Source: a virus. Taken from it: a stretch of DNA of 64,000 nt. Positions within the stretch are counted from its first letter, which is position 1. Each line of letters begins with the position of its first letter. The translations under genes and the position numbers were made by a program. The notes under the pieces are model-generated. The model was given only the letters and a program-made list of their open reading frames with translations. It had not been told where the DNA came from and searched no databases. The stretch lies in the IMG/VR virus record IMGVR_UViG_3300028844_004984; one strand, written 5' to 3'. This document shows positions 1 through 64,000 of this stretch, piece after piece.

Positions 1-110
1 GATAACTTCATCTATGATACCATTTATGTTGATAACTTCATCTATGATACCGTCTATGTAGATAACTTCATCTATGATACCGTCTATGTAGATAACTTCA
101 TCTATGATAC
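1..110 (+). repeat. 30-bp coding tandem repeat (DNFIYDTxYV), about 4 copies visible
   Basis: GATAACTTCATCTATGATAC recurs at 1, 31, 61 and 91. Confidence 0.95.
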
Positions 111-711
111 TACTTACATTTACGTCGAACTACCACCGGATACACTAATAGTTACTGAGGTGGAATATGTAACAGATACCATTTATATTGATAATTACAT
201 TTACGAATACGATACTGTGTATGTGGATGTTCCAATAGTGGATACCCTTTATATTACAGAAACCGAATACATAGTAGATACATTATTTGTAACAGAATAC
301 ATAACTATAACAGATACGATAACAGAATACATAGTTCAGGAGATGTGGATTGATTGTATTACAGGTTTACCATGTGATGAAGAACCACCTGGAATGCAAT
401 GTCCTGATTGGACTACGATTCATATACCAAATACATTTACTCCAAATAATGATGGACACAATGATGTTTGGAAAGTGATTTATGATTTGAGCTGTTGGGA
501 AGATGTGGAGTTTAAAATATTCAATCGGTGGGGTAATCAGATATATGAGGGATATGGTGATTACTACGAATCATATCCATTTTGGGATGGAAGTGTGAAT
601 GGGGGAGATTATTACGCTCAAGATGGGGTATACTTCTATTTATTCAAAGCAAAGAAAGTGGGAATGGTAGAGGTTATCGAAAAGCAAGGACACATAACAA
701 TTTTCAGATAA
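1..711 (+). CDS. T9SS type-B C-terminal sorting domain (gliding-motility-associated CTD) protein with DT-rich repeats; 5' end lies upstream of the window
   Basis: Frame 1 is open from base 1. C-terminus IPNTFTPNNDGHND...IFNRWG...WDG...GVYFY...GHITIFR is the type-B CTD pattern. Confidence 0.85.
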   Translation, partial: DNFIYDTIYVDNFIYDTVYVDNFIYDTVYVDNFIYDTTYIYVELPPDTLIVTEVEYVTDTIYIDNYIYEYDTVYVDVPIVDTLYITETEYIVDTLFVTEYITITDTITEYIVQEMWIDCITGLPCDEEPPGMQCPDWTTIHIPNTFTPNNDGHNDVWKVIYDLSCWEDVEFKIFNRWGNQIYEGYGDYYESYPFWDGSVNGGDYYAQDGVYFYLFKAKKVGMVEVIEKQGHITIFR

Positions 712-720
712 AAAGGTCAT

Positions 721-2757
721 ATGAAAAAATTAATTACAATTCTTATAGTTGCGTTAAGTACATCAATCTATGCGCAAGAACAATGTGGTACTGATGCGTT
801 GATGATGGGTATACCACGAAATCAACGAATGATGCCACCACCTGAGGTAGATTTGGATACTGCTGAAGTTATCACAATCCCATTAGTGTTTCACATCGTA
901 CATTTGGGTGAACCAATCGGTGAAGGAACGAATATCAGCGATGAGCAGATTCAAAGTTCCGTAGATGCGTTAAACGAAGATTTCAGAAAGATAGAAGGAA
1001 CAAATGGTGATGGGTTGGGAGTTGATACCAAAATTGAGTTTTGTTTGGCATCTCGCTCGCCAGATAATCTACCTACCACTGGGATACTCAGACACGATGG
1101 TTCAGACCTCATTTACTCAGATACATTCGCAGGTCAATCCATATACGAAGAATATGTTACGACTGGAGTAACATCTATGAGTGGATTCTCAAATCCAAAT
1201 GGTGTACCAGCTACTCATATGAAGGATGTATATGGGTGTTGGGACTTGGATGATTATCTGAACATTTGGGTTGTAAGTGAGATTGAGGGTAATAATGGTG
1301 GTAATGGTATTCAGGGGTTTTCATACATTGGGTTTAACAATATACAATGTGATGGGGGACCCGTTGTTCTGTACAACAGAGTTGGTACTATTGGTAACAT
1401 AAAAAGTGGAACTCTCAACAAAACAGTTACCCACGAATTAGGCCACAACTTTCTGCTATATCATACGTTTGGATTCGGTGGTTCATCGTGTACAGAAACT
1501 AATTGTGAAACGCAGGGAGACCAAGTCTGTGATACACCACCAACAACACCAAACTATGGGTGTTCACCAAATAGTTGCCCGGATGCTCAAGTGAACAACT
1601 ATATGGATTACACATCTCCAACTTGCCGTAATACATTCACTCAAGGGCAAACGGAGAGAATGCGTAATGAGATTTGGACGAGCAAGGGTGGATACACTCA
1701 AAGTTTAGGATGTATCCCCGTTACAGATGTGGATGGTGGTATATCAAATATGGCGATATTAAATCCAAATTGTAACACTACTTTTGATGTAACGATAACA
1801 TTGGCTAATTTTGGTATTGAAGAATTAACAAACCCTACTATAACACTAACAAATGGTAGTTCTCAGCAAACTTCAGATATTGAACTTAGTTTATTGGGTG
1901 GTGAAACATTTACTACTACAATTGAATTTACATCGTTATTTTCATCAACCATTGAAGCAGATGTGGTTTTTGAACAATCAGAGGATTTCATCACAAACAA
2001 TACAAATAGTACGGATTTCATCTATGAAGATGGTAACACATTGAAAATCGAACTAAGTCCTGATGTGTGGTCGAATGAGTTGGATTGGGAACTTTTAGAT
2101 GAAGATGGTGAGATTGTGATGTTCGGTGGTGATTATCCCGTCTTTTCACAAGATAGTACCTTTGTTGATGAGGTTTGCTTATTTGGTAGTTGTTATACAT
2201 TCAATCTCTACGATAGTAATGGAGATGGGATGTGTTCGATTGATTTGGATGGTGATGGTAATTGTGATATATTCTATGATGCATTTCTACGAATCACATT
2301 GAACGATGAGGTAATATTTGAACTAACTGATGTTGATGATATGGATTTTGGTTCACAACTAACTTTCGAATTTTGTGATGAGGTTGTTGATTGTGTAGGA
2401 GATGTGGATGGGGATAATAAGGTAAGTGTAACCGATGTTATGACTATGTTATCTCAAATAGGATGTGTTCAGATTCAAAATCCATGTCCTGCTGATTTGA
2501 ACGGAGATGGTGTGGTAAATAGTGATGATTTGTTCATTGTATTATCGAACTATGGAAACAATTGTTCAGCAGCTGTATTGATTGAAGAATTCACAGAAAT
2601 GAATGTGATGAAAGTATATTCTGATGTTCCTGTGGGATTCTATGATTTATCTGGTCGTTGGGTATCATCTGATGAAGGTACGTTAAGAAGTGGTATCTAC
2701 ATATTGATAGAAAAGCGTGATGGTTCGGTGGTACAATCGAAAATATTCATTCAGTAA
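721..2757 (+). CDS. Secreted M43 (pappalysin-like) zinc metalloprotease with dockerin-like repeats and a T9SS type-A CTD
   Basis: Signal peptide ending IYA-Q; CGT propeptide; HELGHNFLLYH zinc motif; NYMDY Met-turn; GDVDGDNKV and ADLNGDGVV motifs; C-terminal YDLSGR...LRSGIYI...KIFIQ. Confidence 0.85.
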   Translation: MKKLITILIVALSTSIYAQEQCGTDALMMGIPRNQRMMPPPEVDLDTAEVITIPLVFHIVHLGEPIGEGTNISDEQIQSSVDALNEDFRKIEGTNGDGLGVDTKIEFCLASRSPDNLPTTGILRHDGSDLIYSDTFAGQSIYEEYVTTGVTSMSGFSNPNGVPATHMKDVYGCWDLDDYLNIWVVSEIEGNNGGNGIQGFSYIGFNNIQCDGGPVVLYNRVGTIGNIKSGTLNKTVTHELGHNFLLYHTFGFGGSSCTETNCETQGDQVCDTPPTTPNYGCSPNSCPDAQVNNYMDYTSPTCRNTFTQGQTERMRNEIWTSKGGYTQSLGCIPVTDVDGGISNMAILNPNCNTTFDVTITLANFGIEELTNPTITLTNGSSQQTSDIELSLLGGETFTTTIEFTSLFSSTIEADVVFEQSEDFITNNTNSTDFIYEDGNTLKIELSPDVWSNELDWELLDEDGEIVMFGGDYPVFSQDSTFVDEVCLFGSCYTFNLYDSNGDGMCSIDLDGDGNCDIFYDAFLRITLNDEVIFELTDVDDMDFGSQLTFEFCDEVVDCVGDVDGDNKVSVTDVMTMLSQIGCVQIQNPCPADLNGDGVVNSDDLFIVLSNYGNNCSAAVLIEEFTEMNVMKVYSDVPVGFYDLSGRWVSSDEGTLRSGIYILIEKRDGSVVQSKIFIQ

Positions 2758-2758
2758 A

Positions 2759-2831
2759 TTAACATTTTTTAACATTTGAGATTTGGAGATTCATCAATTC
2801 CTCACTATATTTACTATGTAATGATTGAGAG
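2759..2831 (+). promoter_or_regulatory. Repeated early promoter cassette (TTAACA pair + TTTG + TAnnTT + TGTAATGATTGAGA leader)
   Basis: Similar to the other copies; TTAACA period 10. Confidence 0.8.
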
Positions 2832-2841
2832 AGTTAAAGAG

Positions 2842-3102
2842 ATGAGAAACGAAATTCAGTTGACGAGTGTGGTTGGTACGATGTTAAAAGTTATCGATGG
2901 TGACCGAACTCACCGATTGAAAGTTCTCTCTGAAACTCCAACGGGTCGATACCGAATCAACAAAACGATTATGGGAATCAGTCCTGAGACTGGTTTACCA
3001 ATTGAGATTGATTATGCTCGAACAATCAACCACCGAACGATGATTAAAGAACAAATCCAACTTCAACGTTGTGGTGGTGTTGCTGTGATTGAAAAGATTT
3101 AA
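2842..3102 (+). CDS. Hypothetical protein
   Basis: ATG just downstream of the cassette, in the supplied ORF. Confidence 0.7.
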   Translation: MRNEIQLTSVVGTMLKVIDGDRTHRLKVLSETPTGRYRINKTIMGISPETGLPIEIDYARTINHRTMIKEQIQLQRCGGVAVIEKI

Positions 3103-3113
3103 ACCCCAAATAA

Positions 3114-3308
3114 ATGGTTGAAACAATTAACCCCTATACTCCTCAATACGAAGATGATACTCTTCGTGATTGCCTCTGTAATATCGCTATGGAGATGGAA
3201 AACCTCTCCCCAATGGCACAACTTTCTCTTCAGATGTTGATGGACCACTACGAAGTGGAAGATGATACGGTTTACGATGTTGAGAATACTGAAATCCACG
3301 AAGGATGA
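3114..3308 (+). CDS. Hypothetical acidic protein
   Basis: ORF in the + strand gene run. Confidence 0.65.
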   Translation: MVETINPYTPQYEDDTLRDCLCNIAMEMENLSPMAQLSLQMLMDHYEVEDDTVYDVENTEIHEG

Positions 3309-3442
3309 ATAAGTACGAAGTAGAAATCCTTTTGGAAGCCGGTTACGCATTGAATCAGCTCCAACAAATGACTCCTCAACAACGCCGAAATCTCGCTATG
3401 GAGTGCCAGGCGGCGGAGGATGAGTATTATGAAAATCTATGA
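3305..3442 (+). CDS. Small hypothetical protein (45 aa)
   Basis: ATGA overlap with the previous stop; MNKYEVEILLEAGY... Confidence 0.6.
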   Translation: MNKYEVEILLEAGYALNQLQQMTPQQRRNLAMECQAAEDEYYENL

Positions 3443-3467
3443 TGTGGGGAAACGACGAATACGAAGA

Positions 3468-3545
3468 TTAACACTTTCTTAACATTAAAAATTTGGATAT
3501 ATCAGAATTTATTCCGATATTAGTACTGTAATGATTGAGAGAGAT
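3468..3545 (+). promoter_or_regulatory. Repeated early promoter cassette
   Basis: TTAACA-N5-TTAACA-N7-TTTGG...GATATTAGTACTGTAATGATTGAGA. Confidence 0.85.
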
Positions 3546-3872
3546 ATGAAAAACGAAAAAACCCTTCAGGCCCTTCGAAAGAAAGCTGGCCTCAAATACG
3601 GAGAAACGGCTCGGATGCCGAATCTAAACAAAGTTGCTGACCTTCTCAAAGAGGTTGGAATCGCGTGTGATGTTACGACTTGGAGTTGTATGAAGTACGG
3701 AAGCGCGGCGGGTTGTCGATACATCACTAATGGTGGAACTCGTGATTACGATGGTTATCGATTGAAAGTTCCTCAGATTGGAATGAACATTAATTCTACC
3801 GATACCTACTATAGTTGGAATAACCAACGATACGCTCAACGATTGGTTGAGTTGGTTGAAGAAACTCCCTAA
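3546..3872 (+). CDS. Hypothetical protein
   Basis: ATG following the cassette leader. Confidence 0.75.
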   Translation: MKNEKTLQALRKKAGLKYGETARMPNLNKVADLLKEVGIACDVTTWSCMKYGSAAGCRYITNGGTRDYDGYRLKVPQIGMNINSTDTYYSWNNQRYAQRLVELVEETP

Positions 3873-3877
3873 GAGAT

Positions 3878-4003
3878 ATGAATCAAGGTAGAAGTAATAA
3901 ACAAATAGAAGATAGTTATTGGATGATTACGATGGCTATAAAATGTTTCACTATAGCTATTGGATGTTGGTTATTTGTGAAAGTATTGGATGTATTCATT
4001 TAA
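3878..4003 (+). CDS. Small membrane protein (41 aa)
   Basis: Hydrophobic C-terminal half; fills the gap between genes. Confidence 0.5.
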   Translation: MNQGRSNKQIEDSYWMITMAIKCFTIAIGCWLFVKVLDVFI

Positions 4004-4074
4004 CAATTTCTTAACATTAAAAGTTTGGAAGTTACCGAAATTATCCGTATTTTAGTACTGTAAGATTAAGAGAT
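4000..4074 (+). promoter_or_regulatory. Repeated early promoter cassette
   Basis: TTAACA-N5-TTAACA...TTTGG...TATTTTAGTACTGTAAGATTAAGA. Confidence 0.85.
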
Positions 4075-4305
4075 ATGATTAAACCAAAAGAACAACAAGC
4101 GACGCGAGGTCTTGAGATTGATTTGACCGGACCGCAAGGAAATGCCTTCTATCTGTTGGGGTATGCCCGAAACATCGGAAAACAACTTGGAATGACTGAA
4201 AAGAACATTCAGAAGTTGAATGATGAGATGACCAGTGGTGATTATGAGAACCTTCTTCAGGTGTTCGATAAGAACTTCGGAAGTATTGTTACCCTCTACC
4301 GATAA
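4075..4305 (+). CDS. Conserved phage hypothetical protein (IDLTGPxGNAF motif)
   Basis: Motif recalled from small proteins of aquatic phages. Confidence 0.75.
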   Translation: MIKPKEQQATRGLEIDLTGPQGNAFYLLGYARNIGKQLGMTEKNIQKLNDEMTSGDYENLLQVFDKNFGSIVTLYR

Positions 4306-4425
4306 GATATGGAAAATATTGTTTACATCGAAGGTGTGGGTCATTGTAAAGAAATTACCATCAACCGATTGAATGAAGATGGAGTTAATGAACCCTACAA
4401 TATCTATGAACCAGTAGAATAGCGT

Positions 4426-4725
4426 ATGAAAGTAAAAGTAGTAGTGAACTGCCAATATTATGAGAACTATAACGTCGACACCACTGGTTTCGGCGAAGTT
4501 CCGTATTGGAAACCCAAAGGTGGACATACCTTCGAAATGCCGATTGATTCGGATGTGGTGATGTATTGTGATGATGGGGTATTGGTAGAAGCTATCAATA
4601 ATTTGGTGAAGAAGCAGAATCGGATTTGGGAAAAGTTCGAAGTGATTGATTATGAGGTGGTATTTACAGAACCATCAGTAGTGGCGGGGTTGGAATCTGA
4701 GATAAATGATTTAACATTAAATTAA
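4426..4725 (+). CDS. Hypothetical protein
   Basis: ORF in the gene run. Confidence 0.7.
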   Translation: MKVKVVVNCQYYENYNVDTTGFGEVPYWKPKGGHTFEMPIDSDVVMYCDDGVLVEAINNLVKKQNRIWEKFEVIDYEVVFTEPSVVAGLESEINDLTLN

Positions 4726-4783
4726 CATTTCAGATTTGGATATATCAGATATTTTCACCATATTAGTACTGTAAGATTGAGAG
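4711..4783 (+). promoter_or_regulatory. Repeated early promoter cassette
   Basis: TTAACA-N5-TTAACA...TTTGGATATATCAG...TATTAGTACTGTAAGATTGAGA. Confidence 0.85.
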
Positions 4784-5122
4784 ATGAGAAAAGTAATTAA
4801 CAAAGAGAAAGCGGGCCGGATGATTGGTGGAACTTCCCTCTGTGGATATGTTGAGGGTTTCACTTATGAAGAGCTCGTAGATTTGATGGGTGAACCAACG
4901 TTCCACGAAGAGGATGGCCATGATGGTAAGATTAACAAAGAGTGGACTATCATCCACTATGGTAACGTTTACACCATCTACGATTGGAAAACCTACGATA
5001 CCAACTACACTATGACTAAGCTCAAAAAGTGGAACGTTGGTGGAAAAACCAACGCTGCTGATTTCATCAATGAACTCACTTGGAAGTTGGAGAAGAACCG
5101 TGAAGAATATTACACATTTTGA
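4784..5122 (+). CDS. Conserved phage hypothetical protein (GEPT...TIYDWK motif)
   Basis: ORF after a cassette; recurring phage motif. Confidence 0.75.
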   Translation: MRKVINKEKAGRMIGGTSLCGYVEGFTYEELVDLMGEPTFHEEDGHDGKINKEWTIIHYGNVYTIYDWKTYDTNYTMTKLKKWNVGGKTNAADFINELTWKLEKNREEYYTF

Positions 5123-5123
5123 T

Positions 5124-5348
5124 ATGGAAGAGATAAAAACACTTAAACAGAGATTGAAGCCAGAGATTTTGGCTAACATTGAGGCGGAGAAGGATACCTA
5201 CCCAAATTCCTACAACTACATTATGGATGAATTGAATGGGAATGTTGCGGTTACTCAGTTGACTTTGGAAACAATCAATTCAATCACAACGTATTCACCG
5301 ACGTACATCAATAAAATTACGGATATCTACGATATGTTCGACCAATAA
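5124..5348 (+). CDS. Hypothetical protein
   Basis: ATG directly after the previous stop. Confidence 0.65.
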   Translation: MEEIKTLKQRLKPEILANIEAEKDTYPNSYNYIMDELNGNVAVTQLTLETINSITTYSPTYINKITDIYDMFDQ

Positions 5349-5358
5349 ATTCAAAAAT

Positions 5359-5544
5359 ATGTTAATAGTTTTAGAATCAGTAGGAAGTGTGTTCGATACT
5401 TCCAGTATGTGTATCTATCCACAGAAAGTGGATGGAAGTTATGATAAAGAAGTTAGTATCTCAATCGAAGAAGAAGAGGTATCAAAAGATTGGTGGGATT
5501 CCCTATCAGTTGAGGATTATGATACTGTAACTTGTTGTATGTAA
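5359..5544 (+). CDS. Hypothetical protein
   Basis: ORF in the gene run. Confidence 0.6.
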   Translation: MLIVLESVGSVFDTSSMCIYPQKVDGSYDKEVSISIEEEEVSKDWWDSLSVEDYDTVTCCM

Positions 5545-5545
5545 T

Positions 5546-6007
5546 ATGGGATATAACAAATTTAGATGGTATACCAAAGGTAACCGAAAGAAACCATTAA
5601 AGAAATCAGAACCACTTCTATTGAGAATCAGAAATGGTGATTTTGAGTATTCACCATATTTCGATGAAGCAAAAGAAGAAAGAGCAAAGGGGAAGGAGAT
5701 ATATGATGATTATATGAAAACCACATATATCCGTGATGAGATAGAGAAAAAAAAAGAAGCACTTCAACGTAGTAAGATGAAGAGAGTGAAAGCTCTAAAG
5801 TTGAATGAAGAGGCAGATAAGGAAGAAAAGAAACGATTGAAGGAACTAAAACTCGCCTTAGAGAAGGAGTTTGGGAAAGACCTTTGGGATAAGGCAATGA
5901 AGAGGCAAAGGGGGAAGGGAACTACCGAAGATTTGTATTGGTGGTATAAGAAGCAATGTAAACTCACATATACTCCTTCAGAACTAAAAATCTTCTTGAA
6001 ACGATAA
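5546..6007 (+). CDS. Basic, charged hypothetical protein
   Basis: 153-aa ORF. Confidence 0.7.
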   Translation: MGYNKFRWYTKGNRKKPLKKSEPLLLRIRNGDFEYSPYFDEAKEERAKGKEIYDDYMKTTYIRDEIEKKKEALQRSKMKRVKALKLNEEADKEEKKRLKELKLALEKEFGKDLWDKAMKRQRGKGTTEDLYWWYKKQCKLTYTPSELKIFLKR

Positions 6008-6299
6008 CCCAACGATGGGAACTCCGTAGGTTGGAAACCGAAGGTGTGTAGAGAAAAAATTCCAGGGGAATTTCTTTAAGCCGTGTTCATATGAATGGAT
6101 ACGGTTTAATTATGCCGTGGGGTGATATATATGAATAGAACTTTGGTGGTGAGGTGAACAAATGAATGAGATAATTATAAATCAGCAAATGTTGAAAGAG
6201 ATAGAAGTAACAATAGTATTCCTATTAGTGTATATGATACTATGGTATGTATGGTCAGATAAGGAACTCTAACCCACAGATACCCACTCTAACCTACAG

Positions 6300-6327
6300 A
6301 ATCCCCAGATATAAGGGGATTTTTTTT
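6300..6327 (+). terminator. Rho-independent terminator
   Basis: AATCCCC-AGATATAA-GGGGATT followed by a T tract. Confidence 0.7.
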
Positions 6328-6445
6328 ATGCTCCATTATTCCCCATTCTACAGAATAGCTGAATGAATCCCTATCGTAGAAGATAATCCTACATATTCTC
6401 TCTGAAGGAAGGGGAATCGGAGAGTTACCCACGAAAATCGGTTCA

Positions 6446-6480
6446 TTTCTCCCATTTTCTACCACATTCTCCCACTTTCT
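6446..6480. repeat. 10-bp-period tandem repeat (TTTCTCCCAY), about 3.5 copies
   Basis: TTTCTCCCAT TTTCTACCAC ATTCTCCCAC TTTCT. Confidence 0.75.
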
Positions 6481-6699
6481 ATTAAACTACAACTCTCCAC
6501 CCAATAGTCAATTAAGTGTCTACCAATAATGGGAAAACACCAAGCTAAGGGCATGAGAGTGTACCAATAAAGGAATTCCCTCACAATCCCCATTAATGGC
6601 AAACATAGGGGGATATCAGGGCATGGAGGGAAAGTATAGTAGAAATGGAGGTGACCCTTACGAATATTCTTGCGGAAAGCAAAATTTTTATCGGGAAAG

Positions 6700-6790
6700 T
6701 TTTCAACAGCTGAGTGTTCATAACTTTTTGGGTGCGTATTTATACTCAATTTTGGGGGTGAAAAAGTTATCCACATGGCATTGTTCATAA
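6700..6790. promoter_or_regulatory. Two inverted pairs of DnaA-box-like sites (candidate origin)
   Basis: TTTTCAACA-N6-TGTTCATAA at 6700-6723 and TTATCCACA-N6-TGTTCATAA at 6767-6790. TTATCCACA is a perfect DnaA box. Confidence 0.55.
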
Positions 6791-7014
6791 CTTTATTTGG
6801 ATATATCAGCATAATTTCGTATCTTAATGGTGGTAGCTTGATGAAAAAAAACCCAATAAGACGTACCGTCCAAGGTAAATATACGAAATTTGGCCGACAT
6901 ATGTGTTAAATTAATGTTAAATTATCCAAAAATGGGTGATTTTGGGTGAAAAAGTGGGGGTAAAGGGGGCTGAGATGGAGTACACTGTGTAAAATAACAA
7001 TAAAATGGGTAGAA

Positions 7015-7093
7015 TTAACACTAATTTAACACTAAAAGCTTGTTTTTCTCACCTAAATACACGATATTAGTACTGTAAGATTGAGAAAGAGAT
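7015..7093 (+). promoter_or_regulatory. Repeated early promoter cassette
   Basis: TTAACA-N5-TTAACA...CTTG...GATATTAGTACTGTAAGATTGAGA. Confidence 0.85.
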
Positions 7094-7378
7094 ATGAGAA
7101 ATTTGATTAATGGATATGAAATTGCCACCCAACCCAAAGAGTTGGTGAAAGAACTTGGTGGTAGGGGAGAGTATAGAGCAGTAACAAAGTGTAGGGCAGG
7201 ATTCCCCACTATCTACGATATAGGAACGTTCGATAATCCCCTAATGGCATTCAATAGGGTTCTCCCTAAAGCATTACTTAACCTCCAATACAAGCCCACT
7301 GGGTGTGATTATTGGTTGTGCCTCTACGCTCGGAAAGGAACTAAGGTAGTGGTGGTGGATGAAAGCTTGGTGAATTAA
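7094..7378 (+). CDS. Hypothetical protein
   Basis: ORF after a cassette. Confidence 0.7.
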   Translation: MRNLINGYEIATQPKELVKELGGRGEYRAVTKCRAGFPTIYDIGTFDNPLMAFNRVLPKALLNLQYKPTGCDYWLCLYARKGTKVVVVDESLVN

Positions 7379-7434
7379 AAAAGAAATAGCTAAATAGTAA
7401 TAGTAACAATACATAGTATAGTAATAGTAGTAGT

Positions 7435-7596
7435 ATGAATAGAAACAATAAGTATCAGAATGGGTATCTCCCCAAAATCCAATATTGGATGCGTAAATGG
7501 AATGAAGCAATGCAGGATGATAACATTGAACTCGCAGTAAGGGCAGAACATAAGGTGGAGTACTTCACCCAAAGGCAGGAGCAGGTATACGGATAA
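7435..7596 (+). CDS. Small hypothetical protein (53 aa)
   Basis: MNRNNKYQNGYLPKIQYW...; read manually. Confidence 0.6.
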   Translation: MNRNNKYQNGYLPKIQYWMRKWNEAMQDDNIELAVRAEHKVEYFTQRQEQVYG

Positions 7597-8052
7597 GGTG
7601 AGCCCTACTCCCTCTAAATGAGAGTAAGGGGGTGGGGGGCATTTTAACGTAACCCACTGGGAATCAACACGTTACACCCACGCTTAGGCAATTTTCATGC
7701 GGAGCCTGGTTTTTCTCTCTAGGTAAAACCTGTCTGAAGTGGTATATAGTATATACAGTAGTTTTTATTATAGCTAATACTAATACTTATTCTAAAGGAG
7801 ATTTCCGATGAAACATTATATTCAAAAGAAGTTATCTGTAATAGTAAGATGTTTTAATTGCAATCACAAATGGGAAGTGGATGGGTTACTACACCTATAT
7901 AGATGTCCTGAGTGTACTATGGAAGCAGAGGGTGATGAAGATACATTTAAAAGAAAATAGATATGAAGTGGATATGTAAAGTACATCGATACCTTATGTG
8001 GTTGGAGGAGCAAAGAATCAAAGCAATGATTTATTGTGGTAGAGGCTGGTAA

Positions 8053-8286
8053 ATGACCGATTTGGAATGGGGTGCACTCAAGCGGATGGGTGAGGCTGGG
8101 TTTAAGTGGGGTGGTATGCACTTCCAGTATCTTCGTTACTCCAATGGGGTAGTCCTAACCCATCAGCAGTATAAGCGTATTCCTAAAGAAAAGATATTCT
8201 ATTCTGATTCAGAGATAGATAAGGATATAAGGAGTAGGTTAAAAATATTGTATGATAAGTACTATTCTATACACTATACTCAGTAA
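8053..8286 (+). CDS. Hypothetical protein
   Basis: ORF only. Confidence 0.45.
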   Translation: MTDLEWGALKRMGEAGFKWGGMHFQYLRYSNGVVLTHQQYKRIPKEKIFYSDSEIDKDIRSRLKILYDKYYSIHYTQ

Positions 8287-8340
8287 TACTAATATCTTTA
8301 CTATTATTATTTTGGCTTCACCACCACAATTCCCAAAGAT

Positions 8341-8412
8341 TTAACATTCTTTTAACATATAGATTATAACTATATCAGATTTATTTCGTATATTAGTAGT
8401 GTAATAAATGAG
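8341..8412 (+). promoter_or_regulatory. Repeated early promoter cassette (degenerate -33)
   Basis: TTAACA-N5-TTAACA...TATATCAG...TATATTAGTAGTGTAA. Confidence 0.75.
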
Positions 8413-8435
8413 ATGAACTAAATACAATTTATAAA

Positions 8436-8582
8436 ATGAACGAAATGATTACTATTGGGCAAGCCCTCTGTGTAGGTATCATTGTTATGATTCCTATTAT
8501 TGGTTACATTGTTAACCTCCAACGCGATGTTGAATTGTTGGAAGAAACTTTGGATGTGTATATGAATGAATTAAATAAGTAA
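8436..8582 (+). CDS. Small membrane-anchored protein (48 aa)
   Basis: One TM segment plus a short helix; follows a cassette. Confidence 0.6.
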   Translation: MNEMITIGQALCVGIIVMIPIIGYIVNLQRDVELLEETLDVYMNELNK

Positions 8583-8584
8583 AT

Positions 8585-8845
8585 ATGAAGTTAGAACATA
8601 TTGAGGATTTGGTCAACAACTGGCCTACCAAATACAAAGAAGGTTTTACCAACCTTGAGATTACGAACATTGTTAACACCATCAAAGTGGATAGCAATTT
8701 CTCACATGAGAAGTTCGATAACGCAATGATGGGTAATACCTGTATGGTAAGGGAAGGTCAAGCGGTAATGTATCATTGTGATGTTATCAAAGGAATCCAA
8801 TGTGGAATTGAGGATAGAAATCTAAATGTGTTGGAATGGGATTGA
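8585..8845 (+). CDS. Hypothetical protein
   Basis: ORF in the gene run. Confidence 0.7.
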   Translation: MKLEHIEDLVNNWPTKYKEGFTNLEITNIVNTIKVDSNFSHEKFDNAMMGNTCMVREGQAVMYHCDVIKGIQCGIEDRNLNVLEWD

Positions 8846-9036
8846 AACAAATCGTAAAAGAGTGGATTAGAGATGGGTACGAACCCCATACCAATCCATT
8901 GGTATCCAAACGTTTGGTTCTCAAAAACCTCAAACAGATTTTGGAATTGTTAGAAGATGATTGTCCCCATATGGCAGCCGAACGAATCAAATGGTTGATG
9001 GGTGATATTGAACTATATAAAAAAGAAAACAAATAA
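8836..9036 (+). CDS. Hypothetical protein
   Basis: Overlapping ORF in the gene run. Confidence 0.6.
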   Translation: MGLKQIVKEWIRDGYEPHTNPLVSKRLVLKNLKQILELLEDDCPHMAAERIKWLMGDIELYKKENK

Positions 9037-9047
9037 AAACAAATAAT

Positions 9048-9218
9048 ATGAAAAAGTTTATGAAATGGATGCCGGTAGCAATCGCACTTATTGCGTTGTT
9101 GTATTCGGTTAGTTTAGGAATGATGGGTTACATCAAAGAAGCGTTATACTCTTCACATTGGCCTGTAACTCTTTTGGTTTTTTACTTGGTAATTGATAAA
9201 ATTAGAAATAAGGAATGA
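9048..9218 (+). CDS. Small 2-TM membrane protein
   Basis: Two hydrophobic segments; read manually. Confidence 0.6.
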   Translation: MKKFMKWMPVAIALIALLYSVSLGMMGYIKEALYSSHWPVTLLVFYLVIDKIRNKE

Positions 9219-9294
9219 GTACTACAATGTGGGTAGTGGGCGGTATCATTTTTATCGTTTATATGTATTTTACTATTTGGAACATTAACAACGG

Positions 9295-9456
9295 ATGAAT
9301 TCTTTCTGGAGATTATGGGCAAAGGCATTGGGTGAGAAGGTGGGGGAATCTAACAAAGAAGCCGATAAGGTTGCTTTGTTTAGAACCTTCATCATCTTCC
9401 AAGCTATTATTACCAACATTCTTATCTCTATTAACATAATCATAAATTGGATATGA
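9295..9456 (+). CDS. Small conserved phage membrane protein (WRLWAKALGEK motif)
   Basis: Motif recalled from T4-like aquatic phages; read manually. Confidence 0.7.
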   Translation: MNSFWRLWAKALGEKVGESNKEADKVALFRTFIIFQAIITNILISINIIINWI

Positions 9457-9788
9457 AATACGACCCGAACAACGAACTGACTGAGGAAGAGATGGAAGCT
9501 CTGAGTGAGGATGAGTTCTTTGAGTACTTAGATACCAAAGCAGAATACCTTAAAGGATTTACCAAACCATTAGGGGAGTACCACACTAAGAGGTACGCAT
9601 CTCTGACCGCATCCCATCTCAATAGACCAATGACTGATGCCGAATACAAATCTGCGAAGAAGATTGGTAAGGAAGGGGATAAGGAGAACCAACAAAAGAT
9701 TGTTGATAAGATGCAGGAGAAGGGATGGGAAGAACCAGATAAGCGGGTTGAGAATGTAAAGACACATCGTTCCCAATGGTTCGATTAG
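9453..9788 (+). CDS. Hypothetical protein
   Basis: ATGA-coupled ORF. Confidence 0.7.
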   Translation: MKYDPNNELTEEEMEALSEDEFFEYLDTKAEYLKGFTKPLGEYHTKRYASLTASHLNRPMTDAEYKSAKKIGKEGDKENQQKIVDKMQEKGWEEPDKRVENVKTHRSQWFD

Positions 9789-9837
9789 ATAGAATAAATT
9801 TTCTCAAAATTTTTCTAAATTTCACACATTGAGAGAT

Positions 9838-10272
9838 ATGGAATGGAGTTGTAATAAATGTGGTACTACTGATACCAATCTGAGATACCCATCGGGTAAG
9901 ATGAAAAAGTGTATGAACTGTCAACGTTGGTATAACGTAACAGTCAATTCAAAACGGAAACGTAAGTATAAGAAGGGGCCCGAGCTGAACATCACCGAAG
10001 AGGAGTTCCTACAATGGTGTACCTCTCAAAAATGTAAATGTGATTATTGTGGAATCAAAGAAGTTGATTTGAAGAACGCGGGATTGTTATCTTCTATTGG
10101 ATTACCCGTCTATGCGTTGGGTATCGATAGGATTAATTCGGATAGGGGGTACGAATTAGATAACATTGTGTTCTGTTGTTATGCGTGTAACAAAGCAAAG
10201 GGTGATGTGTTTTCATACGATGAAATGAAACTGATTGGGGAATCCATTTCAAAGGTTTGGGGGGAACGATAG
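9838..10272 (+). CDS. HNH-family (beta-beta-alpha-Me) endonuclease with Zn fingers
   Basis: CxxC pairs; CDYCG...IDRINSDRGY...NIVFCCYACNKAKG. Confidence 0.75.
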   Translation: MEWSCNKCGTTDTNLRYPSGKMKKCMNCQRWYNVTVNSKRKRKYKKGPELNITEEEFLQWCTSQKCKCDYCGIKEVDLKNAGLLSSIGLPVYALGIDRINSDRGYELDNIVFCCYACNKAKGDVFSYDEMKLIGESISKVWGER

Positions 10273-10273
10273 T

Positions 10274-10350
10274 TTAACATTTTCTTAACATACAACATTT
10301 GGTAGTGTAAATAATCTTCACTATATTAGTACTGTAAGATTAAGAGATAA
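10274..10350 (+). promoter_or_regulatory. Repeated early promoter cassette
   Basis: TTAACA-N5-TTAACA...TTTGG...TATATTAGTACTGTAAGATTAAGA. Confidence 0.85.
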
Positions 10351-10356
10351 AAAGAT

Positions 10357-10689
10357 ATGATGTTTCAAAACGTAATCCCCGTCCAAACGATTGAAGAGTT
10401 CAAAACTCAGCTGGTTGGACAAATTAATGAGTATTGGCAAGATAACTACCCAAGCCTAAAGATTCCGAACATAGAAATCAAAACGGGTCATAAGTTCTAT
10501 AAGATTATTGTTGGAACTTCTGTTTGGGGATTCATCGCTCGAAAAGGTTTCATTCACAAAGGTGTTGAATTGAAGAAGGGTGATTTGATGAAACCCGCCG
10601 GATGGGCTACCGCCGCTAAACATCCTCGTGGAAATGTGATTGATGGAACGGCTGTGTATGGAGCATACGGTCCTACTTACCTTTGTTAA
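10357..10689 (+). CDS. Conserved phage hypothetical protein (GDLxKPAxW...RGN motif)
   Basis: Recurring phage early-protein motif. Confidence 0.75.
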   Translation: MMFQNVIPVQTIEEFKTQLVGQINEYWQDNYPSLKIPNIEIKTGHKFYKIIVGTSVWGFIARKGFIHKGVELKKGDLMKPAGWATAAKHPRGNVIDGTAVYGAYGPTYLC

Positions 10690-10699
10690 TAGTTAGAAT

Positions 10700-11020
10700 A
10701 TGGATATAGAGAAACCGAAGGTGACCAAACCGTGGTCGAAAGAAATGTATGAGTGGAACGATTTCGTTGCTACTCTGATGAAAGGTGAAATCAAAGTTCA
10801 GATTGAGAACAACAAAGATGATTGGGATACCCTAAACAAGCTGATGGTTCTGTGTGGTGGTGTTCGTTATGGACATGGGTTCTCTACTGAGGATTTGTAC
10901 GAAGGTTGTTTAGGTGAAGTTGAGATGGCTCCGAACTATTGGTTGAACGATGAGTGGGATTACGCTGTTAAGGAAGGTGTTGTTAACGATTGTGTAAAGA
11001 TTAAATTTGTTGGATACTAA
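10700..11020 (+). CDS. Hypothetical protein
   Basis: ORF in the gene run. Confidence 0.7.
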   Translation: MDIEKPKVTKPWSKEMYEWNDFVATLMKGEIKVQIENNKDDWDTLNKLMVLCGGVRYGHGFSTEDLYEGCLGEVEMAPNYWLNDEWDYAVKEGVVNDCVKIKFVGY

Positions 11021-11052
11021 TTTGGATATGTAACAAATATGTTGTATATTTG
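11021..11052 (+). promoter_or_regulatory. Bacteroidota sigma-A-type promoter (-33 TTTG, -7 TAnnTTTG)
   Basis: TTTGGATATGTAACAAATATGTTGTATATTTG (the first T is 11020/11021). Confidence 0.75.
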
Positions 11053-11060
11053 TGACTAAT

Positions 11061-11219
11061 ATGACAAATGTAAAAGCATTCGTACCCGAATACGAAGAAA
11101 TAATCAAATGGGATAAGGAGAGAATCATCAAACGTTATAAGAACGTTGAGATATTCATAGGTAATAGTGACAGTATAAAATATATCAATAAAGTATTAAT
11201 TAATCGTAATAACAAATGA
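11061..11219 (+). CDS. Small hypothetical protein
   Basis: Follows a promoter and is ATGA-coupled to the next gene. Confidence 0.55.
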   Translation: MTNVKAFVPEYEEIIKWDKERIIKRYKNVEIFIGNSDSIKYINKVLINRNNK

Positions 11220-11575
11220 AGTTAGATTTTAGAACCAGAACCACATTCTGGCAAACCTTTGTATCAAAACCAATCACATTGGATTGTGAACTATTCCGTA
11301 AAACCACCCCCGCGTTCGAAGGGGAAACCGAAGAAGAGTTCTATTGGTTTATTCAGGAAAACCTACAGAGCTGGGAAGCTGAAGAATTTATTGATAACAA
11401 CTCTGAAGTGTTGGGCGATATCGCCGATGAACTATACGATACCTTTGTAGAGTATCCAGGCGAACTGATGTTTGATTCTCGTGAGAAAAGTGAAGATATT
11501 GTAATAGAAGGTGGTAAAATTAATCCTGAATGGGTTAAGTATAACGGATTTGAATCAACATATAACGACGATTAA
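11216..11575 (+). CDS. Acidic hypothetical protein
   Basis: ORF in the gene run. Confidence 0.7.
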   Translation: MKLDFRTRTTFWQTFVSKPITLDCELFRKTTPAFEGETEEEFYWFIQENLQSWEAEEFIDNNSEVLGDIADELYDTFVEYPGELMFDSREKSEDIVIEGGKINPEWVKYNGFESTYNDD

Positions 11576-11577
11576 TT

Positions 11578-12123
11578 ATGGCGAATCACGTATCGACTTG
11601 GTTGGAGGTAACCTCCGATGAACCTCAAGTATATCAAACCTTAAAAAAGTGGTTTGATGGTAAGGACTATACTGAGCTGGGAAACACCATGTTTTTGTAC
11701 AATACCTTATACAACAATGGTGAAGAGAGTGAATACGATAGAGAGCTATATAGCAATCGTATGGGCGCTAAATGGGTATATACGGATAATGTAGAGGCTG
11801 ATGAGGATACCTTTCAAATGAATACAGTATCCGCTTGGTACTTTATAGAAAACGCAATTGAGAGAATGGGTTCTCTATTATCTGAATTAGATGAGAATCT
11901 TCTAATTGAGTTTACGTTTCAAGATGAATCGCTTGACCCAATCGGTGGTGGTGGTTGGTATAAAGGTGAAATTCTTTCATTTGATAAAGAGTATGAATGG
12001 CCAGATGAAGAGGCTGATGATTACGATGAACAGATGGATGATTTGTGGGAGAATGTGGAAGAGGTTTGTAATGATTTGAAAGTCGAAGCAGTATCCGAAT
12101 TGATTGACTCATTTGATAGTTAA
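11578..12123 (+). CDS. Acidic hypothetical protein (possibly YubB/DUF1281-like)
   Basis: MxNH start, GAKW and SAW motifs; family call tentative. Confidence 0.65.
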   Translation: MANHVSTWLEVTSDEPQVYQTLKKWFDGKDYTELGNTMFLYNTLYNNGEESEYDRELYSNRMGAKWVYTDNVEADEDTFQMNTVSAWYFIENAIERMGSLLSELDENLLIEFTFQDESLDPIGGGGWYKGEILSFDKEYEWPDEEADDYDEQMDDLWENVEEVCNDLKVEAVSELIDSFDS

Positions 12124-12125
12124 AT

Positions 12126-13004
12126 ATGCAGTTAGTAGATACAGTAGGTAATACACCACTATTGAAGTTCCCACTTGATGGTGGAACAATATGGGGTAAG
12201 GCAGAGTTTGTGAATCCTGGTGGTTCAGTTAAAGATAGACCAGTAGCATATATTCTCAAGCAGGCACTATGTGATGGTACATTAAAGAAAGGTGATACCA
12301 TCATTGAAGCAACCTCTGGTAATATGGGAATCTCACTATCTATGTTTTGTGCTAATATGGGATTCAATTGTATTATTGTAATGCCATCCAATATGAGTAC
12401 CGAGCGTAAAGTTATGATGAAATCATTTGGGGCAAAACTAATTGAAGTTGATGCTGGTGATTTTGACGGTGCTATTGAGTTGAGAGATAAGATGGCAAAG
12501 GAGAATGGCTATTTTAACTTTAACCAATTCCACAACAAACTCAACATTGCATCACATTGGTACACTACTGGATTTGAGATTTGTAGAGATATAGAATTTG
12601 GTACTCAGGTCGATGCGTTCGTAGCTGGTACAGGTACTGGTGGTACTATTATGGGAGCTGGTAAGTTCCTTAAACAAATGTACGATGATTGTAAGTTAGT
12701 AGCATTGGAGCCAGCAGAATCACCTGTTATGTCTGGTGGTTGCCCTGGTCTGCATGGTATTCAGGGTATTGGTGATGGTAGTAAGTTTCTAGTTGATTTA
12801 GATATCTTAGATAGAATCGAAATCGTATCCACCCAAGAAGCAAAAGATAAGGCAAAAGAATTGGCAAAAGAATTTGGATTATTCATTGGATTTTCCGCTG
12901 CTGCTAACTATCTTGTAGCTGAACGATTGGTTAAGGAAGGGTATGCGAAAAACGTTGTTACGATTCTATGTGATAGAGGAGAACGCTACTTCAGTTGTAT
13001 GTAA
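12126..13004 (+). CDS. cysK: Cysteine synthase (PLP-dependent O-acetylserine sulfhydrylase)
   Basis: GNTPL; NPGGSVKDR (PLP lysine); EATSGN; GTGTGGT; HGIQGIG; DRGERY. Confidence 0.92.
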   Translation: MQLVDTVGNTPLLKFPLDGGTIWGKAEFVNPGGSVKDRPVAYILKQALCDGTLKKGDTIIEATSGNMGISLSMFCANMGFNCIIVMPSNMSTERKVMMKSFGAKLIEVDAGDFDGAIELRDKMAKENGYFNFNQFHNKLNIASHWYTTGFEICRDIEFGTQVDAFVAGTGTGGTIMGAGKFLKQMYDDCKLVALEPAESPVMSGGCPGLHGIQGIGDGSKFLVDLDILDRIEIVSTQEAKDKAKELAKEFGLFIGFSAAANYLVAERLVKEGYAKNVVTILCDRGERYFSCM

Positions 13005-13008
13005 TCTT

Positions 13009-13072
13009 TTAACAAATTTTAACATTTTAGATTTGGATAACCATCTATTATTCCGTATCTTTACTATGTAAA
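13009..13072 (+). promoter_or_regulatory. Repeated early promoter cassette
   Basis: TTAACA pair (period 10), TTTGG, TATCTTTACTATGTAA. Confidence 0.8.
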
Positions 13073-13091
13073 GAAAGTTAATTGATAAGAG

Positions 13092-13220
13092 ATGCTAAAT
13101 TTGTTCACTAAAGATTGTTTAACGCTAGTCGATGTTGTCATCGGTTATATTGTAATTGAAATTCTATTTTCTGTATTACAATTTATGTATAAATCCATAA
13201 ACATTAAGAAGCTAAATTAA
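13092..13220 (+). CDS. Small membrane protein (42 aa)
   Basis: Lies between two cassettes; hydrophobic. Confidence 0.55.
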   Translation: MLNLFTKDCLTLVDVVIGYIVIEILFSVLQFMYKSINIKKLN

Positions 13221-13290
13221 TGTTAATTTAACATTAGAATTTGGATAGTAAGGATTCCTTTCGTATATTTACACTGTAACGATTGAGAGA
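13217..13290 (+). promoter_or_regulatory. Repeated early promoter cassette (upstream half-site inverted: TGTTAA-T-TTAACA)
   Basis: TTTGG...TATATTTACACTGTAACGATTGAGA. Confidence 0.8.
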
Positions 13291-13315
13291 AACAAAGAAA
13301 ACCCCCACAGAAACG

Positions 13316-13516
13316 ATGATGAACGTTGACCCTCAGATTAAGAAGATGGTATTGGCCTGGCCGACCGATGTGAAATTGAACTCCATTAGGGAACTGGTCG
13401 ATGAAGGTAAGTTAGGAATGGCACTCCAACTTTCTCAGATTATGTTGGATGCTCCGATGAAAGATGGTGGTGTTCCCTCCGAACTGATTCAGGACGCAAT
13501 GATGGGTTCTAACTGA
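13316..13516 (+). CDS. Hypothetical protein
   Basis: ORF after a cassette. Confidence 0.65.
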   Translation: MMNVDPQIKKMVLAWPTDVKLNSIRELVDEGKLGMALQLSQIMLDAPMKDGGVPSELIQDAMMGSN

Positions 13517-13528
13517 AAAACAAACGAT

Positions 13529-13828
13529 ATGGATTTTAACGATATGGATTTTAACGATTTGACTTTTAAGGATAATGGTGGGGGGCAACTCCAAGCAAAG
13601 GTGGAGTTTGCTAATGGTAACGTACTCTCTGTGATGGCTGGTGCTGGTATGTACTGCACTCCGCGAGAGAATCTCAATTCACCAGATGAGTTCTCCGCTT
13701 TTGAGATTGGTATCTTCGGACCAGATGGTGATTGGGCAACTCAGAACTTCTTTCCCAATTGTGGTGATGATGTTATGGGTTGGCAATCGCGGGAAGAGAT
13801 TAACTCAATTATTGAAATGATTGGGTAA
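13529..13828 (+). CDS. Conserved phage hypothetical protein
   Basis: FxNG..LSV...YC...DDVxGW motif. Confidence 0.7.
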   Translation: MDFNDMDFNDLTFKDNGGGQLQAKVEFANGNVLSVMAGAGMYCTPRENLNSPDEFSAFEIGIFGPDGDWATQNFFPNCGDDVMGWQSREEINSIIEMIG

Positions 13829-13839
13829 TGAATAAGAAT

Positions 13840-13925
13840 GGCCGGATGGTGGAAGTGGTAGACACGACAGACTTAAAATCTGTTTCGCCGAACGGTGAGT
13901 GTGGGTTCGAGTCCCACTCCGGCTA
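13840..13925 (+). tRNA. tRNA-Leu(TAA)
   Basis: Cloverleaf with long variable arm; anticodon arm ACAGA-CT TAA AA-TCTGT; GTTCGAGTC. Confidence 0.92.
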
Positions 13926-13951
13926 CTATAAATAATACAACAATATCTATT

Positions 13952-14086
13952 ATGCTTTATGTACAATATACGATGATTGGTTTGGTAAGTATCGCATTAG
14001 GTTATATGCTTTATGAAATGGTTAAGACTTTCTACTATGAAATAAGAGAATCAATCCGAACTAATCGAAACAACCGAAGGTGGTGA
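13952..14086 (+). CDS. Small membrane protein between tRNAs
   Basis: Single TM segment and a basic tail. Confidence 0.5.
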   Translation: MLYVQYTMIGLVSIALGYMLYEMVKTFYYEIRESIRTNRNNRRW

Positions 14087-14096
14087 TATAATAAAT

Positions 14097-14170
14097 GCAC
14101 CCGTAGCTCAGCTGGATAGAGCAACGCACTTCTAATGCGTAGGTCATAGGTTCGAATCCTATCGGGTGTA
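14097..14170 (+). tRNA. tRNA-Arg(TCT)
   Basis: Cloverleaf; ACGCA-CT TCT AA-TGCGT. Confidence 0.95.
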
Positions 14171-14183
14171 CAAAATTTCTTAT

Positions 14184-14258
14184 GGTGTTTATAGCTCAAT
14201 CGGTTAGAGCGCTGGCTTGTGGAGCCTGAGGTTGTGAGTTCGATTCTCACTAAACACC
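14184..14258 (+). tRNA. tRNA-His(GTG)
   Basis: G-1/C73; anticodon loop TT GTG GA. Confidence 0.9.
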
Positions 14259-14332
14259 CATTGAGTTCTTTGACTTATCGGATTTTTTTTGCGAGTTCTG
14301 CACCTCTACAGATTAAAAGGTGTTTTCAACAT

Positions 14333-14406
14333 GGGAATGTAGCTCAGTTGGTTAGAGCAGGACTCTTATACAGTCAAGGTCATGGGTTCAAGTCCCGTCA
14401 TTCCTA
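14333..14406 (+). tRNA. tRNA-Ile(TAT)
   Basis: Cloverleaf; GACT-CT TAT AC-AGTC; A73. Confidence 0.85.
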
Positions 14407-14411
14407 CAACC

Positions 14412-14485
14412 GACCTCTTAGCTCAGCTGGTTAGAGCATCTCACTTTTAATGAGAGGGTCCTGGGTTCGAGTCCCAGAGGGGTTA
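14412..14485 (+). tRNA. tRNA-Lys(TTT)
   Basis: TCTCA-CT TTT AA-TGAGA. Confidence 0.95.
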
Positions 14486-14488
14486 CTT

Positions 14489-14568
14489 GCCGATGTGGTG
14501 GAATTGGTAGACACGCTAGTTTTAGGCACTAGTTCTTCGGAGTGAGAGTTCGAGTCTCTCCATCGGTA
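14489..14568 (+). tRNA. tRNA-Leu(TAG)
   Basis: CTAGT-TT TAG GC-ACTAG; variable arm. Confidence 0.93.
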
Positions 14569-14573
14569 CATAT

Positions 14574-14648
14574 GCATCCTTAGCTCAGTTGGTTCAGAGC
14601 ATCTCGTTTACACCGAGAAGGTCGTTGGTTCGAACCCAACAGGATGTA
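14574..14648 (+). tRNA. tRNA-Val(TAC)
   Basis: TCTCG-TT TAC AC-CGAGA. Confidence 0.95.
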
Positions 14649-14707
14649 CTTCACTAAATAAATTTCAATATTTATATAATAGTAATAATACTAATAAACA
14701 ATAATTT

Positions 14708-14986
14708 ATGAATTACAAAATCGCAAGAAGATTGTACCAAGCTTTGGAAGCAAAGTACACAGCAGAGATAATGGATGCGAGAGCACGATTATCAGTTTAC
14801 TTCGAATCCTCTGTAGGAATCGGAGAACACCCACAACTTACTGAAGAGATTGACAACTTAGTTGACCAACTCGCAAACGCAACGGATAAATTGGAAACAC
14901 TTTCTAACAACTTCTCAAAGGAGTATGGTAGTGATATTCCAACTACAGTCGTTGACAATGAAAAGAAGGAGTTGATTAACGGGTAG
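14708..14986 (+). CDS. Conserved T4-like phage hypothetical protein (VGIGEHP motif)
   Basis: Motif; preceded by ATATTTAT. Confidence 0.75.
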   Translation: MNYKIARRLYQALEAKYTAEIMDARARLSVYFESSVGIGEHPQLTEEIDNLVDQLANATDKLETLSNNFSKEYGSDIPTTVVDNEKKELING

Positions 14987-15003
14987 GGTGAGTACGACTC
15001 ATC

Positions 15004-15088
15004 GGAAGATTGGCAGAGAGGTCGATTGCACTGGTCTTGAAAACCAGCGTACAGCAATGTACCGTAGGTTCGAATCCTACATCTTCCG
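15004..15088 (+). tRNA. tRNA-Ser(TGA)
   Basis: CTGGT-CT TGA AA-ACCAG; long variable arm; G73. Confidence 0.93.
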
Positions 15089-15090
15089 CA

Positions 15091-15415
15091 AAGGTTATCG
15101 TTCTTTACATAAAAAAGGAAAAGCTATGGAAATAACATCATTTATTTTAGGTGTATGTGCAGCTATCACATTGTTGGTGGTTGTGGGTACGTTTGTGAAT
15201 TACCTGAGTGTTAAATCACTTAAAGAGCAGATTGATAATATCGATAAAACAATAGTCGATATTGAACGTGAACTCTACACAATAGTGGATGAGTTGAACA
15301 AAGAACTTCATAATGAAGTTGATGAAGTGTACAGAACAGTTGATTCCAGATTTGATAAGTTTGAGAATCGAATAAATCCGAATGGATAATAATTAACCCT
15401 AAGAACGATAACCTT
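15091..15415. repeat. Perfect 15-bp inverted repeat enclosing a gene
   Basis: AAGGTTATCGTTCTT (15091-15105) and AAGAACGATAACCTT (15401-15415). Confidence 0.9.
15126..15389 (+). CDS. Membrane-anchored coiled-coil protein (87 aa)
   Basis: N-terminal TM plus heptads; start placed after tRNA-Ser. Confidence 0.7.
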   Translation: MEITSFILGVCAAITLLVVVGTFVNYLSVKSLKEQIDNIDKTIVDIERELYTIVDELNKELHNEVDEVYRTVDSRFDKFENRINPNG

Positions 15416-15437
15416 AACTTAAAAAATCCAAAATATA

Positions 15438-15469
15438 TTTGGAAGTTTGAAAAAACTTTTGTATATTTG
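15438..15469 (+). promoter_or_regulatory. Bacteroidota-type promoter driving the ncRNA
   Basis: TTTG...TATATTTG with no ORF for about 460 nt downstream. Confidence 0.75.
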
Positions 15470-15477
15470 TAGAAGTT

Positions 15478-15896
15478 CTTTGAAATAATAGAGGCACCTG
15501 AAGTATTGGCCATATGAATGGTGAGTATATGACCGAATAATCCCTAACGGAAGAAGGGGATAAGGTAAACCTGACACTGAACACGTTTCAGTTCAATTGC
15601 TCAAGGGAGTGATTGAGTTCCGACAGGAAAGAAGGTGGTAAGTTAGGAAAGAATCAAACAACCGATTCTTCCAAGAGCATTGTAAGTACCCGAAAGGAAA
15701 TCTTACTTTATGACCGAATAATCCCATAATGGGGGATAAGGTACGACTAAAGCTGTTGTGGCGCTACAACGAGATTAACCATCTTGAGTAGAACTCGAAA
15801 TAATAGTAGAGTTAGTTGGTATGCGGTAGATAAAACCATAAACTAACTTTTCAGAATTGGTATATTCTGATATACGTTCCTCTATTTTTTTCAAAG
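15478..15896 (+). ncRNA. Large (~420 nt) highly structured non-coding RNA, family not recognised
   Basis: 5' and 3' ends pair; more than 10 hairpins; duplicated GACCGAATAATCCC...GGGATAAGGT motif; own promoter. Confidence 0.75.
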
Positions 15897-15939
15897 TAAT
15901 ATTTGGATAATTAAAAAATGTTTTGTATATTTACAATCG

Positions 15940-16194
15940 ATGAAATGGGATACGGTACATATTAGTGATAAGATACACTTTCTGAAGGATGTGATGGATA
16001 ACTCCACACAGGACACAGAGCACGATATGCACATTGTAAACGCATTAATTACAGGTTCTCACAACACCTTTAGTGGTGATATGGGATTTGAAATACAAAT
16101 ACATCATATGAATTATATGAGAGAGTTATGGGATAATCACATCGTTACTCAAAAAGATAGTTCAGTGATTAACAAACTGCGAGAGAAGAGTTAA
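15940..16194 (+). CDS. Hypothetical protein
   Basis: Follows a TTTG/TATATTTA promoter (15903-15933); 3' end overlaps a tRNA-like gene. Confidence 0.6.
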   Translation: MKWDTVHISDKIHFLKDVMDNSTQDTEHDMHIVNALITGSHNTFSGDMGFEIQIHHMNYMRELWDNHIVTQKDSSVINKLREKS

Positions 16195-16250
16195 GAGAAA
16201 CTCGCTACACATCCAGTGTAGAGAAGTTGGGGCAGTTCCAACCTTTCGCT
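16179..16250 (+). tRNA. Non-canonical tRNA-Gly(TCC)-like RNA, copy 1
   Basis: Complete cloverleaf stems, U73; T-loop GGCAGTT, no D-loop GG, A33. Confidence 0.75.
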
Positions 16251-16255
16251 CAACT

Positions 16256-16327
16256 GCGGGAAAAGAGTTAAGAGAAACTCGCCGTACTTCCAGTACGGAG
16301 ATGGTGGGGCAGTTCCACCTTCCCGCT
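16256..16327 (+). tRNA. Non-canonical tRNA-Gly(TCC)-like RNA, copy 2
   Basis: GCGGGAA/TTCCCGC acceptor; CCGTA-CT TCC AG-TACGG; T-loop GGCAGTT. Confidence 0.8.
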
Positions 16328-16347
16328 CAAATTTTAATTCATACGAA

Positions 16348-16506
16348 ATGACCGCAGAAGAAGAAATTGAAGAAATCCTAATCGAAGCAGATGCTGTGGG
16401 ATTACGTTCTGAAGTAATGGAATGGGCACGTAAAGAGATGGATAAGAATCCAAAAATGCGTAGAGTAGATGCATATCAACAGGCATACTATGAATGGGTA
16501 AAATGA
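16348..16506 (+). CDS. Small hypothetical protein
   Basis: Read manually; ATGA-coupled to the next gene. Confidence 0.65.
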   Translation: MTAEEEIEEILIEADAVGLRSEVMEWARKEMDKNPKMRRVDAYQQAYYEWVK

Positions 16507-16682
16507 ATCCATCAGATAAAGAAGTAGAACAAGCAATTGATAGAACACAAATTCTCTATAACTCAATTGTGGAGAATGTTGTACGTCATAGTGTATATAA
16601 GCTGGATAAGGGGTTTGCTAAACACATAGATACTGCGTTAGAATCTCTTTCAAAAGCAAACACAATTATAAGTAATGTATAG
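16503..16682 (+). CDS. Hypothetical protein
   Basis: ORF in the operon. Confidence 0.6.
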   Translation: MNPSDKEVEQAIDRTQILYNSIVENVVRHSVYKLDKGFAKHIDTALESLSKANTIISNV

Positions 16683-17076
16683 TAAAGGGATGTTAGCTGG
16701 TAACTTTGATGTGATACATCCTGGTTACATTAAGATGTTTAAAGAATGTAAAGAGGTGTGTGATAGGTTGATAGTATTCCTACATACAGACCCATCCATT
16801 GAGCGACCAGATAAACTCAAACCCATATTGAGTGTGGATGAAAGAGTAGAAGTTTTAGAATCGTTGCGGTATGTTGATGATATACAAACATATACATATG
16901 AGAATGAGTTGTATAAGTTGATTGAACTTAACTCTCCTGATATTAGATTCTTAGGTGATGATTACAAAGGTAAGACTTATACTGGCTACGAACTGAATAC
17001 ACCCATCCACTATCTAAATCGAAATCACGGTTGGAGTACCACCAAATTTAAAACCCTAATTGCACAATCACTATGA
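16675..17076 (+). CDS. Cytidylyltransferase (TagD/RfaE-like HxGH family)
   Basis: AGNFDVIHPGY; ER...LRYVD; GDDY; STT. Confidence 0.88.
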   Translation: MYSKGMLAGNFDVIHPGYIKMFKECKEVCDRLIVFLHTDPSIERPDKLKPILSVDERVEVLESLRYVDDIQTYTYENELYKLIELNSPDIRFLGDDYKGKTYTGYELNTPIHYLNRNHGWSTTKFKTLIAQSL

Positions 17077-17444
17077 AGTTAGCAGTAATCGCACATGACG
17101 GTAAGAAGGCAGATATGGTATCGTTCGTAATGAAACGATTACCATTCTTCAAACGTAAGGATGTACAGCTCGTAGGAACTGGTACTACTGGTACTATGAT
17201 TATCCATGCAGGTCTAAAGGTGGAGAGAGTAGCATCAGGCCCAATGGGTGGTGATGCAGAAATTGGTGCGATGGTGACCAGAGGTGAGATTGATGGGGTA
17301 ATCTTCTTTAGAGACCCATTAGATAAACACCCGCACGATGTAGATATCTCAATGTTGATGAGGTTGTGTGATGTACACGAAGTACCATTAGCTACCAATT
17401 ACAAATCAGCACATATTATGATTAAGTATTTTGAAAAAAAATGA
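17073..17444 (+). CDS. mgsA: Methylglyoxal synthase
   Basis: IAHDGKK; TGTTG; SGPMGGD; FFRDP...PHDVD; PLATN. Confidence 0.95.
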   Translation: MKLAVIAHDGKKADMVSFVMKRLPFFKRKDVQLVGTGTTGTMIIHAGLKVERVASGPMGGDAEIGAMVTRGEIDGVIFFRDPLDKHPHDVDISMLMRLCDVHEVPLATNYKSAHIMIKYFEKK

Positions 17445-18328
17445 ATAAATTAGATAAACAATATCAAGAACTACTAATGACCATACTTGAGTATGGGGTA
17501 GATAAATCAGATAGGACTGGTACAGGTACTAAGTCCATCTTTGGTTATACCATCCGACACAATATGGAAGATGGGTTTCCTCTACTAACCACAAAGAAGA
17601 TGGCAGTCAAAACTATGATGACTGAGTTGAAGTGGTTTTTAAAAGGGGATACCAACATCAAATATTTGGTAGATAACGGATGTAACATTTGGAATGGTGA
17701 TGCCTACAAAAACTACATTGATAAGTTACCAGGAGATACGGATGTTTTTGATATTCTCAAAAGAGATGAGTTTATTGAAAAAATCAAAACCGATGATGAG
17801 TTCTCAAAGAAGTGGGGTGAGTTAGGTCGTATCTACGGAGCGCAGTGGAGAGATTGGGAAGGGTTTGACCAGATGGGTAATCTAATCAACCAACTAAAGA
17901 AAAATCCTGATTCAAGACGATTGATGGTTAGTGCGTGGAATGTTCCAGAGATTCAGTTCGTAGTACTACCACCATGCCATTACGGATTCCAATGTTATGT
18001 TGCCGATGGTAAACTATCTCTGATGTGGAACCAGCGTTCGGTAGATACGTTCTTAGGATTACCATTCAACATCGCATCGTATGGTACACTACTCCTATTA
18101 CTATGTGAAGAAACTGGATATCGTCCTGGTCATTTGATTGGTAACTTAGGGGATGTGCATCTTTACAACAACCACTTAGAACAAGCCAAAGAACAACTCA
18201 GTAGAGATGGGTCAGATACACTACCCGATATCGTATTGGATAATATTGATGTTCTCAATGGTGAGTTTGATTACACCATCTTAGGATACTCACCAAGCCC
18301 CGCAATCAAAGCACCATTAAGTAATTGA
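17441..18328 (+). CDS. thyA: Thymidylate synthase
   Basis: DRTGTGT; FPLLTTK; LPPCH; QRSVDTFLGLPFNIASY; HLYNNH. Confidence 0.97.
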   Translation: MNKLDKQYQELLMTILEYGVDKSDRTGTGTKSIFGYTIRHNMEDGFPLLTTKKMAVKTMMTELKWFLKGDTNIKYLVDNGCNIWNGDAYKNYIDKLPGDTDVFDILKRDEFIEKIKTDDEFSKKWGELGRIYGAQWRDWEGFDQMGNLINQLKKNPDSRRLMVSAWNVPEIQFVVLPPCHYGFQCYVADGKLSLMWNQRSVDTFLGLPFNIASYGTLLLLLCEETGYRPGHLIGNLGDVHLYNNHLEQAKEQLSRDGSDTLPDIVLDNIDVLNGEFDYTILGYSPSPAIKAPLSN

Positions 18329-18330
18329 GT

Positions 18331-18516
18331 ATGATTACATATCTATTGATAGGTACACTTGTTATGTTTATTACAGAACGAATTGTAATGAAGTACAATG
18401 AGGATCCTGAGTTTAGTTTTACAATGTTAAATCGATTCGCTGGAATCGTACTATGGCCGCTTGCATTAATTCTTATTGTCGGTGGATTCCTCATAGGATT
18501 CTTTGGAAGAGACTAA
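18331..18516 (+). CDS. Small membrane protein
   Basis: Two TM segments. Confidence 0.6.
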   Translation: MITYLLIGTLVMFITERIVMKYNEDPEFSFTMLNRFAGIVLWPLALILIVGGFLIGFFGRD

Positions 18517-18519
18517 CAT

Positions 18520-18594
18520 TTAACAATTTTTTAACATAGGGGGCTTGTATAAGTCCCCTTTTTTTTGTACTTTAGTCCTGTAATCATTGAGAGA
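18520..18594 (+). promoter_or_regulatory. Repeated cassette in which the promoter overlaps a terminator hairpin
   Basis: TTAACA-N5-TTAACA, then AGGGGGCTT-GTAT-AAGTCCCCT-T tract, then TACTTTAGTCCTGTAATCATTGAGA. Confidence 0.8.
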
Positions 18595-18600
18595 TACACT

Positions 18601-18798
18601 ATGAAAAACTATCAAGCAATTCTAATAGCAGTTGGTGGAATTACACTAACTCTACTGACCGGTAATGGTACAATTCAGAACTACATCGCATTTGCGGGTG
18701 AACTCAACGAAATGACGTTCGCATGTGTTGGTATGATGTTAGGTTTGGTGGGGTTAGCGGCAATTGACTACCGCAAACTACTTAAAGGCTTGTTTTAA
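18601..18798 (+). CDS. Small membrane protein
   Basis: Two hydrophobic segments; follows a cassette. Confidence 0.65.
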   Translation: MKNYQAILIAVGGITLTLLTGNGTIQNYIAFAGELNEMTFACVGMMLGLVGLAAIDYRKLLKGLF

Positions 18799-18822
18799 GT
18801 TGTTGATAACTTGTTTATAAGT

Positions 18823-18895
18823 TTAACACTTTTTAACATTTATGGCTTGGAATTGTGGTAAATGTTCACTATTTTAGTACTGTAATGATTGGGAA
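18823..18895 (+). promoter_or_regulatory. Repeated early promoter cassette, preceded by two DnaA-box-like sites (18801-18820)
   Basis: TTAACA pair; CTTGG; TATTTTAGTACTGTAATGATTG. Confidence 0.8.
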
Positions 18896-18911
18896 AGATA
18901 AAACAAAAGAT

Positions 18912-21056
18912 ATGAGAGATAACACTAAGTATTCATCTTATTGGTTGCGAGATGGCCTATTTGATGATGATGATACGACTACAGAAGTCGAATCTAAACA
19001 TTCTAATCTGATGGCTCTTGCCTCTTATAAGAAGGCTATTGGAAACTTCGTTAACATTGTTACCAACGATAACATCCCTGTTACATTTGATGTGCGTGGG
19101 GATAATTCTTACACCGATGGTAGTTCGGTAACCATCTCAGCTAAGATGGATGATAAGGATTTTGATTCTACGGTGGGGTTGGCATTGCACGAAGGTTCTC
19201 ATATCAAACTCACCGACTTCAATACTCTTCAAAAGATTCGTTCAAATGATATTGGATTGAGTTATGATTACTACCAACAATTGGCTGATAAGCATTATGG
19301 TGGTGATATTTATCAAACTCAAAATTGGGTAAATGGTTTAGTTAAGGATTTACTCAATGTGATTGAGGACCGCCGGATTGATAACTACATTTATCAATCA
19401 TCACCTGGCTACAAAGGTTACTACCACGCGATGTACGATAAGTACTTCAACGCTAAGATTATTGATAAGGGATTGACCTCATCTGAGTATCGTACTGAGG
19501 ATTGGGAATCTTATATGTTCCGTATCATCAACATCACCAACGCTAATCGTGATTTGGATGCACTGAATCAACTGCGTGGTGTGTGGAATCTGATGGATTT
19601 GGGTAACATTGAACGACTCACTTCCACTCAGAAGTGTTTGGATTTGGCTGTTGAAATCTTCCAATTGGTTGAGAACTCACTTCCACCAACTGAACAACCT
19701 GAGCAAGATTGTGATGGAGATGGTGAGGGTGATGGTCAATCCGATGAGAATCAGCAAGAGACCGGAGAAGGTTCTGGTGGAGGTGGTGATAACTCCGAAA
19801 CCAATGGTACTGATAATACCGAAGGTGGTGGGGGTGACCCAAAGGATGGTTCTGATGGTGTAGATGATACCGATGGAGATGCAGATGGTGATGATGTGAA
19901 GAGTGGTCGTTCTTCTTACAACCCCACTGGGGCTGGTGGTGATGGTTCTAACAACCAACCTACCGATACAAAGAGTGATGGCGACGGTGAACTATCAGAC
20001 CGCCAGAAATCTCAGCTTGAGAAGGCCATTGAGAAGCAAAAGAAGTTTCAGAATGGTGATACTACCAAAAAGAAGGTTTCTAAGAATGAGGCAACTAAGT
20101 TGGATTCTCTGAGTAAGGCTGGTATTGAGGAAAAGTTGGCTGGTAAGGATTACCAATCTGGTCGCTACTACAGAGTTGATAAGCAGACTCCCGTGATGAT
20201 TGTTCGAAACTTCAGTAAGAACCTCGTCGATAGTGGTATTTTGGATATGACAGGTTCTTATTGGACTGCTCGTAATGAAGAAGCTGTTCGTAAGGGAGTT
20301 GTATTGGGTACTGTTCTTGGTAAGAAGTTGAAACTTCGTAGTGAGGAACGTTCATTGGTTACTCCTCGAATGAAGAATGGTCGAATCTCTGGTCGATTGT
20401 TGCATGAGTTGGGTATGGGTAATACTCAAATCTTCGACCAGACTATCATTAACAAACACAACCCCGCCTTTGTTCACATCTCTATCGATGCTAGTTCTTC
20501 GATGGGTGGTAAGAAGTGGACCAACACCCAAACGGCTGCGGTGGCTATCGCTAAGGCGGCTTCAATGACCAACAATCTTGATGTGGTGATTTCTTATCGC
20601 TCGATTCAATGTGGGGCTGGTAACCACCGAAACGTTCAACCACTTATGTTGATTGCATACGATTCTCGTAAAGATAAGTTCTCTAAGGTTCAGCAGTTGT
20701 TCGAATACCTTAACCCGTGTGGGACTACTCCTGAGGGGTTGTGTTTCGAATCTATTTTGAATGAGATTACCAACACTAACAAAGGTGTTGATAGTTACTT
20801 CATCAACTTCTCTGATGGTTATCCTGGCTTCTCTAACAACGATATGGATTATGGTGGTACTGAGGCTGTTAACCACACAGCGACTCAGGTGAAGAAAATT
20901 CAACAGGCGGGTATCAAAGTTCTTTCTTACTTTGTTTACGATAACTACGATAGTGGGGTTGAAAACTTCCAACGGATGTATGGTAAATCAGCAACTTCAG
21001 TTGATACCACCAATCTAATGGCTCTCACCAAAACTTTGAACAAATTGTTCCAATAA
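18912..21056 (+). CDS. CobT-like protein: N-terminal HExxH metallopeptidase-like domain, acidic linker, C-terminal vWA domain
   Basis: LHEGSH; IEDRRI; G/D-rich linker; MIDAS DASSSM, GTTPE, SDG. Confidence 0.85.
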   Translation: MRDNTKYSSYWLRDGLFDDDDTTTEVESKHSNLMALASYKKAIGNFVNIVTNDNIPVTFDVRGDNSYTDGSSVTISAKMDDKDFDSTVGLALHEGSHIKLTDFNTLQKIRSNDIGLSYDYYQQLADKHYGGDIYQTQNWVNGLVKDLLNVIEDRRIDNYIYQSSPGYKGYYHAMYDKYFNAKIIDKGLTSSEYRTEDWESYMFRIINITNANRDLDALNQLRGVWNLMDLGNIERLTSTQKCLDLAVEIFQLVENSLPPTEQPEQDCDGDGEGDGQSDENQQETGEGSGGGGDNSETNGTDNTEGGGGDPKDGSDGVDDTDGDADGDDVKSGRSSYNPTGAGGDGSNNQPTDTKSDGDGELSDRQKSQLEKAIEKQKKFQNGDTTKKKVSKNEATKLDSLSKAGIEEKLAGKDYQSGRYYRVDKQTPVMIVRNFSKNLVDSGILDMTGSYWTARNEEAVRKGVVLGTVLGKKLKLRSEERSLVTPRMKNGRISGRLLHELGMGNTQIFDQTIINKHNPAFVHISIDASSSMGGKKWTNTQTAAVAIAKAASMTNNLDVVISYRSIQCGAGNHRNVQPLMLIAYDSRKDKFSKVQQLFEYLNPCGTTPEGLCFESILNEITNTNKGVDSYFINFSDGYPGFSNNDMDYGGTEAVNHTATQVKKIQQAGIKVLSYFVYDNYDSGVENFQRMYGKSATSVDTTNLMALTKTLNKLFQ

Positions 21057-21060
21057 TCAT

Positions 21061-21131
21061 TTAACAATTTGATAACATTAAAAGCTTGTGTAATCCAAAA
21101 TATTTCGTATCTTTACTATGTAATGATTGAG
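21061..21131 (+). promoter_or_regulatory. Repeated early promoter cassette
   Basis: TTAACA-N5-ATAACA...CTTG...TATCTTTACTATGTAATGATTGAG. Confidence 0.8.
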
Positions 21132-21153
21132 ATGATTAACGAATTGAATTGAT

Positions 21154-21366
21154 ATGGCGAAAGCAAGAAAGACACTTGAGGTAGTAACGATGTTGGAGTG
21201 GGCCAATGGCCAGTTGGCCTATGAGGGTCACGGACAAGGCCATAAGGCTGGTATTTGTACTATGATTGAAAGAATCCTTATGGATGCTGGGTGTTATAAT
21301 GGGTATAATTACCTCATTACTTCCGGCGATGGTTATGAGTATACTCGGCAATACTATGGGATTTAA
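21154..21366 (+). CDS. Hypothetical protein
   Basis: ORF between two cassettes. Confidence 0.7.
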   Translation: MAKARKTLEVVTMLEWANGQLAYEGHGQGHKAGICTMIERILMDAGCYNGYNYLITSGDGYEYTRQYYGI

Positions 21367-21435
21367 CGATTTGTTAACATTAGAAATTTGGAATATTAAA
21401 AAATAAGTGGTACTTTAGTACTGTAAGATTAAGAG
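21363..21435 (+). promoter_or_regulatory. Repeated early promoter cassette
   Basis: TTAACG-N5-TTAACA...TTTGG...TACTTTAGTACTGTAAGATTAAGA. Confidence 0.8.
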
Positions 21436-21458
21436 TTAAACATTAAAACAGAGTTATT

Positions 21459-22730
21459 ATGAAATCACAGCGATTTGTTTATTTGAAGGTTGAGCGAGAT
21501 ATCGACAACCAATTGGTTCTGGTCGATTCGGCTGGTAAGAAGTTTTTAGTTCCTTCAATCAATGAGAAGGGAACATCATTGTATAAGCGTGCTGTTTCGG
21601 CCGCTAACAATCCCACTAAGTATTGTTTCAAAGTTCGTGTAAAGGGAAATCTATCCGAAGGTTCTGTTGAGTACGGACGGAATCCTGGTGAGAATTTCAA
21701 TGGGGCTGAGCCCGTTACCAACTTTAACCGACCAAATGGTGGGTTGGAACAATACGAAATGAAGGTTACTCCTCAGGCAGAAGTTGCTGAAAAGCCCGTT
21801 GAAGAGAATGTTCTCAACTTCATTCACAATGAATCTGAAGGTTTGAAGCCACAGATGTTGTTTATGAATCCATTGAAGTGGAAGTATCTTATCCGTAACA
21901 TCATTCGTGGTAAGAACATTATGATGACCGGACCGGCTGGTTGTGGTAAAACGATGGCTGCTAAAGCAGCGGCTAATTCGATTGAGGGTTACACTATGGA
22001 AATCTTCAATTTGGGTTCAACGCAAGACCCCCGAGCAACGCTAATCGGTAATACTCAGTTCGATACTAAGAAAGGTACTGTGTTCTCTCCTTCACCATTT
22101 GTGAAGGCGATTCAGACTCCAAACACCGTGATTGTGTTGGATGAAATCTCCCGAGCTCACCCTGAGGCCCACAACATTCTGATGAGTGTTTTGGATGCCG
22201 GGCAACGTTACTTACGTTTGGATGAGGCGGCTGATTCGCCTGTAGTGAAGGTGGCTGATGGAGTTTCTTTCATCGCTTCCGCTAACATCGGTAATGAATA
22301 CACTTCGACTCGTCAACTTGACCGAGCCATTGTTGACCGATTCACTATCATCGAAATGGATACTCTGACCGCTGATGAGGAATCTTCTCTTCTTCAGATG
22401 ATGTATCCTTCGGTTGATAACGGAGTTCTCTCCAATGTGGCTCAAATCACTTCAATGACTCGAAACGATTTGAAGAAAGAAACTCCGACTATCTCAAACG
22501 CACTTTCGACTCGTTCTGCGGTTGAGATTGGTTCACTTCTCTACGATGGGTTCTCTCTCGCTGAGGCTGCTGAAATTACCATCTACCCATTGTTCGATGA
22601 TGCAGGTGGGGCTCAATCAGAACGAACGTTCATTAAGCAGTACGTTCAGAAGTATGTTGGTTCAACCGATGAGGAAAACCTCTTCAACGTTGACTCTGAG
22701 CAAGATGTTGATGTTTCAAATCCTTTCTAA
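21459..22730 (+). CDS. MoxR/CbbQ/CobS-like AAA+ ATPase
   Basis: Walker A GPAGCGKT; Walker B VLDEISRA; ASAN; LDRAIVDRF; STR. Confidence 0.9.
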   Translation: MKSQRFVYLKVERDIDNQLVLVDSAGKKFLVPSINEKGTSLYKRAVSAANNPTKYCFKVRVKGNLSEGSVEYGRNPGENFNGAEPVTNFNRPNGGLEQYEMKVTPQAEVAEKPVEENVLNFIHNESEGLKPQMLFMNPLKWKYLIRNIIRGKNIMMTGPAGCGKTMAAKAAANSIEGYTMEIFNLGSTQDPRATLIGNTQFDTKKGTVFSPSPFVKAIQTPNTVIVLDEISRAHPEAHNILMSVLDAGQRYLRLDEAADSPVVKVADGVSFIASANIGNEYTSTRQLDRAIVDRFTIIEMDTLTADEESSLLQMMYPSVDNGVLSNVAQITSMTRNDLKKETPTISNALSTRSAVEIGSLLYDGFSLAEAAEITIYPLFDDAGGAQSERTFIKQYVQKYVGSTDEENLFNVDSEQDVDVSNPF

Positions 22731-22741
22731 AAACAATGTTT

Positions 22742-22787
22742 AACTCTGAGATATCCCCCGAAAGGGGGAATCTCTTACCTCAGAGTT
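22742..22787 (+). terminator. Stem-loop with GAAA tetraloop (terminator or processing site), followed by a host-type promoter
   Basis: TCCCCC-GAAA-GGGGGA inside AACTCTGAG...CTCAGAGTT. Confidence 0.6.
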
Positions 22788-22827
22788 TGGATATAATAGA
22801 TATTTTTTGTATATTTAAAATAAAACT

Positions 22828-23139
22828 ATGAAAAACAATATTGAAGTTTGTAAAATGGTTATCGAAGTCCTTAACGAAGATGGGTTCTTTGAAAACGAAT
22901 GGATTGATGAAAACAAATTCCGGCCACGTTTCTACAAAGCCGCAGAAAAGGTTGAGTGTGATGATACAGAAACCTTGGTAAACACACTAATGGCTTTAGC
23001 AGAACAGGTCTCTAAGGATATCATTCGAGAAAACGTAGATACCACATTGAATGAGTTGACCAAAAAGGGACTTGTGAAATCCGTTGTAATGGATAACGGA
23101 CAAATTGGGTATGAACTAAACACTAACAACAATGAGTAA
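22828..23139 (+). CDS. Hypothetical protein
   Basis: ORF. Confidence 0.7.
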   Translation: MKNNIEVCKMVIEVLNEDGFFENEWIDENKFRPRFYKAAEKVECDDTETLVNTLMALAEQVSKDIIRENVDTTLNELTKKGLVKSVVMDNGQIGYELNTNNNE

Positions 23140-23545
23140 AGAAGAACTACACGATGAAAATCTTATTCCAGATAATTACTGGTCTGAGTTAAGTGAAGAG
23201 GAACGTGCAGCGATGGCTAAAGCTATCGATGAGGCTGAAGAGCAGTTCCTTCAGAATCCTGAAGAATGGGATGAGATGGATGAGGCATACTATGAGAGTA
23301 TGCGTGACCGATTTGAAAAGGGGCCAGATGAGATTGGCCCTCGACAATTTAAAACCTATATGAATCGGAACATACCGATTTGGGTTTTTATAATGCCAGC
23401 TGGACGTCAGCATGATGGTGAGAACTTTGTAAGTTACTACCATGTGATTGCTGAGGATATGCAGAATGGTGAAGTAAATGGTGATTACGCACTGCTTACA
23501 GAGCAAGAATTAGAATCTAAGTATAACATTAAGTATAACGTTTAA
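23132..23545 (+). CDS. Acidic hypothetical protein
   Basis: ORF. Confidence 0.7.
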   Translation: MSKEELHDENLIPDNYWSELSEEERAAMAKAIDEAEEQFLQNPEEWDEMDEAYYESMRDRFEKGPDEIGPRQFKTYMNRNIPIWVFIMPAGRQHDGENFVSYYHVIAEDMQNGEVNGDYALLTEQELESKYNIKYNV

Positions 23546-23555
23546 AATTAAAATT

Positions 23556-23756
23556 ATGAAGTATTACAAAGCAAAAGTAAAAGTTATCACACAGGATGAC
23601 AAAGGTAGACAAAAGAAGAACGTAGAAGAGTATTTGGTAAACGCTGTTTCTGTAACAGATGCTGAAACTAAAGTTCACGAAGAGTTCAAAAACGATTCCG
23701 TAGAGTTTGAAGTGGCTTCGGTGATTGAGACTAAGATTCTAAAAGTTATCGAATAA
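23556..23756 (+). CDS. DUF4494-like protein (Bacteroidota family)
   Basis: G.QKK..E.YLV.A.S.TDAE motif. Confidence 0.7.
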   Translation: MKYYKAKVKVITQDDKGRQKKNVEEYLVNAVSVTDAETKVHEEFKNDSVEFEVASVIETKILKVIE

Positions 23757-23762
23757 CGGAAT

Positions 23763-24056
23763 ATGGAACTTGATAAGAAGGTGTTTAAGCGATTAAAGAA
23801 TAAAGTTCTAAAGAAGTACCCAACCGCATCCACTCAGATGACTGCAGATGGTAGGTACTTTGTTTCAGATGGTACAGATAATCTATTGCTTGAGGAGTAT
23901 ATGATACCACCACAATCTACTGTGACTGCGGCTTGGTATTGGATGGCGGAAACGATGCGTGTAAATCAGAACATTGAACGTACACACCCCAATCGAATGG
24001 ATGTGGGTTCATTTGAAAGAAAGTTCAACAGAATTTCTCAAAGAAACAGGCGTTAA
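23763..24056 (+). CDS. Hypothetical protein
   Basis: ORF. Confidence 0.7.
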   Translation: MELDKKVFKRLKNKVLKKYPTASTQMTADGRYFVSDGTDNLLLEEYMIPPQSTVTAAWYWMAETMRVNQNIERTHPNRMDVGSFERKFNRISQRNRR

Positions 24057-24121
24057 TGTAGTTTCATTAAACTTTATTTTATATTTATTGATAACAAGTT
24101 AAATAAATCAAATACTGTATA

Positions 24122-24415
24122 ATGAAGAATCATTCAGGAAAGCCGAGAGGTAGAGTTAATATGGGCGGAGCGACCCATGCCAAAGATAGAGACCGTTTAA
24201 AAAGTTTAGGTAAACACTATAATTCAATTGACTTTGAAGTAAGTGATTCAATCACAGAAGCAAACTACAAAGATAAATCACAACCAATCGGAACATTGGT
24301 TATTGGTAATCGTAATGTAGATTTGACGTGGTCTGAGTGTACTAAGTTAATGCAAACACTTTCAGATGCACAGCTGATTCACAGACGAAAAATTCAAATG
24401 GGTTTGTTTAGGTAA
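24122..24415 (+). CDS. Hypothetical protein
   Basis: ORF; ATATTTAT upstream. Confidence 0.7.
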   Translation: MKNHSGKPRGRVNMGGATHAKDRDRLKSLGKHYNSIDFEVSDSITEANYKDKSQPIGTLVIGNRNVDLTWSECTKLMQTLSDAQLIHRRKIQMGLFR

Positions 24416-24426
24416 ACAAACTATAA

Positions 24427-24837
24427 ATGAAAGCATCGGATTTATTCAAAGAATTGGGGTTAGGAGATGATGAGTTAAACGAAGCACGTGAGTGGGTTAA
24501 CTACAAACACTTCGCAGAAACAGTACCAGATATACTCCAACTAAGTGAATACGTCGATACAATCTATAAGCAAGTTGTTGAAAAGGATGCTAAACCACAT
24601 AAGTGGTTTTCTGAACGCTATATGGTAGAGCGCTACCTAACATCTAATGTAGTGGTAGATGGTGAGTATCTAAATAATCTAATCACCAGAGTTGGTAAGA
24701 TTAAGGAGCGTACAAGCCATCTACCACACATTGATAACTTCCTAACTCTTATTTCAGATACAGTTAGTACAAATCGTAAGGCACTCCCCAAAGAATGTCT
24801 GTTGTTTCTAAATGAATTATATAAAGGAAACCTATAA
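24427..24837 (+). CDS. Hypothetical protein
   Basis: ORF. Confidence 0.7.
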   Translation: MKASDLFKELGLGDDELNEAREWVNYKHFAETVPDILQLSEYVDTIYKQVVEKDAKPHKWFSERYMVERYLTSNVVVDGEYLNNLITRVGKIKERTSHLPHIDNFLTLISDTVSTNRKALPKECLLFLNELYKGNL

Positions 24838-24849
24838 AACCAACTATTT

Positions 24850-25053
24850 ATGAATAGGATGAGTTTACATTACATAGATGAACCATATAGAGTTGAGATA
24901 GTTAATATACTATCTTCCACCGATTCGGAAGAGAATCGACTTCAACAGCTCAAACTTTATCTAATAAGTACACCATACTTCAAACACTTCACCAGTGAAC
25001 CATCTTGGTTGACTCGTGAAATTTACAACGATTTCAAAAAGGAAAGGAGATGA
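24850..25053 (+). CDS. Hypothetical protein
   Basis: ORF. Confidence 0.6.
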   Translation: MNRMSLHYIDEPYRVEIVNILSSTDSEENRLQQLKLYLISTPYFKHFTSEPSWLTREIYNDFKKERR

Positions 25054-25454
25054 GAATGGCTAATTCAGATTACTGGGATGAGGGTGAGTTCAACTTCTTT
25101 AGTTCATTAGAGGATGTAGATAAGTTATTATATCTATATGATTTAATGATTGGAGAGTTCGCTTATGAATATGAAGGTAAGGGTGGTGATTATTTTGAGT
25201 TTGAACTTGAAGATGATATGCCCGAACCTAAAGAACGGATAGATGTTCAAATGGAATTCATCAGAGAAGATGGGTATGATACTATCGTACTTACTGGTGG
25301 GAGCTTGTTTCCTTTAGAAAAGGTTGCTAGAGATTTAATGATGAATGGTATGATTCTTATGGACCGCCAGGTTGAGTTTACCAATTATGAGCCGTGGGAA
25401 GTAAAACTATCTCACAGACTTGTGGGTAGTGGTAACCCAATATCACTTAACTGA
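25050..25454 (+). CDS. Acidic hypothetical protein
   Basis: ORF. Confidence 0.7.
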   Translation: MRMANSDYWDEGEFNFFSSLEDVDKLLYLYDLMIGEFAYEYEGKGGDYFEFELEDDMPEPKERIDVQMEFIREDGYDTIVLTGGSLFPLEKVARDLMMNGMILMDRQVEFTNYEPWEVKLSHRLVGSGNPISLN

Positions 25455-25561
25455 CAAAATGTCAGTATCTAACTGACGTTATTTCCAATTTTACTCAATG
25501 GTATGGTATTCGTAATATAGAGTACGAATCTTATTTATAAAACCAAAAGGAGTAATACACT

Positions 25562-25903
25562 ATGTTTTTACAATTTAACAAAGCTATGTTTGACATGTTT
25601 GATGTACCATATGAAAATATCAAAACCACACAACGAAGTACTATGAAAATCGATGGAGATGATTTCACTATGAAATTTGATGTTCCTGGATTCTCTAAAA
25701 AGGATTTCAATATCACTGTAGAGGATTCTGTACTAACCATTGAAGGTTCGACTGAGGATAGGGAGTTCTTTAAGAGCTATCGCATTCAGGAGGATTGGGA
25801 TGTTGCTAGAGCCGAAGCAACCGTTAAGAATGGTGTTTTGAATATCACCTTCCCAAAGAAGGAGGAGAAGAAAGCCAAAACCATTGAGGTTACAATTAAG
25901 TGA
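25562..25903 (+). CDS. Small heat-shock protein (Hsp20/alpha-crystallin)
   Basis: DVPGF.K.D..I.V...L.I; A...NGVL.I..PK. Confidence 0.9.
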   Translation: MFLQFNKAMFDMFDVPYENIKTTQRSTMKIDGDDFTMKFDVPGFSKKDFNITVEDSVLTIEGSTEDREFFKSYRIQEDWDVARAEATVKNGVLNITFPKKEEKKAKTIEVTIK

Positions 25904-26091
25904 TTGTATGTAAGGAGTTTCTAAACGTATCGGATAAGTTATGGGTGATACAACGCAAAATTAGAATAGACCAGAATCCGATTGTAAGTAGCTGGCGCAG
26001 CCATTTACGTTCAGATAAGGTTTTTAAGAAAGAGCCATTTTATTATTTTTGCGAAGAAGTTTTGGATGTTGAACCGATAGAAGAAACTTAA
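25900..26091 (+). CDS. Hypothetical protein
   Basis: GTG start overlapping the previous stop. Confidence 0.55.
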   Translation: MIVCKEFLNVSDKLWVIQRKIRIDQNPIVSSWRSHLRSDKVFKKEPFYYFCEEVLDVEPIEET

Positions 26092-26150
26092 CAATTATTT
26101 AACAAAGGGGACTTGTATTAGTCCCCTTTTTTTTGTACTTTTACATAGTA
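26088..26150 (+). promoter_or_regulatory. Repeated cassette with overlapping terminator hairpin
   Basis: TTAACA-N5-TTAACA-AAGGGGACT-TGTATT-AGTCCCCTT-T tract; near-identical to the 18520 copy. Confidence 0.8.
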
Positions 26151-26166
26151 AAACAAAACAACAGAT

Positions 26167-27069
26167 ATGGGACACTTAGGATATGCGTGTATCAATATGA
26201 CGCTAGGTAAAAAAGGTATTACTACCAATCGTAGTATGATTAAACGAACCTTCTTACAAAAAGGTATTCCCTATGCTTCTGAACTCAGTATTCAGAACGT
26301 AAGGGATTTGATTGAGATTATCAAATGGAATGAGCAGAACGATGTTAAGTTCTTTCGTATGAGTTCCAATGTATTTCCGTGGAGTTCGGAGTATCCACTA
26401 TCATCACTACCACATTATGACCGTATCAAAAACTTATTGGCTGGTGCTGGTAATTTGGTGGATAAGTATGGTCATCGTATCACATCCCATCCTGGCCCAT
26501 TCAATGTGCTAGTATCACCCAATGAGAACGTAGTTAAGAACACTATTACAGACCTTTCGATACATGGTGAGGTCTTTGATATGATGGGTCTATCTCGTAC
26601 TCCCTACAACAAGCTGAACATTCATTGTAATGGTGTGTATGGTGATAAGATATCTGCTATGGATAGATTCTGTAAGAACTTTGAGAGGTTGCCTGAATCA
26701 GTTCAGACTCGTTTGACTGTAGAGAATGATGATAAAGCATCTATGTACTCAGTAAAAGATTTGATGTACATTCACGAACGAATTGGTATTCCTATTGTGT
26801 TTGACTACCATCACCACAAATTTTGTACGGGTGGCTTGACTGAAGAAGAAGCTCTCAAACTTGCTGCTAGTACTTGGGGTGATATCAAACCAGTTGTTCA
26901 TTACTCTGAGAGTAAAGCATTACATGAGAACAATGAATCTATTAAACCACAAGCACATTCAGATTACATCTCTGAAACAATTAATACATATGGTTTAGAT
27001 GTTGATATAATGATAGAAGCTAAAGCTAAAGAACTGACCCTTTTGGAGTATCGAAAGGTCAGCGCATAA
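26167..27069 (+). CDS. uvsE: UV damage endonuclease (UvsE/UVDE)
   Basis: LGYACIN; FRMSS; HPGPF; ENDDK; FDYHHH; HYSES; AHSDY; MIEAKAKE. Confidence 0.95.
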   Translation: MGHLGYACINMTLGKKGITTNRSMIKRTFLQKGIPYASELSIQNVRDLIEIIKWNEQNDVKFFRMSSNVFPWSSEYPLSSLPHYDRIKNLLAGAGNLVDKYGHRITSHPGPFNVLVSPNENVVKNTITDLSIHGEVFDMMGLSRTPYNKLNIHCNGVYGDKISAMDRFCKNFERLPESVQTRLTVENDDKASMYSVKDLMYIHERIGIPIVFDYHHHKFCTGGLTEEEALKLAASTWGDIKPVVHYSESKALHENNESIKPQAHSDYISETINTYGLDVDIMIEAKAKELTLLEYRKVSA

Positions 27070-27204
27070 TTGTGGGGTTAGGCTTGTTTTAGAATTAATT
27101 CTAAATATTTCAATATTTATATTAGGAGTATGGGGTTGTTTACAACCTCATTCTTTTTAAATGATTTTAAATAAATACAGTTCAAGAAACTTATAAAACG
27201 TGAT

Positions 27205-28245
27205 ATGAAGAAATTTTTTTCAAAAAAGTTTGGATTTGGTGTATTGATGATAATCTCAACGTTATCATTAGCATCAACCGCCGCATACTACTCTGTATTT
27301 GGTTTGAGTTCGTTGTTCGCTGGTGCCCGTACTGAGGTGATTATTATGGCAACAGCGCTTGAGGTATCAAAGTTGATTGTAGCATCATACCTACACAACA
27401 ATTGGAAGAAGATTGGTGTGTTGCTAAGAACATACCTAACTATTGGTGTGGGTGTATTGATGTTAATCACATCAGCTGGAATCTATGGATTTCTAACTTC
27501 GGCATATCAGACAACAGCAGACCAGTTAACAATTGTAGAGAAGCAAACGAATGTGATTCAACTAAAGAGAGATAGGTTCTCAGAATCATTAGATGGATAT
27601 TCAATAGAACGAACACAGCTCAACGAATCAATCACAGAACTAACAAAAGGATTATCTAATAATACCATTCAGTACAAAGATAGAGAGACTGGTGAAATCA
27701 TCACCACTACCTCATCATCTACACGTAGAGTGTTGAGTGCACAATTAGATGATATGAAGCTTCAACGAAATGATGTATCTATGAAGATGGAAGCACTTAC
27801 AGATTCGATTACAAAATTGGATTTACAGATTTTAGATTTAGAATCCAACAACGAAGTTGCTGCTGAGATTGGACCACTTAGATATATGTCTGAGATTACA
27901 AATAAACCAATGGGTGTTATTGTAAACTGGTTTACCCTACTCATTGTATTTGTGTTCGACCCAATGGCTATAGCTATGGTTATTGCGGTAAACAAATTTA
28001 TTGCTATAGATGAAGATGAAACACCACCCAATCGGAGTAAAAGATTAAGTGACTGGGAATCTCAGATTAAAAAGAACGAAGAGATTCTTGCCACAAAGAA
28101 AACAGCATCAGAAGATAATATAACTAAAGAAGAGTTCATGCAGAAACTAAATGATGTGGAAAAAACAATCAAGCAAAAAGAGAGTAAGAAAACGAAGATG
28201 TATGGTTCAGTATCTAAACCATATTCGGATGTTGTAAAAAGTTGA
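27205..28245 (+). CDS. Multi-pass membrane protein with a long coiled coil
   Basis: Three N-terminal TMs, a coiled coil, and a C-terminal TM (VFDP). Confidence 0.75.
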   Translation: MKKFFSKKFGFGVLMIISTLSLASTAAYYSVFGLSSLFAGARTEVIIMATALEVSKLIVASYLHNNWKKIGVLLRTYLTIGVGVLMLITSAGIYGFLTSAYQTTADQLTIVEKQTNVIQLKRDRFSESLDGYSIERTQLNESITELTKGLSNNTIQYKDRETGEIITTTSSSTRRVLSAQLDDMKLQRNDVSMKMEALTDSITKLDLQILDLESNNEVAAEIGPLRYMSEITNKPMGVIVNWFTLLIVFVFDPMAIAMVIAVNKFIAIDEDETPPNRSKRLSDWESQIKKNEEILATKKTASEDNITKEEFMQKLNDVEKTIKQKESKKTKMYGSVSKPYSDVVKS

Positions 28246-28324
28246 GCTACAATTTGGTTAATTGAATATTATTTCGTATATTTGATTAATCAATAAGTAT
28301 AAAACAAGTTATAAATAGAAGTAT

Positions 28325-28966
28325 ATGAGTGATTTATATAATGAGGGAACTACTACAACGGATAATTCAACAAAACCATTGTATGTAGATGAAGCTACGA
28401 AAGATAATGAGAAGTGGTTTCAGGAGTTCAGAGAGTTTGATTATGGTATCGATATTAACAATAATGTTATACTCATACAGGACGAGGTAGCTATGGGGTT
28501 GTTGTTCGATGTAGTATCGAAGGTAAGGCTACTTAGAAAGATTAATTCAGAATTAAAAGCAATTACACTACTCTTAAATTCACCTGGTGGTGATGTTGTA
28601 GAAACGCTAGGGTTAATCGACTATATGAGAACCCTAAAAGAAAACGATGGTATTGTAACTAATATTGTATGTAGGGGTTCGGCAATGTCGGCAGCAGCTC
28701 TATTGTTAGCAGCTGGAACTGGTCTTAGGGCAGCATCTAAACACTCTAAGATTATGGTACATCAACTTTCATCATTTAGTGCCGGCAAACTATCTGATAT
28801 AAAATCAAACGCAAAGTTTGCCGAACAGCTCGAAGATGATTGTAATTCAATTATGGAAGAGTGTACAAAAAAAGATAAGAAGTGGTGGGAAGAGAATCAG
28901 CAAAACGATTACTTCCTGTCAGCACAAGATGCATTAGAATTAGGTATAATAGATAAAATAGTTTAA
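28325..28966 (+). CDS. clpP: ClpP-like serine protease
   Basis: NSPGG; AMSAA (Ser); IMVHQ (His); D.FLSA.DA...GIID. Confidence 0.88.
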   Translation: MSDLYNEGTTTTDNSTKPLYVDEATKDNEKWFQEFREFDYGIDINNNVILIQDEVAMGLLFDVVSKVRLLRKINSELKAITLLLNSPGGDVVETLGLIDYMRTLKENDGIVTNIVCRGSAMSAAALLLAAGTGLRAASKHSKIMVHQLSSFSAGKLSDIKSNAKFAEQLEDDCNSIMEECTKKDKKWWEENQQNDYFLSAQDALELGIIDKIV

Positions 28967-28969
28967 GTT

Positions 28970-29266
28970 ATGGAATACAATTACAAACCGTTAGGCGATA
29001 GAGTAGTAGTAGAAATCGTTAAAAGACACGATGAGAAAACAAAAGGTGGTTTATACAAACCATCAGGTTCAGATACCACAATGATGGGTACAGTAGTTTC
29101 CGTTGGAAGCGGGTTATTTACACATTCTGGTGCTAAAATCCCTATGATGACAAAAGTAGGAGATACAGTTCTATTAGAAGGAACTGGATTCAAACATAAG
29201 AATGGTGGTAAAACTTATCACATTTATAGAGAGAGTGAGTTCTTATCTATATTAGATGAAGTATAA
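28970..29266 (+). CDS. groES: Co-chaperonin GroES
   Basis: KPLGDRVVV; TKGGL; G.VV.VG.G; KVGD.V; RESE.L. Confidence 0.92.
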   Translation: MEYNYKPLGDRVVVEIVKRHDEKTKGGLYKPSGSDTTMMGTVVSVGSGLFTHSGAKIPMMTKVGDTVLLEGTGFKHKNGGKTYHIYRESEFLSILDEV

Positions 29267-29348
29267 GTATCTGATAATCAATCAGTTACACTATCACTAT
29301 CATCACAACACATTGATACTCAATTACTTAACAAATAAAAAATAAACG

Positions 29349-30122
29349 ATGGTACATATTTTAGATGAAAATCAAATTAAAGAGAATTACGATAAGTTTC
29401 GTAAACTAATCAATCAAACATTTACAGGTGAGAGGTTAGAAGCTCTTAACAAGATGTACGACCATCTTGAAGATAGAATCATCCTTACTCCTGCCTCATC
29501 AACCGAACACTTCCACAACGCATTTGCTGGTGGATATATTGACCACGTATTGAGAGTTACTCTAAACGCAGTTAAGGTATTCGATTTGCATACTGAGTTA
29601 GGAATCGGTGATGGTGGGTACGATAAGGAAACCATAATCTTTACAGCCCTCCACCACGACTTAGGTAAAGTTGGTAACGCTGATGAGAGTTGGTACATCC
29701 CAAATGACTCGCAATGGCATGTTGAAAATCAAGGAAAGATTTACAAAACAAATCCGTCAATGCATTGGATGAATCTAAACGATAGAACGTTTTGGATGCT
29801 GAACCACTTTGGAGTTAAAATCTCAGAAGTTGAGTACTTAGGTATTAAATTAACCGATGGGTTGTATGATGATAGCAATAAAGAATACTATATTGCATAC
29901 AATAAAGATAACGCATTAAAGACTGGGTTACCATTTGTAATGCACCAAGCTGATATTATGGCTGCTAGATTCGAAAACGAACGCTGGATGAAGATGAAGC
30001 AGGGTGAGGTTACAACAAAGAATGTAGGTGGACGGCCAACTAAGAAAGCAAAATTAGAAAACGTAAAGATGCCAGAAAAGATTGATTTTAAATCTATCTT
30101 TGGTGAAGTGGAGGAAGCATAA
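29349..30122 (+). CDS. HD-domain phosphohydrolase (YhaM-like)
   Basis: HNAFAGG..DH; HHDLGK; HQAD. Confidence 0.85.
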   Translation: MVHILDENQIKENYDKFRKLINQTFTGERLEALNKMYDHLEDRIILTPASSTEHFHNAFAGGYIDHVLRVTLNAVKVFDLHTELGIGDGGYDKETIIFTALHHDLGKVGNADESWYIPNDSQWHVENQGKIYKTNPSMHWMNLNDRTFWMLNHFGVKISEVEYLGIKLTDGLYDDSNKEYYIAYNKDNALKTGLPFVMHQADIMAARFENERWMKMKQGEVTTKNVGGRPTKKAKLENVKMPEKIDFKSIFGEVEEA

Positions 30123-30418
30123 TGATAGTAGCATTAATCTTAACATCAATTGTATTAATAGCACAATTTTATGTTATTTGGAACCTTATGCGTAAGGTAG
30201 AGAAATTAGAAGATGGAATAGATGAATCAGATACTACGCTGGTTTCTATGTTTTCTAAGTTAAAAAAAGCATATAGTAGAATGCAAGATGTTGATAGATT
30301 AGGCTCTTTTGAGGCTGATGATGAAAGTGGTTTTATTTTTGATGAAATAAAAACCATCCTAAGTGAATTAAATGATGAATATGATTTAGATGGCGAAGCG
30401 AAGGCGGAAGAGAAGTAA
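30122..30418 (+). CDS. Membrane-anchored hypothetical protein
   Basis: N-terminal TM; FE.DDE.G motif. Confidence 0.7.
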   Translation: MIVALILTSIVLIAQFYVIWNLMRKVEKLEDGIDESDTTLVSMFSKLKKAYSRMQDVDRLGSFEADDESGFIFDEIKTILSELNDEYDLDGEAKAEEK

Positions 30419-31112
30419 AAGATACTTTACAAAAATAACAGAAATTGCAATTAACGCGTATAATGGGTGTGAGGACCAGCAGTTAAAGAATAAAATCTAT
30501 AACAGGTTCATTCACTACCCATTTGATAAACTCGCAGAGAACGTAATTCATACTTACAAAACTTATTATTTCAATGTACCATATGAAGATGTAAAGGCAA
30601 ACGTTGTTGCATTTTTAAATGAGAAAATTCATAAGTTCAATGGAGATAATGGTAGGGCGTTTTCTTATTTTACTGTAGTAGCAAGAAACTATTTGTTCAA
30701 TGAGAACAATGCAAACTATGCTAGGATGAAAGCGAGAGAAGAAGTTTCTGCCATTGATACATCTCGAAATATTGTTAATGAGGTAGTAGACCAGAACAAT
30801 AAAGAATCTAAATCAGATTTTATAGACCATTATACACAATACATTGACTATCACCTGTATGAGATTTTTTTAAAAGATAGAGATAGGGCCATTGCAGATT
30901 CTATAAATGAACTATTTAAAAATCGAAATGATTTGTATTCGTATAATAAGAAAGCACTCTACATACTTATTAGAGAACGAACTGGTGTACACACTCAATA
31001 CATAACAAAGGTAGTTGGTAAGCTAAAGATAATTTATGTAGAGTTGTACTCAGAGTACAATAAGAAAGGTCATTTAGACCTTAAATACAAACTAAAAGGT
31101 AGTGATGGATAA
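30390..31112 (+). CDS. Phage sigma-factor-like protein (T4 gp55-like; likely late transcription)
   Basis: Sigma region-2-like KF...AFSYFT.VA.NY, comparable to the gp55 FAYFT motif; sits at the head of the structural genes. Confidence 0.65.
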   Translation: MAKRRRKRSKRYFTKITEIAINAYNGCEDQQLKNKIYNRFIHYPFDKLAENVIHTYKTYYFNVPYEDVKANVVAFLNEKIHKFNGDNGRAFSYFTVVARNYLFNENNANYARMKAREEVSAIDTSRNIVNEVVDQNNKESKSDFIDHYTQYIDYHLYEIFLKDRDRAIADSINELFKNRNDLYSYNKKALYILIRERTGVHTQYITKVVGKLKIIYVELYSEYNKKGHLDLKYKLKGSDG

Positions 31113-31470
31113 AGATACTGAATTATTTAAAGGTAAAACCTTCTCTGATATAATGTCAGATGTATACAGTAACTCTAAGAAAAAAGATAGGCAGTTAAAG
31201 CTACTTATTGCTCAATTAGAACCATTGGTAAAGAATCTGCAAGATGCTACTGTGATTGTTCCGTTGATAAAAGAGTATATGGAAGTATCCATTAGAAACG
31301 ATGAGCAGATTGTAAAACTTGCGGCTATTGTTCAACGTATGATGAAAGAAGCTAATTCAGGTGAAGGTGGTGGTTTGGGATTAACGGATGAGGAAAAGAA
31401 AGAGTTAATCAAAAACGCAGAAGCCATTGATAATACAATTGATTCCTTAAAAGAAGATGGGGATGTGTAA
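31105..31470 (+). CDS. Conserved hypothetical protein
   Basis: ORF. Confidence 0.75.
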   Translation: MDKDTELFKGKTFSDIMSDVYSNSKKKDRQLKLLIAQLEPLVKNLQDATVIVPLIKEYMEVSIRNDEQIVKLAAIVQRMMKEANSGEGGGLGLTDEEKKELIKNAEAIDNTIDSLKEDGDV

Positions 31471-32462
31471 TGGCAGTAATAACTGGCACAGTTAAAAGGA
31501 TAGAATTATCGGATTCGAATCCAAACGATGTATACGCTATACAGGTCTACATACCTGGAAATGTAAACAATCAGATAAAGGCATATCCATACGATTTATC
31601 TATACAGAAAATACCACTTATTGGTGAAACTGTAGTTCTAATTCAAGGTTCAAGTACGACCTCAAACCCATCACAACGTCGTCAAAGTACAACGTATTAC
31701 TACCTTAACCCAATATCACTACAAAAGAATGTACATTCAAACGCACTTCCCGGTAGTAATGCACTAATAAGTAGTACTAAAACAGCAGCTAAATTTGTAG
31801 CAACTTCTACTGGTGTGCCGGGTATCGGAGGTAGCACTGATTCTGAGCTTGGTGATGGTTTCGTAGAAAGAACAGATGTAGCATCACTTCAACCATTTAT
31901 TGGAGATGTACTACTTCAAGGTAGATTCGGGCACTCTATGAGGTTTGGATTTACACCAAAACCTAAAAAAACATCTGAGACTCCGTCTTGGACGGCCTCA
32001 AAGCCAGAGGACCCAATTACTATTATTGCTAATGGAAGAAAGAGTGGTGGTGGGTATAACAAATTTATTATTGAAGATATCAATGATGATTTATCATCGA
32101 TGTGGTTTACATCAACACAGAAGGTGGAGCTGAAACCAGCTCAGAAAAAATTGGGTGATGGTGTCAAACAACAATCACAATTTGCAGACCCAACTATAGT
32201 AATGAACTCAGATAGGTTATTCTTTAACGCAAAGAGTGAGAGAGTAATCATAGCCGGTAAGCAGGATATTGTAAATGCAACTCCAACTTGGCAAATGGAG
32301 ATGGATAAGTTCTTTACACTTATGGAGGATTTGGTTAGTGAGTTGGTAGATTTAACTTCAGCAAAAGCTACATACACCACTGGTGTTGGTCCAACTGGAC
32401 CTGCTACAAATGCAGCTAAAGTTAAAAAGATTTTTGATGAACTAAAAAAGATGAAACAATAA
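31470..32462 (+). CDS. Putative baseplate hub/spike protein (gp5/GpV-like)
   Basis: P.IGE.V OB-like motif; GD...GRFG.S.RF; position upstream of gp25 and gp6. Confidence 0.55.
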   Translation: MAVITGTVKRIELSDSNPNDVYAIQVYIPGNVNNQIKAYPYDLSIQKIPLIGETVVLIQGSSTTSNPSQRRQSTTYYYLNPISLQKNVHSNALPGSNALISSTKTAAKFVATSTGVPGIGGSTDSELGDGFVERTDVASLQPFIGDVLLQGRFGHSMRFGFTPKPKKTSETPSWTASKPEDPITIIANGRKSGGGYNKFIIEDINDDLSSMWFTSTQKVELKPAQKKLGDGVKQQSQFADPTIVMNSDRLFFNAKSERVIIAGKQDIVNATPTWQMEMDKFFTLMEDLVSELVDLTSAKATYTTGVGPTGPATNAAKVKKIFDELKKMKQ

Positions 32463-32463
32463 T

Positions 32464-33072
32464 ATGCCCGCACTATGGCCTGCATTTATACCAACTGTTG
32501 GTGGGTATTTAAACAACCCATCTAAAGGTAAAACGGAAGAGGAGACTGCTGAAAAGATTGCATCCGAATATCACAAAGCAGTTAAGACGGCACAAACAAC
32601 ACTCCATGCCAACCTACCATTGGTTCAAGTACCATATGCTGGAATTAAGATGGGTATACTAAAAACCCTAAACGATATAAAGGATTCTGAAGGGAAACCA
32701 CAACTACGACATTTCACAGACTGGGCAAACGCAACATCACAATATTGGTTGGCAACTACGATGTCACCTGTACCATTTCATCCAGTAAATATGGCATCAT
32801 CGACTGGTACTGCTGGAGTGCCGGTTCCAATAACACACATAATAAACAATGGGGGTGTTGTACCAGCACTTAAAGTTGACTTACTTAAAGCATTTCAGCA
32901 TGAACCATCGAGAACTCCATATGGGATACCATTTGCTCAAAAATTGGTAACGGCATTTTCAAATCATCTTAAAACTGTCGGTGGGTTACAAACGGAATTT
33001 GTTACGAGTGGTACTCCAGTAACGCCAGTCCCACTTGGACCAATACCACAACCTTGGATTGGCATGGTGTAA
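32464..33072 (+). CDS. Hypothetical virion protein
   Basis: ORF in the structural operon. Confidence 0.65.
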   Translation: MPALWPAFIPTVGGYLNNPSKGKTEEETAEKIASEYHKAVKTAQTTLHANLPLVQVPYAGIKMGILKTLNDIKDSEGKPQLRHFTDWANATSQYWLATTMSPVPFHPVNMASSTGTAGVPVPITHIINNGGVVPALKVDLLKAFQHEPSRTPYGIPFAQKLVTAFSNHLKTVGGLQTEFVTSGTPVTPVPLGPIPQPWIGMV

Positions 33073-33110
33073 AACAAAACAATTTGATATTTATAATAAA
33101 AGCAGAAACT

Positions 33111-33584
33111 ATGAAGGCAAAAGATTTAGCACAACTATTAGAAGTAATTATCCGTAAGGTAGTTCGTGAAGAACTCAAACCAATATTATCTGAAGTTAAA
33201 CGGACTTCTAAGCCAATTGTAAAAGAAACCAAGTCTAAACCTAAAAAGGTTAAAGACCCATTAGATATAAACATATCCGATATCTTAAAAGAAGAACGCA
33301 CAACTACACCACCTAAAGCAAAAACATTTGTTAAGAATTCGATGTTAAACGATATGTTAAACGAAACAATGAACGATGGTGAGTGGAGAAATATAGATGC
33401 TCAGTTTGATTCGAATCAGGCACAAGCATGGAGTGGTAGAGAAACTACATCAGTACTACCAACAGAAGATATCGATGGTAGACCTATTGATACATCTAAT
33501 CCTGAAGTATCCAATGTGATGGGTGCTATAACAAAAGATTATTCTCAATTGATGAAAGCAATTGATAAGAAAAAGGGTAGATAA
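33111..33584 (+). CDS. Hypothetical protein
   Basis: ATG after ATATTTAT; RDYS.LMKA-like C-terminus. Confidence 0.7.
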   Translation: MKAKDLAQLLEVIIRKVVREELKPILSEVKRTSKPIVKETKSKPKKVKDPLDINISDILKEERTTTPPKAKTFVKNSMLNDMLNETMNDGEWRNIDAQFDSNQAQAWSGRETTSVLPTEDIDGRPIDTSNPEVSNVMGAITKDYSQLMKAIDKKKGR

Positions 33585-33587
33585 CAA

Positions 33588-34025
33588 ATGGCTAAACAAC
33601 GGAAAGAATATTTTTACAATCCGATAGATTTTAAACCAGATGTGGCGGTTGGTATCAAACTCCCATTTGGTAAAAAGAATGGATTATTCGCTCAGAGTTA
33701 TACTACTGAAGAGCAGGCAGTATCCAATCTAAAAAATTTATTGTTAACCAAAAAGGGTGAACGACCGTTTCAACCCGAGTTTGGTTCTGATGTATATACT
33801 CTGTTGTTTGAAAACATAAATGCAGATGTCGAAACCAAACTCACAGATACACTCAGAGAGGATATCAATTTTTGGTTACCATATATAATTATTGATGATA
33901 TAGTAGTTGAAGCAAACTTTGATAGTAATCGAGTTAGAATTCAGTTGAGTTTTAAAGTTACTGAGCAAGGAGCGAATCGACAGATAATACTATATGTAGA
34001 TTCAGCGGGAACTGAAATAGAATAA
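33588..34025 (+). CDS. Baseplate wedge subunit (T4 gp25-like)
   Basis: NL.NLLLT.KGERPF.P.FG. Confidence 0.88.
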   Translation: MAKQRKEYFYNPIDFKPDVAVGIKLPFGKKNGLFAQSYTTEEQAVSNLKNLLLTKKGERPFQPEFGSDVYTLLFENINADVETKLTDTLREDINFWLPYIIIDDIVVEANFDSNRVRIQLSFKVTEQGANRQIILYVDSAGTEIE

Positions 34026-34035
34026 GGTTTGAATT

Positions 34036-35976
34036 ATGGCTAAGAAAGTAAAATCGGATTTAGTACAAAAGGACGTATCTCTATTAGGTAGAGATTTTGG
34101 TGAGTTTAGAAAAAACTTAATTGAGTTTTCTAAGAACTACTTCCCAAACACGTACAATGATTTTAATGAATCATCACCGGGTATGATGTTTATGGAAATG
34201 GCATCATATGTTGGGGATGTATTATCATTCTATACAGATACGCAATTAAGGGAATCGCTACTAACAACAGCTGAAGAGAACTCAAATTTATTCAACATTG
34301 TTAGTAGTATGGGATATACCCCTAAAAATGTAGTACCCGCATCAGTAACGTTGGATGTATATCAACTAGTACCCGCTAAAGGAAGTGGTGATGATGTAAA
34401 ACCTGATTTTGATTATGCAATGATTGTAAATAGTGGTATGATTGTAGGTTCAACAGATTTTTCTGAAGTGGAATTTACAACAATATCACAAATTGATTTT
34501 GCATTTTCATCCTCATTCAATCCGACTGAAGTATCGGTATATCAGATAGATGAGAACACAAATGAGCCAGTATATTATTTGTTGAAAAAAAGTACTAAGG
34601 CGACAAGTGGTAAGGAAATAGAAAAAGAATTTCCATTCGGAGCTCCAAAAATATATGATAAAATTAAAATTGTCGATGAGAATATTGTAAGAGTAAAAAG
34701 TATCTACGATGATGATAACGATAAATGGACTAAAGTACCATACTTAGCACAAGATACAGTGTTTGAGCAAATAGATAACAATGAAGATAATTCTATTGAG
34801 TATTCATCACATCAAGGTGATACACCATATCTTTTAGATTTGAATAGAGTACCTAAGAGGTACATTACTAGATTTGAAGATAATGGGGTTTTAGTTATAC
34901 AATTTGGAGCAGGTATATCTGCTAACGCCGATGAAGAGTTAATACCAAATGCGGATAATGTGGGTTCTTCTTTGTATACTGAGCACCAAAATTTAGATAC
35001 ATCATTAGACCCTTCAAATTTTCTGTATACAAAAACATATGGAGCAGCCCCAGCTAACACAACACTTACTGTAAAGTACGTTGTTGGTAATGGTGTGGTA
35101 GATAACGTACCTGCTAAAGACTTGACCAATGTACTGGGAAGCACCACAACATTAAAAAATGAAATAAATCTAAATTCAGATGTTGTCAACTTCATAAAAA
35201 GTTCATTGGCGTGTACCAATCCTGAGCCGGCTGTGGGTGGTAAAACAACAGAAGGACAAGATGCTATCAAACAAAATGCTATGGCATTTTTTGGAGCCCA
35301 AAATAGAACTGTGACCAGAGAAGATTATGTGATGAGGTGTTACGCACTTCCTCCACAATTCGGTTCTATAGCAAAAGCATATGTTGTACAGGATTATCAG
35401 ATAGAGAATAGTAAGTTAGATGGTGAACCGATTAGTACAGAAATTCCAAACCCATTGGCAATAAATCTATACACATTGGGATATGATAATAACAAAAACC
35501 TATCTAAGTTAAATCCTGCTACAAAATACAACTTAAAAAATTACATAGCGTATCACAGATTACTTACAGATGCTGTAAATATTAAAGATGCGTATATTGT
35601 AAATATTGGTATTGATTTTGAAATCATTGTACTTCCTGAATATAATTCAAACGAAGTACTACTCAGAGCTATAAATAGAATGAGAGAGTATTTCAATATT
35701 GAAAATTGGAGAATTAATGAACCAATCAACCTATCAAATGTATACATAGAATTAGATAAAGTAGAAGGGGTACAGACTGTAGTCCGACCTAGTAAGAATG
35801 GAGTAGGTGGTTTACAAATTTACAATAAATTTAATGGTAACTATGCACCAAACAAATATAGTTTACTTACAGCTACTAAGAATGGTATTATCTACCCACC
35901 TAAAGACCCTTCTATTTTTGAAGTAAAATTTTTAGACTCGGATATACGAGGACAGGTTATAACGCAATCATTCTAA
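34036..35976 (+). CDS. Baseplate wedge subunit (T4 gp6/baseplate J-like)
   Basis: DF....G..F.E..SYVGD.LSFY.D; FG.G; AQNRTVT.EDY. Confidence 0.88.
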   Translation: MAKKVKSDLVQKDVSLLGRDFGEFRKNLIEFSKNYFPNTYNDFNESSPGMMFMEMASYVGDVLSFYTDTQLRESLLTTAEENSNLFNIVSSMGYTPKNVVPASVTLDVYQLVPAKGSGDDVKPDFDYAMIVNSGMIVGSTDFSEVEFTTISQIDFAFSSSFNPTEVSVYQIDENTNEPVYYLLKKSTKATSGKEIEKEFPFGAPKIYDKIKIVDENIVRVKSIYDDDNDKWTKVPYLAQDTVFEQIDNNEDNSIEYSSHQGDTPYLLDLNRVPKRYITRFEDNGVLVIQFGAGISANADEELIPNADNVGSSLYTEHQNLDTSLDPSNFLYTKTYGAAPANTTLTVKYVVGNGVVDNVPAKDLTNVLGSTTTLKNEINLNSDVVNFIKSSLACTNPEPAVGGKTTEGQDAIKQNAMAFFGAQNRTVTREDYVMRCYALPPQFGSIAKAYVVQDYQIENSKLDGEPISTEIPNPLAINLYTLGYDNNKNLSKLNPATKYNLKNYIAYHRLLTDAVNIKDAYIVNIGIDFEIIVLPEYNSNEVLLRAINRMREYFNIENWRINEPINLSNVYIELDKVEGVQTVVRPSKNGVGGLQIYNKFNGNYAPNKYSLLTATKNGIIYPPKDPSIFEVKFLDSDIRGQVITQSF

Positions 35977-35989
35977 ATGAGGATACAAT

Positions 35990-38008
35990 ATGATTTACAG
36001 AATATACGGACATAAAGATTCTACAATCTACGAACCAAGCACTCGTAAGGCACAAAATACTGGAAAAGATGAAATTTTAGAAGTAACTAAATTTTTTGAT
36101 GAGCTTGGTGGTGGTTTTACTGGGAACAGCCGAATCCTTACGCAGTTCGATATAGCCGAATTATCACAATCTATAGTTAGTGGTGATGTAACTGGTTCAG
36201 AGTTTAGATTAAACTTAACATCTACTGAAGAGATAGAAATTCCAGCTGAATATACATTAGAAATATATCCAGTATCACAAAGTTGGAATGAAGGATTGGG
36301 TCAATTTTATGATACACCAATAAACACATCCGGTGTAAGTTGGGAACGTAGAAACTCAGTAACACTGTGGGATGTTGAAAATACCAAAGTGTTCAATGGT
36401 ACAATACCAAGTAGAATACCAGATAAGGGTATCGTGTTGTATGAAGGGTTCGACGATGGTATTGGTAGTGCGTTTTTAACAGAATCCATAAACGATATAT
36501 TTGGAAACGAGCCGTCTTTAATACATGAAAATAGTAAGTTAACGATATCCGCATCTAATTTTTCGGGAACAACATTAGTATTCCCAGCTGAATTATCAGC
36601 TAGTGTTGAATATGGTATTCAGTTTCAAGTAGATCCTGGAGATTTTGATGATATAGTTTTTAGAATCAAAGACCCAAATGGAGTATTGAAAACTGAAGAA
36701 GATTATGAAGATTTGGTTGGAAACATTACGACAGCATCCACACAATCATTCACAATCCTAGCAGATGCTACTGGTCAACATGAGTTGAGGTTTACATTTT
36801 TTGATGGGCAAGATAATGGTACAACCACTAAAGGATTTTTTGATGAAATCTATGTACATCAAAAAGGTGATGGTTTAATTGTATGGGAAACATTTACACA
36901 GAATAAGGGTGAGTTTGTTTTACGAAATGTAGTAAAAGAAACATTAGATGCCGATGTTAGAATGTTCGCTTCAGAATCTAAACTAAATCTATACTCCAAC
37001 AATGGTGGCGGAGATGCATCATATATAGCTGATTTAACATCAGGTTCAACTTACTATGTATCGGCATCTTTAACACCAACCGACTTTTCTAAAATAGATT
37101 TTACGTTATACGACCCGAATGGTTTAAAAACCAGAGAAGGTATAGAAAATCTCACATCATCATTTACAACAAATGCTGTACAAGCAATCGAATACACACC
37201 ATCGTTTAGTGGTAATCACATTTTTGCATATACATACTACAATCCAGATGGTACGCCGGCTAGTGGTTCGCTAGACAATTTTAAAATCGAATACTCAGGT
37301 TCATTACCAATATCAGAAGTTTCTGAGGCCGGATATCAAATTCAAGCTGGTGGTGGAACCTGGTACACCTCATCATACAACGGAACGGAGTATGAGCAAG
37401 TATTTACACGATATAACAAAAACCTAAATGTTGAAGTTACTGAGTATGTCAACGATTGGTTGAGTGGTAATAGAGAAAACAATGGGTTTATAATAAAACG
37501 ACCAGTAGCGCAGGAAAGCGGTTCTATACGCTATGGTTCATCTAAGTTTTTCTCAAACGATACACATACAATATATGTACCTACATTAGAAGTTAGATGG
37601 GATGATAGCTCATTTGTAACGGGTTCTTTAGATGAGTTGATAGCGGATGATATAACTGTATACGTTAAGAATCTAAACAGCGAATATAAAGAATCATCTA
37701 AGGCTAAGATACGGATTGTTGGTAGAGAAACATATCCACAACGAACATTTATAGATTCAAACCCATATACTACAATTAAATATTTGCCCGAAACTACTTA
37801 TTACCAGGTGAGGGATGTTGAAACAAATCAAGTATTAATTCCATACAATACAAACTACACAAAAGTGAGTTGTGATTCAACTGGAAACTATTTTGATTTT
37901 TGGTTCGATACACTTCAACCAGAAAGATACTACCAATTTGAATTCAGAGTGGATAGGTCTGGTTTAAAAGAATATTTCGATGGGTTCGTATTTAAAGTAA
38001 TTAGATAA
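35990..38008 (+). CDS. Virion structural protein
   Basis: Long beta-rich ORF in the baseplate cluster. Confidence 0.7.
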   Translation: MIYRIYGHKDSTIYEPSTRKAQNTGKDEILEVTKFFDELGGGFTGNSRILTQFDIAELSQSIVSGDVTGSEFRLNLTSTEEIEIPAEYTLEIYPVSQSWNEGLGQFYDTPINTSGVSWERRNSVTLWDVENTKVFNGTIPSRIPDKGIVLYEGFDDGIGSAFLTESINDIFGNEPSLIHENSKLTISASNFSGTTLVFPAELSASVEYGIQFQVDPGDFDDIVFRIKDPNGVLKTEEDYEDLVGNITTASTQSFTILADATGQHELRFTFFDGQDNGTTTKGFFDEIYVHQKGDGLIVWETFTQNKGEFVLRNVVKETLDADVRMFASESKLNLYSNNGGGDASYIADLTSGSTYYVSASLTPTDFSKIDFTLYDPNGLKTREGIENLTSSFTTNAVQAIEYTPSFSGNHIFAYTYYNPDGTPASGSLDNFKIEYSGSLPISEVSEAGYQIQAGGGTWYTSSYNGTEYEQVFTRYNKNLNVEVTEYVNDWLSGNRENNGFIIKRPVAQESGSIRYGSSKFFSNDTHTIYVPTLEVRWDDSSFVTGSLDELIADDITVYVKNLNSEYKESSKAKIRIVGRETYPQRTFIDSNPYTTIKYLPETTYYQVRDVETNQVLIPYNTNYTKVSCDSTGNYFDFWFDTLQPERYYQFEFRVDRSGLKEYFDGFVFKVIR

Positions 38009-39276
38009 TGGCGGAAAAGAATACAGATAGTGTTGAAGGTAACTTGAATCGGAGAGAGATTAAACGTAACTCATCGAATCAAATTGTATCCTATACTCTC
38101 AAAGAAAACTCAACTGATGAGTATGGCTATCACATTGTCCCTGCGACTCAAACTCATTATGAGAAAGAAACATATGCCAGAACAATTGATAGATTATCTA
38201 ATGAGCTAACAAATGTACGTCCGAATATACCTATTGAAATAATAGAGCAGAAGTTCATATCAGAAAAGAAAATATATGTAAATTCAGTTCCAAACGATGT
38301 AGACGACCCGTTTGATGATTTGTTTAGTGGTAGGTACGAAATAACAGAAGATGCAGAAACATACGAGCGTAATAGAGATTACCATAGTGTGAACCCATCA
38401 TATTATGATGCTGCAGAGTATGCTCGTCGTGATTTTGAGTTTAAAGGTTTCCGTAAAATATATTGGGATAATACTATATATGGACCACCCTTAGATGAGA
38501 ATGGGTATAGGATTACAAAAGAATTAATAGATAGTGGTAAGAGTATTCGATTAAAAACCACAATTGGTGTGGGTAATGAAATCTCACCAAATAAGGATGT
38601 TGCTTTAAGATTGGCTTTCTTTAGAAAAAGACCACCATATGAACCAAGAGAAGAATTTGCACAGGCGTACACTAATGTGGGGCCAGGTGAATACTTATAC
38701 TTATCTACTACATATGATGTTCTTAATGAAGAAATGACGGAGGGTGACCTTTGGCAAGTTCATGCACAGTGTGGTAATGCATCCGCAAACTTTTTTCAAT
38801 ATGGTGAGAAATCCATACTTACGGTAGAAGTATTTGATGGGGATAACCCAGTAGAAGAGGGTGATTATGGTGCATTCGATGTGGGTATAATTCCATTAAA
38901 TCAACGTACACCAGCATCAACACTTCCTGAAAATCCAAAAGAAGTAGGGGATGACGGTGATGATGGGGAGATTTTTGAAGAAGAGTTATCACGTAAGGAA
39001 CAACGAAAAGAACGTAGAGCTGAACGTAAGGCAGACCGAAAAGCTCGTAGAGCCGAACGAAAAGAAAACAGACAAGAAAAGCGTGAAGATAGGCGTGAAG
39101 ATAGACAGGAACGACGTTCAGAACGTAAAGAAGAGCGTAGTGAACGTAGAGAAGCACGGCAAGAGAATAGGCAGAATCGTAGAGAAGAACGAAAAGAGGG
39201 ACGTGCTGACCGTAAAGAGGACCGTAAAGAACGCAGACAGAATCGTAGAAATCGTAGACGTAATCGTAGACGTTAA
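38008..39276 (+). CDS. Hypothetical protein with an Arg/Glu-rich 11-residue-repeat C-terminal tail
   Basis: ORF; low-complexity tail. Confidence 0.75.
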   Translation: MAEKNTDSVEGNLNRREIKRNSSNQIVSYTLKENSTDEYGYHIVPATQTHYEKETYARTIDRLSNELTNVRPNIPIEIIEQKFISEKKIYVNSVPNDVDDPFDDLFSGRYEITEDAETYERNRDYHSVNPSYYDAAEYARRDFEFKGFRKIYWDNTIYGPPLDENGYRITKELIDSGKSIRLKTTIGVGNEISPNKDVALRLAFFRKRPPYEPREEFAQAYTNVGPGEYLYLSTTYDVLNEEMTEGDLWQVHAQCGNASANFFQYGEKSILTVEVFDGDNPVEEGDYGAFDVGIIPLNQRTPASTLPENPKEVGDDGDDGEIFEEELSRKEQRKERRAERKADRKARRAERKENRQEKREDRREDRQERRSERKEERSERREARQENRQNRREERKEGRADRKEDRKERRQNRRNRRRNRRR

Positions 39277-39288
39277 TAGGGTGTAGAT

Positions 39289-42200
39289 ATGGCTATAAAT
39301 AGATTTCAAAATCCAAACATATTGGTTGAAACGAAAGTTCCTGTATTAGGGGTGCAGACCTATGAGTTAGTAGATGCTTCTAATCAAAGAACAAGTACAA
39401 AACCACTCCAACTCACCAATCGATACACATCTGGTACTAAGTTGGAAACTGAAAAACACATTTATTCAGCAGATGAACTAATACACTCAGCTGTTGAAGA
39501 ATTAGATTATGATATTGATACAAGTGAAGAGGCATCTGAATTAAATCTGCTAGTTAGACCTGAGAACGATGTTAGACTGGCCGGAATAAAAAGTGGGTAC
39601 TATTCAATTGTTTATAATTTTTTAAAAAGAAGAACTGGGACTTTAAAAATAGTAAACATCAACTCGGATGGTACTGAAATAGAGGTCGAAGCCGATACCA
39701 CATTAGTTGATATATTTTCTAAATATGGGCCAGGTGGTAAGTATATCGAAGATACACATCAACCAAATCTTATTTTAAACTTTGGTGAAAACAAAATTCA
39801 TACAATAACTGATATGAGTTTTGAAAACAATGAAAGAAATGGCGAGACGGTTTCCACTGTCAGTTTCCCTACAGATAAAGCTAATGGTAAAGATACATTT
39901 TTTGCACCATCTATTGAATCTGAAAATGAAAATCGATGGGTAGAATTCTACACATCTAGGAAACGAACACCATCAAACGACTTGGTATATGAAACAACCG
40001 GCCGCAGTGCAAAATTTAATATAAGTTTTGATGAAAAAAATAAACCATACTATGAAATAGAAAAAAATATAAATGGTGAGGGTATATACTATTCAGAAAA
40101 CGAAACATCTGAAGATAGGCAGTACAATATACCTATGGGACAATATTACGATATACCACCCACTGCTGCAGGCAAAACTGGAAAGCGTAGACTCTCTTCT
40201 ATAAAAAAATTCTCTAAAATACGTTACTACGATTCATCATTTAAAGTTAATCAAGTAAAGCGTGTTATTTTAAAACTGTACAAGCCATTAGAAGATGGGC
40301 TGTTACCATTAGATTGTAAAATTGATGAGGTACTTAGAGATTCATATATTGATAGAGTATTGGTATATGAAACTAAAAAGAATGTAGAAACAGAAAACTT
40401 CTCAGCACCAAACTTTAAAATTGATATGGGTAACTATGGTAAATCCACAGGTACCGATTTAAAAACTTGGAACGACTTATTAGATGCTAATTTAACAACA
40501 TCACAAAGAATTGTTGATAAGTACATAAGTTCTTCTTTTGGTGGAGTTGATTTAAATGTAGATTACACATACTTTGGTAACTTTGTAAAGTACTCTTCTG
40601 CTGTTGAGCGGGTGAATAATTTTAAGTATAAGTTAGAGTTGATAGAATCGTTCGATGCCAGAATAAAACAATTAAATACTGTAAGTGGTTCTGAAGCATT
40701 AACAAATGTTTCACAATCAATCACTAGAAAGAACAAAGTTGTTAGTGGTATGGACGGGTGGGAACGGTGGATGTATAACGAATCCACAGGTTCACTATAC
40801 ACACACCACAGTTCATCGAACTACCCACTTACCCCTTGGCCAAAGCAACAACTATATCCACCTGTACAGTTTAGTGTAACATCATCAGAGGGTATAGCTC
40901 ACCAAAAGGGGTTGATTGACTCGGCGAGTATATATGATTCCTTAAATGATGCAAGATTAACTAAAGTAATACCATCAGCGATAGTAGAAGATACATTAAA
41001 TCAAGATTACATTCTATTCATCGATATGATTGGACATCATTTTGATATTACTTGGAGTTACATAAATTCGCTAACATCAATTCATACTCGTGAAGAACAC
41101 CCATATGATGGTATGCCAAACGAACTACTATATGATGTGGCCAAAACAATGGGATGGAAACTCACACAAGGTAAAGATAGGTCGGAGTTGTGGGAATTTG
41201 GATTAGGTACTGATAAATTTGGTAACGTAATCAATAGTGGTTCACTACGCTCTAAACCTCATGAGCAGATAAACTATGAAGTTTGGAGGCGTATTGTAAA
41301 CAACATCCCATACTTGTTAAAAACAAAAGGTAGCGCTAGAGCGGTTAAGGCATTGATATCAACATATGGTATACCACAAACATTCCTCTCAATCAGAGAA
41401 TATGGTGGGCCTGTAATTGAAACCGATGTTAGACCTTATTGGGAGCACGATAGATATGTTTATCATTTAGAGTTAGAATCTTCGCTAACCAATGGACCCT
41501 TAGAGAGTGGTGCTCATGTAAAACTTCCTTGGGGTAAAATAGATGATGTGGATGATGATGGATACATCAATGGCCAAAGTATAACACCTGATGTTGTAGA
41601 ATTACAAATACAGCAAAACGTAGCTCAAAACACAACCATAATGCATAAAAACACTAATGGTAGACTCTTAATGTTAGACGAGATGTTGCCAGATTGGGCA
41701 GTTGTGTATGAGAGTACTTCAACAAGTGCAACGGCAACGCGTGGTAATATTCACTTATATCTAAATGGTACTCCATTAACTAACGCACCAATTAAATCAG
41801 CTAGTATTATGGATGTACCTCTTTTTGATTCCACAATGAGTACGTTGGTAGTTGAAAGAGAAGTTTCTACTGATGATATAACACAAGATAATAGTTACAA
41901 GCTACAATACAGAAGAAGCAACAAAGATAGAATTACTATAAGTCGTTCCGCAAGTATATCGGTAGATGGCGCTACCGAATCGGGATACAATGGTGCATGG
42001 ACTGGTAGCCAAGCAAACGATTCCGCCAACATATTATATATCGGTAAACCCACCAATGGTCAAGAGGGTACAACACCAATCGTAGGTTTGCCTATAGAGG
42101 GTGCTATACAAGAAATTAGATATTGGGCAGAACCATTAAAAGATATTGTAATTGATGAACACACTTTATCAAGAGAAACATATCATGGTAATTCAGCAAC

Positions 42201-43950
42201 ATCATCTTTCTACGATTTAAAACTGCGTATTATTCCAGATTCTCAAGTCAAAAATTGGCCTGAGTATGATACGTTAGACTCTCTAAATAATTTTATATCC
42301 TCATCGCATCCCAATCAACGAATAACAGAAACTTCAGATGGAAGGGCTCTAAGAGCACACTTCATAGGAATGGAAAAAAATGATTTGAAAGGTGTAACTG
42401 AAGAATATTATACAAAAGTACCTTCGGCTGGCGCGAACAATATAATGAACAATAAAGTTAGAATCGAAAATAACAAATTAACTGGCATTCTTGATTCAGA
42501 AAAGAAAAAAGAAAAATCACAATATGATACAGCACCTGTGGATTCAAATGTGGTTGGTGTTTACTTATCGGCAACGCGTATGTATAATGAAGATACTTAC
42601 AATCATACTGGATATTTTGATATCGATGATTACATTGGTAATCCTGATAGAAGGGAGGGGTTTACAGAACAAAACGAAGAATTGGATTATGTTCGAAGGG
42701 AAGTGTTTAGAAAATACTCAGCAAAGAATTTGATTAATACTACAATTGATATGTTAGCTAAGTATGATATGTCGGTGTTTGAACAGATTAGGCAAACTAT
42801 TCCAGCGAGAGCGGATTATAATTCTGGTATTTTGATTGAGCCACATATTTTAGAGAGGCCTAAAGCAAAATCAAAAGTACAAGTTACACAAACCAGACCT
42901 GTTTATGAAACGGTTATTACTGCCACACGACCAATAACATCCACATATACAAACTATGAAACTAGCATCACCGCATCGGATATATATAGTATATCGGCAG
43001 ACCGTAGACAATACGATGCACTAATCGATGATACAGATGTGTACGCATTATCAGCCGAACGTACTCAATACGATGCACTAATCGATGATACAACTGTATA
43101 TAATTTAACTGCGGACCGTAGACAATACGATTCTTTAATTGATACTTCAGTACTACGAATTATCACAGCTCAAAAAGATGATTTGGAGAATTTGGGAAAT
43201 CCACAGATTAGAGATATGTACGCACCATCCACATATGAATACACAATTTTAAGCTATTCATCATCAGCTGATATTGGGTTTGGTAATAATTGGACTACTG
43301 GTTCAAATGGGTATTGGAACTATAATGTGCTTGGAACAAATGTATCAGCAAGTAGAGAATCTAAATACGCACAGCGAAAGGTATATTTTTACGATACATC
43401 CTTATCAGCATCATTGAAGTTGAGTAATTCATCATCATTATTACCAGCTGAAGTATCTACAGATGAGCTACCAATTGCAGTTCAAAATTTAAGATACTTG
43501 GGATGTAAGCTACGTTCAGACTCATTAACCACAAACTCATCAGATACACCAGATGGTAGACCGGTAATCGAAATATTTAAAGCAGACCCCAACGTATTAA
43601 TCTACACATCCCAAACAGCTGAAGAGGGTAATTTGGATGTAGATACTGTGACTGGACTTACCACGTTGGATGTAACTGAGCTAGCAGTAAATGAAGATAT
43701 TCGATTTACTCGAATGCAAGAATACAAAGATGAAGTCAAAACGTTCAGACGTAAGTTAGAAAAATTGATTGAAATTGAAGATAATCGTTCAGCTGAATTT
43801 GATGCTAGATATAAAGTAGAATTAATTCGTCGTGAACGTGAGCTAGAAAGACGTGACGAGTTTAATATTTTGAATGGTGATTCTGTAGATAACGCACCAC
43901 CAACAGACCCACCACCACCACCACAACCAATTAGTGCGACTGGTACATAA
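39289..43950 (+). CDS. Large virion/baseplate structural protein (1553 aa)
   Basis: LLKTKG...A...YG motif seen in wedge/tail proteins; LamG-like segment; internal 19-aa repeats. Confidence 0.7.
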   Translation: MAINRFQNPNILVETKVPVLGVQTYELVDASNQRTSTKPLQLTNRYTSGTKLETEKHIYSADELIHSAVEELDYDIDTSEEASELNLLVRPENDVRLAGIKSGYYSIVYNFLKRRTGTLKIVNINSDGTEIEVEADTTLVDIFSKYGPGGKYIEDTHQPNLILNFGENKIHTITDMSFENNERNGETVSTVSFPTDKANGKDTFFAPSIESENENRWVEFYTSRKRTPSNDLVYETTGRSAKFNISFDEKNKPYYEIEKNINGEGIYYSENETSEDRQYNIPMGQYYDIPPTAAGKTGKRRLSSIKKFSKIRYYDSSFKVNQVKRVILKLYKPLEDGLLPLDCKIDEVLRDSYIDRVLVYETKKNVETENFSAPNFKIDMGNYGKSTGTDLKTWNDLLDANLTTSQRIVDKYISSSFGGVDLNVDYTYFGNFVKYSSAVERVNNFKYKLELIESFDARIKQLNTVSGSEALTNVSQSITRKNKVVSGMDGWERWMYNESTGSLYTHHSSSNYPLTPWPKQQLYPPVQFSVTSSEGIAHQKGLIDSASIYDSLNDARLTKVIPSAIVEDTLNQDYILFIDMIGHHFDITWSYINSLTSIHTREEHPYDGMPNELLYDVAKTMGWKLTQGKDRSELWEFGLGTDKFGNVINSGSLRSKPHEQINYEVWRRIVNNIPYLLKTKGSARAVKALISTYGIPQTFLSIREYGGPVIETDVRPYWEHDRYVYHLELESSLTNGPLESGAHVKLPWGKIDDVDDDGYINGQSITPDVVELQIQQNVAQNTTIMHKNTNGRLLMLDEMLPDWAVVYESTSTSATATRGNIHLYLNGTPLTNAPIKSASIMDVPLFDSTMSTLVVEREVSTDDITQDNSYKLQYRRSNKDRITISRSASISVDGATESGYNGAWTGSQANDSANILYIGKPTNGQEGTTPIVGLPIEGAIQEIRYWAEPLKDIVIDEHTLSRETYHGNSATSSFYDLKLRIIPDSQVKNWPEYDTLDSLNNFISSSHPNQRITETSDGRALRAHFIGMEKNDLKGVTEEYYTKVPSAGANNIMNNKVRIENNKLTGILDSEKKKEKSQYDTAPVDSNVVGVYLSATRMYNEDTYNHTGYFDIDDYIGNPDRREGFTEQNEELDYVRREVFRKYSAKNLINTTIDMLAKYDMSVFEQIRQTIPARADYNSGILIEPHILERPKAKSKVQVTQTRPVYETVITATRPITSTYTNYETSITASDIYSISADRRQYDALIDDTDVYALSAERTQYDALIDDTTVYNLTADRRQYDSLIDTSVLRIITAQKDDLENLGNPQIRDMYAPSTYEYTILSYSSSADIGFGNNWTTGSNGYWNYNVLGTNVSASRESKYAQRKVYFYDTSLSASLKLSNSSSLLPAEVSTDELPIAVQNLRYLGCKLRSDSLTTNSSDTPDGRPVIEIFKADPNVLIYTSQTAEEGNLDVDTVTGLTTLDVTELAVNEDIRFTRMQEYKDEVKTFRRKLEKLIEIEDNRSAEFDARYKVELIRRERELERRDEFNILNGDSVDNAPPTDPPPPPQPISATGT
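42985..43146 (+). repeat. 57-bp (19-aa) coding tandem repeat, about 3 copies
   Basis: SADRRQYDALIDDT / SAERTQYDALIDDT / TADRRQYDSLIDT. Confidence 0.8.
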
Positions 43951-43958
43951 TTATTATC

Positions 43959-45050
43959 ATGAGAACAGAGAAATCAAATAAAACAAATGTTGATAAGACG
44001 GTGGATTCATTGAATCAGCTGATTCAAACACGTTTAGAAGAGCGCTCGGCCAAACCACTCATAACTTCTCCAGAAAAACCGATTGATGAATCTACTAAGT
44101 TAGATGAAGTTATCAAAACTCCAAAATCAATTATCGATACTGGTAAACCTTTAGAAGAAAATAAAGTACTGGATACATTCGATAAGACCAGAGAAGAAGA
44201 TGTGATTGAGTTATTGAAACCCAATACCATAGATTCACTCAGACCAGCAATCAGGCCCGTAGATTCTAAAGGGTTACCAAACTCTGATAGACGTAGGTTA
44301 TACAAAGAAGAGTTTGACCGTAGAAAATTAGATGATGCTCGTGGTGATGATTTAAAAGAAGCATTTAATGATGAATTGGAGAGGAGACGTACATTTCAAA
44401 AAGAATTAGAACTTATGAAGTTAGAATTTGATTTGTATCTAAAAGAAACATATCCAGATATTGTTGGTGATAAAATTATAAAATCTGGTTCTGAGGTATT
44501 GGTCAAGCAAAAGTTAATCGCTGATAAAAAATTAAATGAGGATTCAAAAAATTCTATAAAGAAAAAGATGGTTACTCGTGTTGAAAGTGAAAAGTTAAGA
44601 AAACAAAAAGAAAACAGAATGCTCATTAATACACGTAGTAACGATGAAATTTCTACATTTTTAGAAGAAGAGATAATTATAGAACAACAGGAGAAAAAAA
44701 ATAGGAATCCTGAAATTCGACAAATGAATACTGTTCAGAAACAAATAAAAGAAGTTAAGGAAATGGAAATCAGAATGGGTAGACCTATAGTACCACATAG
44801 GGATATAGTCGAAAGTGAAGATTCTGATTTTGATAAAAACTCTTTAACTAAATCGAGCGATATACTTATAAAGGGTGATGATAAAACATCTGAAGAAAAT
44901 TATAAAGAACGTAGAGATTCATTAGAGCAATTAAGACAATCGCTCAATGATAGGGATGTAGAGGAAGATTTTGCTGTAAAACTTGATAAAGAAGATAGGC
45001 AAAAGGTGGATGATTTGGTAAAGGGTAAAAAAAGCCAAAACTTAATGTAA
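43959..45050 (+). CDS. Charged coiled-coil hypothetical protein
   Basis: ORF. Confidence 0.7.
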   Translation: MRTEKSNKTNVDKTVDSLNQLIQTRLEERSAKPLITSPEKPIDESTKLDEVIKTPKSIIDTGKPLEENKVLDTFDKTREEDVIELLKPNTIDSLRPAIRPVDSKGLPNSDRRRLYKEEFDRRKLDDARGDDLKEAFNDELERRRTFQKELELMKLEFDLYLKETYPDIVGDKIIKSGSEVLVKQKLIADKKLNEDSKNSIKKKMVTRVESEKLRKQKENRMLINTRSNDEISTFLEEEIIIEQQEKKNRNPEIRQMNTVQKQIKEVKEMEIRMGRPIVPHRDIVESEDSDFDKNSLTKSSDILIKGDDKTSEENYKERRDSLEQLRQSLNDRDVEEDFAVKLDKEDRQKVDDLVKGKKSQNLM

Positions 45051-45102
45051 AAAGTTTTTTCTTCATATTTATATAAGAAACAAATTGTAAAAGGGCAATA
45101 AT

Positions 45103-45768
45103 ATGGGATATTTAGATAATTCGTCGATAACTGTAGACGCTATCCTAACAAAAAAGGGTAGAGAGTTATTAGCAAAGGGCAGAGACTTCTTTGTTATCAG
45201 TCAATTCGCATTGGCAGATGATGAAGTAGATTACGAACTGTGGAATCCAGCACACCCGCTAGGTTCAGACTATTATGGAATCATAATTGAAAACATGCCA
45301 ATCGTTGAGGCAGTAACAGATGAAAATTATTCATTAAGATATAAGTTGTTAACTTTACCAAAGAATACTATCCGAATTCCAATTATAAATTCAAACCCAA
45401 GCTCAATTACAATGGAAGAGGGTGGACAGACTCAGGTGGTAACAATAGAAACCAAAAATGGTGGAAATGAAACATTGGGTTACACCGTAACACTACTAAA
45501 CTCCGATGCAGCTGATATCGTTGGTGATGGAAGTGGTATCGCAAACAATAGTGATGTTGTTGGTGCTAATGAAGATAGAAGAAGTGTTACTGTTAGTACA
45601 AATAGAACAGTAAGAATTAGAACTAAAGTACTGGCCGATAATACCGATATTTCAACTAAGTTGTTTGTTGTAGGTAATGAGACTGGTGGACGTACGGAAA
45701 TTGATTTGACGGTTACAAACAACCCAGATATCTCAGTAGGTAACACATTAGATTCAACATTTGGATAA
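45103..45768 (+). CDS. Virion structural protein
   Basis: MGYLDN...DAILT.KGR.LLA...FAL.DDEVDY motif of large aquatic phages. Confidence 0.7.
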   Translation: MGYLDNSSITVDAILTKKGRELLAKGRDFFVISQFALADDEVDYELWNPAHPLGSDYYGIIIENMPIVEAVTDENYSLRYKLLTLPKNTIRIPIINSNPSSITMEEGGQTQVVTIETKNGGNETLGYTVTLLNSDAADIVGDGSGIANNSDVVGANEDRRSVTVSTNRTVRIRTKVLADNTDISTKLFVVGNETGGRTEIDLTVTNNPDISVGNTLDSTFG

Positions 45769-45786
45769 TTAAAAAGGGAATAGGAT

Positions 45787-46878
45787 ATGGCAATTTTACC
45801 AGCAGGTTCGTTTAATACATCAAAAAGAGTATACACGGCATTTAAAGTAGGGGATGTTGTAGAAGGTGGTGTAGAAAAAGTAACCAGAGGGTTGTGGAGT
45901 GGTAACGTAGGAACACTAACTACATTCTTTAGTTCATCAGCACAATCAGCTACTCAGAAAGAATATTACTACGAAGTTTTCGATGGGATATCAACAGATT
46001 CCACATCTGAATCACAATTTTCAGTAACGTATGGCCATAATCAAGGTAGTGGTTCATTGGGCCAAAATGAGGATTCACCATCAAATGCCATCTATTCACA
46101 ATACGCACAAATCCTACTACCAGATAATCAGAGAACATTCTCGTTCAATAGTGTATCCACAGAACACATATACGCTATCAACTTTAATAGAGCTAGGTTA
46201 AAAGATAGATTGGATCCTGGTAATTTTGAATTACATCTCGCTTCGTTAAATGGTGATGATGTAGCACGTAATAACGACCACACTGGTTCCAACGTAACAG
46301 TTGATGCTGATAACAATAAAGTTATTCAGTTGATTGATGATAGTGGTGATACCCAACAATCCGCAACACAAATCGGAAGGGTACATAATTTGGTATCAGG
46401 TTCAATCTTAAATGGTGTGTACTCACCAAAAACATATTACGGCCAGGTTTACCCTGAACAGGGTGTGATTGTAATGAACGCAGATACGTTAAATACAGAT
46501 TTAGAGTTTAATACAGTAACTGGTTCAAATGTTAATGGTGATAACGCATTTAAATTGTTCACATCTATAAGTGGGGCAGCTGTTTTAGATTCAACTGAGT
46601 TTGGATTCGCCGCAAGAAACGAAGAGAGAGTTCAATCTACATTCTACTTTGTAAGAGCTAAGAACGGTGAATATAACTTCTCAAATAACCCATCATTTAC
46701 GACTGGTTCGAATGGCGCGTTTTCTCAACCGACATTTACGAATAATCCAAAATCATATATTACAACTGTTGGGTTGTATAATAGTTCACAAGAACTATTA
46801 GCAGTAGCTAAGTTATCACAACCAATTCTGAAATCATTCTCTAATGAAGTTCTGGTAAAAGTTAAACTTGATTTTTAA
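45787..46878 (+). CDS. Virion structural (baseplate/tail) protein
   Basis: C-terminal YITTVGLYN...LLAVAKLS.P motif. Confidence 0.7.
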   Translation: MAILPAGSFNTSKRVYTAFKVGDVVEGGVEKVTRGLWSGNVGTLTTFFSSSAQSATQKEYYYEVFDGISTDSTSESQFSVTYGHNQGSGSLGQNEDSPSNAIYSQYAQILLPDNQRTFSFNSVSTEHIYAINFNRARLKDRLDPGNFELHLASLNGDDVARNNDHTGSNVTVDADNNKVIQLIDDSGDTQQSATQIGRVHNLVSGSILNGVYSPKTYYGQVYPEQGVIVMNADTLNTDLEFNTVTGSNVNGDNAFKLFTSISGAAVLDSTEFGFAARNEERVQSTFYFVRAKNGEYNFSNNPSFTTGSNGAFSQPTFTNNPKSYITTVGLYNSSQELLAVAKLSQPILKSFSNEVLVKVKLDF

Positions 46879-46896
46879 GAACGATAATGAATTATA

Positions 46897-48783
46897 ATGG
46901 CAGAAGCTTACAAACCAATCAATGGGGGTGGCGTACAACTAAGACCATTCAACACATATAAACGATGGATTGTAGACCATGTGAACTATCGAAACGATTT
47001 GTATTCACATTCGGTCTTAAAAGGTATATCGCCAGAACATAGCGAAAAGATAAACGTTTCCGAGTCAATTGGACTTCCTGCTTATAGAGAAGTTGATGAG
47101 ATTGATAATTCGAACTCCAACTCCACAACCTTTCTGAACTCAAAACATCAGAAGGTTGTGTGGTCTGGACTCAATCAAATGTTTTACAAACATAGAGCAC
47201 GCAATGAGCATGATTTGTATGCGAGTGCATCTATATTTTCAATCCCACATAATAGGTTGGGAGATGGTGTTCGGCCTGAAAGTGTAATTATAACAGATAC
47301 AAGTACTTCATCAAGTAACAATGATTTCTTACTTATAAAAGATTCTAAGTTAGATGAGTATCATGGTAAGTTATACGATGATAATATAGATACTGGTTCA
47401 TATGCACCCTATGGGAATCTGATAGGGTATTGGGGATTCAACGATGAAGTTGTACCGAGATACGCTAAACTTGATAGGGTGGTTGAAGATAGAAGTGGTT
47501 ACCTAAACGATGGTAAAGGTATAAACATAAACTATACACCGGGTATATACACAACCGGTGATTACGAACTCCCATCTGGCACCAAAGCTACATTTGATGG
47601 TTCAACATCATATATTTTGGTAAACCACAATCGAAAATTAGATTTCTTTGAATCAGAAGATTATTCTATATCTATGTGGTCTATCATACCACCATCTCAA
47701 TCGGCTGATGAGTATAACTATAATTGGTTACTCTCAAAATCAGGAACTTACAGAGATTTCACCGAAGATAAAAAACGTAAACAGGTGATGTACAACCGTA
47801 ATATCGAAACTGATATATATCCATTTGATGTAAAGATAGGTAATCAGAATTTATTATCTGATAGCGGTAAAATATTTGCATCAATATCAAATGGTGTATT
47901 AACGACTGAGGTTACATCAAGCACTAACCTAAACGATTCAATAGCACACCACGTTGTATTTAACAAAACCGGCTCTAACTTAGAATTGTGGGTAGATGGT
48001 ACACGAGAATCCATACAACCACTCAGAGGTAATATGAAAGGAATTCATAATAAATATGATATGGTTATGGGTAGTAAGTTCTTATCCGATGGGTATGGTG
48101 AAGATACCAATGATGGGCTTGGTACATTTAGTGGTTCACTTGATGAAATCAGAATTTATAATAAAGCACTAACACAGACGGAGATTGGGCTACTTTCTGA
48201 TAATGATTATGTAACGGGTTCGGCGTATCAAACCTCACAGGTGGGTGAGATTTTTTATAAGCATGGTATTGTGGTAGTATCAGACCCAAGACCATTATAC
48301 AGATATGTACTCGTTGGGGGTACTGGTAATTGGGATTATGATAACTCAATAAATAATGGTTGGAATGTAAAGTACAAATCTACAAAAGAACTGCACGAAA
48401 TAAACGTATTGTGTGAAGTTGGTTCAAATGAATTTAACATATCACAAAACCCAACATTGAAAAAAAATAATGATGTAAATGCATCGTTATTGAAGCCATT
48501 TGTAACGGGTTCTGATTTTAAACCATACTATACAACCATTGGTTTGTACAATCCAAATGGTGATTTAATTGCAATTGGTAAATTAGCATCAGCGATTCAA
48601 AACAGAGATGATGTAGATATCACTATAAATGTTAGATTAGATTTGGATGGTGCATTCGGAGCACCATCTACCGGCTCATTAGAACCAATAGGTAAACCTA
48701 AGACTGTTGTAGAAACTACAAACTCAAAAGGAAAGAAAACCTACATATGGGGTAAAACCGATATACCAAATATATCTATATAA
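46897..48783 (+). CDS. LamG/concanavalin-like domain virion protein, paralogous to the previous gene at its C-terminus
   Basis: GYWGF; HHVV; LWVDG; F.GSLDEIRIYNKAL; YTTIGLYN...AIGKL. Confidence 0.78.
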   Translation: MAEAYKPINGGGVQLRPFNTYKRWIVDHVNYRNDLYSHSVLKGISPEHSEKINVSESIGLPAYREVDEIDNSNSNSTTFLNSKHQKVVWSGLNQMFYKHRARNEHDLYASASIFSIPHNRLGDGVRPESVIITDTSTSSSNNDFLLIKDSKLDEYHGKLYDDNIDTGSYAPYGNLIGYWGFNDEVVPRYAKLDRVVEDRSGYLNDGKGININYTPGIYTTGDYELPSGTKATFDGSTSYILVNHNRKLDFFESEDYSISMWSIIPPSQSADEYNYNWLLSKSGTYRDFTEDKKRKQVMYNRNIETDIYPFDVKIGNQNLLSDSGKIFASISNGVLTTEVTSSTNLNDSIAHHVVFNKTGSNLELWVDGTRESIQPLRGNMKGIHNKYDMVMGSKFLSDGYGEDTNDGLGTFSGSLDEIRIYNKALTQTEIGLLSDNDYVTGSAYQTSQVGEIFYKHGIVVVSDPRPLYRYVLVGGTGNWDYDNSINNGWNVKYKSTKELHEINVLCEVGSNEFNISQNPTLKKNNDVNASLLKPFVTGSDFKPYYTTIGLYNPNGDLIAIGKLASAIQNRDDVDITINVRLDLDGAFGAPSTGSLEPIGKPKTVVETTNSKGKKTYIWGKTDIPNISI

Positions 48784-48793
48784 AAGAAAAGTT

Positions 48794-49216
48794 ATGGCAA
48801 AAGGAAATTGGTCTCACATTCAAAAGATGAAGGGTCATAAAAGTGGGTTGGAAACCCGAATTGATGAGCAACTTCAATCACAAGGTATTGATGGCGAATA
48901 CGAACAACACGAAGTATCCTATACAATCCCAGCAACCACCCATTCTTATAAACCTGATTTTAGATTACCTAACAACATTTTTATAGAATCAAAGGGGTGG
49001 TTTCTGCCAGAAGATAGAAAAAAACACTTACTTATAAAAGAACAAAATCCTGATATGGATTTACGATTTGTTTTACAATCCCCTAATGGTAAAATTTACA
49101 AAGGTTCAAAGACTACATATGCACAATGGTGTGAGAAGAATGGGTTTAAGTGGGCTAAGAAAGAAATACCGCAAGAATGGATTGATGAAAAATCATCTGT
49201 GAAATTTTTTGGATAA
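48794..49216 (+). CDS. T7 endonuclease I-like Holliday junction resolvase
   Basis: SGLE; Y.PDF; IESKG; DRKKH; TYA.WC. Confidence 0.9.
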   Translation: MAKGNWSHIQKMKGHKSGLETRIDEQLQSQGIDGEYEQHEVSYTIPATTHSYKPDFRLPNNIFIESKGWFLPEDRKKHLLIKEQNPDMDLRFVLQSPNGKIYKGSKTTYAQWCEKNGFKWAKKEIPQEWIDEKSSVKFFG

Positions 49217-49244
49217 TTAGAATATTATTCGTATATTAGTAGTT

Positions 49245-50177
49245 ATGGAAGAAAGACTACTCTTACTACTAGAATCGGTTTTGGGTAAATCGAAAAAAAC
49301 CTCTGGCGATAACTACGCGTTTTGGTCACCATTTGTAAATCACCACAAGCCTAAATTAGAGATTAATATTAAGTTGAACTCTAATGGTGATAATCCATGG
49401 CATTGTTGGATATCTGATGAGAAGGGGAAATCAATCCGTTCTCTATTTAGAAAACTTAAAGTATCTAAAGAGATTTGGGATGAGCATAATTCTATTTTCA
49501 GTAGAAAGTATAGATACAGAACTGATGTAACTACCGAAGAATCTAAGGTAGTTCAATTACCCAAAGAATATATTCCACTATGGAAAAAATCTAATTCTAT
49601 TATCCGAAAGCATGCGTTACTATATTTAGAACGTAGGGGTATTACACCATCTGAAATATTGAAATATCAGATTGGGTATTGTGAGGATGGTTCGTATAAG
49701 AACAAAGTAATTGTACCATCGTATGATGAGAATGGGATGTTAAATTATTTTGTGGGTAGAAGTTTTTACGAAGGTGGAATCAAACATAAAAATGCAGATG
49801 TATCAAAAGATGTGGTTGGGTTTGAGATGATGGTTAATTGGGATTTACCAATTGTGATTTGTGAGGGTGTGTTTGATGCTATGGCAATTCGTATGAATGT
49901 AATTCCATTGTTTGGTAAATCACCACAAGTAGAACTACAGAAACGAATAATTGAAAAGAACGTAAAAAAAGTATACATCGCTCTTGATTCTGATGCGTTT
50001 AAGAACGCATTATCATTTGCAGAAAAGTTAATGAATACTGGAATTGATGTACATTTAGTTGAAATGGGAGATTCGGACCCATCTGAACTAGGGTTCGATA
50101 AAATATATAATAAAATTGAAAATACCGAATTACTTTCACTAAGAAAGTTGATGGAGTATAAGTTATTAGGTGTATGA
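49245..50177 (+). CDS. DNA primase (Toprim)
   Basis: YL..RGI; YFVGR; ICEGVFDA; LDSDA; DP. Upstream host-type promoter at 49208-49239. Confidence 0.88.
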   Translation: MEERLLLLLESVLGKSKKTSGDNYAFWSPFVNHHKPKLEINIKLNSNGDNPWHCWISDEKGKSIRSLFRKLKVSKEIWDEHNSIFSRKYRYRTDVTTEESKVVQLPKEYIPLWKKSNSIIRKHALLYLERRGITPSEILKYQIGYCEDGSYKNKVIVPSYDENGMLNYFVGRSFYEGGIKHKNADVSKDVVGFEMMVNWDLPIVICEGVFDAMAIRMNVIPLFGKSPQVELQKRIIEKNVKKVYIALDSDAFKNALSFAEKLMNTGIDVHLVEMGDSDPSELGFDKIYNKIENTELLSLRKLMEYKLLGV

Positions 50178-53100
50178 TTAAATCTAAGATAATTAAATAC
50201 GATGGTGAGATAAAGAAAATCTACCATATTGCTGATGTTCACATTAGAAACTTAAAACGGCATAAAGAGTATCGTGATGTGTTTTCCCATCTTTATGAGT
50301 ATATTTCCACCACAAAGACGGAAGATTCCATCATTGTATTGTGTGGAGATATTGTTCACGCAAAAACGGATATGACGCCTGAGGTTATAGAAATGACACA
50401 AACATTTCTAAAGAGTTTATCCGATATGTTACCAACGATTGTGATTCCTGGTAACCACGATGCAAACCTCAACAACCCATCACGGTTGGATGCACTATCT
50501 CCGATTGTGAACGCATTGAATCACCCAAACCTACATTACCTCAGAGATAATGGTGTATGGAAAATGGGTGGAATTTCCTTTTCACACTCATCTGTTTTTA
50601 GTGATACGAAAGGAATCATACCTGCGGCTGATGTGCATGGGGATTACAAAATTGCACTATATCACGCTCCTGTTGATAAGGTTAAAACAGAACATGGTTT
50701 TTCTATAGAGAACAAAAATGTATCCGTTGAATCATTTGATGGATACGATTTGGCGTTGTTGGGGGATATACACGTTCCAAACCAATCTCTTAATGATGAG
50801 GGTACAATTAAGTATTGTGGTTCTACTATAATGCAAAATCACTCTGAGGCAAAGTATCCTGAGCATGGTATTTTGGTATGGGATGTTGAATCAAAAACAT
50901 CTGAGTTTGTTCCAATCCATAATGATTATGGTTATGTTACAATTGATGTAGAAGATGGTGAGATTGTAGGAACTCCCACAATACCAAACAAACCTCGTAT
51001 GAGAGTTAGGGTAAAGGATACATCTCAATCACAACTGAAAAAAATACTATCTGAGATTCGTGTGGGTAGAAAAGTGCAGGAAATCTCCATCCAAAAGGTA
51101 ATCACAGATAAGAAAGATTATAGTGGTGGTTCGAATATCATCCTACAGAATGTGAGAGATGTTGGATTTCAAAACAGATTAATCGAAGATTTTCTATCGG
51201 ATAGGTATGTGGTTGGAGATGAACACTTAGAGGTAATTCGTAACATAAACAAAGATATCAATCAGAAGTTGGGAACATCGGTTGGGATGAAGAATGTTAT
51301 ATGGAAACCAAAATCATTTGAGTTCTCTAATATGTTTTCATATGGTAGTGATAACATCATTGACTTCAGTCAGATGAAGGGGGCGTATGGTATCTTCGCA
51401 CCAAACGCAAGTGGTAAATCATCTTTGTGGGACGCACTATCGTTCTGTATCTTTGATAAATGTTCACGTACCAACAAAGCAGTAGATGTACTAAATTATT
51501 CGAAATCTACCTTCAATTGTAAATTCAACTTTGAGATGAATGGTATTGATTACTTTATTGAAAGAGTTGGAAAGAAATCACCTAAGAGGGGAACTGTGAA
51601 GGTTGATGTAAACTTCTACCGAATCAACGAAGATGGTGATACTGAATCATTGAATGGGGAAGAGCGTAGAGATACCAACTCAATCATCAGACAGTACGTT
51701 GGTTCGTATGATGATTTCATCCTAACAGCGATGTCCAACCAATCCAATAGTAGTGGTTTCATTGAGAAATCACAAAAGGAGAGAAAGGAACTTCTTGCTC
51801 AGTTCTTAGATATGGATGTGTTTGAGCAATTGTATCAAGTAGCAAACGAAGAGATTAGAGAACTTAGTGCACTACTAAAGGATTACAAAAACCAAAACTT
51901 TACAGAAAAATTATCTGAATCTGAAGAGAGTTTGATTGAGAGTAAATCTGAGCTGGAAACAGTACAGAAGTTATTAGATAGGTACGTTGACCAGAGGAGT
52001 GAAACCACCGATGAAATCGAATCTTTGATAACTACATTGGTATCGGTTGATAGCGAGATATCCGATACAGATAAGTTGAAAGATAGATTGGGTTCATTAA
52101 ACACTCAGTTACAGACTAAGGAGCAGGAGTGTGATGGTTATACGGATTCTTTAGGCGTAGCTCAATCCGAATTAGATTCTCTGAAAAAGAAGTTCAATAC
52201 ATTTAATTTGATTTCACTAAAGGAGAAGAAATTACAATACGATACATACTCTCAGCGAATGGTGGATATCGAATCTGAGGTTGATAATCTTACAAAAGAG
52301 ATTGAACACAAACAAACCCACTTGGATGGTATTGGTTCACTTACGTTTGATGATGGGTGTGAACATTGTGTAAAAAATAAAAACACCCCATTTGCTCAAC
52401 AAGCACAAACATTAGAAACTGAGATAAGAGAGTTATCGAAAACTATCAAAATCAGAAAAGGTGAGTTGGAAGATGCAATGCTTGGTAAAGCAAAGTACGA
52501 TGTAACATCAGTACTAAATGAGGTTGAGGGGATAAATACCCAAATAAAAAACTATGAATCACAAATTGATAGGTTGGAGTTACAGTCCAAATCTTGCAAT
52601 CTTGAATTGGTTCAACTGAAGAATGGAATCAGAAAAGTAGAATCCGATATTCAAAAATCTATTGAACAAAAAGAATCAGTAGAGCATAATATAAAGGTAC
52701 AAAAAGAAATTGATGATTCCAAAGAAAAGTTGAAAAAATTTGATGAGGTGATATCGAATATTAATGATGATATCATCAACATCAATGGTAATATCAGAAT
52801 CGCAGAAAACACAATTCAGACCGTAAACGATTCGATTGATAAGTTGGCGAGTATGGAGCAGAAGTATGAGGGGTATGAGTACTATCTACAATGTGTAAAG
52901 CGAGATGGTATCCCATACCAATTGATTTCAGATATACTACCTAAGTTGGAAGTGGAAATAAACAACATCTTACAACCTATCGTAGATTTCCAAATCCTAC
53001 TTAATACGGATGGTAAGAACATCAATTCATACATTGCATATGGTGAGGAGGAGTTCTGGCCATTGGAACTGACAAGTGGTATGGAGAAGTTCATTTCATC

Positions 53101-53347
53101 TGTAGCTATCAGAACGGCATTGGTAAATGTATCAAATTTACCTCGCCCAAACTTTATTGCAATTGATGAGGGATTTGGTTCATTAGATAGTGATAACTTC
53201 AACTCACTATATTTATTGTTCGATTACTTAAAGAATCAATTTGATTTTATAGTAACCATATCACACATAGATAAGACCAGAGATATGGTTGACCAAATTA
53301 TAGATATTACAAAATTAGGTGGATTTTCATCTATTAGATATTTATAA
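50174..53347 (+). CDS. Fused SbcD/Mre11 nuclease and SbcC/Rad50 ATPase (gp47-gp46 fusion)
   Basis: DVH, GD, GNHD, GDIH; Walker A NASGKS; CEHC hook; SGME signature; IDEGFG. Confidence 0.92.
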   Translation: MIKSKIIKYDGEIKKIYHIADVHIRNLKRHKEYRDVFSHLYEYISTTKTEDSIIVLCGDIVHAKTDMTPEVIEMTQTFLKSLSDMLPTIVIPGNHDANLNNPSRLDALSPIVNALNHPNLHYLRDNGVWKMGGISFSHSSVFSDTKGIIPAADVHGDYKIALYHAPVDKVKTEHGFSIENKNVSVESFDGYDLALLGDIHVPNQSLNDEGTIKYCGSTIMQNHSEAKYPEHGILVWDVESKTSEFVPIHNDYGYVTIDVEDGEIVGTPTIPNKPRMRVRVKDTSQSQLKKILSEIRVGRKVQEISIQKVITDKKDYSGGSNIILQNVRDVGFQNRLIEDFLSDRYVVGDEHLEVIRNINKDINQKLGTSVGMKNVIWKPKSFEFSNMFSYGSDNIIDFSQMKGAYGIFAPNASGKSSLWDALSFCIFDKCSRTNKAVDVLNYSKSTFNCKFNFEMNGIDYFIERVGKKSPKRGTVKVDVNFYRINEDGDTESLNGEERRDTNSIIRQYVGSYDDFILTAMSNQSNSSGFIEKSQKERKELLAQFLDMDVFEQLYQVANEEIRELSALLKDYKNQNFTEKLSESEESLIESKSELETVQKLLDRYVDQRSETTDEIESLITTLVSVDSEISDTDKLKDRLGSLNTQLQTKEQECDGYTDSLGVAQSELDSLKKKFNTFNLISLKEKKLQYDTYSQRMVDIESEVDNLTKEIEHKQTHLDGIGSLTFDDGCEHCVKNKNTPFAQQAQTLETEIRELSKTIKIRKGELEDAMLGKAKYDVTSVLNEVEGINTQIKNYESQIDRLELQSKSCNLELVQLKNGIRKVESDIQKSIEQKESVEHNIKVQKEIDDSKEKLKKFDEVISNINDDIININGNIRIAENTIQTVNDSIDKLASMEQKYEGYEYYLQCVKRDGIPYQLISDILPKLEVEINNILQPIVDFQILLNTDGKNINSYIAYGEEEFWPLELTSGMEKFISSVAIRTALVNVSNLPRPNFIAIDEGFGSLDSDNFNSLYLLFDYLKNQFDFIVTISHIDKTRDMVDQIIDITKLGGFSSIRYL

Positions 53348-53377
53348 TCATACAATAAAAATGTATAGGAGAAATGG

Positions 53378-56300
53378 ATGTCCTTAGTTTATAAAAAATC
53401 GGTACGTGAGAATATAACGGATTTAAAAACATTCGTTGTTGATACGACACCAACATCAACAAAATACTTTAGAGTTTCTGATGTACCACAGGTTTTACAA
53501 AAAGGTAAGAATTTACTTAGAATCACTGCGCACCCAACTAATTTAGTTGAGGGTTCACAGATTTATGTAGACGTTAGAGATTCAAATGGTAATCCAATCT
53601 ACTATGAGATTCCAGATTATTTGGAAGATGATAAGAGTAGAGTAATATCTATTTGGATTTATCACGATAAGGGTGAGGATAACACACCCAATGGTCAGGC
53701 GACTATTACATTAGCTGGAACAACAAACGTTAATTTAGATGGTTCTGTGTTGCCTGAGCGAGCTAGAAACAAAATAAACGTAAAATGGCAAGCTGTTGTA
53801 ACAGTCGATAGGGATAGAAGTAATACATCCGATGTTGTATTTAGTTCGACAAATGTACCAGCGGTAGTTGTTTCTCAAAGTATAGAGGGTTACCAAAATC
53901 AAAACCAATCCAACGGGCAATTACAAAAAACCATACAGACGGGAACTGCAAGATATGTTTTCAGCCCCTATGGGCAGACTCCAGTTATTTTTACTTTAGA
54001 TGGTAGTACATTTAATGATGAAATGGTTGGTGGTGATATTATACTCAATAACTATACAAACCCACCTACCCCCGTCGCATCAATTTCTAATCCTCTGAAT
54101 GATACGTTTTTCAGTTCATCCATAAAGGAAGTAATACTTCCAAACGATAAGTATGTAAAGACTGAAACAAATTACACAACTAAATTTCAAGATAGAGATG
54201 ATTTGGTACACACATATCAAACTGTGCTGGAAGGGGATTATAAAGTTGAATATTTTACAACAGCATCAAATATTACGACTGAAAACCAAAGAAACTTTGT
54301 AAATCTATCTTTGAGTAATATAGACCCAATTGCGGGTGTAGTCGATAAAGTTAAGATACTTCAAAAATCAGATGGGTTATCAGGAGATTACGAACTATTA
54401 AATGAGGTTACAATACCATTTAGTTCTTCTGTTGAAATCAAAGTACCAATACCATCTAAGAACCTTAACGACCCAAAAATACTAAAGCTACAATATTTAA
54501 ACTCGGCTGGTACTATATCGAGAACCCAAACTATTACAGAACCATTTGTGTTTACAGGTGAAAATGTTTACATTGGTGGTAGTGAAAATATGATTAGTGG
54601 TTCTATTTTTGTATCAGATACAGTAGGTACTGGTATTGAGATAGGTGGTGCTAGTAGTGGATTCTTACGTTCAGTTGGGTTCGAAGGCCAAATCTCAGCA
54701 TCAGTAGGAAAAGCTCCTGGTGGATTCGTAATCTATAGTGGTTCTGGTAATCTTGTTATGGGTGATGATGTTCTCAACGGAGTTGGTATGCAATTCGTTG
54801 GTGATAACGATGATAGACACCTCATCTTTACAACCGATAATGGTGGTTTATTAGATGTTAAAACTGATAAGTTCTTTATCGGAACAGATGATACTCAGTT
54901 TATTAGTGGTTCTAATTCAAACATTGAAATCAGTTCATCTCTATTTCACTTAGACCCTAAAAACGAAACTTTGATAATTGGTGCTGGTACGGTTATCAAC
55001 GCAGATTTATCGGTGAACCAACTGTTTACTCCCGCAACAATAAATGGAGAACAATCAAATATAACCAATGCTAGTGCATCAATAACATCCGGTGGATTTG
55101 CAAGATTTGTATCTGCATCCATTGGTGGTTGGGATGTTACTACATCATCTATCGAAGGTTCTAATCTTATAATGAAACCTCAGGGTGTTCTACAAACAAA
55201 AGATTATATTCCAGATACCAAAGGATGGTTCATCTCAGCAGAGAATAATGGTGTTGCTGAATTTGAAAACATAAAAATTCGTGGTACACTTAGAACAACT
55301 ACGTTTGAAAAGGAATCGGTTAATGCGGTAGGTGGGCAGTTGTATGTAGCAAACTCTACTACACTAACTGGTTCCATTAGCGAGAGTATATCAGTAGAAG
55401 CAAATACTGGATTTACATCTTCAACTGCATTACCAGCATCCGCAGATGGATTCAATACTTTTGATGGCGGTGCTCGTCTTGAAGTTGATAGTACTGAGTA
55501 CAAAATCACAGCAATTGATTACACCAATAAAACTTTCGAAATTACTGATACATCATTAGCCCTCCTAAGTCAATCTGTACAACTTAATTACACATCCAGT
55601 GAATCGCTGATTAAGAGTATATCCGCAGATGCTACTTATCTGTCATCATCAATACGACTGGATACTGCTGTTTTTGCATCAGTAGGAAATACTCCGCTTA
55701 AATCTTCAGAAATATTTGTAAATTCAACACTAATATCATCAGACCCATCCAAACTAACCTCATCTGATTTTGCGGGAGAATCTGGTGATGTAAGCATAAC
55801 TGGCGTAACCTTTGGTCCAGGTGGTGATTCATCCACCACCGCCCTCTATAATAGTCAGGCAAACAAGCTCGAGTTGGACTTAAAAGTACTTTCCCAAGTT
55901 CCCAACGGAACTGAGGTTACATTTAGCAACAATACAACAATTCAGACAAGTGCATACACGGGAACTGATATAATCACAGTGTCAGCCGGACATGAAGTAC
56001 CATCTGATTTTCTAAGTGGTATAGTCACCTTCAACGATGGTGGGGGCGTAGACCAATACCCTATTGCAGAAAGACTAACCTCAACTACACTAAGAGTTGA
56101 TACATCGAGTAATGTTCCAAACACATCAGGTTCAGTTCAAAATGGCACCATAGTATACGATTATGTGGAATCCATAATTAGAAGTATATCTAGCGGACCT
56201 CCAATTACAAACCGAACCCAATTTGATAACATATCACCATCTGCGAGCATACTTACTGTAGATAACGTAAGTGGTTTTGTTGCTGATGAGATACTAACCC

Positions 56301-57883
56301 TAAAGAAAATAACAGATACAGGATTCGCTACAGAGTACGTTAAGGTGTTATCCACAGAGAGAATAGATGCTGCCAGTGATAAAGACCAGTCAGGCTACCT
56401 AACAGTTGAGCGTGGATTTGGTAGCGGAAGTACTGGAGATACGGGTTCTCTTGGGGATTTGGCATCCGTTTCACAATCGTATGAAGGTGGGCAAGTAATC
56501 GTATCGACTGGTAGAGAGGGTACGGGTTATATCAGAATTAACGCAAACCCAAATGATACATCTACACCATACATTGATATAGTAGAAAGAACTGGTAGTG
56601 GATTGTATGATGTTGAGTTAAAAGCCAGATTGGGTGATTTGAGTGGATTAGATGGTACTGATATGGTTCTTGGTAAATCCAATCCTGGTTTTGGATTGGC
56701 AACTGATAATGTGTATCTACAAGGTGGTATATCCGCAAACTTTGGTGATATCGGTGGTTTTGGAATTAGCGCAACTACAATATCTTCATCAAACGATAAT
56801 CTAATCCTAAGAGATAACGGGCAGATTACGGGTTCTGATGTTCTGTTTAGTGGTGGGACAATTGGTGGATTTGAATTAGGTTCTACTCAAATAAACTCTA
56901 CTAATGATAATTTGATTCTAAAATCAAATGGTGAAATCACAGCATCCGCAGCGAGTATTGATGGAGATATTACGACCGATAATATCACAGCCACTGGTGG
57001 AACTATTGGTGGATTTACTCTAAGTAGTACTCAGATAAATTCTACCAACAATAATTTAATTTTAGAATCAAATGGTGAAATCACCGCAAATGCCGGTACG
57101 ATTGGTGGGGTTGAAATAACAACTACTGGACTCGAATCCACAACAAATTTGGGTAGTCCAGATAATTCTCCAGCATTCCAATTAACAGATAATGGTGTAA
57201 TATCTGGCTCTAATCTATACATTAGAAAGATATTTGATGTGGGTGATGGGAATCAAACTGTTGCACTTATAGATACGGAAAATGGACTTATTGATGCTCG
57301 TAACTTGGGTAGACAAGTAGTATCAGATAGTACAGTATATACGAGGACAAATGTGGATGATGGAAGTACCTATCATACAGTAGCATCATACTACTTTCAA
57401 TTACTACCTTATGAAAACGTATTATCTATGCAAGGTATTATGACAGCGTTCTCAAATAGTACTAGCAACCGTATGCAGGCTAGAGCTCAAGTAACACTTT
57501 GGAGAATGGCAAATAGTGGTTCTGCTTCAGTTGACCACGCTGGTCTTGCGAACTCCCCATTTGATACTGAAGAAGAGACTAGTCTTATTGATACAAATTA
57601 TGGTTGGGACCAGTGGACCTCCGATATCAGTAGCAATGCATTTGCCGCGACAACCACCACCACCTCCACTGGTAACTCACGAGTTAGAATAAAAGATAAC
57701 TCTGTAAAATACCAAATACCTTCAGAAGTGCAGGGAGAATTTATACGACTTGATTTAAGAATCAGAGCCAACCTAATAGCAGGAAGTACATCGACGAGCG
57801 TGGGTATTCAGATGGCGGCGTTTAACGTAATATCAACTAGGGATTTGACTGCTAGTAGTCTTGGTGGTGATTTCACCAAATAA
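53378..57883 (+). CDS. Tail fibre-like structural protein (1501 aa)
   Basis: S/T/G-rich; repeated GTIGGF...INSTN.NLIL.SNG.IT units. Confidence 0.72.
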   Translation: MSLVYKKSVRENITDLKTFVVDTTPTSTKYFRVSDVPQVLQKGKNLLRITAHPTNLVEGSQIYVDVRDSNGNPIYYEIPDYLEDDKSRVISIWIYHDKGEDNTPNGQATITLAGTTNVNLDGSVLPERARNKINVKWQAVVTVDRDRSNTSDVVFSSTNVPAVVVSQSIEGYQNQNQSNGQLQKTIQTGTARYVFSPYGQTPVIFTLDGSTFNDEMVGGDIILNNYTNPPTPVASISNPLNDTFFSSSIKEVILPNDKYVKTETNYTTKFQDRDDLVHTYQTVLEGDYKVEYFTTASNITTENQRNFVNLSLSNIDPIAGVVDKVKILQKSDGLSGDYELLNEVTIPFSSSVEIKVPIPSKNLNDPKILKLQYLNSAGTISRTQTITEPFVFTGENVYIGGSENMISGSIFVSDTVGTGIEIGGASSGFLRSVGFEGQISASVGKAPGGFVIYSGSGNLVMGDDVLNGVGMQFVGDNDDRHLIFTTDNGGLLDVKTDKFFIGTDDTQFISGSNSNIEISSSLFHLDPKNETLIIGAGTVINADLSVNQLFTPATINGEQSNITNASASITSGGFARFVSASIGGWDVTTSSIEGSNLIMKPQGVLQTKDYIPDTKGWFISAENNGVAEFENIKIRGTLRTTTFEKESVNAVGGQLYVANSTTLTGSISESISVEANTGFTSSTALPASADGFNTFDGGARLEVDSTEYKITAIDYTNKTFEITDTSLALLSQSVQLNYTSSESLIKSISADATYLSSSIRLDTAVFASVGNTPLKSSEIFVNSTLISSDPSKLTSSDFAGESGDVSITGVTFGPGGDSSTTALYNSQANKLELDLKVLSQVPNGTEVTFSNNTTIQTSAYTGTDIITVSAGHEVPSDFLSGIVTFNDGGGVDQYPIAERLTSTTLRVDTSSNVPNTSGSVQNGTIVYDYVESIIRSISSGPPITNRTQFDNISPSASILTVDNVSGFVADEILTLKKITDTGFATEYVKVLSTERIDAASDKDQSGYLTVERGFGSGSTGDTGSLGDLASVSQSYEGGQVIVSTGREGTGYIRINANPNDTSTPYIDIVERTGSGLYDVELKARLGDLSGLDGTDMVLGKSNPGFGLATDNVYLQGGISANFGDIGGFGISATTISSSNDNLILRDNGQITGSDVLFSGGTIGGFELGSTQINSTNDNLILKSNGEITASAASIDGDITTDNITATGGTIGGFTLSSTQINSTNNNLILESNGEITANAGTIGGVEITTTGLESTTNLGSPDNSPAFQLTDNGVISGSNLYIRKIFDVGDGNQTVALIDTENGLIDARNLGRQVVSDSTVYTRTNVDDGSTYHTVASYYFQLLPYENVLSMQGIMTAFSNSTSNRMQARAQVTLWRMANSGSASVDHAGLANSPFDTEEETSLIDTNYGWDQWTSDISSNAFAATTTTTSTGNSRVRIKDNSVKYQIPSEVQGEFIRLDLRIRANLIAGSTSTSVGIQMAAFNVISTRDLTASSLGGDFTK

Positions 57884-57921
57884 TATTCAATGGAAAGCAC
57901 CTAAATAGGATACTTATTATT

Positions 57922-60231
57922 ATGGGAAAACTAATCAAAGAATGGGTTAAGGAAATCTTAACCGAAGATATCAAAAAAGAAGTGGTGGTTTACGCTGGTA
58001 GATTCCAACCATTTCATAAAGGACACTACGGAAGTTACCAACAACTTGTGAAAAAGTTTGGTAAAGATAATGTGTATATTGGTACATCCAATAAAACAGA
58101 TAACATCAAATCACCTTTCAAATTTAAAGAAAAAAAGATGATTATGATGAAGATGTTCGGAGTACCATCGAACAAAATCATTGAGATTAAGAACCCATAC
58201 GCTCCCAAAGAAATCCTAAATAAGTTTCCCGAAGATACTACAGCATTTGTAACTGTTGTCGGTGAAAAAGATAGATACAGATTGAAGGGTAAGTATTTCG
58301 AACCATATCATCCTGATAGAATCGAAAAGGGTTACAAAGATGCTGGATACGTTTTTGTAACTACTGCTAGTGGTGGTGGGATGAGTGGTACAGAGGCAAG
58401 AAAACTTCTATCACAAGGAACTGATGCAGAAAAGGCTGCTGGATTCAAAAAGGTTTACGATGGTAAGTTTGATTCTAAAATTTACAAACTGATTACAACC
58501 AGACTTACAAAAATATTTGGAAAGGTAGAAGAGTTCCTATCTACATTTGATATGGAAGAACTCATTAACGAAGCATCCGCTACACCAGTAAGTGGTAAGG
58601 GTGTTGTAGATGATGGGCCTGGCTTCACATATGGAAACGCAAAAACATATAAGAAAATCGGAGATGATGCGGCTGCCGCATTGGGGTGGCAAGTTGTAGA
58701 TTACATCTTAGGTACTGATGAAGATTCAATCTATGCAGATGGTGAAAGAGGTATAGATGATAAGTATCCAGTATCATACTTCCCATCTGGTATTGCTGGA
58801 TTAGATGCACAATCCCAAAGATATACAGATTTGAGAGGTAATGCAGCATACAGAGCATGGGCTGATAAAATCAAAGGTGTTGCAACAATCGTAGGATATA
58901 AATTAGTTGACTTTTTAGATGCTGAGCAAGGTATTGAGGATACAAAAGATGCACCTGTAAAAGAACCTAAGTTCAACTTTACACAAGATGTAAAAACCGA
59001 ACCTATGAGAGAGGGTTTGATTATGGAAGGTGGTGCATATGGTCATATGAATCACCCATTCGATACAGAGATGAATCTAACATTTGGTGATTTGAAAACA
59101 ATTATATCAAACGCATTAAATGGTAAGTTAGAGTTTGCCAGAGAGAAAACAGATGGACAGGCGCTTGCAATTAGTTGGAGAGATGATAAAGGATTAATCG
59201 CTGCGAGAAACAAAGGACACCTAAAGAATGCTGGTGAAAACGCATTGGATATTAGTGGAGTAGCGTCTAAGTTTCAAGGTAGAGGTGGGTTAACCGATGC
59301 ATACAACTTCGCTATGAAGGATTTAAACTCAGCAATCAAAGGATTATCAAAAGCACAGAGGGATAAGATATTCAAACAAGGTTCATCATTTATGAACATT
59401 GAGGTTATATATCCTACATCGGTAAATGTGATTCCATATGGACAACCACTTTTGATTTTCCACGGAACAATGGATTATGATAGCGATGGAAAAGCGGTGG
59501 GAGCAGATACGGCTAGTGCAAGAATATTGGCAGGTATGATTAAACAAATCAATAAGGACGTGCAGAATAACTATACTATTCAAGGCCCGCCAGTAGTTCA
59601 ACTCCCAAAATCGGAAGAGTTAACTAAGAAGCAATCAAAGTATTTCTCAGCACTAAACAAAGTTCAGAAAGAGTTCAAACTCAAAGATTCAAATGGAGTA
59701 GCTGATTACCACCAGGCTTGGTGGGAGCAATATGTTGATAAGAATTCACCATCTTCATTAGATAACAAAACCAAAATGGGATTGGTAAAGAGATGGGCAT
59801 TCTACGATAAATCATTCCGTTTGGATAAGAAGAACATTACCGATTCCGATACTTTGGATTGGGCTAAAAAAACGGAAAAGCAAGACCACGCTAAAATTGC
59901 AAAACAGAATCTTCGTAAGTTTGAAGATATCTTCTTAGGTGTAGGTGCTGATGTACTATCGTTTATGGGCTCTGCGTTGGCTGTAAATCCCGATAAAGCG
60001 CTTAGAACTATGAAATCAGAATTAGATAAAACTGTGAAAGCAGTTCAGAAAAGTGGTGATGTTAAGAAGATTACAAAACTCAAACTGGAATTGGAAAGAT
60101 TAGCCGCTGTTGGTGGTAAAGATAAGATTGTACCAAACGAAGGAATTGTATTTGTTTACAAAGGAGATACCTATAAACTTACTGGTACATTCGCATCTTT
60201 GAATCAAATTTTAGGATTAATGTATTTTTAA
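57922..60231 (+). CDS. Fusion: HxGH cytidylyltransferase-like domain + ligase-like (KxDG) nucleotidyltransferase domain
   Basis: GRFQPFHKGH at the N-terminus; GHMNHP, EKTDG, EGIVF and YKLTG in the C-terminal half. Confidence 0.7.
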   Translation: MGKLIKEWVKEILTEDIKKEVVVYAGRFQPFHKGHYGSYQQLVKKFGKDNVYIGTSNKTDNIKSPFKFKEKKMIMMKMFGVPSNKIIEIKNPYAPKEILNKFPEDTTAFVTVVGEKDRYRLKGKYFEPYHPDRIEKGYKDAGYVFVTTASGGGMSGTEARKLLSQGTDAEKAAGFKKVYDGKFDSKIYKLITTRLTKIFGKVEEFLSTFDMEELINEASATPVSGKGVVDDGPGFTYGNAKTYKKIGDDAAAALGWQVVDYILGTDEDSIYADGERGIDDKYPVSYFPSGIAGLDAQSQRYTDLRGNAAYRAWADKIKGVATIVGYKLVDFLDAEQGIEDTKDAPVKEPKFNFTQDVKTEPMREGLIMEGGAYGHMNHPFDTEMNLTFGDLKTIISNALNGKLEFAREKTDGQALAISWRDDKGLIAARNKGHLKNAGENALDISGVASKFQGRGGLTDAYNFAMKDLNSAIKGLSKAQRDKIFKQGSSFMNIEVIYPTSVNVIPYGQPLLIFHGTMDYDSDGKAVGADTASARILAGMIKQINKDVQNNYTIQGPPVVQLPKSEELTKKQSKYFSALNKVQKEFKLKDSNGVADYHQAWWEQYVDKNSPSSLDNKTKMGLVKRWAFYDKSFRLDKKNITDSDTLDWAKKTEKQDHAKIAKQNLRKFEDIFLGVGADVLSFMGSALAVNPDKALRTMKSELDKTVKAVQKSGDVKKITKLKLELERLAAVGGKDKIVPNEGIVFVYKGDTYKLTGTFASLNQILGLMYF

Positions 60232-60264
60232 GATTTTTTCAATATTTATATACAAAACTAAGTT

Positions 60265-60855
60265 ATGGCAAAATTAAAGAATATTAAAGCAGTTCAAGAA
60301 ATGTTGGGAGGGGAACACAAAACCCAAACCAAAAAGACTGTATCGTTTGATAAAAAAGAAGTTAAACGAAGAGAAGTTGGAGAAACTTGGACTGATGATA
60401 AAGGTCAAAAGTGGGAACAACGAAATGGTTACAAAGTTAAAGTTGGGAAACTATCAGAACTTAGAGAAGAACTGAAGCAGTTTCCTAATTGTAAAGATGG
60501 GTGTGAATCGTACTTAGATCCTGGTCAAGCTGATTTAAAAATGAAAGCTATACATGGGATGTGTTTAAATTGTGTTGTGGATATGGAACATGAACTACAA
60601 CTAAAAGGAGAATACAAAGAGTATGAGCGAAAAAAGTTACTCAATAATGCTGAGGCTTGGTTAAAGCAAGCTGAGGTTGAAAAAGAAATTTTGAAAAACA
60701 CATTGAAGGCATCATTCGTTAATGAAGATGGTTCTATCGAAGAATGGGGAGAAGCCATGTCGGAAGAAGAACTTGTTCAGAAGATAGATGATGGGTTTGA
60801 TAAGTTTAAAGAGAACTTTATAGATAAGCTAAAAAATGAATCAAACGCAGATTAA
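60265..60855 (+). CDS. Conserved hypothetical protein with CxxC motifs
   Basis: VGE.W....W; MCLNC. Confidence 0.75.
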   Translation: MAKLKNIKAVQEMLGGEHKTQTKKTVSFDKKEVKRREVGETWTDDKGQKWEQRNGYKVKVGKLSELREELKQFPNCKDGCESYLDPGQADLKMKAIHGMCLNCVVDMEHELQLKGEYKEYERKKLLNNAEAWLKQAEVEKEILKNTLKASFVNEDGSIEEWGEAMSEEELVQKIDDGFDKFKENFIDKLKNESNAD

Positions 60856-61261
60856 AGAATTCTTAGAAGAAACATTTCAACAATACTCATCCAATGGTAC
60901 ACCACCAACGATGTGTGTTGAGTTCGTACTATCAGATTTGTACGAGCATCTTTGTACAGAAAATCTTATGACCGAAGACCTTCGTAAGTGGTTTGGTAAA
61001 GGAAAAACAGGTACTGCTTCAGGTGGTGGTTGGGATAGATACGGAAGTGATGGTCAGAAGTTAGGTAAGTGTGGTGATGGTAAAAAAGGCGGTGCATATG
61101 CCGCTTGCCTATCCAAAGAAAAAGCAAATAAGTTAGGACCTAAAGGTAGGGCATCATTCGTAAGAAGAAAACGAGCCGACCAAAAAAAGAGTGGTGATAC
61201 AAAAAAAGGTGGAAACCGAACCAAAGGTAAAGCACCAACGAATAGCAAGACAGGGGCATAA
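60836..61261 (+). CDS. Basic hypothetical protein (EDLRKWF module)
   Basis: ORF; motif recalled from T4-like phage head proteins. Confidence 0.7.
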   Translation: MNQTQIKEFLEETFQQYSSNGTPPTMCVEFVLSDLYEHLCTENLMTEDLRKWFGKGKTGTASGGGWDRYGSDGQKLGKCGDGKKGGAYAACLSKEKANKLGPKGRASFVRRKRADQKKSGDTKKGGNRTKGKAPTNSKTGA

Positions 61262-61263
61262 AA

Positions 61264-63138
61264 ATGGCAAATCCAAAACTGAATAAAAAAGTAAAATCTT
61301 TTTTAGACTCGTATCTAAAAGATACACCAAAAAACTCACCAGAACATCAACATGCGATAATGTTGATTCTGAGAGGAGCATTAACAGATGCTAACTTCCA
61401 TAGTGAAGCTAGGCAGTTAGATAAGATGTTTCCAACGGCAAAGAAATCAAAGTATGTTGGTACGGATATGGAAACTGTAATTGAAGATAAGGGTATCGAT
61501 ATCGCTAAGGCTGCTAAGTGGGATGGGTATGAAATCATCGATGCGTTCGTAGCATACACCAATAATACAAAGTTGGATTCGTTAAAAGAAGGGTTCTACT
61601 CAGAGTATGTATCTGAATTCCTAAACGAAGTTGCAATGGGTGAGGATGAGAACGATCCTGAAGAAATTAAAGTAAACAACTATCAAACAAAATACTTCCA
61701 CGTTTGTCCAGGCGCATCAAATCTATACAAAGATATAGAATCAAAAGGTGTTGATATGGATATGGCTGAGAGAAGTGCAAGATTACAAGACGTACTTTAC
61801 TTTGTAGAAGAACACATTCAGAGAGATGGGTATAAGCCAGAGCGTGATTATGTGATGGTGGCTAACAACTTGGCTGTTAACATAATGAAATTAGCTAAGA
61901 TGATGGGTTTAGAAAAAGAACACTCATACATACAAGGACACGTTGATACAATCGAAAAGGTAGTAAAAGAAAAAGGCCTACAAGAAAGAATCTCAGAACT
62001 TACTGAAGATAATGTACCAACCGACCCATCAAAGTGGTCCTACTACAAATCACAAGCAAAAAAGAAGTTCGATGTGTATCCATCAGCATACGCAAACGCA
62101 TGGGCAGCAAAACAATACAAAGATGCCGGCGGTGGTTGGAGAACAAAAAAAGAATCGGTAAGCGAAGGTAGATACGGAACGTTCGATAACAAAGAAGCAA
62201 AAATTGTAGATAAGGCATTAGATAAGGCATTTAAAAAATTCGAAACCTCATTAAAGAAAGCACATGATGATTTTCAAAAAGCTGTAAAGCAATACACATA
62301 CAAAGGTTCAAAGGCCGATATCGGAGGTAAATCAGGATTTCAAGATACAGAAGGTAGAGCAGCTATTGATTATTTCGCAGAAAAAGTTATCAAAAGTACA
62401 TTAGGTGTAGATAAGTTTGGAAGCTATCGTACTGGTTGGATGACTGAAAGTGCAGTAAAGGAAGCTGCTGAAAGAGATTACAAAAAAGAGTACGAAAAGT
62501 ACGGAAAATCTGAGAAAGCAAAGAAGTACAGGGCTGAATTAAATAAGTACAATAGAGAGAAAGGTACTTATGGTAATGGTGATGGTAAAGATGCATCTCA
62601 CAAAGGTGGAAAGATTGCTGGATTCGAAGATGAATCTAAGAACAGAGGTAGACGAGAAAAGAGTAGATTGAAGAAAGAGTCTACACTTAATAGAGAAAAT
62701 GTAGCAGAAGGTGTAATGAGTGAATTAGACCTGATGGCTAAGGAGGCAAAAGATTTTAAAGATTTCCTAAAGGATGTATTCAGCGTTCCAGCATATAGAA
62801 AACATAAAGGTAAAAAAGATATAATGGATTTCTTATCAAAGTTCTATAAGGATGCTAGAAACGAATCAATCAACGAAGAATACTACAAACAGGCATCAGA
62901 AGCAGCTGATGCTGCCAGAAAGTACGCTGAGAAGAAGGGGTATGAAATCGATGAAGATGATTGGCAATCTAAAATCGCAGCTGGTGGTAAGTATGGTAGA
63001 TTAAGACCTGGTAAAGAAAAAACACATACGTTCAGTATCAGATTGTTAAAGAATGGAAAACCACAAAGAAAGATGTTACAAGTATCTTTGTATGGAATGC
63101 CAAGTGGTAAGTACGAATTAACAACATACATTAACTGA
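61264..63138 (+). CDS. Multi-module putative internal head protein
   Basis: Unrelated modules (YPSAYAN; RDYKKEY...DASH...NRGR) joined by hydrophobic-x-E linkers. Confidence 0.7.
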   Translation: MANPKLNKKVKSFLDSYLKDTPKNSPEHQHAIMLILRGALTDANFHSEARQLDKMFPTAKKSKYVGTDMETVIEDKGIDIAKAAKWDGYEIIDAFVAYTNNTKLDSLKEGFYSEYVSEFLNEVAMGEDENDPEEIKVNNYQTKYFHVCPGASNLYKDIESKGVDMDMAERSARLQDVLYFVEEHIQRDGYKPERDYVMVANNLAVNIMKLAKMMGLEKEHSYIQGHVDTIEKVVKEKGLQERISELTEDNVPTDPSKWSYYKSQAKKKFDVYPSAYANAWAAKQYKDAGGGWRTKKESVSEGRYGTFDNKEAKIVDKALDKAFKKFETSLKKAHDDFQKAVKQYTYKGSKADIGGKSGFQDTEGRAAIDYFAEKVIKSTLGVDKFGSYRTGWMTESAVKEAAERDYKKEYEKYGKSEKAKKYRAELNKYNREKGTYGNGDGKDASHKGGKIAGFEDESKNRGRREKSRLKKESTLNRENVAEGVMSELDLMAKEAKDFKDFLKDVFSVPAYRKHKGKKDIMDFLSKFYKDARNESINEEYYKQASEAADAARKYAEKKGYEIDEDDWQSKIAAGGKYGRLRPGKEKTHTFSIRLLKNGKPQRKMLQVSLYGMPSGKYELTTYIN

Positions 63139-63141
63139 TAA

Positions 63142-64000
63142 ATGGAACTGAGAACAGAGCTAATAAAGTTCAGAATTGATACCGATACCGATACTATGGG
63201 TATCATTGAAGATGAGTGCTTACTTGCTTTTTCTCCCGATTCAACTGGAGTATTTGAGTTAGGCGATGATATTGAAAAGTTCTCAGGTCTATCTTTGAAG
63301 GATGCTAAAGCATATAATGAAACTCCAACAGATGCATACATTTATGGTCTACAAAATATAATGAATGGTGGTAAAGACCTTTTTTTCTGGAATAATGGTA
63401 ATCGATTAAAAGGTGCTGCTGATAAAAATGGAATGTGGCCTGCTTTGTTTGAACAACTATCACATGAAGGTTCTCATTTAGCGAGAAAGCTTATGGTTCG
63501 TGCAATTGCTAAAAAATTAAACGTAAATACCAATAATGAAGATTGGATTAAGTACGATTATGGAAGTGGTGAGTATATGTGGCCTACGATGGGTGACCAT
63601 AATGATGATAAGAATCCGATGATAGTGGTAAGCGAAGAGGAGTTTGTTACATTAGTTGGTCTTGTTGTTCAACAGATAACGCCACACTTTTTAGAAATGG
63701 CTAAAGACTATTTATCGGAATTAGAAAGTGTAAATATAAATGAAGATATTAATATGAACGAAGGTAAGTTTCCAGGAAGAAAAGGTGATTTCATCAAATG
63801 GAAGGGTGAATACTTTGATATAAAAAAGACCGCAGGTTCAACAGCGTATGTAAAATTTCCACATACGGTATCACATGCATTCTCACAAGTATGGGGTGAT
63901 GAGGTGAAGCTTGGAAACGAAAAACACAAAGGTAAAAGGGTTTGGGTAATGGAACAGAAGTTAAACATCAACGAAGGTATAATGTACAATGTGGATGCTG
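63142..64000 (+). CDS. Zincin-like (HExxH) protein, 3' end beyond the window
   Basis: Open frame to the window end; LSHEGSH with a downstream EEE; INE linkers. Confidence 0.7.
   Translation, partial: MELRTELIKFRIDTDTDTMGIIEDECLLAFSPDSTGVFELGDDIEKFSGLSLKDAKAYNETPTDAYIYGLQNIMNGGKDLFFWNNGNRLKGAADKNGMWPALFEQLSHEGSHLARKLMVRAIAKKLNVNTNNEDWIKYDYGSGEYMWPTMGDHNDDKNPMIVVSEEEFVTLVGLVVQQITPHFLEMAKDYLSELESVNINEDINMNEGKFPGRKGDFIKWKGEYFDIKKTAGSTAYVKFPHTVSHAFSQVWGDEVKLGNEKHKGKRVWVMEQKLNINEGIMYNVDA

What the first reader, a model, noticed from the sequence alone, without database searches (positions are those of the whole stretch)
15438..15896. ~420-nt ornate ncRNA with its own promoter and a duplicated internal module
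Seen in sequence: a Bacteroidota promoter is followed by an ORF-free region whose ends pair over about 17 bp (CTTTGAAATAATAGAGG at 15478-15494 with CCTCTATTTTTTTCAAAG at 15879-15896). Nested helices include CACCT/AGGTG, CCTG/CAGG, ACTGAA/TTCAGT, TCAATTGCTC/GAGTGATTGA, GAATC/GATTC, GTAAG/CTTAC (with an AGUA/GAA loop-E-like motif), GTTGT/ACAAC, AGAGTTAGTT/AACTAACTTT and TCAGAAT/ATTCTGA. The module TATGACCGAATAATCCC-[variable loop]-GGGGATAAGGTA occurs twice (about 15528-15567 and 15709-15743) with identical stems and internal loop but different apical loops. Established: large structured RNAs such as GOLLD and ROOL occur beside phage tRNA clusters. Inference: this is a phage scaffold or sponge RNA with two protein- or self-assembly sites, possibly a new class. 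I do not recognise it as tmRNA, RNase P, SRP or 6S.
Basis: partly seen in the sequence, partly recalled or inferred. Interest (0 to 1): 0.85.

Follow-up and report, generated by a model that had tools for sequence, protein, structure and literature searches.

The report
Two-core manA-family phage RNA gene
The flagged stretch is a real, about 425-base folded RNA gene of a marine Bacteroidota phage. It is an enlarged two-core relative of the known "manA" RNA, which a 2026 preprint reports to build RNA-only cages in vitro, so it is not a wholly new class, and its role in infection is still unknown.

Summary
The feature is real. Window 15474-15898 (+) folds into about 24 helices. On 72 close relatives, 93.7% of pair cells are canonical and 66 pairs change on both sides, against 11-15 in slid controls. 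On 38 more distant relatives the figure is 81 pairs against 25-42.

It is not a new class. The duplicated module is the conserved core of manA RNA (Rfam RF01745). The 3' half matches that model below threshold (29 bits; cut-off 55). The same half of alignable homologues scores 70-73 bits.

The fold reads as one manA-like fold whose long hairpin carries a second module plus three-hairpin subdomain. It is not two independent tandem copies. Long-range helices, one pseudoknot (a second is a candidate) and a loop-loop pairing all covary.

About 160 marine viral or metagenomic loci hold the RNA. None was found in GenBank phages or in bacterial genomes.

It behaves as its own gene. It has a promoter here; elsewhere tRNAs abut its ends or terminators follow it. 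The downstream ORF occurs without it.

Self-assembly is inferred from the family, not shown.

This scan reached the same reading earlier on other genomes (e1-5366135, e1-5366153, e1-5362648, e1-5362657).

The parts
13840..15089 (+). Cluster of 8 tRNA genes upstream (Leu, Arg, His, Ile, Lys, Leu, Val, Ser)
   Evidence: Found by Rfam and ARAGORN. The closest relatives have the same array, and in L014 a tRNA-Pro lies 54-61 nt from the RNA.
15438..15469 (+). Promoter-like site of Bacteroidota type: TTTG (15438-41), N20, TATATTTG (15462-69)
   Evidence: Read from the sequence. It is conserved in L089, L092 and L112. The motif TTTTGTATATTT occurs 8 times in the window against 2.5 expected. No transcript data are available.
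15474..15898 (+). The whole RNA, about 425 nt: a two-core manA-family RNA
   Evidence: nhmmer gives end-to-end matches to 61 viral and 94 metagenomic loci. The strand follows from G.U 633 against A.C 189.
15478..15494 (+). P0, 5' strand of the terminal closing helix. It pairs with 15879-15896.
   Evidence: The inner 6 pairs are 98% canonical, and 4 of them change on both sides.
15495..15523 (+). P1a hairpin: CACC 15495-98 pairs with GGUG 15520-23
   Evidence: The pairs are 100% canonical, and the third and fourth pairs covary (for example CACC/GGUG against CACA/UGUG).
15525..15529 (+). P2, 5' strand: GUAUA pairs with UAUAC 15871-75. It corresponds to the manA outer helix GGGAG/CUCCC.
   Evidence: In the distant clade the helix is GGGAU/AUCCC, with GGAAU/AUUCC variants.
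15528..15567 (+). Module A, the first manA core hairpin: ACC/GGU, internal loop GAAUA/AA, stem AUCCCU/GGGGAU. Its loop GGAAGAA (15546-52) is a candidate pseudoknot partner of UUCUUCC 15666-72.
   Evidence: For the loop pairing, the mean best complementary run is 6.89 against 5.75 when partners are permuted (permuted maximum 6.37).
15568..15637 (+). Subdomain A. The closing helix is ACCU/AGGU. It holds three hairpins: 15577-91, 15592-617, and 15618-29 with a GACA loop.
   Evidence: Helices are 96-99% canonical, and most pairs covary.
15640..15645 (+). Long-range helix, 5' strand: AAGUUA pairs with UAACUU 15844-49. It encloses the second core.
   Evidence: columns 200-207 with 424-431; 6 of 8 pairs covary; 99.8% canonical, 5 of 6 covary.
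15646..15672 (+). A4 hairpin, read as the apex of manA P8. Its loop ACC (15661-63) is complementary to GGU 15859-61 in the last hairpin.
   Evidence: the loop-loop pair C-G changes to U-A in 16 sequences. The distant clade has ACGAUU/AAUCGU, with 3 covarying pairs.
15677..15680 (+). Linker helix, 5' strand: GCAU pairs with AUGC 15821-24. It closes the second core.
   Evidence: CCUUGU/ACAAGG in the distant clade, 4 pairs covary. It is invariant in the close clade.
15682..15706 (+). P1b hairpin: GUAAG/CUUAC with an inner CC/GG and an AGUA...GAAAU internal loop
   Evidence: 100% canonical. The motif AAGTACCCGARAGGAAATC retrieved 105 metagenome loci.
15709..15743 (+). Module B, the second manA core hairpin. 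Its loop AUGG (15729-32) forms a pseudoknot with CCAU 15836-39.
   Evidence: 98.7% canonical, 4 of 6 pairs covary. Relatives carry CUUAUU/AAUAAG (L073) and AUCCAAU/AUUGGAU (L051), read from the alignment.
15744..15818 (+). Subdomain B. The closing helix is CGACU/AGUUG. It holds hairpins at 15752-62, 15764-91 (loop UAACC) and 15792-813.
   Evidence: The closing helix is 100% canonical and 3 pairs covary.
15681..15878 (+). Sub-threshold match to Rfam manA (RF01745): 29.2 bits, cut-off 55.2, E 1.4e-5, model positions 1-192
   Evidence: The homologous half of L058, L033, L040 and L060 scores 70-73 bits.
15851..15870 (+). Last hairpin, read as manA P9: UCAGAAU/AUUCUGA with loop UGGUAU
   Evidence: 6 of 7 pairs covary.
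15871..15896 (+). 3' strands of P2 (UAUAC 15871-75) and P0 (15879-96), including a run of seven U
   Evidence: In relatives a tRNA starts 2-5 nt after the equivalent U run.
15902..16194 (+). A second copy of the promoter-like motif (TTTG 15902-05, TATATTTA 15926-33), followed by an 84-aa ORF (15940-16194)
   Evidence: Homologues of the ORF in L077-L079 have the same promoter motif but no RNA upstream.

Best explanation
Shown: window 15474-15898 (+) encodes a stand-alone structured RNA of about 425 nt that belongs to the manA RNA family in an enlarged, two-core form.

Reading of the fold (inference from the covarying pairs): it is one manA-like fold, made of these parts in order:
- hairpin P1a;
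- outer helix P2;
- core module A;
- a three-hairpin subdomain;
- a P8-like long helix;
- terminal hairpin P9.

The 3' side of the P8-like helix has been expanded by a second copy of hairpin, core module and three-hairpin subdomain. An extra terminal stem, P0, closes everything.

Shown: the loop of module B pairs with a strand just before the 3' side of the long helix, forming a pseudoknot. The apical loop of the P8-like hairpin is complementary to the loop of P9.

Inferred: the RNA is made as its own unit. Here that is from a Bacteroidota-type promoter. In relatives it is cut out of tRNA transcripts or ended by terminators. It then acts in trans.

Inferred, and less certain: like single manA RNAs in vitro, it uses the conserved loop-loop complementarity to join copies into a defined homo-oligomeric RNA particle during infection. 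What the particle does is unknown.
For: Identity:
- The Rfam manA match is at E 1.4e-5.
- The duplicated module equals the manA consensus core.
- 61 viral loci align end to end. Their 3' halves score 62-73 bits against manA.
- The 5' half of L058 also matches manA weakly, at 16 bits.

Structure:
- On A2, 120 pairs are 93.4% canonical. 81 pairs change on both sides, against 25-42 when slid. The covariation score is 0.448 against 0.07-0.10, and 0 of 500 shuffles reach it.
- On A5, 119 pairs are 93.7% canonical. 66 pairs change on both sides, against 11-15 when slid.
- G.U outnumbers A.C by 633 to 189, which fixes the + strand.

Stand-alone unit:
- Promoter motifs lie before both the RNA and the next ORF.
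- In L058 there is a promoter-like motif, the RNA, a terminator-like hairpin, then the same promoter motif before gp32.
- tRNAs end 2-12 nt before the conserved 5' GUUCUUUGA, or start 2-5 nt after the 3' U run. Others have terminator hairpins after the RNA.
- The downstream ORF exists without the RNA in L077-79.

Assembly:
- The preprint 10.64898/2026.07.01.735769 reports manA pentamers, decamers and a 60-mer held by kissing loops L5-L7' and L8-L9'.
- The Rfam consensus loops at those positions are complementary.
- The equivalent loop pair covaries in both clades.
Against: - The window RNA itself fails the Rfam manA gathering score (29 against 55 bits).
- I have no transcript data for this locus.
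- No classical terminator follows the RNA in the window.
- Covariation cannot tell whether the loop-loop pairs form within one molecule or between molecules.
- The cage and pentamer data are in vitro, from a preprint, and for single-core RNAs under 200 nt.
- My matching of its helix numbers to the Rfam consensus is an inference, because the figures were not available.
- Only the window's closest relatives have the promoter. Many others start right after an Hc1-like gene with no visible promoter. Co-transcription followed by processing is therefore equally possible there.
Confidence: 0.6

Rival explanations
1. It is a cis-regulatory leader, a tandem-aptamer riboswitch as first proposed for manA. 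It would sense a metabolite with its two modules and control the gene downstream.
For: - manA was filed as a riboswitch candidate in 5' UTRs (PMC2864571).
- The RNA is always on the same strand as the next gene.
- In the distant clade it lies about 185 nt upstream of gp32 in most loci.
- Two conserved modules recall tandem aptamers.
Against: - A promoter motif lies between the RNA and the next ORF, both in the window and in L058.
- A terminator-like hairpin that does not overlap the RNA follows it in L058, L117, L170, L180 and L127.
- The downstream neighbour varies: an 84-aa ORF, gp32, a methyltransferase or a tRNA.
- The 84-aa ORF occurs with its promoter but without the RNA.
- Single manA RNAs sit 1-6 nt from tRNAs on both sides.
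Confidence: 0.08
2. It is a trans-acting RNA that works with proteins rather than by self-assembly. It could be a scaffold, a decoy or a sponge for a host or phage protein, for example a factor tied to tRNA or translation, with the two modules as binding sites.
For: - It has stand-alone gene behaviour.
- It is closely tied to tRNA genes in about half of the close-clade loci.
- In many relatives an Hc1 histone-like gene lies directly upstream.
- Two near-identical modules would give two equal sites.
Against: - No partner protein is consistently encoded next to it.
- The module loops are used in RNA-RNA pairings that covary.
- The only experimental data for the family show protein-free assembly.
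Confidence: 0.25
3. It is not a functional RNA. The signal would come from a DNA-level element such as repeats, an origin or a mobile-element end, or from chance folding of AT-rich spacer DNA.
For: The region is AT-rich. It is bracketed by an inverted repeat, and a neighbouring ORF is also bracketed by a 15-bp inverted repeat.
Against: - There are 66-81 pairs with compensatory changes across about 110 distinct sequences.
- Slid controls are three- to five-fold lower.
- G.U outnumbers A.C in a strand-specific way.
- Length is conserved at 419-437 nt at about 50% identity.
Confidence: 0.02

Closest known systems
manA RNA motif (Rfam RF01745; Weinberg et al. 2010, PMC2864571; cryo-EM preprint 10.64898/2026.07.01.735769)
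   Same: - The core hairpin is the same: an ACY-GAAUAA ... UAA-GGU internal loop.
- It is followed by a three-hairpin subdomain closed by a helix, then a GGUA stretch.
- There is a 5' hairpin before an outer helix.
- There is a terminal hairpin whose loop complements the loop of the preceding long hairpin.
- It occurs in marine phages, and single copies can also sit among tRNAs.
   Different: - It is about 425 nt, not about 190 nt.
- It has two cores. The second is nested inside the expanded long hairpin and closed by its own helix.
- There is an extra terminal stem P0.
- The outer helix has its two strands about 345 nt apart.
- The window clade scores only 27-29 bits against the Rfam model, so routine annotation misses it. 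In the distant clade only the 3' half is annotated.
- The hosts are Bacteroidota phages related to Flavobacterium phage immuto and Microcystis phage Mel-JY01, not T4-like cyanophages.
- It is not in a 5' UTR.
ROOL and GOLLD large non-coding RNAs (Rfam families; my own knowledge: often in prophages or phages near tRNAs, and reported by cryo-EM to form RNA-only multimers)
   Same: It is a large, ornate, phage-borne RNA beside tRNA genes, with no coding potential, and with likely quaternary assembly through loop contacts.
   Different: There is no sequence or structure match to either family, even at E up to 10. The size, core motifs and host range differ. The resemblance is functional analogy only.
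Tandem-aptamer riboswitches such as the glycine riboswitch (my own knowledge)
   Same: Two homologous ligand-type domains lie in one transcript, with inter-domain tertiary contacts.
   Different: Here the second domain is nested inside a helix of the first, not placed side by side. No expression platform overlaps the fold. The unit is followed by its own terminator or a tRNA in relatives.

Membership tests
manA RNA (RF01745) | Covariance-model score at or above the Rfam gathering score (55.2 bits) | tested here: not met
   The window scores 29.2 bits, E 1.4e-5. L014 scores 27.6 and L073 27.8 bits. Homologues that align end to end with the window RNA do pass, at 62-73 bits.
manA RNA (RF01745) | Conserved core hairpin with the GAAUAA / UAA internal loop flanked by ACY / GGU | tested here: met
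   It is present twice, at 15528-67 and 15709-43. Its stems are 99-100% canonical and covary.
manA RNA (RF01745) | A three-hairpin subdomain closed by a helix directly 3' of the core hairpin | tested here: met
   It is present twice, at 15568-637 and 15744-818. The closing helices and hairpins covary.
manA RNA (RF01745) | A 5' hairpin followed by an outer helix that encloses the rest of the fold | tested here: met
   P1a is at 15495-523. P2 pairs 15525-29 with 15871-75. In the distant clade P2 is GGGAU/AUCCC, as in the consensus GGGaG/CuCCC.
manA RNA (RF01745) | A long hairpin and a terminal hairpin with mutually complementary loops | tested here: met
   The A4 loop and the last-hairpin loop are complementary and covary in both clades. 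The consensus loops CUGU and ACAG are read. Equating these with the preprint's L8 and L9 is my inference.
manA RNA (RF01745) | Single-core architecture of about 190 nt | tested here: not met
   The RNA is 419-437 nt with two cores in all of about 125 distinct sequences.
manA RNA (RF01745) | Position in the 5' UTR of a protein-coding gene (cis-regulatory type) | tested here: not met
   A promoter or terminator lies between the RNA and the next gene. tRNAs abut the RNA in relatives. The ORF is found without the RNA.
manA RNA (RF01745) | Self-assembly into pentamer-based oligomers | not testable with these tools
   Only the preprint's in vitro data on single-core members are available.
GOLLD / ROOL | A match to the family covariance model | tested here: not met
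   Neither appears among the matches at E up to 10 in 15300-16050, nor at gathering score in the whole window.

The most novel reading that the evidence does not exclude
The two-core RNA is a natural 'fused neighbour' version of the manA protomer. The second core docks on the expanded P8 in cis, through the module-B pseudoknot, in the way a neighbouring protomer's L3 docks on L8 in trans in single manA assemblies. The free P8-apex and P9 loops would then link copies. Infected Flavobacteriia cells would therefore build an RNA-only shell or lattice of a geometry different from the single-core 60-mer. The RNA would be released from tRNA operons by RNase P and RNase Z, and would serve the phage as a compartment or a sequestering particle.
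Probability: 0.2. Interest if true: 0.85.

Novelty: new variant of a known kind. Interest (0 to 1): 0.6.

Why it matters
manA has been an orphan 'riboswitch candidate' since 2010. A 2026 preprint now reports it as the first natural RNA that forms an icosahedral cage in vitro, but gives no biology.

This locus adds several things:
- The family has a large, abundant two-core form in marine Bacteroidota phages. Rfam either misses it or annotates only half of it.
- That form behaves as an independent gene. It has its own promoter here, and in relatives it is flanked by terminators or processed from tRNA arrays.
- The loops that hold single-core assemblies together stay complementary in it.

Together these argue against the cis-regulatory label. 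They also provide about 125 distinct natural sequences and a pair-level structure for designing assembly and mutational tests, and they point to tRNA-processing enzymes as the maturation route.

The limit is that no cultured phage with this RNA was found, so in vivo tests need a new isolate or a heterologous system.

Tried and rejected
- Rfam at gathering score found nothing in the region.
- blastn of the window RNA and of a distant-clade RNA against 50,697 GenBank phages found no real match, only a 44-nt promoter-region hit.
- The cultured relatives Mel-JY01 and Flavobacterium phage immuto hold no manA anywhere, and have no room for it upstream of ssb.
- The module-pattern scan of 185,579 species genomes gave 45 hits. 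nhmmer confirmed none, so they are chance matches.
- No whole genome is held for the window.
- I first read the RNA as two independent manA copies in tandem. I rejected this because the outer helix has one strand in each half, and a covarying long-range helix plus a linker helix nest the second core inside the first.
- I rejected a simple hairpin reading of AGAGTTAGTT/AACTAACTTT, and three other first-reader helices, because of L014, L051 and L073.
- The module-A loop pseudoknot could not be tested in the distant clade, where the sequences vary too little: 5.52 observed against 5.40 permuted.
- I looked by eye for an L5-L7-type loop complementarity in the window clade and found nothing convincing.
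- The loops L8 and L9 of the single manA in L012 are not obviously complementary, so the kissing pair is not universal in the family.

Full report
**Observation.** The stretch 15438-15896 was read directly.
- It holds only short ORFs: at most 56 aa, and at most 38 aa on the + strand.
- A Bacteroidota-type promoter match lies just before it: TTTG 15438-41, 20 nt, TATATTTG 15462-69. The same 34-nt motif recurs at 15899-15932, just before the next ORF.
- The duplicated module is real. A 17-nt exact repeat lies at 15528-44 and 15709-25, and the 3' halves GGGGATAAGGTA also match.
- The ends are complementary (I1).
- The + strand folds with z = -5.27 against shuffles. The - strand gives z = -3.70.
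- Eight tRNA genes lie at 13840-15089.

**Identity.** Rfam at gathering score finds nothing in the region.
- With permissive filters, the 3' half (15681-15878) matches manA RNA, RF01745, over the full model. The score is 29.2 bits, E 1.4e-5, and the cut-off is 55.2.
- In that alignment the duplicated module falls on the most conserved part of the manA consensus.
- A pattern for the module found 72 IMG/VR loci. An nhmmer profile showed that 61 of them hold an end-to-end homologue of the whole 425-nt RNA.
- These give 39 distinct sequences of 419-437 nt. L014 is 87% and L051 is 71.5% identical to the window; the rest are 51-55% identical.
- In the distant sequences the 3' half passes the manA gathering score, at 62-73 bits. 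The 5' half matches manA only weakly, at 16 bits.
- A second pattern, the P1b hairpin, found 6 viral and 105 metagenomic loci, all from marine samples. 94 of the metagenomic loci hold a full-length RNA.
- With the window and five viral loci added, these give 88 distinct sequences in the window's wider clade, of which 72 are 66-87% identical to the window.
- No match was found in GenBank phages. None was confirmed in one genome for each of 185,579 prokaryote species.

**Structure.** RNAalifold on 38 sequences predicted 80 pairs, 62 of them with compensatory changes. These include an unexpected long-range helix. My own column-pair scan added more.

A hand-curated structure with two crossing interactions was then counted on that alignment.
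- It has 120 pairs in 25 helices, and 93.4% of cells are canonical.
- 81 pairs change on both sides. Slid controls give 25-42.
- The covariation score is 0.448, against 0.07-0.10 in the controls.
- No shuffle out of 500 reaches the observed values.

The same architecture was written in window coordinates from a four-sequence RNAalifold fold. It was tested on the 72 close relatives.
- It has 119 pairs, and 93.7% of cells are canonical.
- 66 pairs change on both sides. Slid controls give 11-15.
- The covariation score is 0.328, against 0.06-0.09.
- G.U cells outnumber A.C cells by 633 to 189, so the RNA is read from the + strand.

**Architecture.** From 5' to 3' the window RNA has these parts.
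- Terminal stem P0: 15478-94 with 15879-96.
- Hairpin P1a: 15495-523.
- Helix P2: GUAUA 15525-29 with UAUAC 15871-75. This is the counterpart of the manA outer helix.
- Module A, then a helix-closed subdomain of three hairpins (15568-637).
- A long-range helix: 15640-45 with 15844-49.
- Hairpin A4: 15646-72.
- A linker helix: GCAU 15677-80 with AUGC 15821-24.
- Hairpin P1b, module B, and a second three-hairpin subdomain (15744-818).
- A last hairpin: 15851-70.

The loop of module B pairs with the strand just before the 3' side of the long-range helix. In the window this is AUGG/CCAU. L073 has CUUAUU/AAUAAG and L051 has AUCCAAU/AUUGGAU (read; counted).

The A4 loop is complementary to the loop of the last hairpin. 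In the window clade this is ACC/GGU, switching to ACU/AGU in 16 sequences. In the distant clade it is ACGAUU/AAUCGU, with three covarying pairs.

A third long-range pairing is supported only in the window clade. The module A loop is complementary to the 3' strand and 3' flank of A4. The mean best run is 6.89, against a permuted mean of 5.75 and a permuted maximum of 6.37. It partly overlaps the lower stem of A4.

P2 has one strand in each half, and the long-range and linker helices enclose the second core. I therefore read the RNA as one manA-like fold whose long hairpin (P8 in my numbering of the Rfam consensus) is expanded by a second core. It is not two independent tandem copies. The Rfam alignment of the 3' half agrees: it deletes the outer helix and most of the long hairpin.

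Seven hold. Four are contradicted.

**Context.** The window is part of a large myophage, with all genes on the + strand.
- It encodes a baseplate wedge protein, thymidylate synthase and CobS/CobT-like genes.
- Its proteins, and the gp32 next to the distant-clade RNAs, are closest to Microcystis phage Mel-JY01 and Flavobacterium phage immuto. Neither phage has a manA RNA.
- The promoter type points to a Bacteroidota host. So do first-stage notes on T9SS signals, which I did not check.

**Independence from the downstream gene.**
- In the window, and in L014, L089, L092 and L112, the RNA has the promoter motif directly upstream.
- The next ORF (84 aa, 15940-16194) has its own copy of the motif. 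It would be nearly leaderless.
- Its homologues in L077-L079 keep that promoter but have no RNA upstream.
- In the distant clade (L058) the order is: promoter-like motif, RNA, a terminator-like hairpin with a T run, the same promoter-like motif, then gp32.
- In the window's wider clade about half of the loci have a tRNA within 400 nt.
- In at least six loci a tRNA ends 2-12 nt before the conserved 5' GUUCUUUGA. In at least six others a tRNA starts 2-5 nt after the 3' U run. Others carry a classical terminator hairpin right after the RNA.
- Single-core manA RNAs in other viral loci sit 1-6 nt from tRNAs on both sides.
- Many relatives start just after an Hc1 histone-like gene, with only a small hairpin between them.
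- The downstream neighbour varies: an ORF, gp32, a methyltransferase or a tRNA.

All this fits a discrete trans-acting RNA whose ends are set by initiation, termination or tRNA processing. It does not fit a leader that controls one gene.

**What is known.**
- manA was described in 2010 as a riboswitch candidate of marine metagenomes, cyanophages and Photobacterium (PMC2864571). Its supplementary alignment already shows tRNAs beside some copies.
- I found no paper that mentions a tandem or double form.
- A July 2026 preprint (10.64898/2026.07.01.735769) reports cryo-EM structures. Single manA RNAs under 200 nt form pentamers that build decamers or a 60-subunit icosahedral cage.
- These are held by kissing loops L5-L7' and L8-L9', or by L3-L8' and a GNRA contact.
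- Its biology section is silent on function, phage context and tandem forms.
- In the Rfam consensus the loops at the corresponding positions are complementary: GUGGUG with ACCA, and CUGU with ACAG. The numbering match is my inference.
- The two-core RNA keeps the P8-apex / P9 complementarity.

**Mechanism.**
- Shown: a conserved fold, its strand, family membership by architecture, and stand-alone gene behaviour across relatives.
- Inferred: the transcript ends in this window, and maturation by RNase P and RNase Z where tRNAs abut.
- Speculative: homo-oligomer formation through the conserved loop pairs, and any role as a particle.

Covariation cannot separate pairing within one molecule from pairing between molecules.

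**Earlier findings of this scan.** After I had formed my reading (stated), I found that follow-up agents had reached the same 'double-core manA-like phage RNA' conclusion on other genomes. Two of them report expression, which I could not check.

**Verdict.** It is a real, well-supported structured RNA. It is a new, uncatalogued two-core variant of a known family, not a new class. Interest is moderate to high because of the cage report and the clear stand-alone behaviour.

Noticed in passing
L012:1378-1713 (- strand); L003:1530-1851: Single-core manA RNAs (182 nt, 64-65 bits) lie inside phage tRNA arrays. A tRNA ends 6 nt before the RNA and another starts 1 nt after it. This does not fit the 'cis-regulatory' type given in Rfam.
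   Followed up: partly
window 15899-16194; L077:2940-3252; L079:2940-3243: The 84-aa ORF after the RNA starts 7 nt after a TAnnTTTA box, so it would be nearly leaderless. It is conserved at 69-74% identity in three viral contigs. There it keeps the promoter motif but follows a protein gene instead of the RNA.
   Followed up: partly
window 15091-15105 and 15401-15415: A perfect 15-bp inverted repeat (AAGGTTATCGTTCTT / AAGAACGATAACCTT) brackets the ORF between tRNA-Ser and the RNA. L014 has the same ORF but carries a tRNA-Pro just after it, where the right arm lies in the window.
   Followed up: partly
L051:3866-4042; also upstream of the RNA in L128, L153, L116, L105, L147 and others: In many relatives a phage-encoded histone H1-like Hc1 protein (PF07432, E 9e-21) ends 25-45 nt before the RNA. 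Only a small hairpin lies between them, and no promoter motif is visible.
   Followed up: partly
L058:960-1000 and 1524-1560: In the distant clade the motif GCTTGAACGTTTT followed by a TATA-rich stretch occurs both before the RNA and before gp32. It looks like a phage-specific promoter, reminiscent of a T4 middle promoter (MotA box), though this was not tested.
   Followed up: no
window 15884-15890; L116, L186, L188, L105 3' ends: A run of 6-9 U directly follows the 3' strand of the closing helix in nearly all members of the window clade, even where a tRNA starts 2-5 nt later. Whether it acts as a terminator tract, a protein-binding tail or only part of P0 is unexplained.
   Followed up: no
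window 16179-16327: A first-stage note reports two non-canonical tRNA-Gly-like genes here. ARAGORN and Rfam at gathering score call no tRNA at this place.
   Followed up: partly
L073 (contig of 212,342 bp, CheckV 76% complete): One carrier of the window-clade RNA is a jumbo-size phage contig with a single copy of the RNA.
   Followed up: no

Follow-up and report, generated by a model that had tools for sequence, protein, structure and literature searches.

Tandem tRNA-Gly(UCC)-like genes with a rewired core in a large T4-like phage belong to a phage-only RNA family and may supply glycine to Mom

Non-proteogenic tRNAGly, a tRNA dependence of the Mom enzyme and one tRNA-Gly-like locus within a mom gene are already published. 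The NP1-NP3 tRNAGly of S. aureus and S. epidermidis combine the normal GlyRS identity set with altered D- and T-loops and a weak predicted EF-Tu T-stem (PMC7826273, PMC3239215). Mom of phage Mu (PF25680; PDB 8BV8) moves glycine from its co-substrate, Gly-tRNAGly, to N6 of adenine in double-stranded DNA (Silva et al. 2026, PMC13219725). Mu Mom accepts every tRNAGly isoacceptor of E. coli and probably reads mainly the acceptor end, and Mu, encoding no tRNA, relies on the ordinary tRNAGly of its host; the same study assumes the host tRNA pool and leaves phage-encoded tRNAs unmentioned (PMC13219725). In the ssrA genomic islands of Dehalococcoides, a tRNA-Gly-like 'pseudo-tRNA' lies in the first 150 bp of a mom homologue (McMurdie et al. 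2011, PMC3146451).

Here we describe a pair of tRNA-Gly look-alikes that resembles each of these systems in part. Like the staphylococcal molecules, the look-alikes have the normal GlyRS identity set, altered D- and T-loops and a weak predicted EF-Tu T-stem, and both are thought to keep glycine off the ribosome for a transferase. They differ in being phage-encoded, whereas the staphylococcal type is cellular; in the GGCAG T-loop, A8-U14, A18-G55 and the 15-59 pair, which are foreign to the staphylococcal type; and in the loss of U33 and the lack of a Fem transferase, the proposed acceptor being DNA, not peptidoglycan. As in Mu, full-length Mom homologues retaining the catalytic Arg and Ser occur, two to three each, in relatives of the window phage, but unlike Mu these relatives carry a dedicated non-canonical carrier in the same genome as Mom; Mom is not in the window itself. 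The Dehalococcoides pseudo-tRNA, likened here by description and not by sequence, is also a conserved tRNA-Gly-like locus with a Mom homologue on a mobile element; it lies inside mom, whereas the look-alike is in a tRNA cluster, 57-70 kb from Mom. Canonical phage tRNA-Gly(UCC), as in T4-like phages and two of our loci (L081/L084), shares the acceptor start, discriminator, anticodon and tRNA-cluster position, but has U8, G18G19, a TTCGAUU T-loop, U33 and A38, and reaches 57 bits with the Rfam tRNA model, against none for the look-alikes. The searchable literature yielded neither an account of a phage-encoded rewired tRNA-Gly family whose occurrence follows Mom genome by genome, nor one of its tertiary solution.

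The window, by which we mean the whole 64-kb stretch of DNA that was analysed, comes from a large T4-like myovirus with a GC content of about 37%, and encodes a baseplate wedge protein, a thymidylate synthase and a CobS/T-like ATPase. By baseplate identity, the nearest cultured relatives were Microcystis phage Mel-JY01 (50.6%) and Flavobacterium phage immuto (43%), and the promoter-like motifs that we saw fit a Bacteroidota host. As shown in Table 1, the look-alike pair forms the distal end of a cluster of eight tRNAs, on the same strand and 1.1 kb beyond it. The canonical tRNAs of the cluster scored 56-73 bits with the Rfam tRNA model, and neither this model nor ARAGORN found a canonical tRNA-Gly in the 64-kb window. 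The 3' flank N73-C74-(A/U) is common to the look-alikes and all eight canonical tRNAs of the window, which points to normal tRNA end-processing and CCA completion.

Table 1. Features of the look-alike locus, in window coordinates.
Feature	Position	Strand	Remarks
Canonical tRNA cluster (n = 8)	13840..15089	+	Leu-UAA, Arg-UCU, His, Ile-UAU, Lys, Leu-UAG, Val-UAC, Ser-UGA; ARAGORN and Rfam tRNA model
Candidate Bacteroidota-type promoter	15902..15934	+	TTTG, 21-nt spacer, TATATTTA; about 6 nt before the ATG at 15940; predicted from sequence only
84-aa ORF, small phage-only protein family F0	15940..16194	+	last five codons and stop inside copy 1
tRNA-Gly-like RNA copy 1, G1 to U73, 72 nt	16179..16250	+	103 bits with covariance model R1
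Copy 1 acceptor stem	16179-16185 / 16243-16249	+	family alignment numbering
Copy 1 A8	16186	+	
Copy 1 D-arm	16188-16203	+	loop UAAGAGAA
Copy 1 anticodon arm	16205-16221	+	loop C-A-U-C-C-A-G 16210-16216; A33 16211; UCC 16212-16214
Copy 1 variable loop		+	AGAA, between anticodon arm and T-arm
Copy 1 T-arm	16226-16242	+	loop GGCAGUU
Encoded C74, then A, after copy 1	16251..16252	+	
tRNA-Gly-like RNA copy 2, G1 to U73, 72 nt	16256..16327	+	106 bits
Copy 2 anticodon loop	16287-16293	+	C-U-U-C-C-A-G; UCC 16289-16291
Copy 2 variable loop and T-stem		+	AGAU; GGUGG/CCACC; C74 at 16328

A preliminary description of this locus had proposed two tandem cloverleaves at 16179-16327, which was confirmed. The interval is a direct repeat with a 77-nt period and copies 81% identical, and the cloverleaf was the minimum-energy fold of each copy (-26.1 and -33.1 kcal/mol; z = -3.5 and -4.3), with the 7-bp acceptor, 4-bp D, 5-bp anticodon and 5-bp T stems all present and covarying. 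The GlyRS identity elements that it had listed (G1-C72, C2-G71, G3-C70, U73, C35 and C36) were present in both copies, as were A8/U14, the D-loop UAAGAGAA and the T-loop GGCAGUU, and the stem changes that set the copies apart (acceptor, anticodon and T) proved compensatory. It had also expected ARAGORN to give low scores or miss the genes, and ARAGORN found the eight canonical tRNAs in the window and neither look-alike copy. Searching Rfam at the gathering threshold and permissively gave no family, and RF00005 missed both copies even at E <= 10. Two points missing from that description concern the anticodon loop: copy 1 has A33 instead of U33, and a C32-G38 pair could form, leaving a loop of 5 nt.

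Homologues were gathered from IMG/VR, first with exact patterns (two scans) and then with covariance models. The result was a family of 80 homologous copies, with 56 distinct full-length sequences, on about 55 uncultured viral contigs of a group of large aquatic phages, arranged mostly as tandem pairs and sometimes as single or triple copies. The preliminary description had called for a search of related phages for the same loops, and the odd D- and T-loop positions proved to be conserved in at least 54/56 of the distinct sequences. In the family alignment, stem cells were paired at 99.4%, 14 pairs showed double changes, and the covariation score was reached by 0/500 shuffles with no slid register coming close either, indicating a cloverleaf family far beyond chance. 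Among prokaryotes, two pattern scans of 185,579 species genomes gave 0 matches and then 1 chance match, which the covariance model rejected. GenBank phages gave no match in blastn with the 701-nt region, and the RNA was not found in whole-record searches of Flavobacterium phage immuto and Microcystis phage Mel-JY01. The look-alike is a real, selected RNA element, so far unannotated, and the earlier suggestion of selection rather than decay was fully supported by the family-wide covariation.

A small ORF lies upstream of the pair. The candidate promoter in front of it would yield a leaderless transcript comprising the F0 ORF and both RNAs, and since the ORF ends inside copy 1, its message would lose the stop codon if cleaved at G1. 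Other systems are known to use tRNA-like elements as punctuation, and the RNAs might accordingly serve as RNase P/Z punctuation or cap the 3' end of the upstream ORF's mRNA, or else be decaying pseudogenes, rather than amino acid acceptors. We consider this very improbable. Decay is excluded because the stems covary and the loops are invariant across 56 sequences, and a processing signal needs neither invariant C35, C36, U73 and C74 nor a conserved rewired elbow. Moreover, the F0 ORF was linked to the RNA in 28/53 loci, on the upstream side in certain lineages and on the downstream side in others, and many genomes with the RNA, G002 and G003 among them, lack it. It was therefore rejected as an obligate partner of the RNA. 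A profile search for F0 reached 27 clusters only; the protein was modelled as a four-helix structure (pLDDT 82), with no Pfam match and no fold match for the predicted structure. Divergent F0 homologues were also seen on contigs too short for a test of RNA linkage. A similar promoter-like motif precedes a stand-alone RNA gene in another locus (L080).

The positions that do not vary define the anatomy of the family. Invariant in 56/56 sequences were G1-C72, C2-G71, G3-C70, U73, C74, A8, U13, U14, G19, A21, A22, C35, C36, A37, A44, G45, G49-C65, U51-A63, G53-C61 and C56, and A18, G54, G55 and G58 were present in at least 54/56; the remaining stem positions covary, including pairs beside the invariant identity pairs. 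The conserved core of canonical tRNAs (U8, A14, G18 G19, T54 Psi55 C56, A58) is replaced by A8, U14, A18 G19, G54 G55 C56 and G58 in at least 54/56 sequences. Three tertiary pairs have thus been exchanged together, U8-A14 for A8-U14, G18-Psi55 for A18-G55 and T54-A58 for G54-G58, and the G19-C56 tertiary pair has been kept. The preliminary description had read the D-loop as lacking G18G19, which stood for the missing GG dinucleotide but not for G19, because standard numbering reads A18 G19 and the G19-C56 pair is possible in 56/56. By mutual information, positions 15 and 59 also covary (A-U 41, G-C 4, U-A 4, A.A 7), a pattern that reveals a contact that standard tRNAs do not have.

Sister copies carried parts of this exchange. 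One (L005:4962-5035) has A18 G19 with a UGCGAUU T-loop, that is, G55 but U54 and A58, and in another (L071:5445-5518) the D-loop contains GGG, the T-loop is canonical (UUCAAAU), the anticodon loop is 8 nt long and CCA is encoded. With such intermediates, the family looks derived from tRNA-Gly(UCC) by stepwise, paired changes.

The bacterial tRNA-Gly identity elements (G1-C72, C2-G71, G3-C70, U73, C35 and C36) were found in 56/56 sequences, and the invariant acceptor and anticodon positions match exactly what we take to be the bacterial GlyRS identity set. The look-alike is therefore probably chargeable with glycine. The anticodon loop departs from the usual pattern. U33 is near-universal in tRNAs, and the family had A in 33, U in 21, C in 1 and G in 1 of the 56 sequences at this position (A = 59%). 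Positions 32 and 38 could form a Watson-Crick pair in every case (CG 56, UA 2), and such a pair would leave a loop of 5 nt; two members had 8-nt anticodon loops. The canonical arrangement, U33 in a 7-nt loop without a 32-38 Watson-Crick pair, was found neither in copy 1, with its A33, nor as a family-wide feature. Position 34 was U or A only, never G or C, which hints at a constraint related to codon reading.

The affinity for EF-Tu was estimated with the additive model of Schrader and Uhlenbeck (Table 2 of PMC3239215) from the T-stem pairs 49-65, 50-64 and 51-63, a sequence-based prediction. With GC at 49-65, UA or GC at 50-64 (neutral) and UA at 51-63, the predicted binding of the look-alike T-stem was -10.1 - 0.4 + 0 + 1.0 = -9.5 kcal/mol. 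Bacterial tRNAGly bodies bind EF-Tu tightly, with a mean of -10.8 kcal/mol, because glycine itself binds poorly, and the staphylococcal non-proteogenic bodies lie at -9.6 to -9.7 kcal/mol (PMC7826273, PMC3239215). The look-alike thus has a weak EF-Tu T-stem of the staphylococcal type, as predicted by this model. The analogy with staphylococcal tRNAs drawn in the preliminary description held for the EF-Tu-relevant T-stem pairs and the altered D- and T-loops, and failed for the enzyme, as no Fem-type transferase was found in G001-G003. The canonical tRNA-Gly(UCC) of L081/L084 was rejected as a clean EF-Tu comparator, having a mismatched anticodon stem and a G50-U64 pair.

These features bear on whether the look-alike is a working tRNA-Gly(UCC), with ACC in some relatives, that decodes GGA/GGG or all GGN codons with an unusual but functional core. 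Its place at the end of a tRNA cluster, on the same strand and with the same 3' flank, is what would be expected of such a tRNA. U34 species for four-codon boxes abound in the phage tRNA sets, and in most of these phages, which have no canonical tRNA-Gly(UCC), the look-alike fills that slot. The restriction of position 34 to U/A, the invariant C35, C36 and A37 and the retained G19-C56 also favour decoding, and with G49-C65 and U51-A63 invariant and 50-64 varying only among EF-Tu-neutral pairs, the T-stem could mean a tuned affinity. C32 together with an unmodified U34 lets the tRNAGly of Mycoplasma read all four codons, which again counts for decoding. On the other side, U33 is replaced in 63% of the distinct sequences, 32-38 can always pair, some members have 8-nt loops, and the EF-Tu binding predicted by the model falls about 1.3 kcal/mol short of what is normal for glycine, the amino acid most in need of a tight body. 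Codon usage argues in the same direction: GGA makes up 23% of the glycine codons of the window (GGT 60%), against 41-61% usage of the phage-preferred A-ending codons served by the canonical phage tRNAs. Many phages with the look-alike also have a canonical tRNA-Gly(GCC), and two have a canonical tRNA-Gly(UCC). G003, a 252-kb genome that is 100% complete, lacks canonical tRNAs altogether and yet retains one stand-alone look-alike copy with its own promoter-like motif. Weighing both sides, we consider a decoding role unlikely, and the loop and T-stem features suggest instead an RNA poorly suited to EF-Tu and the ribosome.

The uridines that the family has lost could also be explained by defence. 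U8, U33, U54, U55 and the D-loop uridines are classic recognition or modification sites, and their removal, in a family found in phages only, would fit a tRNA-Gly reshaped to escape tRNA-targeting nucleases or modifying toxins, or a decoy that soaks up such effectors. It is known that tRNAs of phages can, with changes in the anticodon loop, restore translation under attack by tRNA-cleaving defences (PMC10264068, PMC11555353). A resistant tRNA must still decode, however, and the loop features argue against decoding; the other tRNAs of the same clusters are fully canonical (56-73 bits), and the strict co-occurrence with Mom described below would be left unexplained. We know of no defence system that targets tRNA-Gly(UCC) specifically in Bacteroidota, and this analysis found neither a tRNA-Gly(UCC)-targeting system nor evidence for a decoy or for resistance. 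A counter-defence RNA is, in our judgement, distinctly improbable.

The partner of the RNA was sought at the level of whole genomes. Whole viral records were searched with the PF25680 profile, and RNA-bearing contigs at least 70% complete were counted. The results showed Mom genes, two to three each, in 13/13 of these contigs (E 1e-35 to 1e-50), and in 0/12 of the RNA-less controls, which comprised 10 unrelated viral contigs, immuto and Mel-JY01. The RNA was neither adjacent to nor inside a mom gene in G001 and G002, where Mom lies 57-70 kb away, upstream in the orientation of the RNA, and there was no operon-level link. All RNA-bearing fragments that had no Mom cover less than 40 kb upstream of the RNA. 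Within the 64-kb window no Mom was found (tblastn, best E = 0.08), and within its own sub-lineage (baseplate identity of 73% or more) even the largest relatives do not exceed 67 kb, none long enough to show Mom. RNA and Mom copy numbers did not match one to one.

The Mom paralogues aligned full-length to Mu Mom (8BV8, E = 7e-16) and kept the Arg and Ser that match catalytic R111 and S124 if chain and native numbering are taken to differ by 9; they look active by this measure. The preliminary description had proposed a glycine donor for non-ribosomal chemistry, and this is the reading that the co-occurrence favours. Cell-wall chemistry is not the use, since FemAB (PF02388) and Acetyltransf_6 (PF13480) were absent from the near-complete genomes G001-G003 and a Fem-type transferase was rejected as partner on this ground; the chemistry would be of another kind.

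In a reverse test, contigs were picked by the Mom gene alone, among them four near-complete genomes that the RNA patterns had missed. All four (4/4) carried tRNA-Gly(UCC)-type genes in which the anticodon loop is C-R-U-C-C-A-G or 8 nt long, and one Mom-picked genome (G034) has a canonical tRNA-Gly(UCC) beside two such special genes. Two incomplete Mom-picked contigs (G040 and G042) showed a GGGGGCAG T-arm reminiscent of the look-alike family. LR756508.1, a 484-kb phage, had weak Mom-like domains inside larger proteins and no match to the RNA pattern.

The RNA-bearing genomes form one broad clade with baseplate identities of 44-62%, so shared ancestry may account for part of the co-occurrence. 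Within this clade, the window is nearer to Mel-JY01 (50.6% baseplate identity), which has neither trait, than to G003 and G008 (44%), which have both RNA and Mom. RNA and Mom were therefore gained or lost together at least once.

Taken with the anatomy of the RNA, these results led us to read the pair as two paralogous genes for a private, ribosome-avoiding, non-proteogenic glycine donor to Mom, with a rough probability of 0.55. One transcript would cover the small upstream ORF and the RNAs, which would be excised as tRNAs are and have their ends completed to CCA. Charging with glycine by the host GlyRS is proposed because every known bacterial glycine identity element is invariant. The charged RNA would be a poor substrate of EF-Tu and the ribosome because the T-stem is weak, U33 is not conserved, 32-38 can pair and the elbow has been rebuilt, and would for that reason stay available to the phage Mom-family GNAT enzymes. 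Mom would then put the glycyl group on N6 of adenine in double-stranded phage DNA, where it would rearrange to 6-NcmdA, a modification that may protect the phage DNA from host nucleases. What we infer from the family, its structure and its distribution is thus that the RNAs are processed and charged, that they escape EF-Tu and the ribosome, and that Mom uses them.

Several observations weigh against a donor for Mom. The window has no Mom, the two genes are not adjacent, the RNA-bearing genomes belong to one clade and copy numbers are unmatched; phage Mu, moreover, manages without a private tRNA. Position 34 is limited to U/A, and the RNA sits in or beside ordinary tRNA clusters, most of these phages being otherwise without tRNA-Gly(UCC), so that a decoding tRNA-Gly, unlikely as we hold it, stays alive as a rival.

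A bolder form of the Mom donor reading, which we offer tentatively and think possible but not probable, is that the rewired elbow (A8-U14, A18-G55, G54-G58 and 15-59) and the closed anticodon loop make the look-alike a natural orthogonal tRNA. The host GlyRS would charge it; EF-Tu, the ribosome and the host enzymes that modify U8, U54, U55 and the D-loop would be blind to it; and the phage's own Mom paralogues would recognise it specifically. Donor and enzyme would then form a self-contained pair that separates DNA hypermodification from translation.

The standard tRNA finders miss this family entirely, so phage annotations overlook it. It is a natural experiment in tRNA architecture, in which three tertiary pairs have been replaced jointly, a new 15-59 pair has arisen and intermediates are found in sister copies, and the look-alike is a candidate scaffold for orthogonal tRNA engineering. 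If the glycine donor reading is true, large lytic phages would bring their own supply line for DNA hypermodification, and these RNAs would be a viral counterpart of the staphylococcal cell-wall tRNAs.

The eight canonical tRNAs of the window and both look-alikes all encoded the discriminator N73 and C74 followed by A or U, and a full CCA was encoded by none of them. This uniform 3' flank suggested, at the level of sequence, that the canonical tRNAs and the look-alikes follow a common maturation route. The stop codon of an 84-aa ORF fell within look-alike copy 1, and an RNase P cut at G1 of that copy would leave the ORF with a non-stop mRNA. The family of this ORF comprised only 27 clusters in a search of 1.8 billion proteins (50% identity), with W3, N21, H55, H56, W64, Q71 and D73 invariant, and, depending on the lineage, it either immediately preceded or immediately followed the RNAs. 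Its product was predicted to form a four-helix bundle, and no fold match was found for this model.

The ORF-free stretch upstream contained a promoter-like motif and two copies each of the direct repeats TATGACCGAATAATCCC (181 nt apart) and GGGGATAAGGTA. It looked like a separate structured RNA, and showed no match to Rfam at the gathering threshold. Auxiliary genes near the RNAs encoded a PLP-dependent (PALP) enzyme, a small cytidylyltransferase-like protein, an MGS-like domain protein, a UvdE UV-endonuclease and a ClpP-like protease.

Coordinates of features in the window and in other viral loci (L) and contigs (G)
Feature	Location	Strand	Remark
84-aa ORF	window 15940-16194	+	small phage-only family
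Canonical tRNAs	window 13840-15089		
C74 of look-alikes	window 16251 and 16328		
ORF-free stretch	window 15400-15940		
Auxiliary genes	window 12126-13004, 16675-17444, 26167-27069, 28325-28966		
Look-alike family member, 8-nt anticodon loop	L071:5445-5518		loop CAUUCCAG
Look-alike family member, 8-nt anticodon loop	L033:1-51		loop UAUUCCAA
Canonical-looking tRNA-Gly(UCC)	L081:6482-6552	-	57 bits
Canonical-looking tRNA-Gly(UCC)	L084:1379-1450	+	57 bits
Loci L183-L194	G033-G036, G040, G042, G049		Mom-carrying phages

In the complete jumbo-size phage G003 (locus L080; 252,603 bp, 100% complete), which had two Mom genes, the RF00005 search found no canonical tRNA; its single look-alike copy had its own promoter-like motif and a hairpin downstream. 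Two family members had an 8-nt anticodon loop, and in one of them (L071) the T-loop was also canonical and the CCA end was encoded in the gene; both are possibly evolutionary intermediates or four-base readers. The phages of L081 and L084 carried a look-alike as well as a canonical-looking tRNA-Gly(UCC), which had two mismatches in the anticodon stem and a G50-U64 pair and may be decaying.

Another lineage of Mom-carrying phages (L183-L194) had one to three tRNA-Gly(UCC)-type genes in each tRNA cluster. Several of these genes had the anticodon loop C-G-U-C-C-A-G or CAUUCCAG together with a canonical or half-canonical elbow, and in two contigs (G034 and G042) odd-loop genes adjoined a normal tRNA-Gly(UCC) with the loop CUUCCAA. 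The occurrence of odd-loop genes in this lineage, with a normal one beside them in two contigs, suggested that glycine tRNAs with this common loop signature form a broader, non-decoding class.
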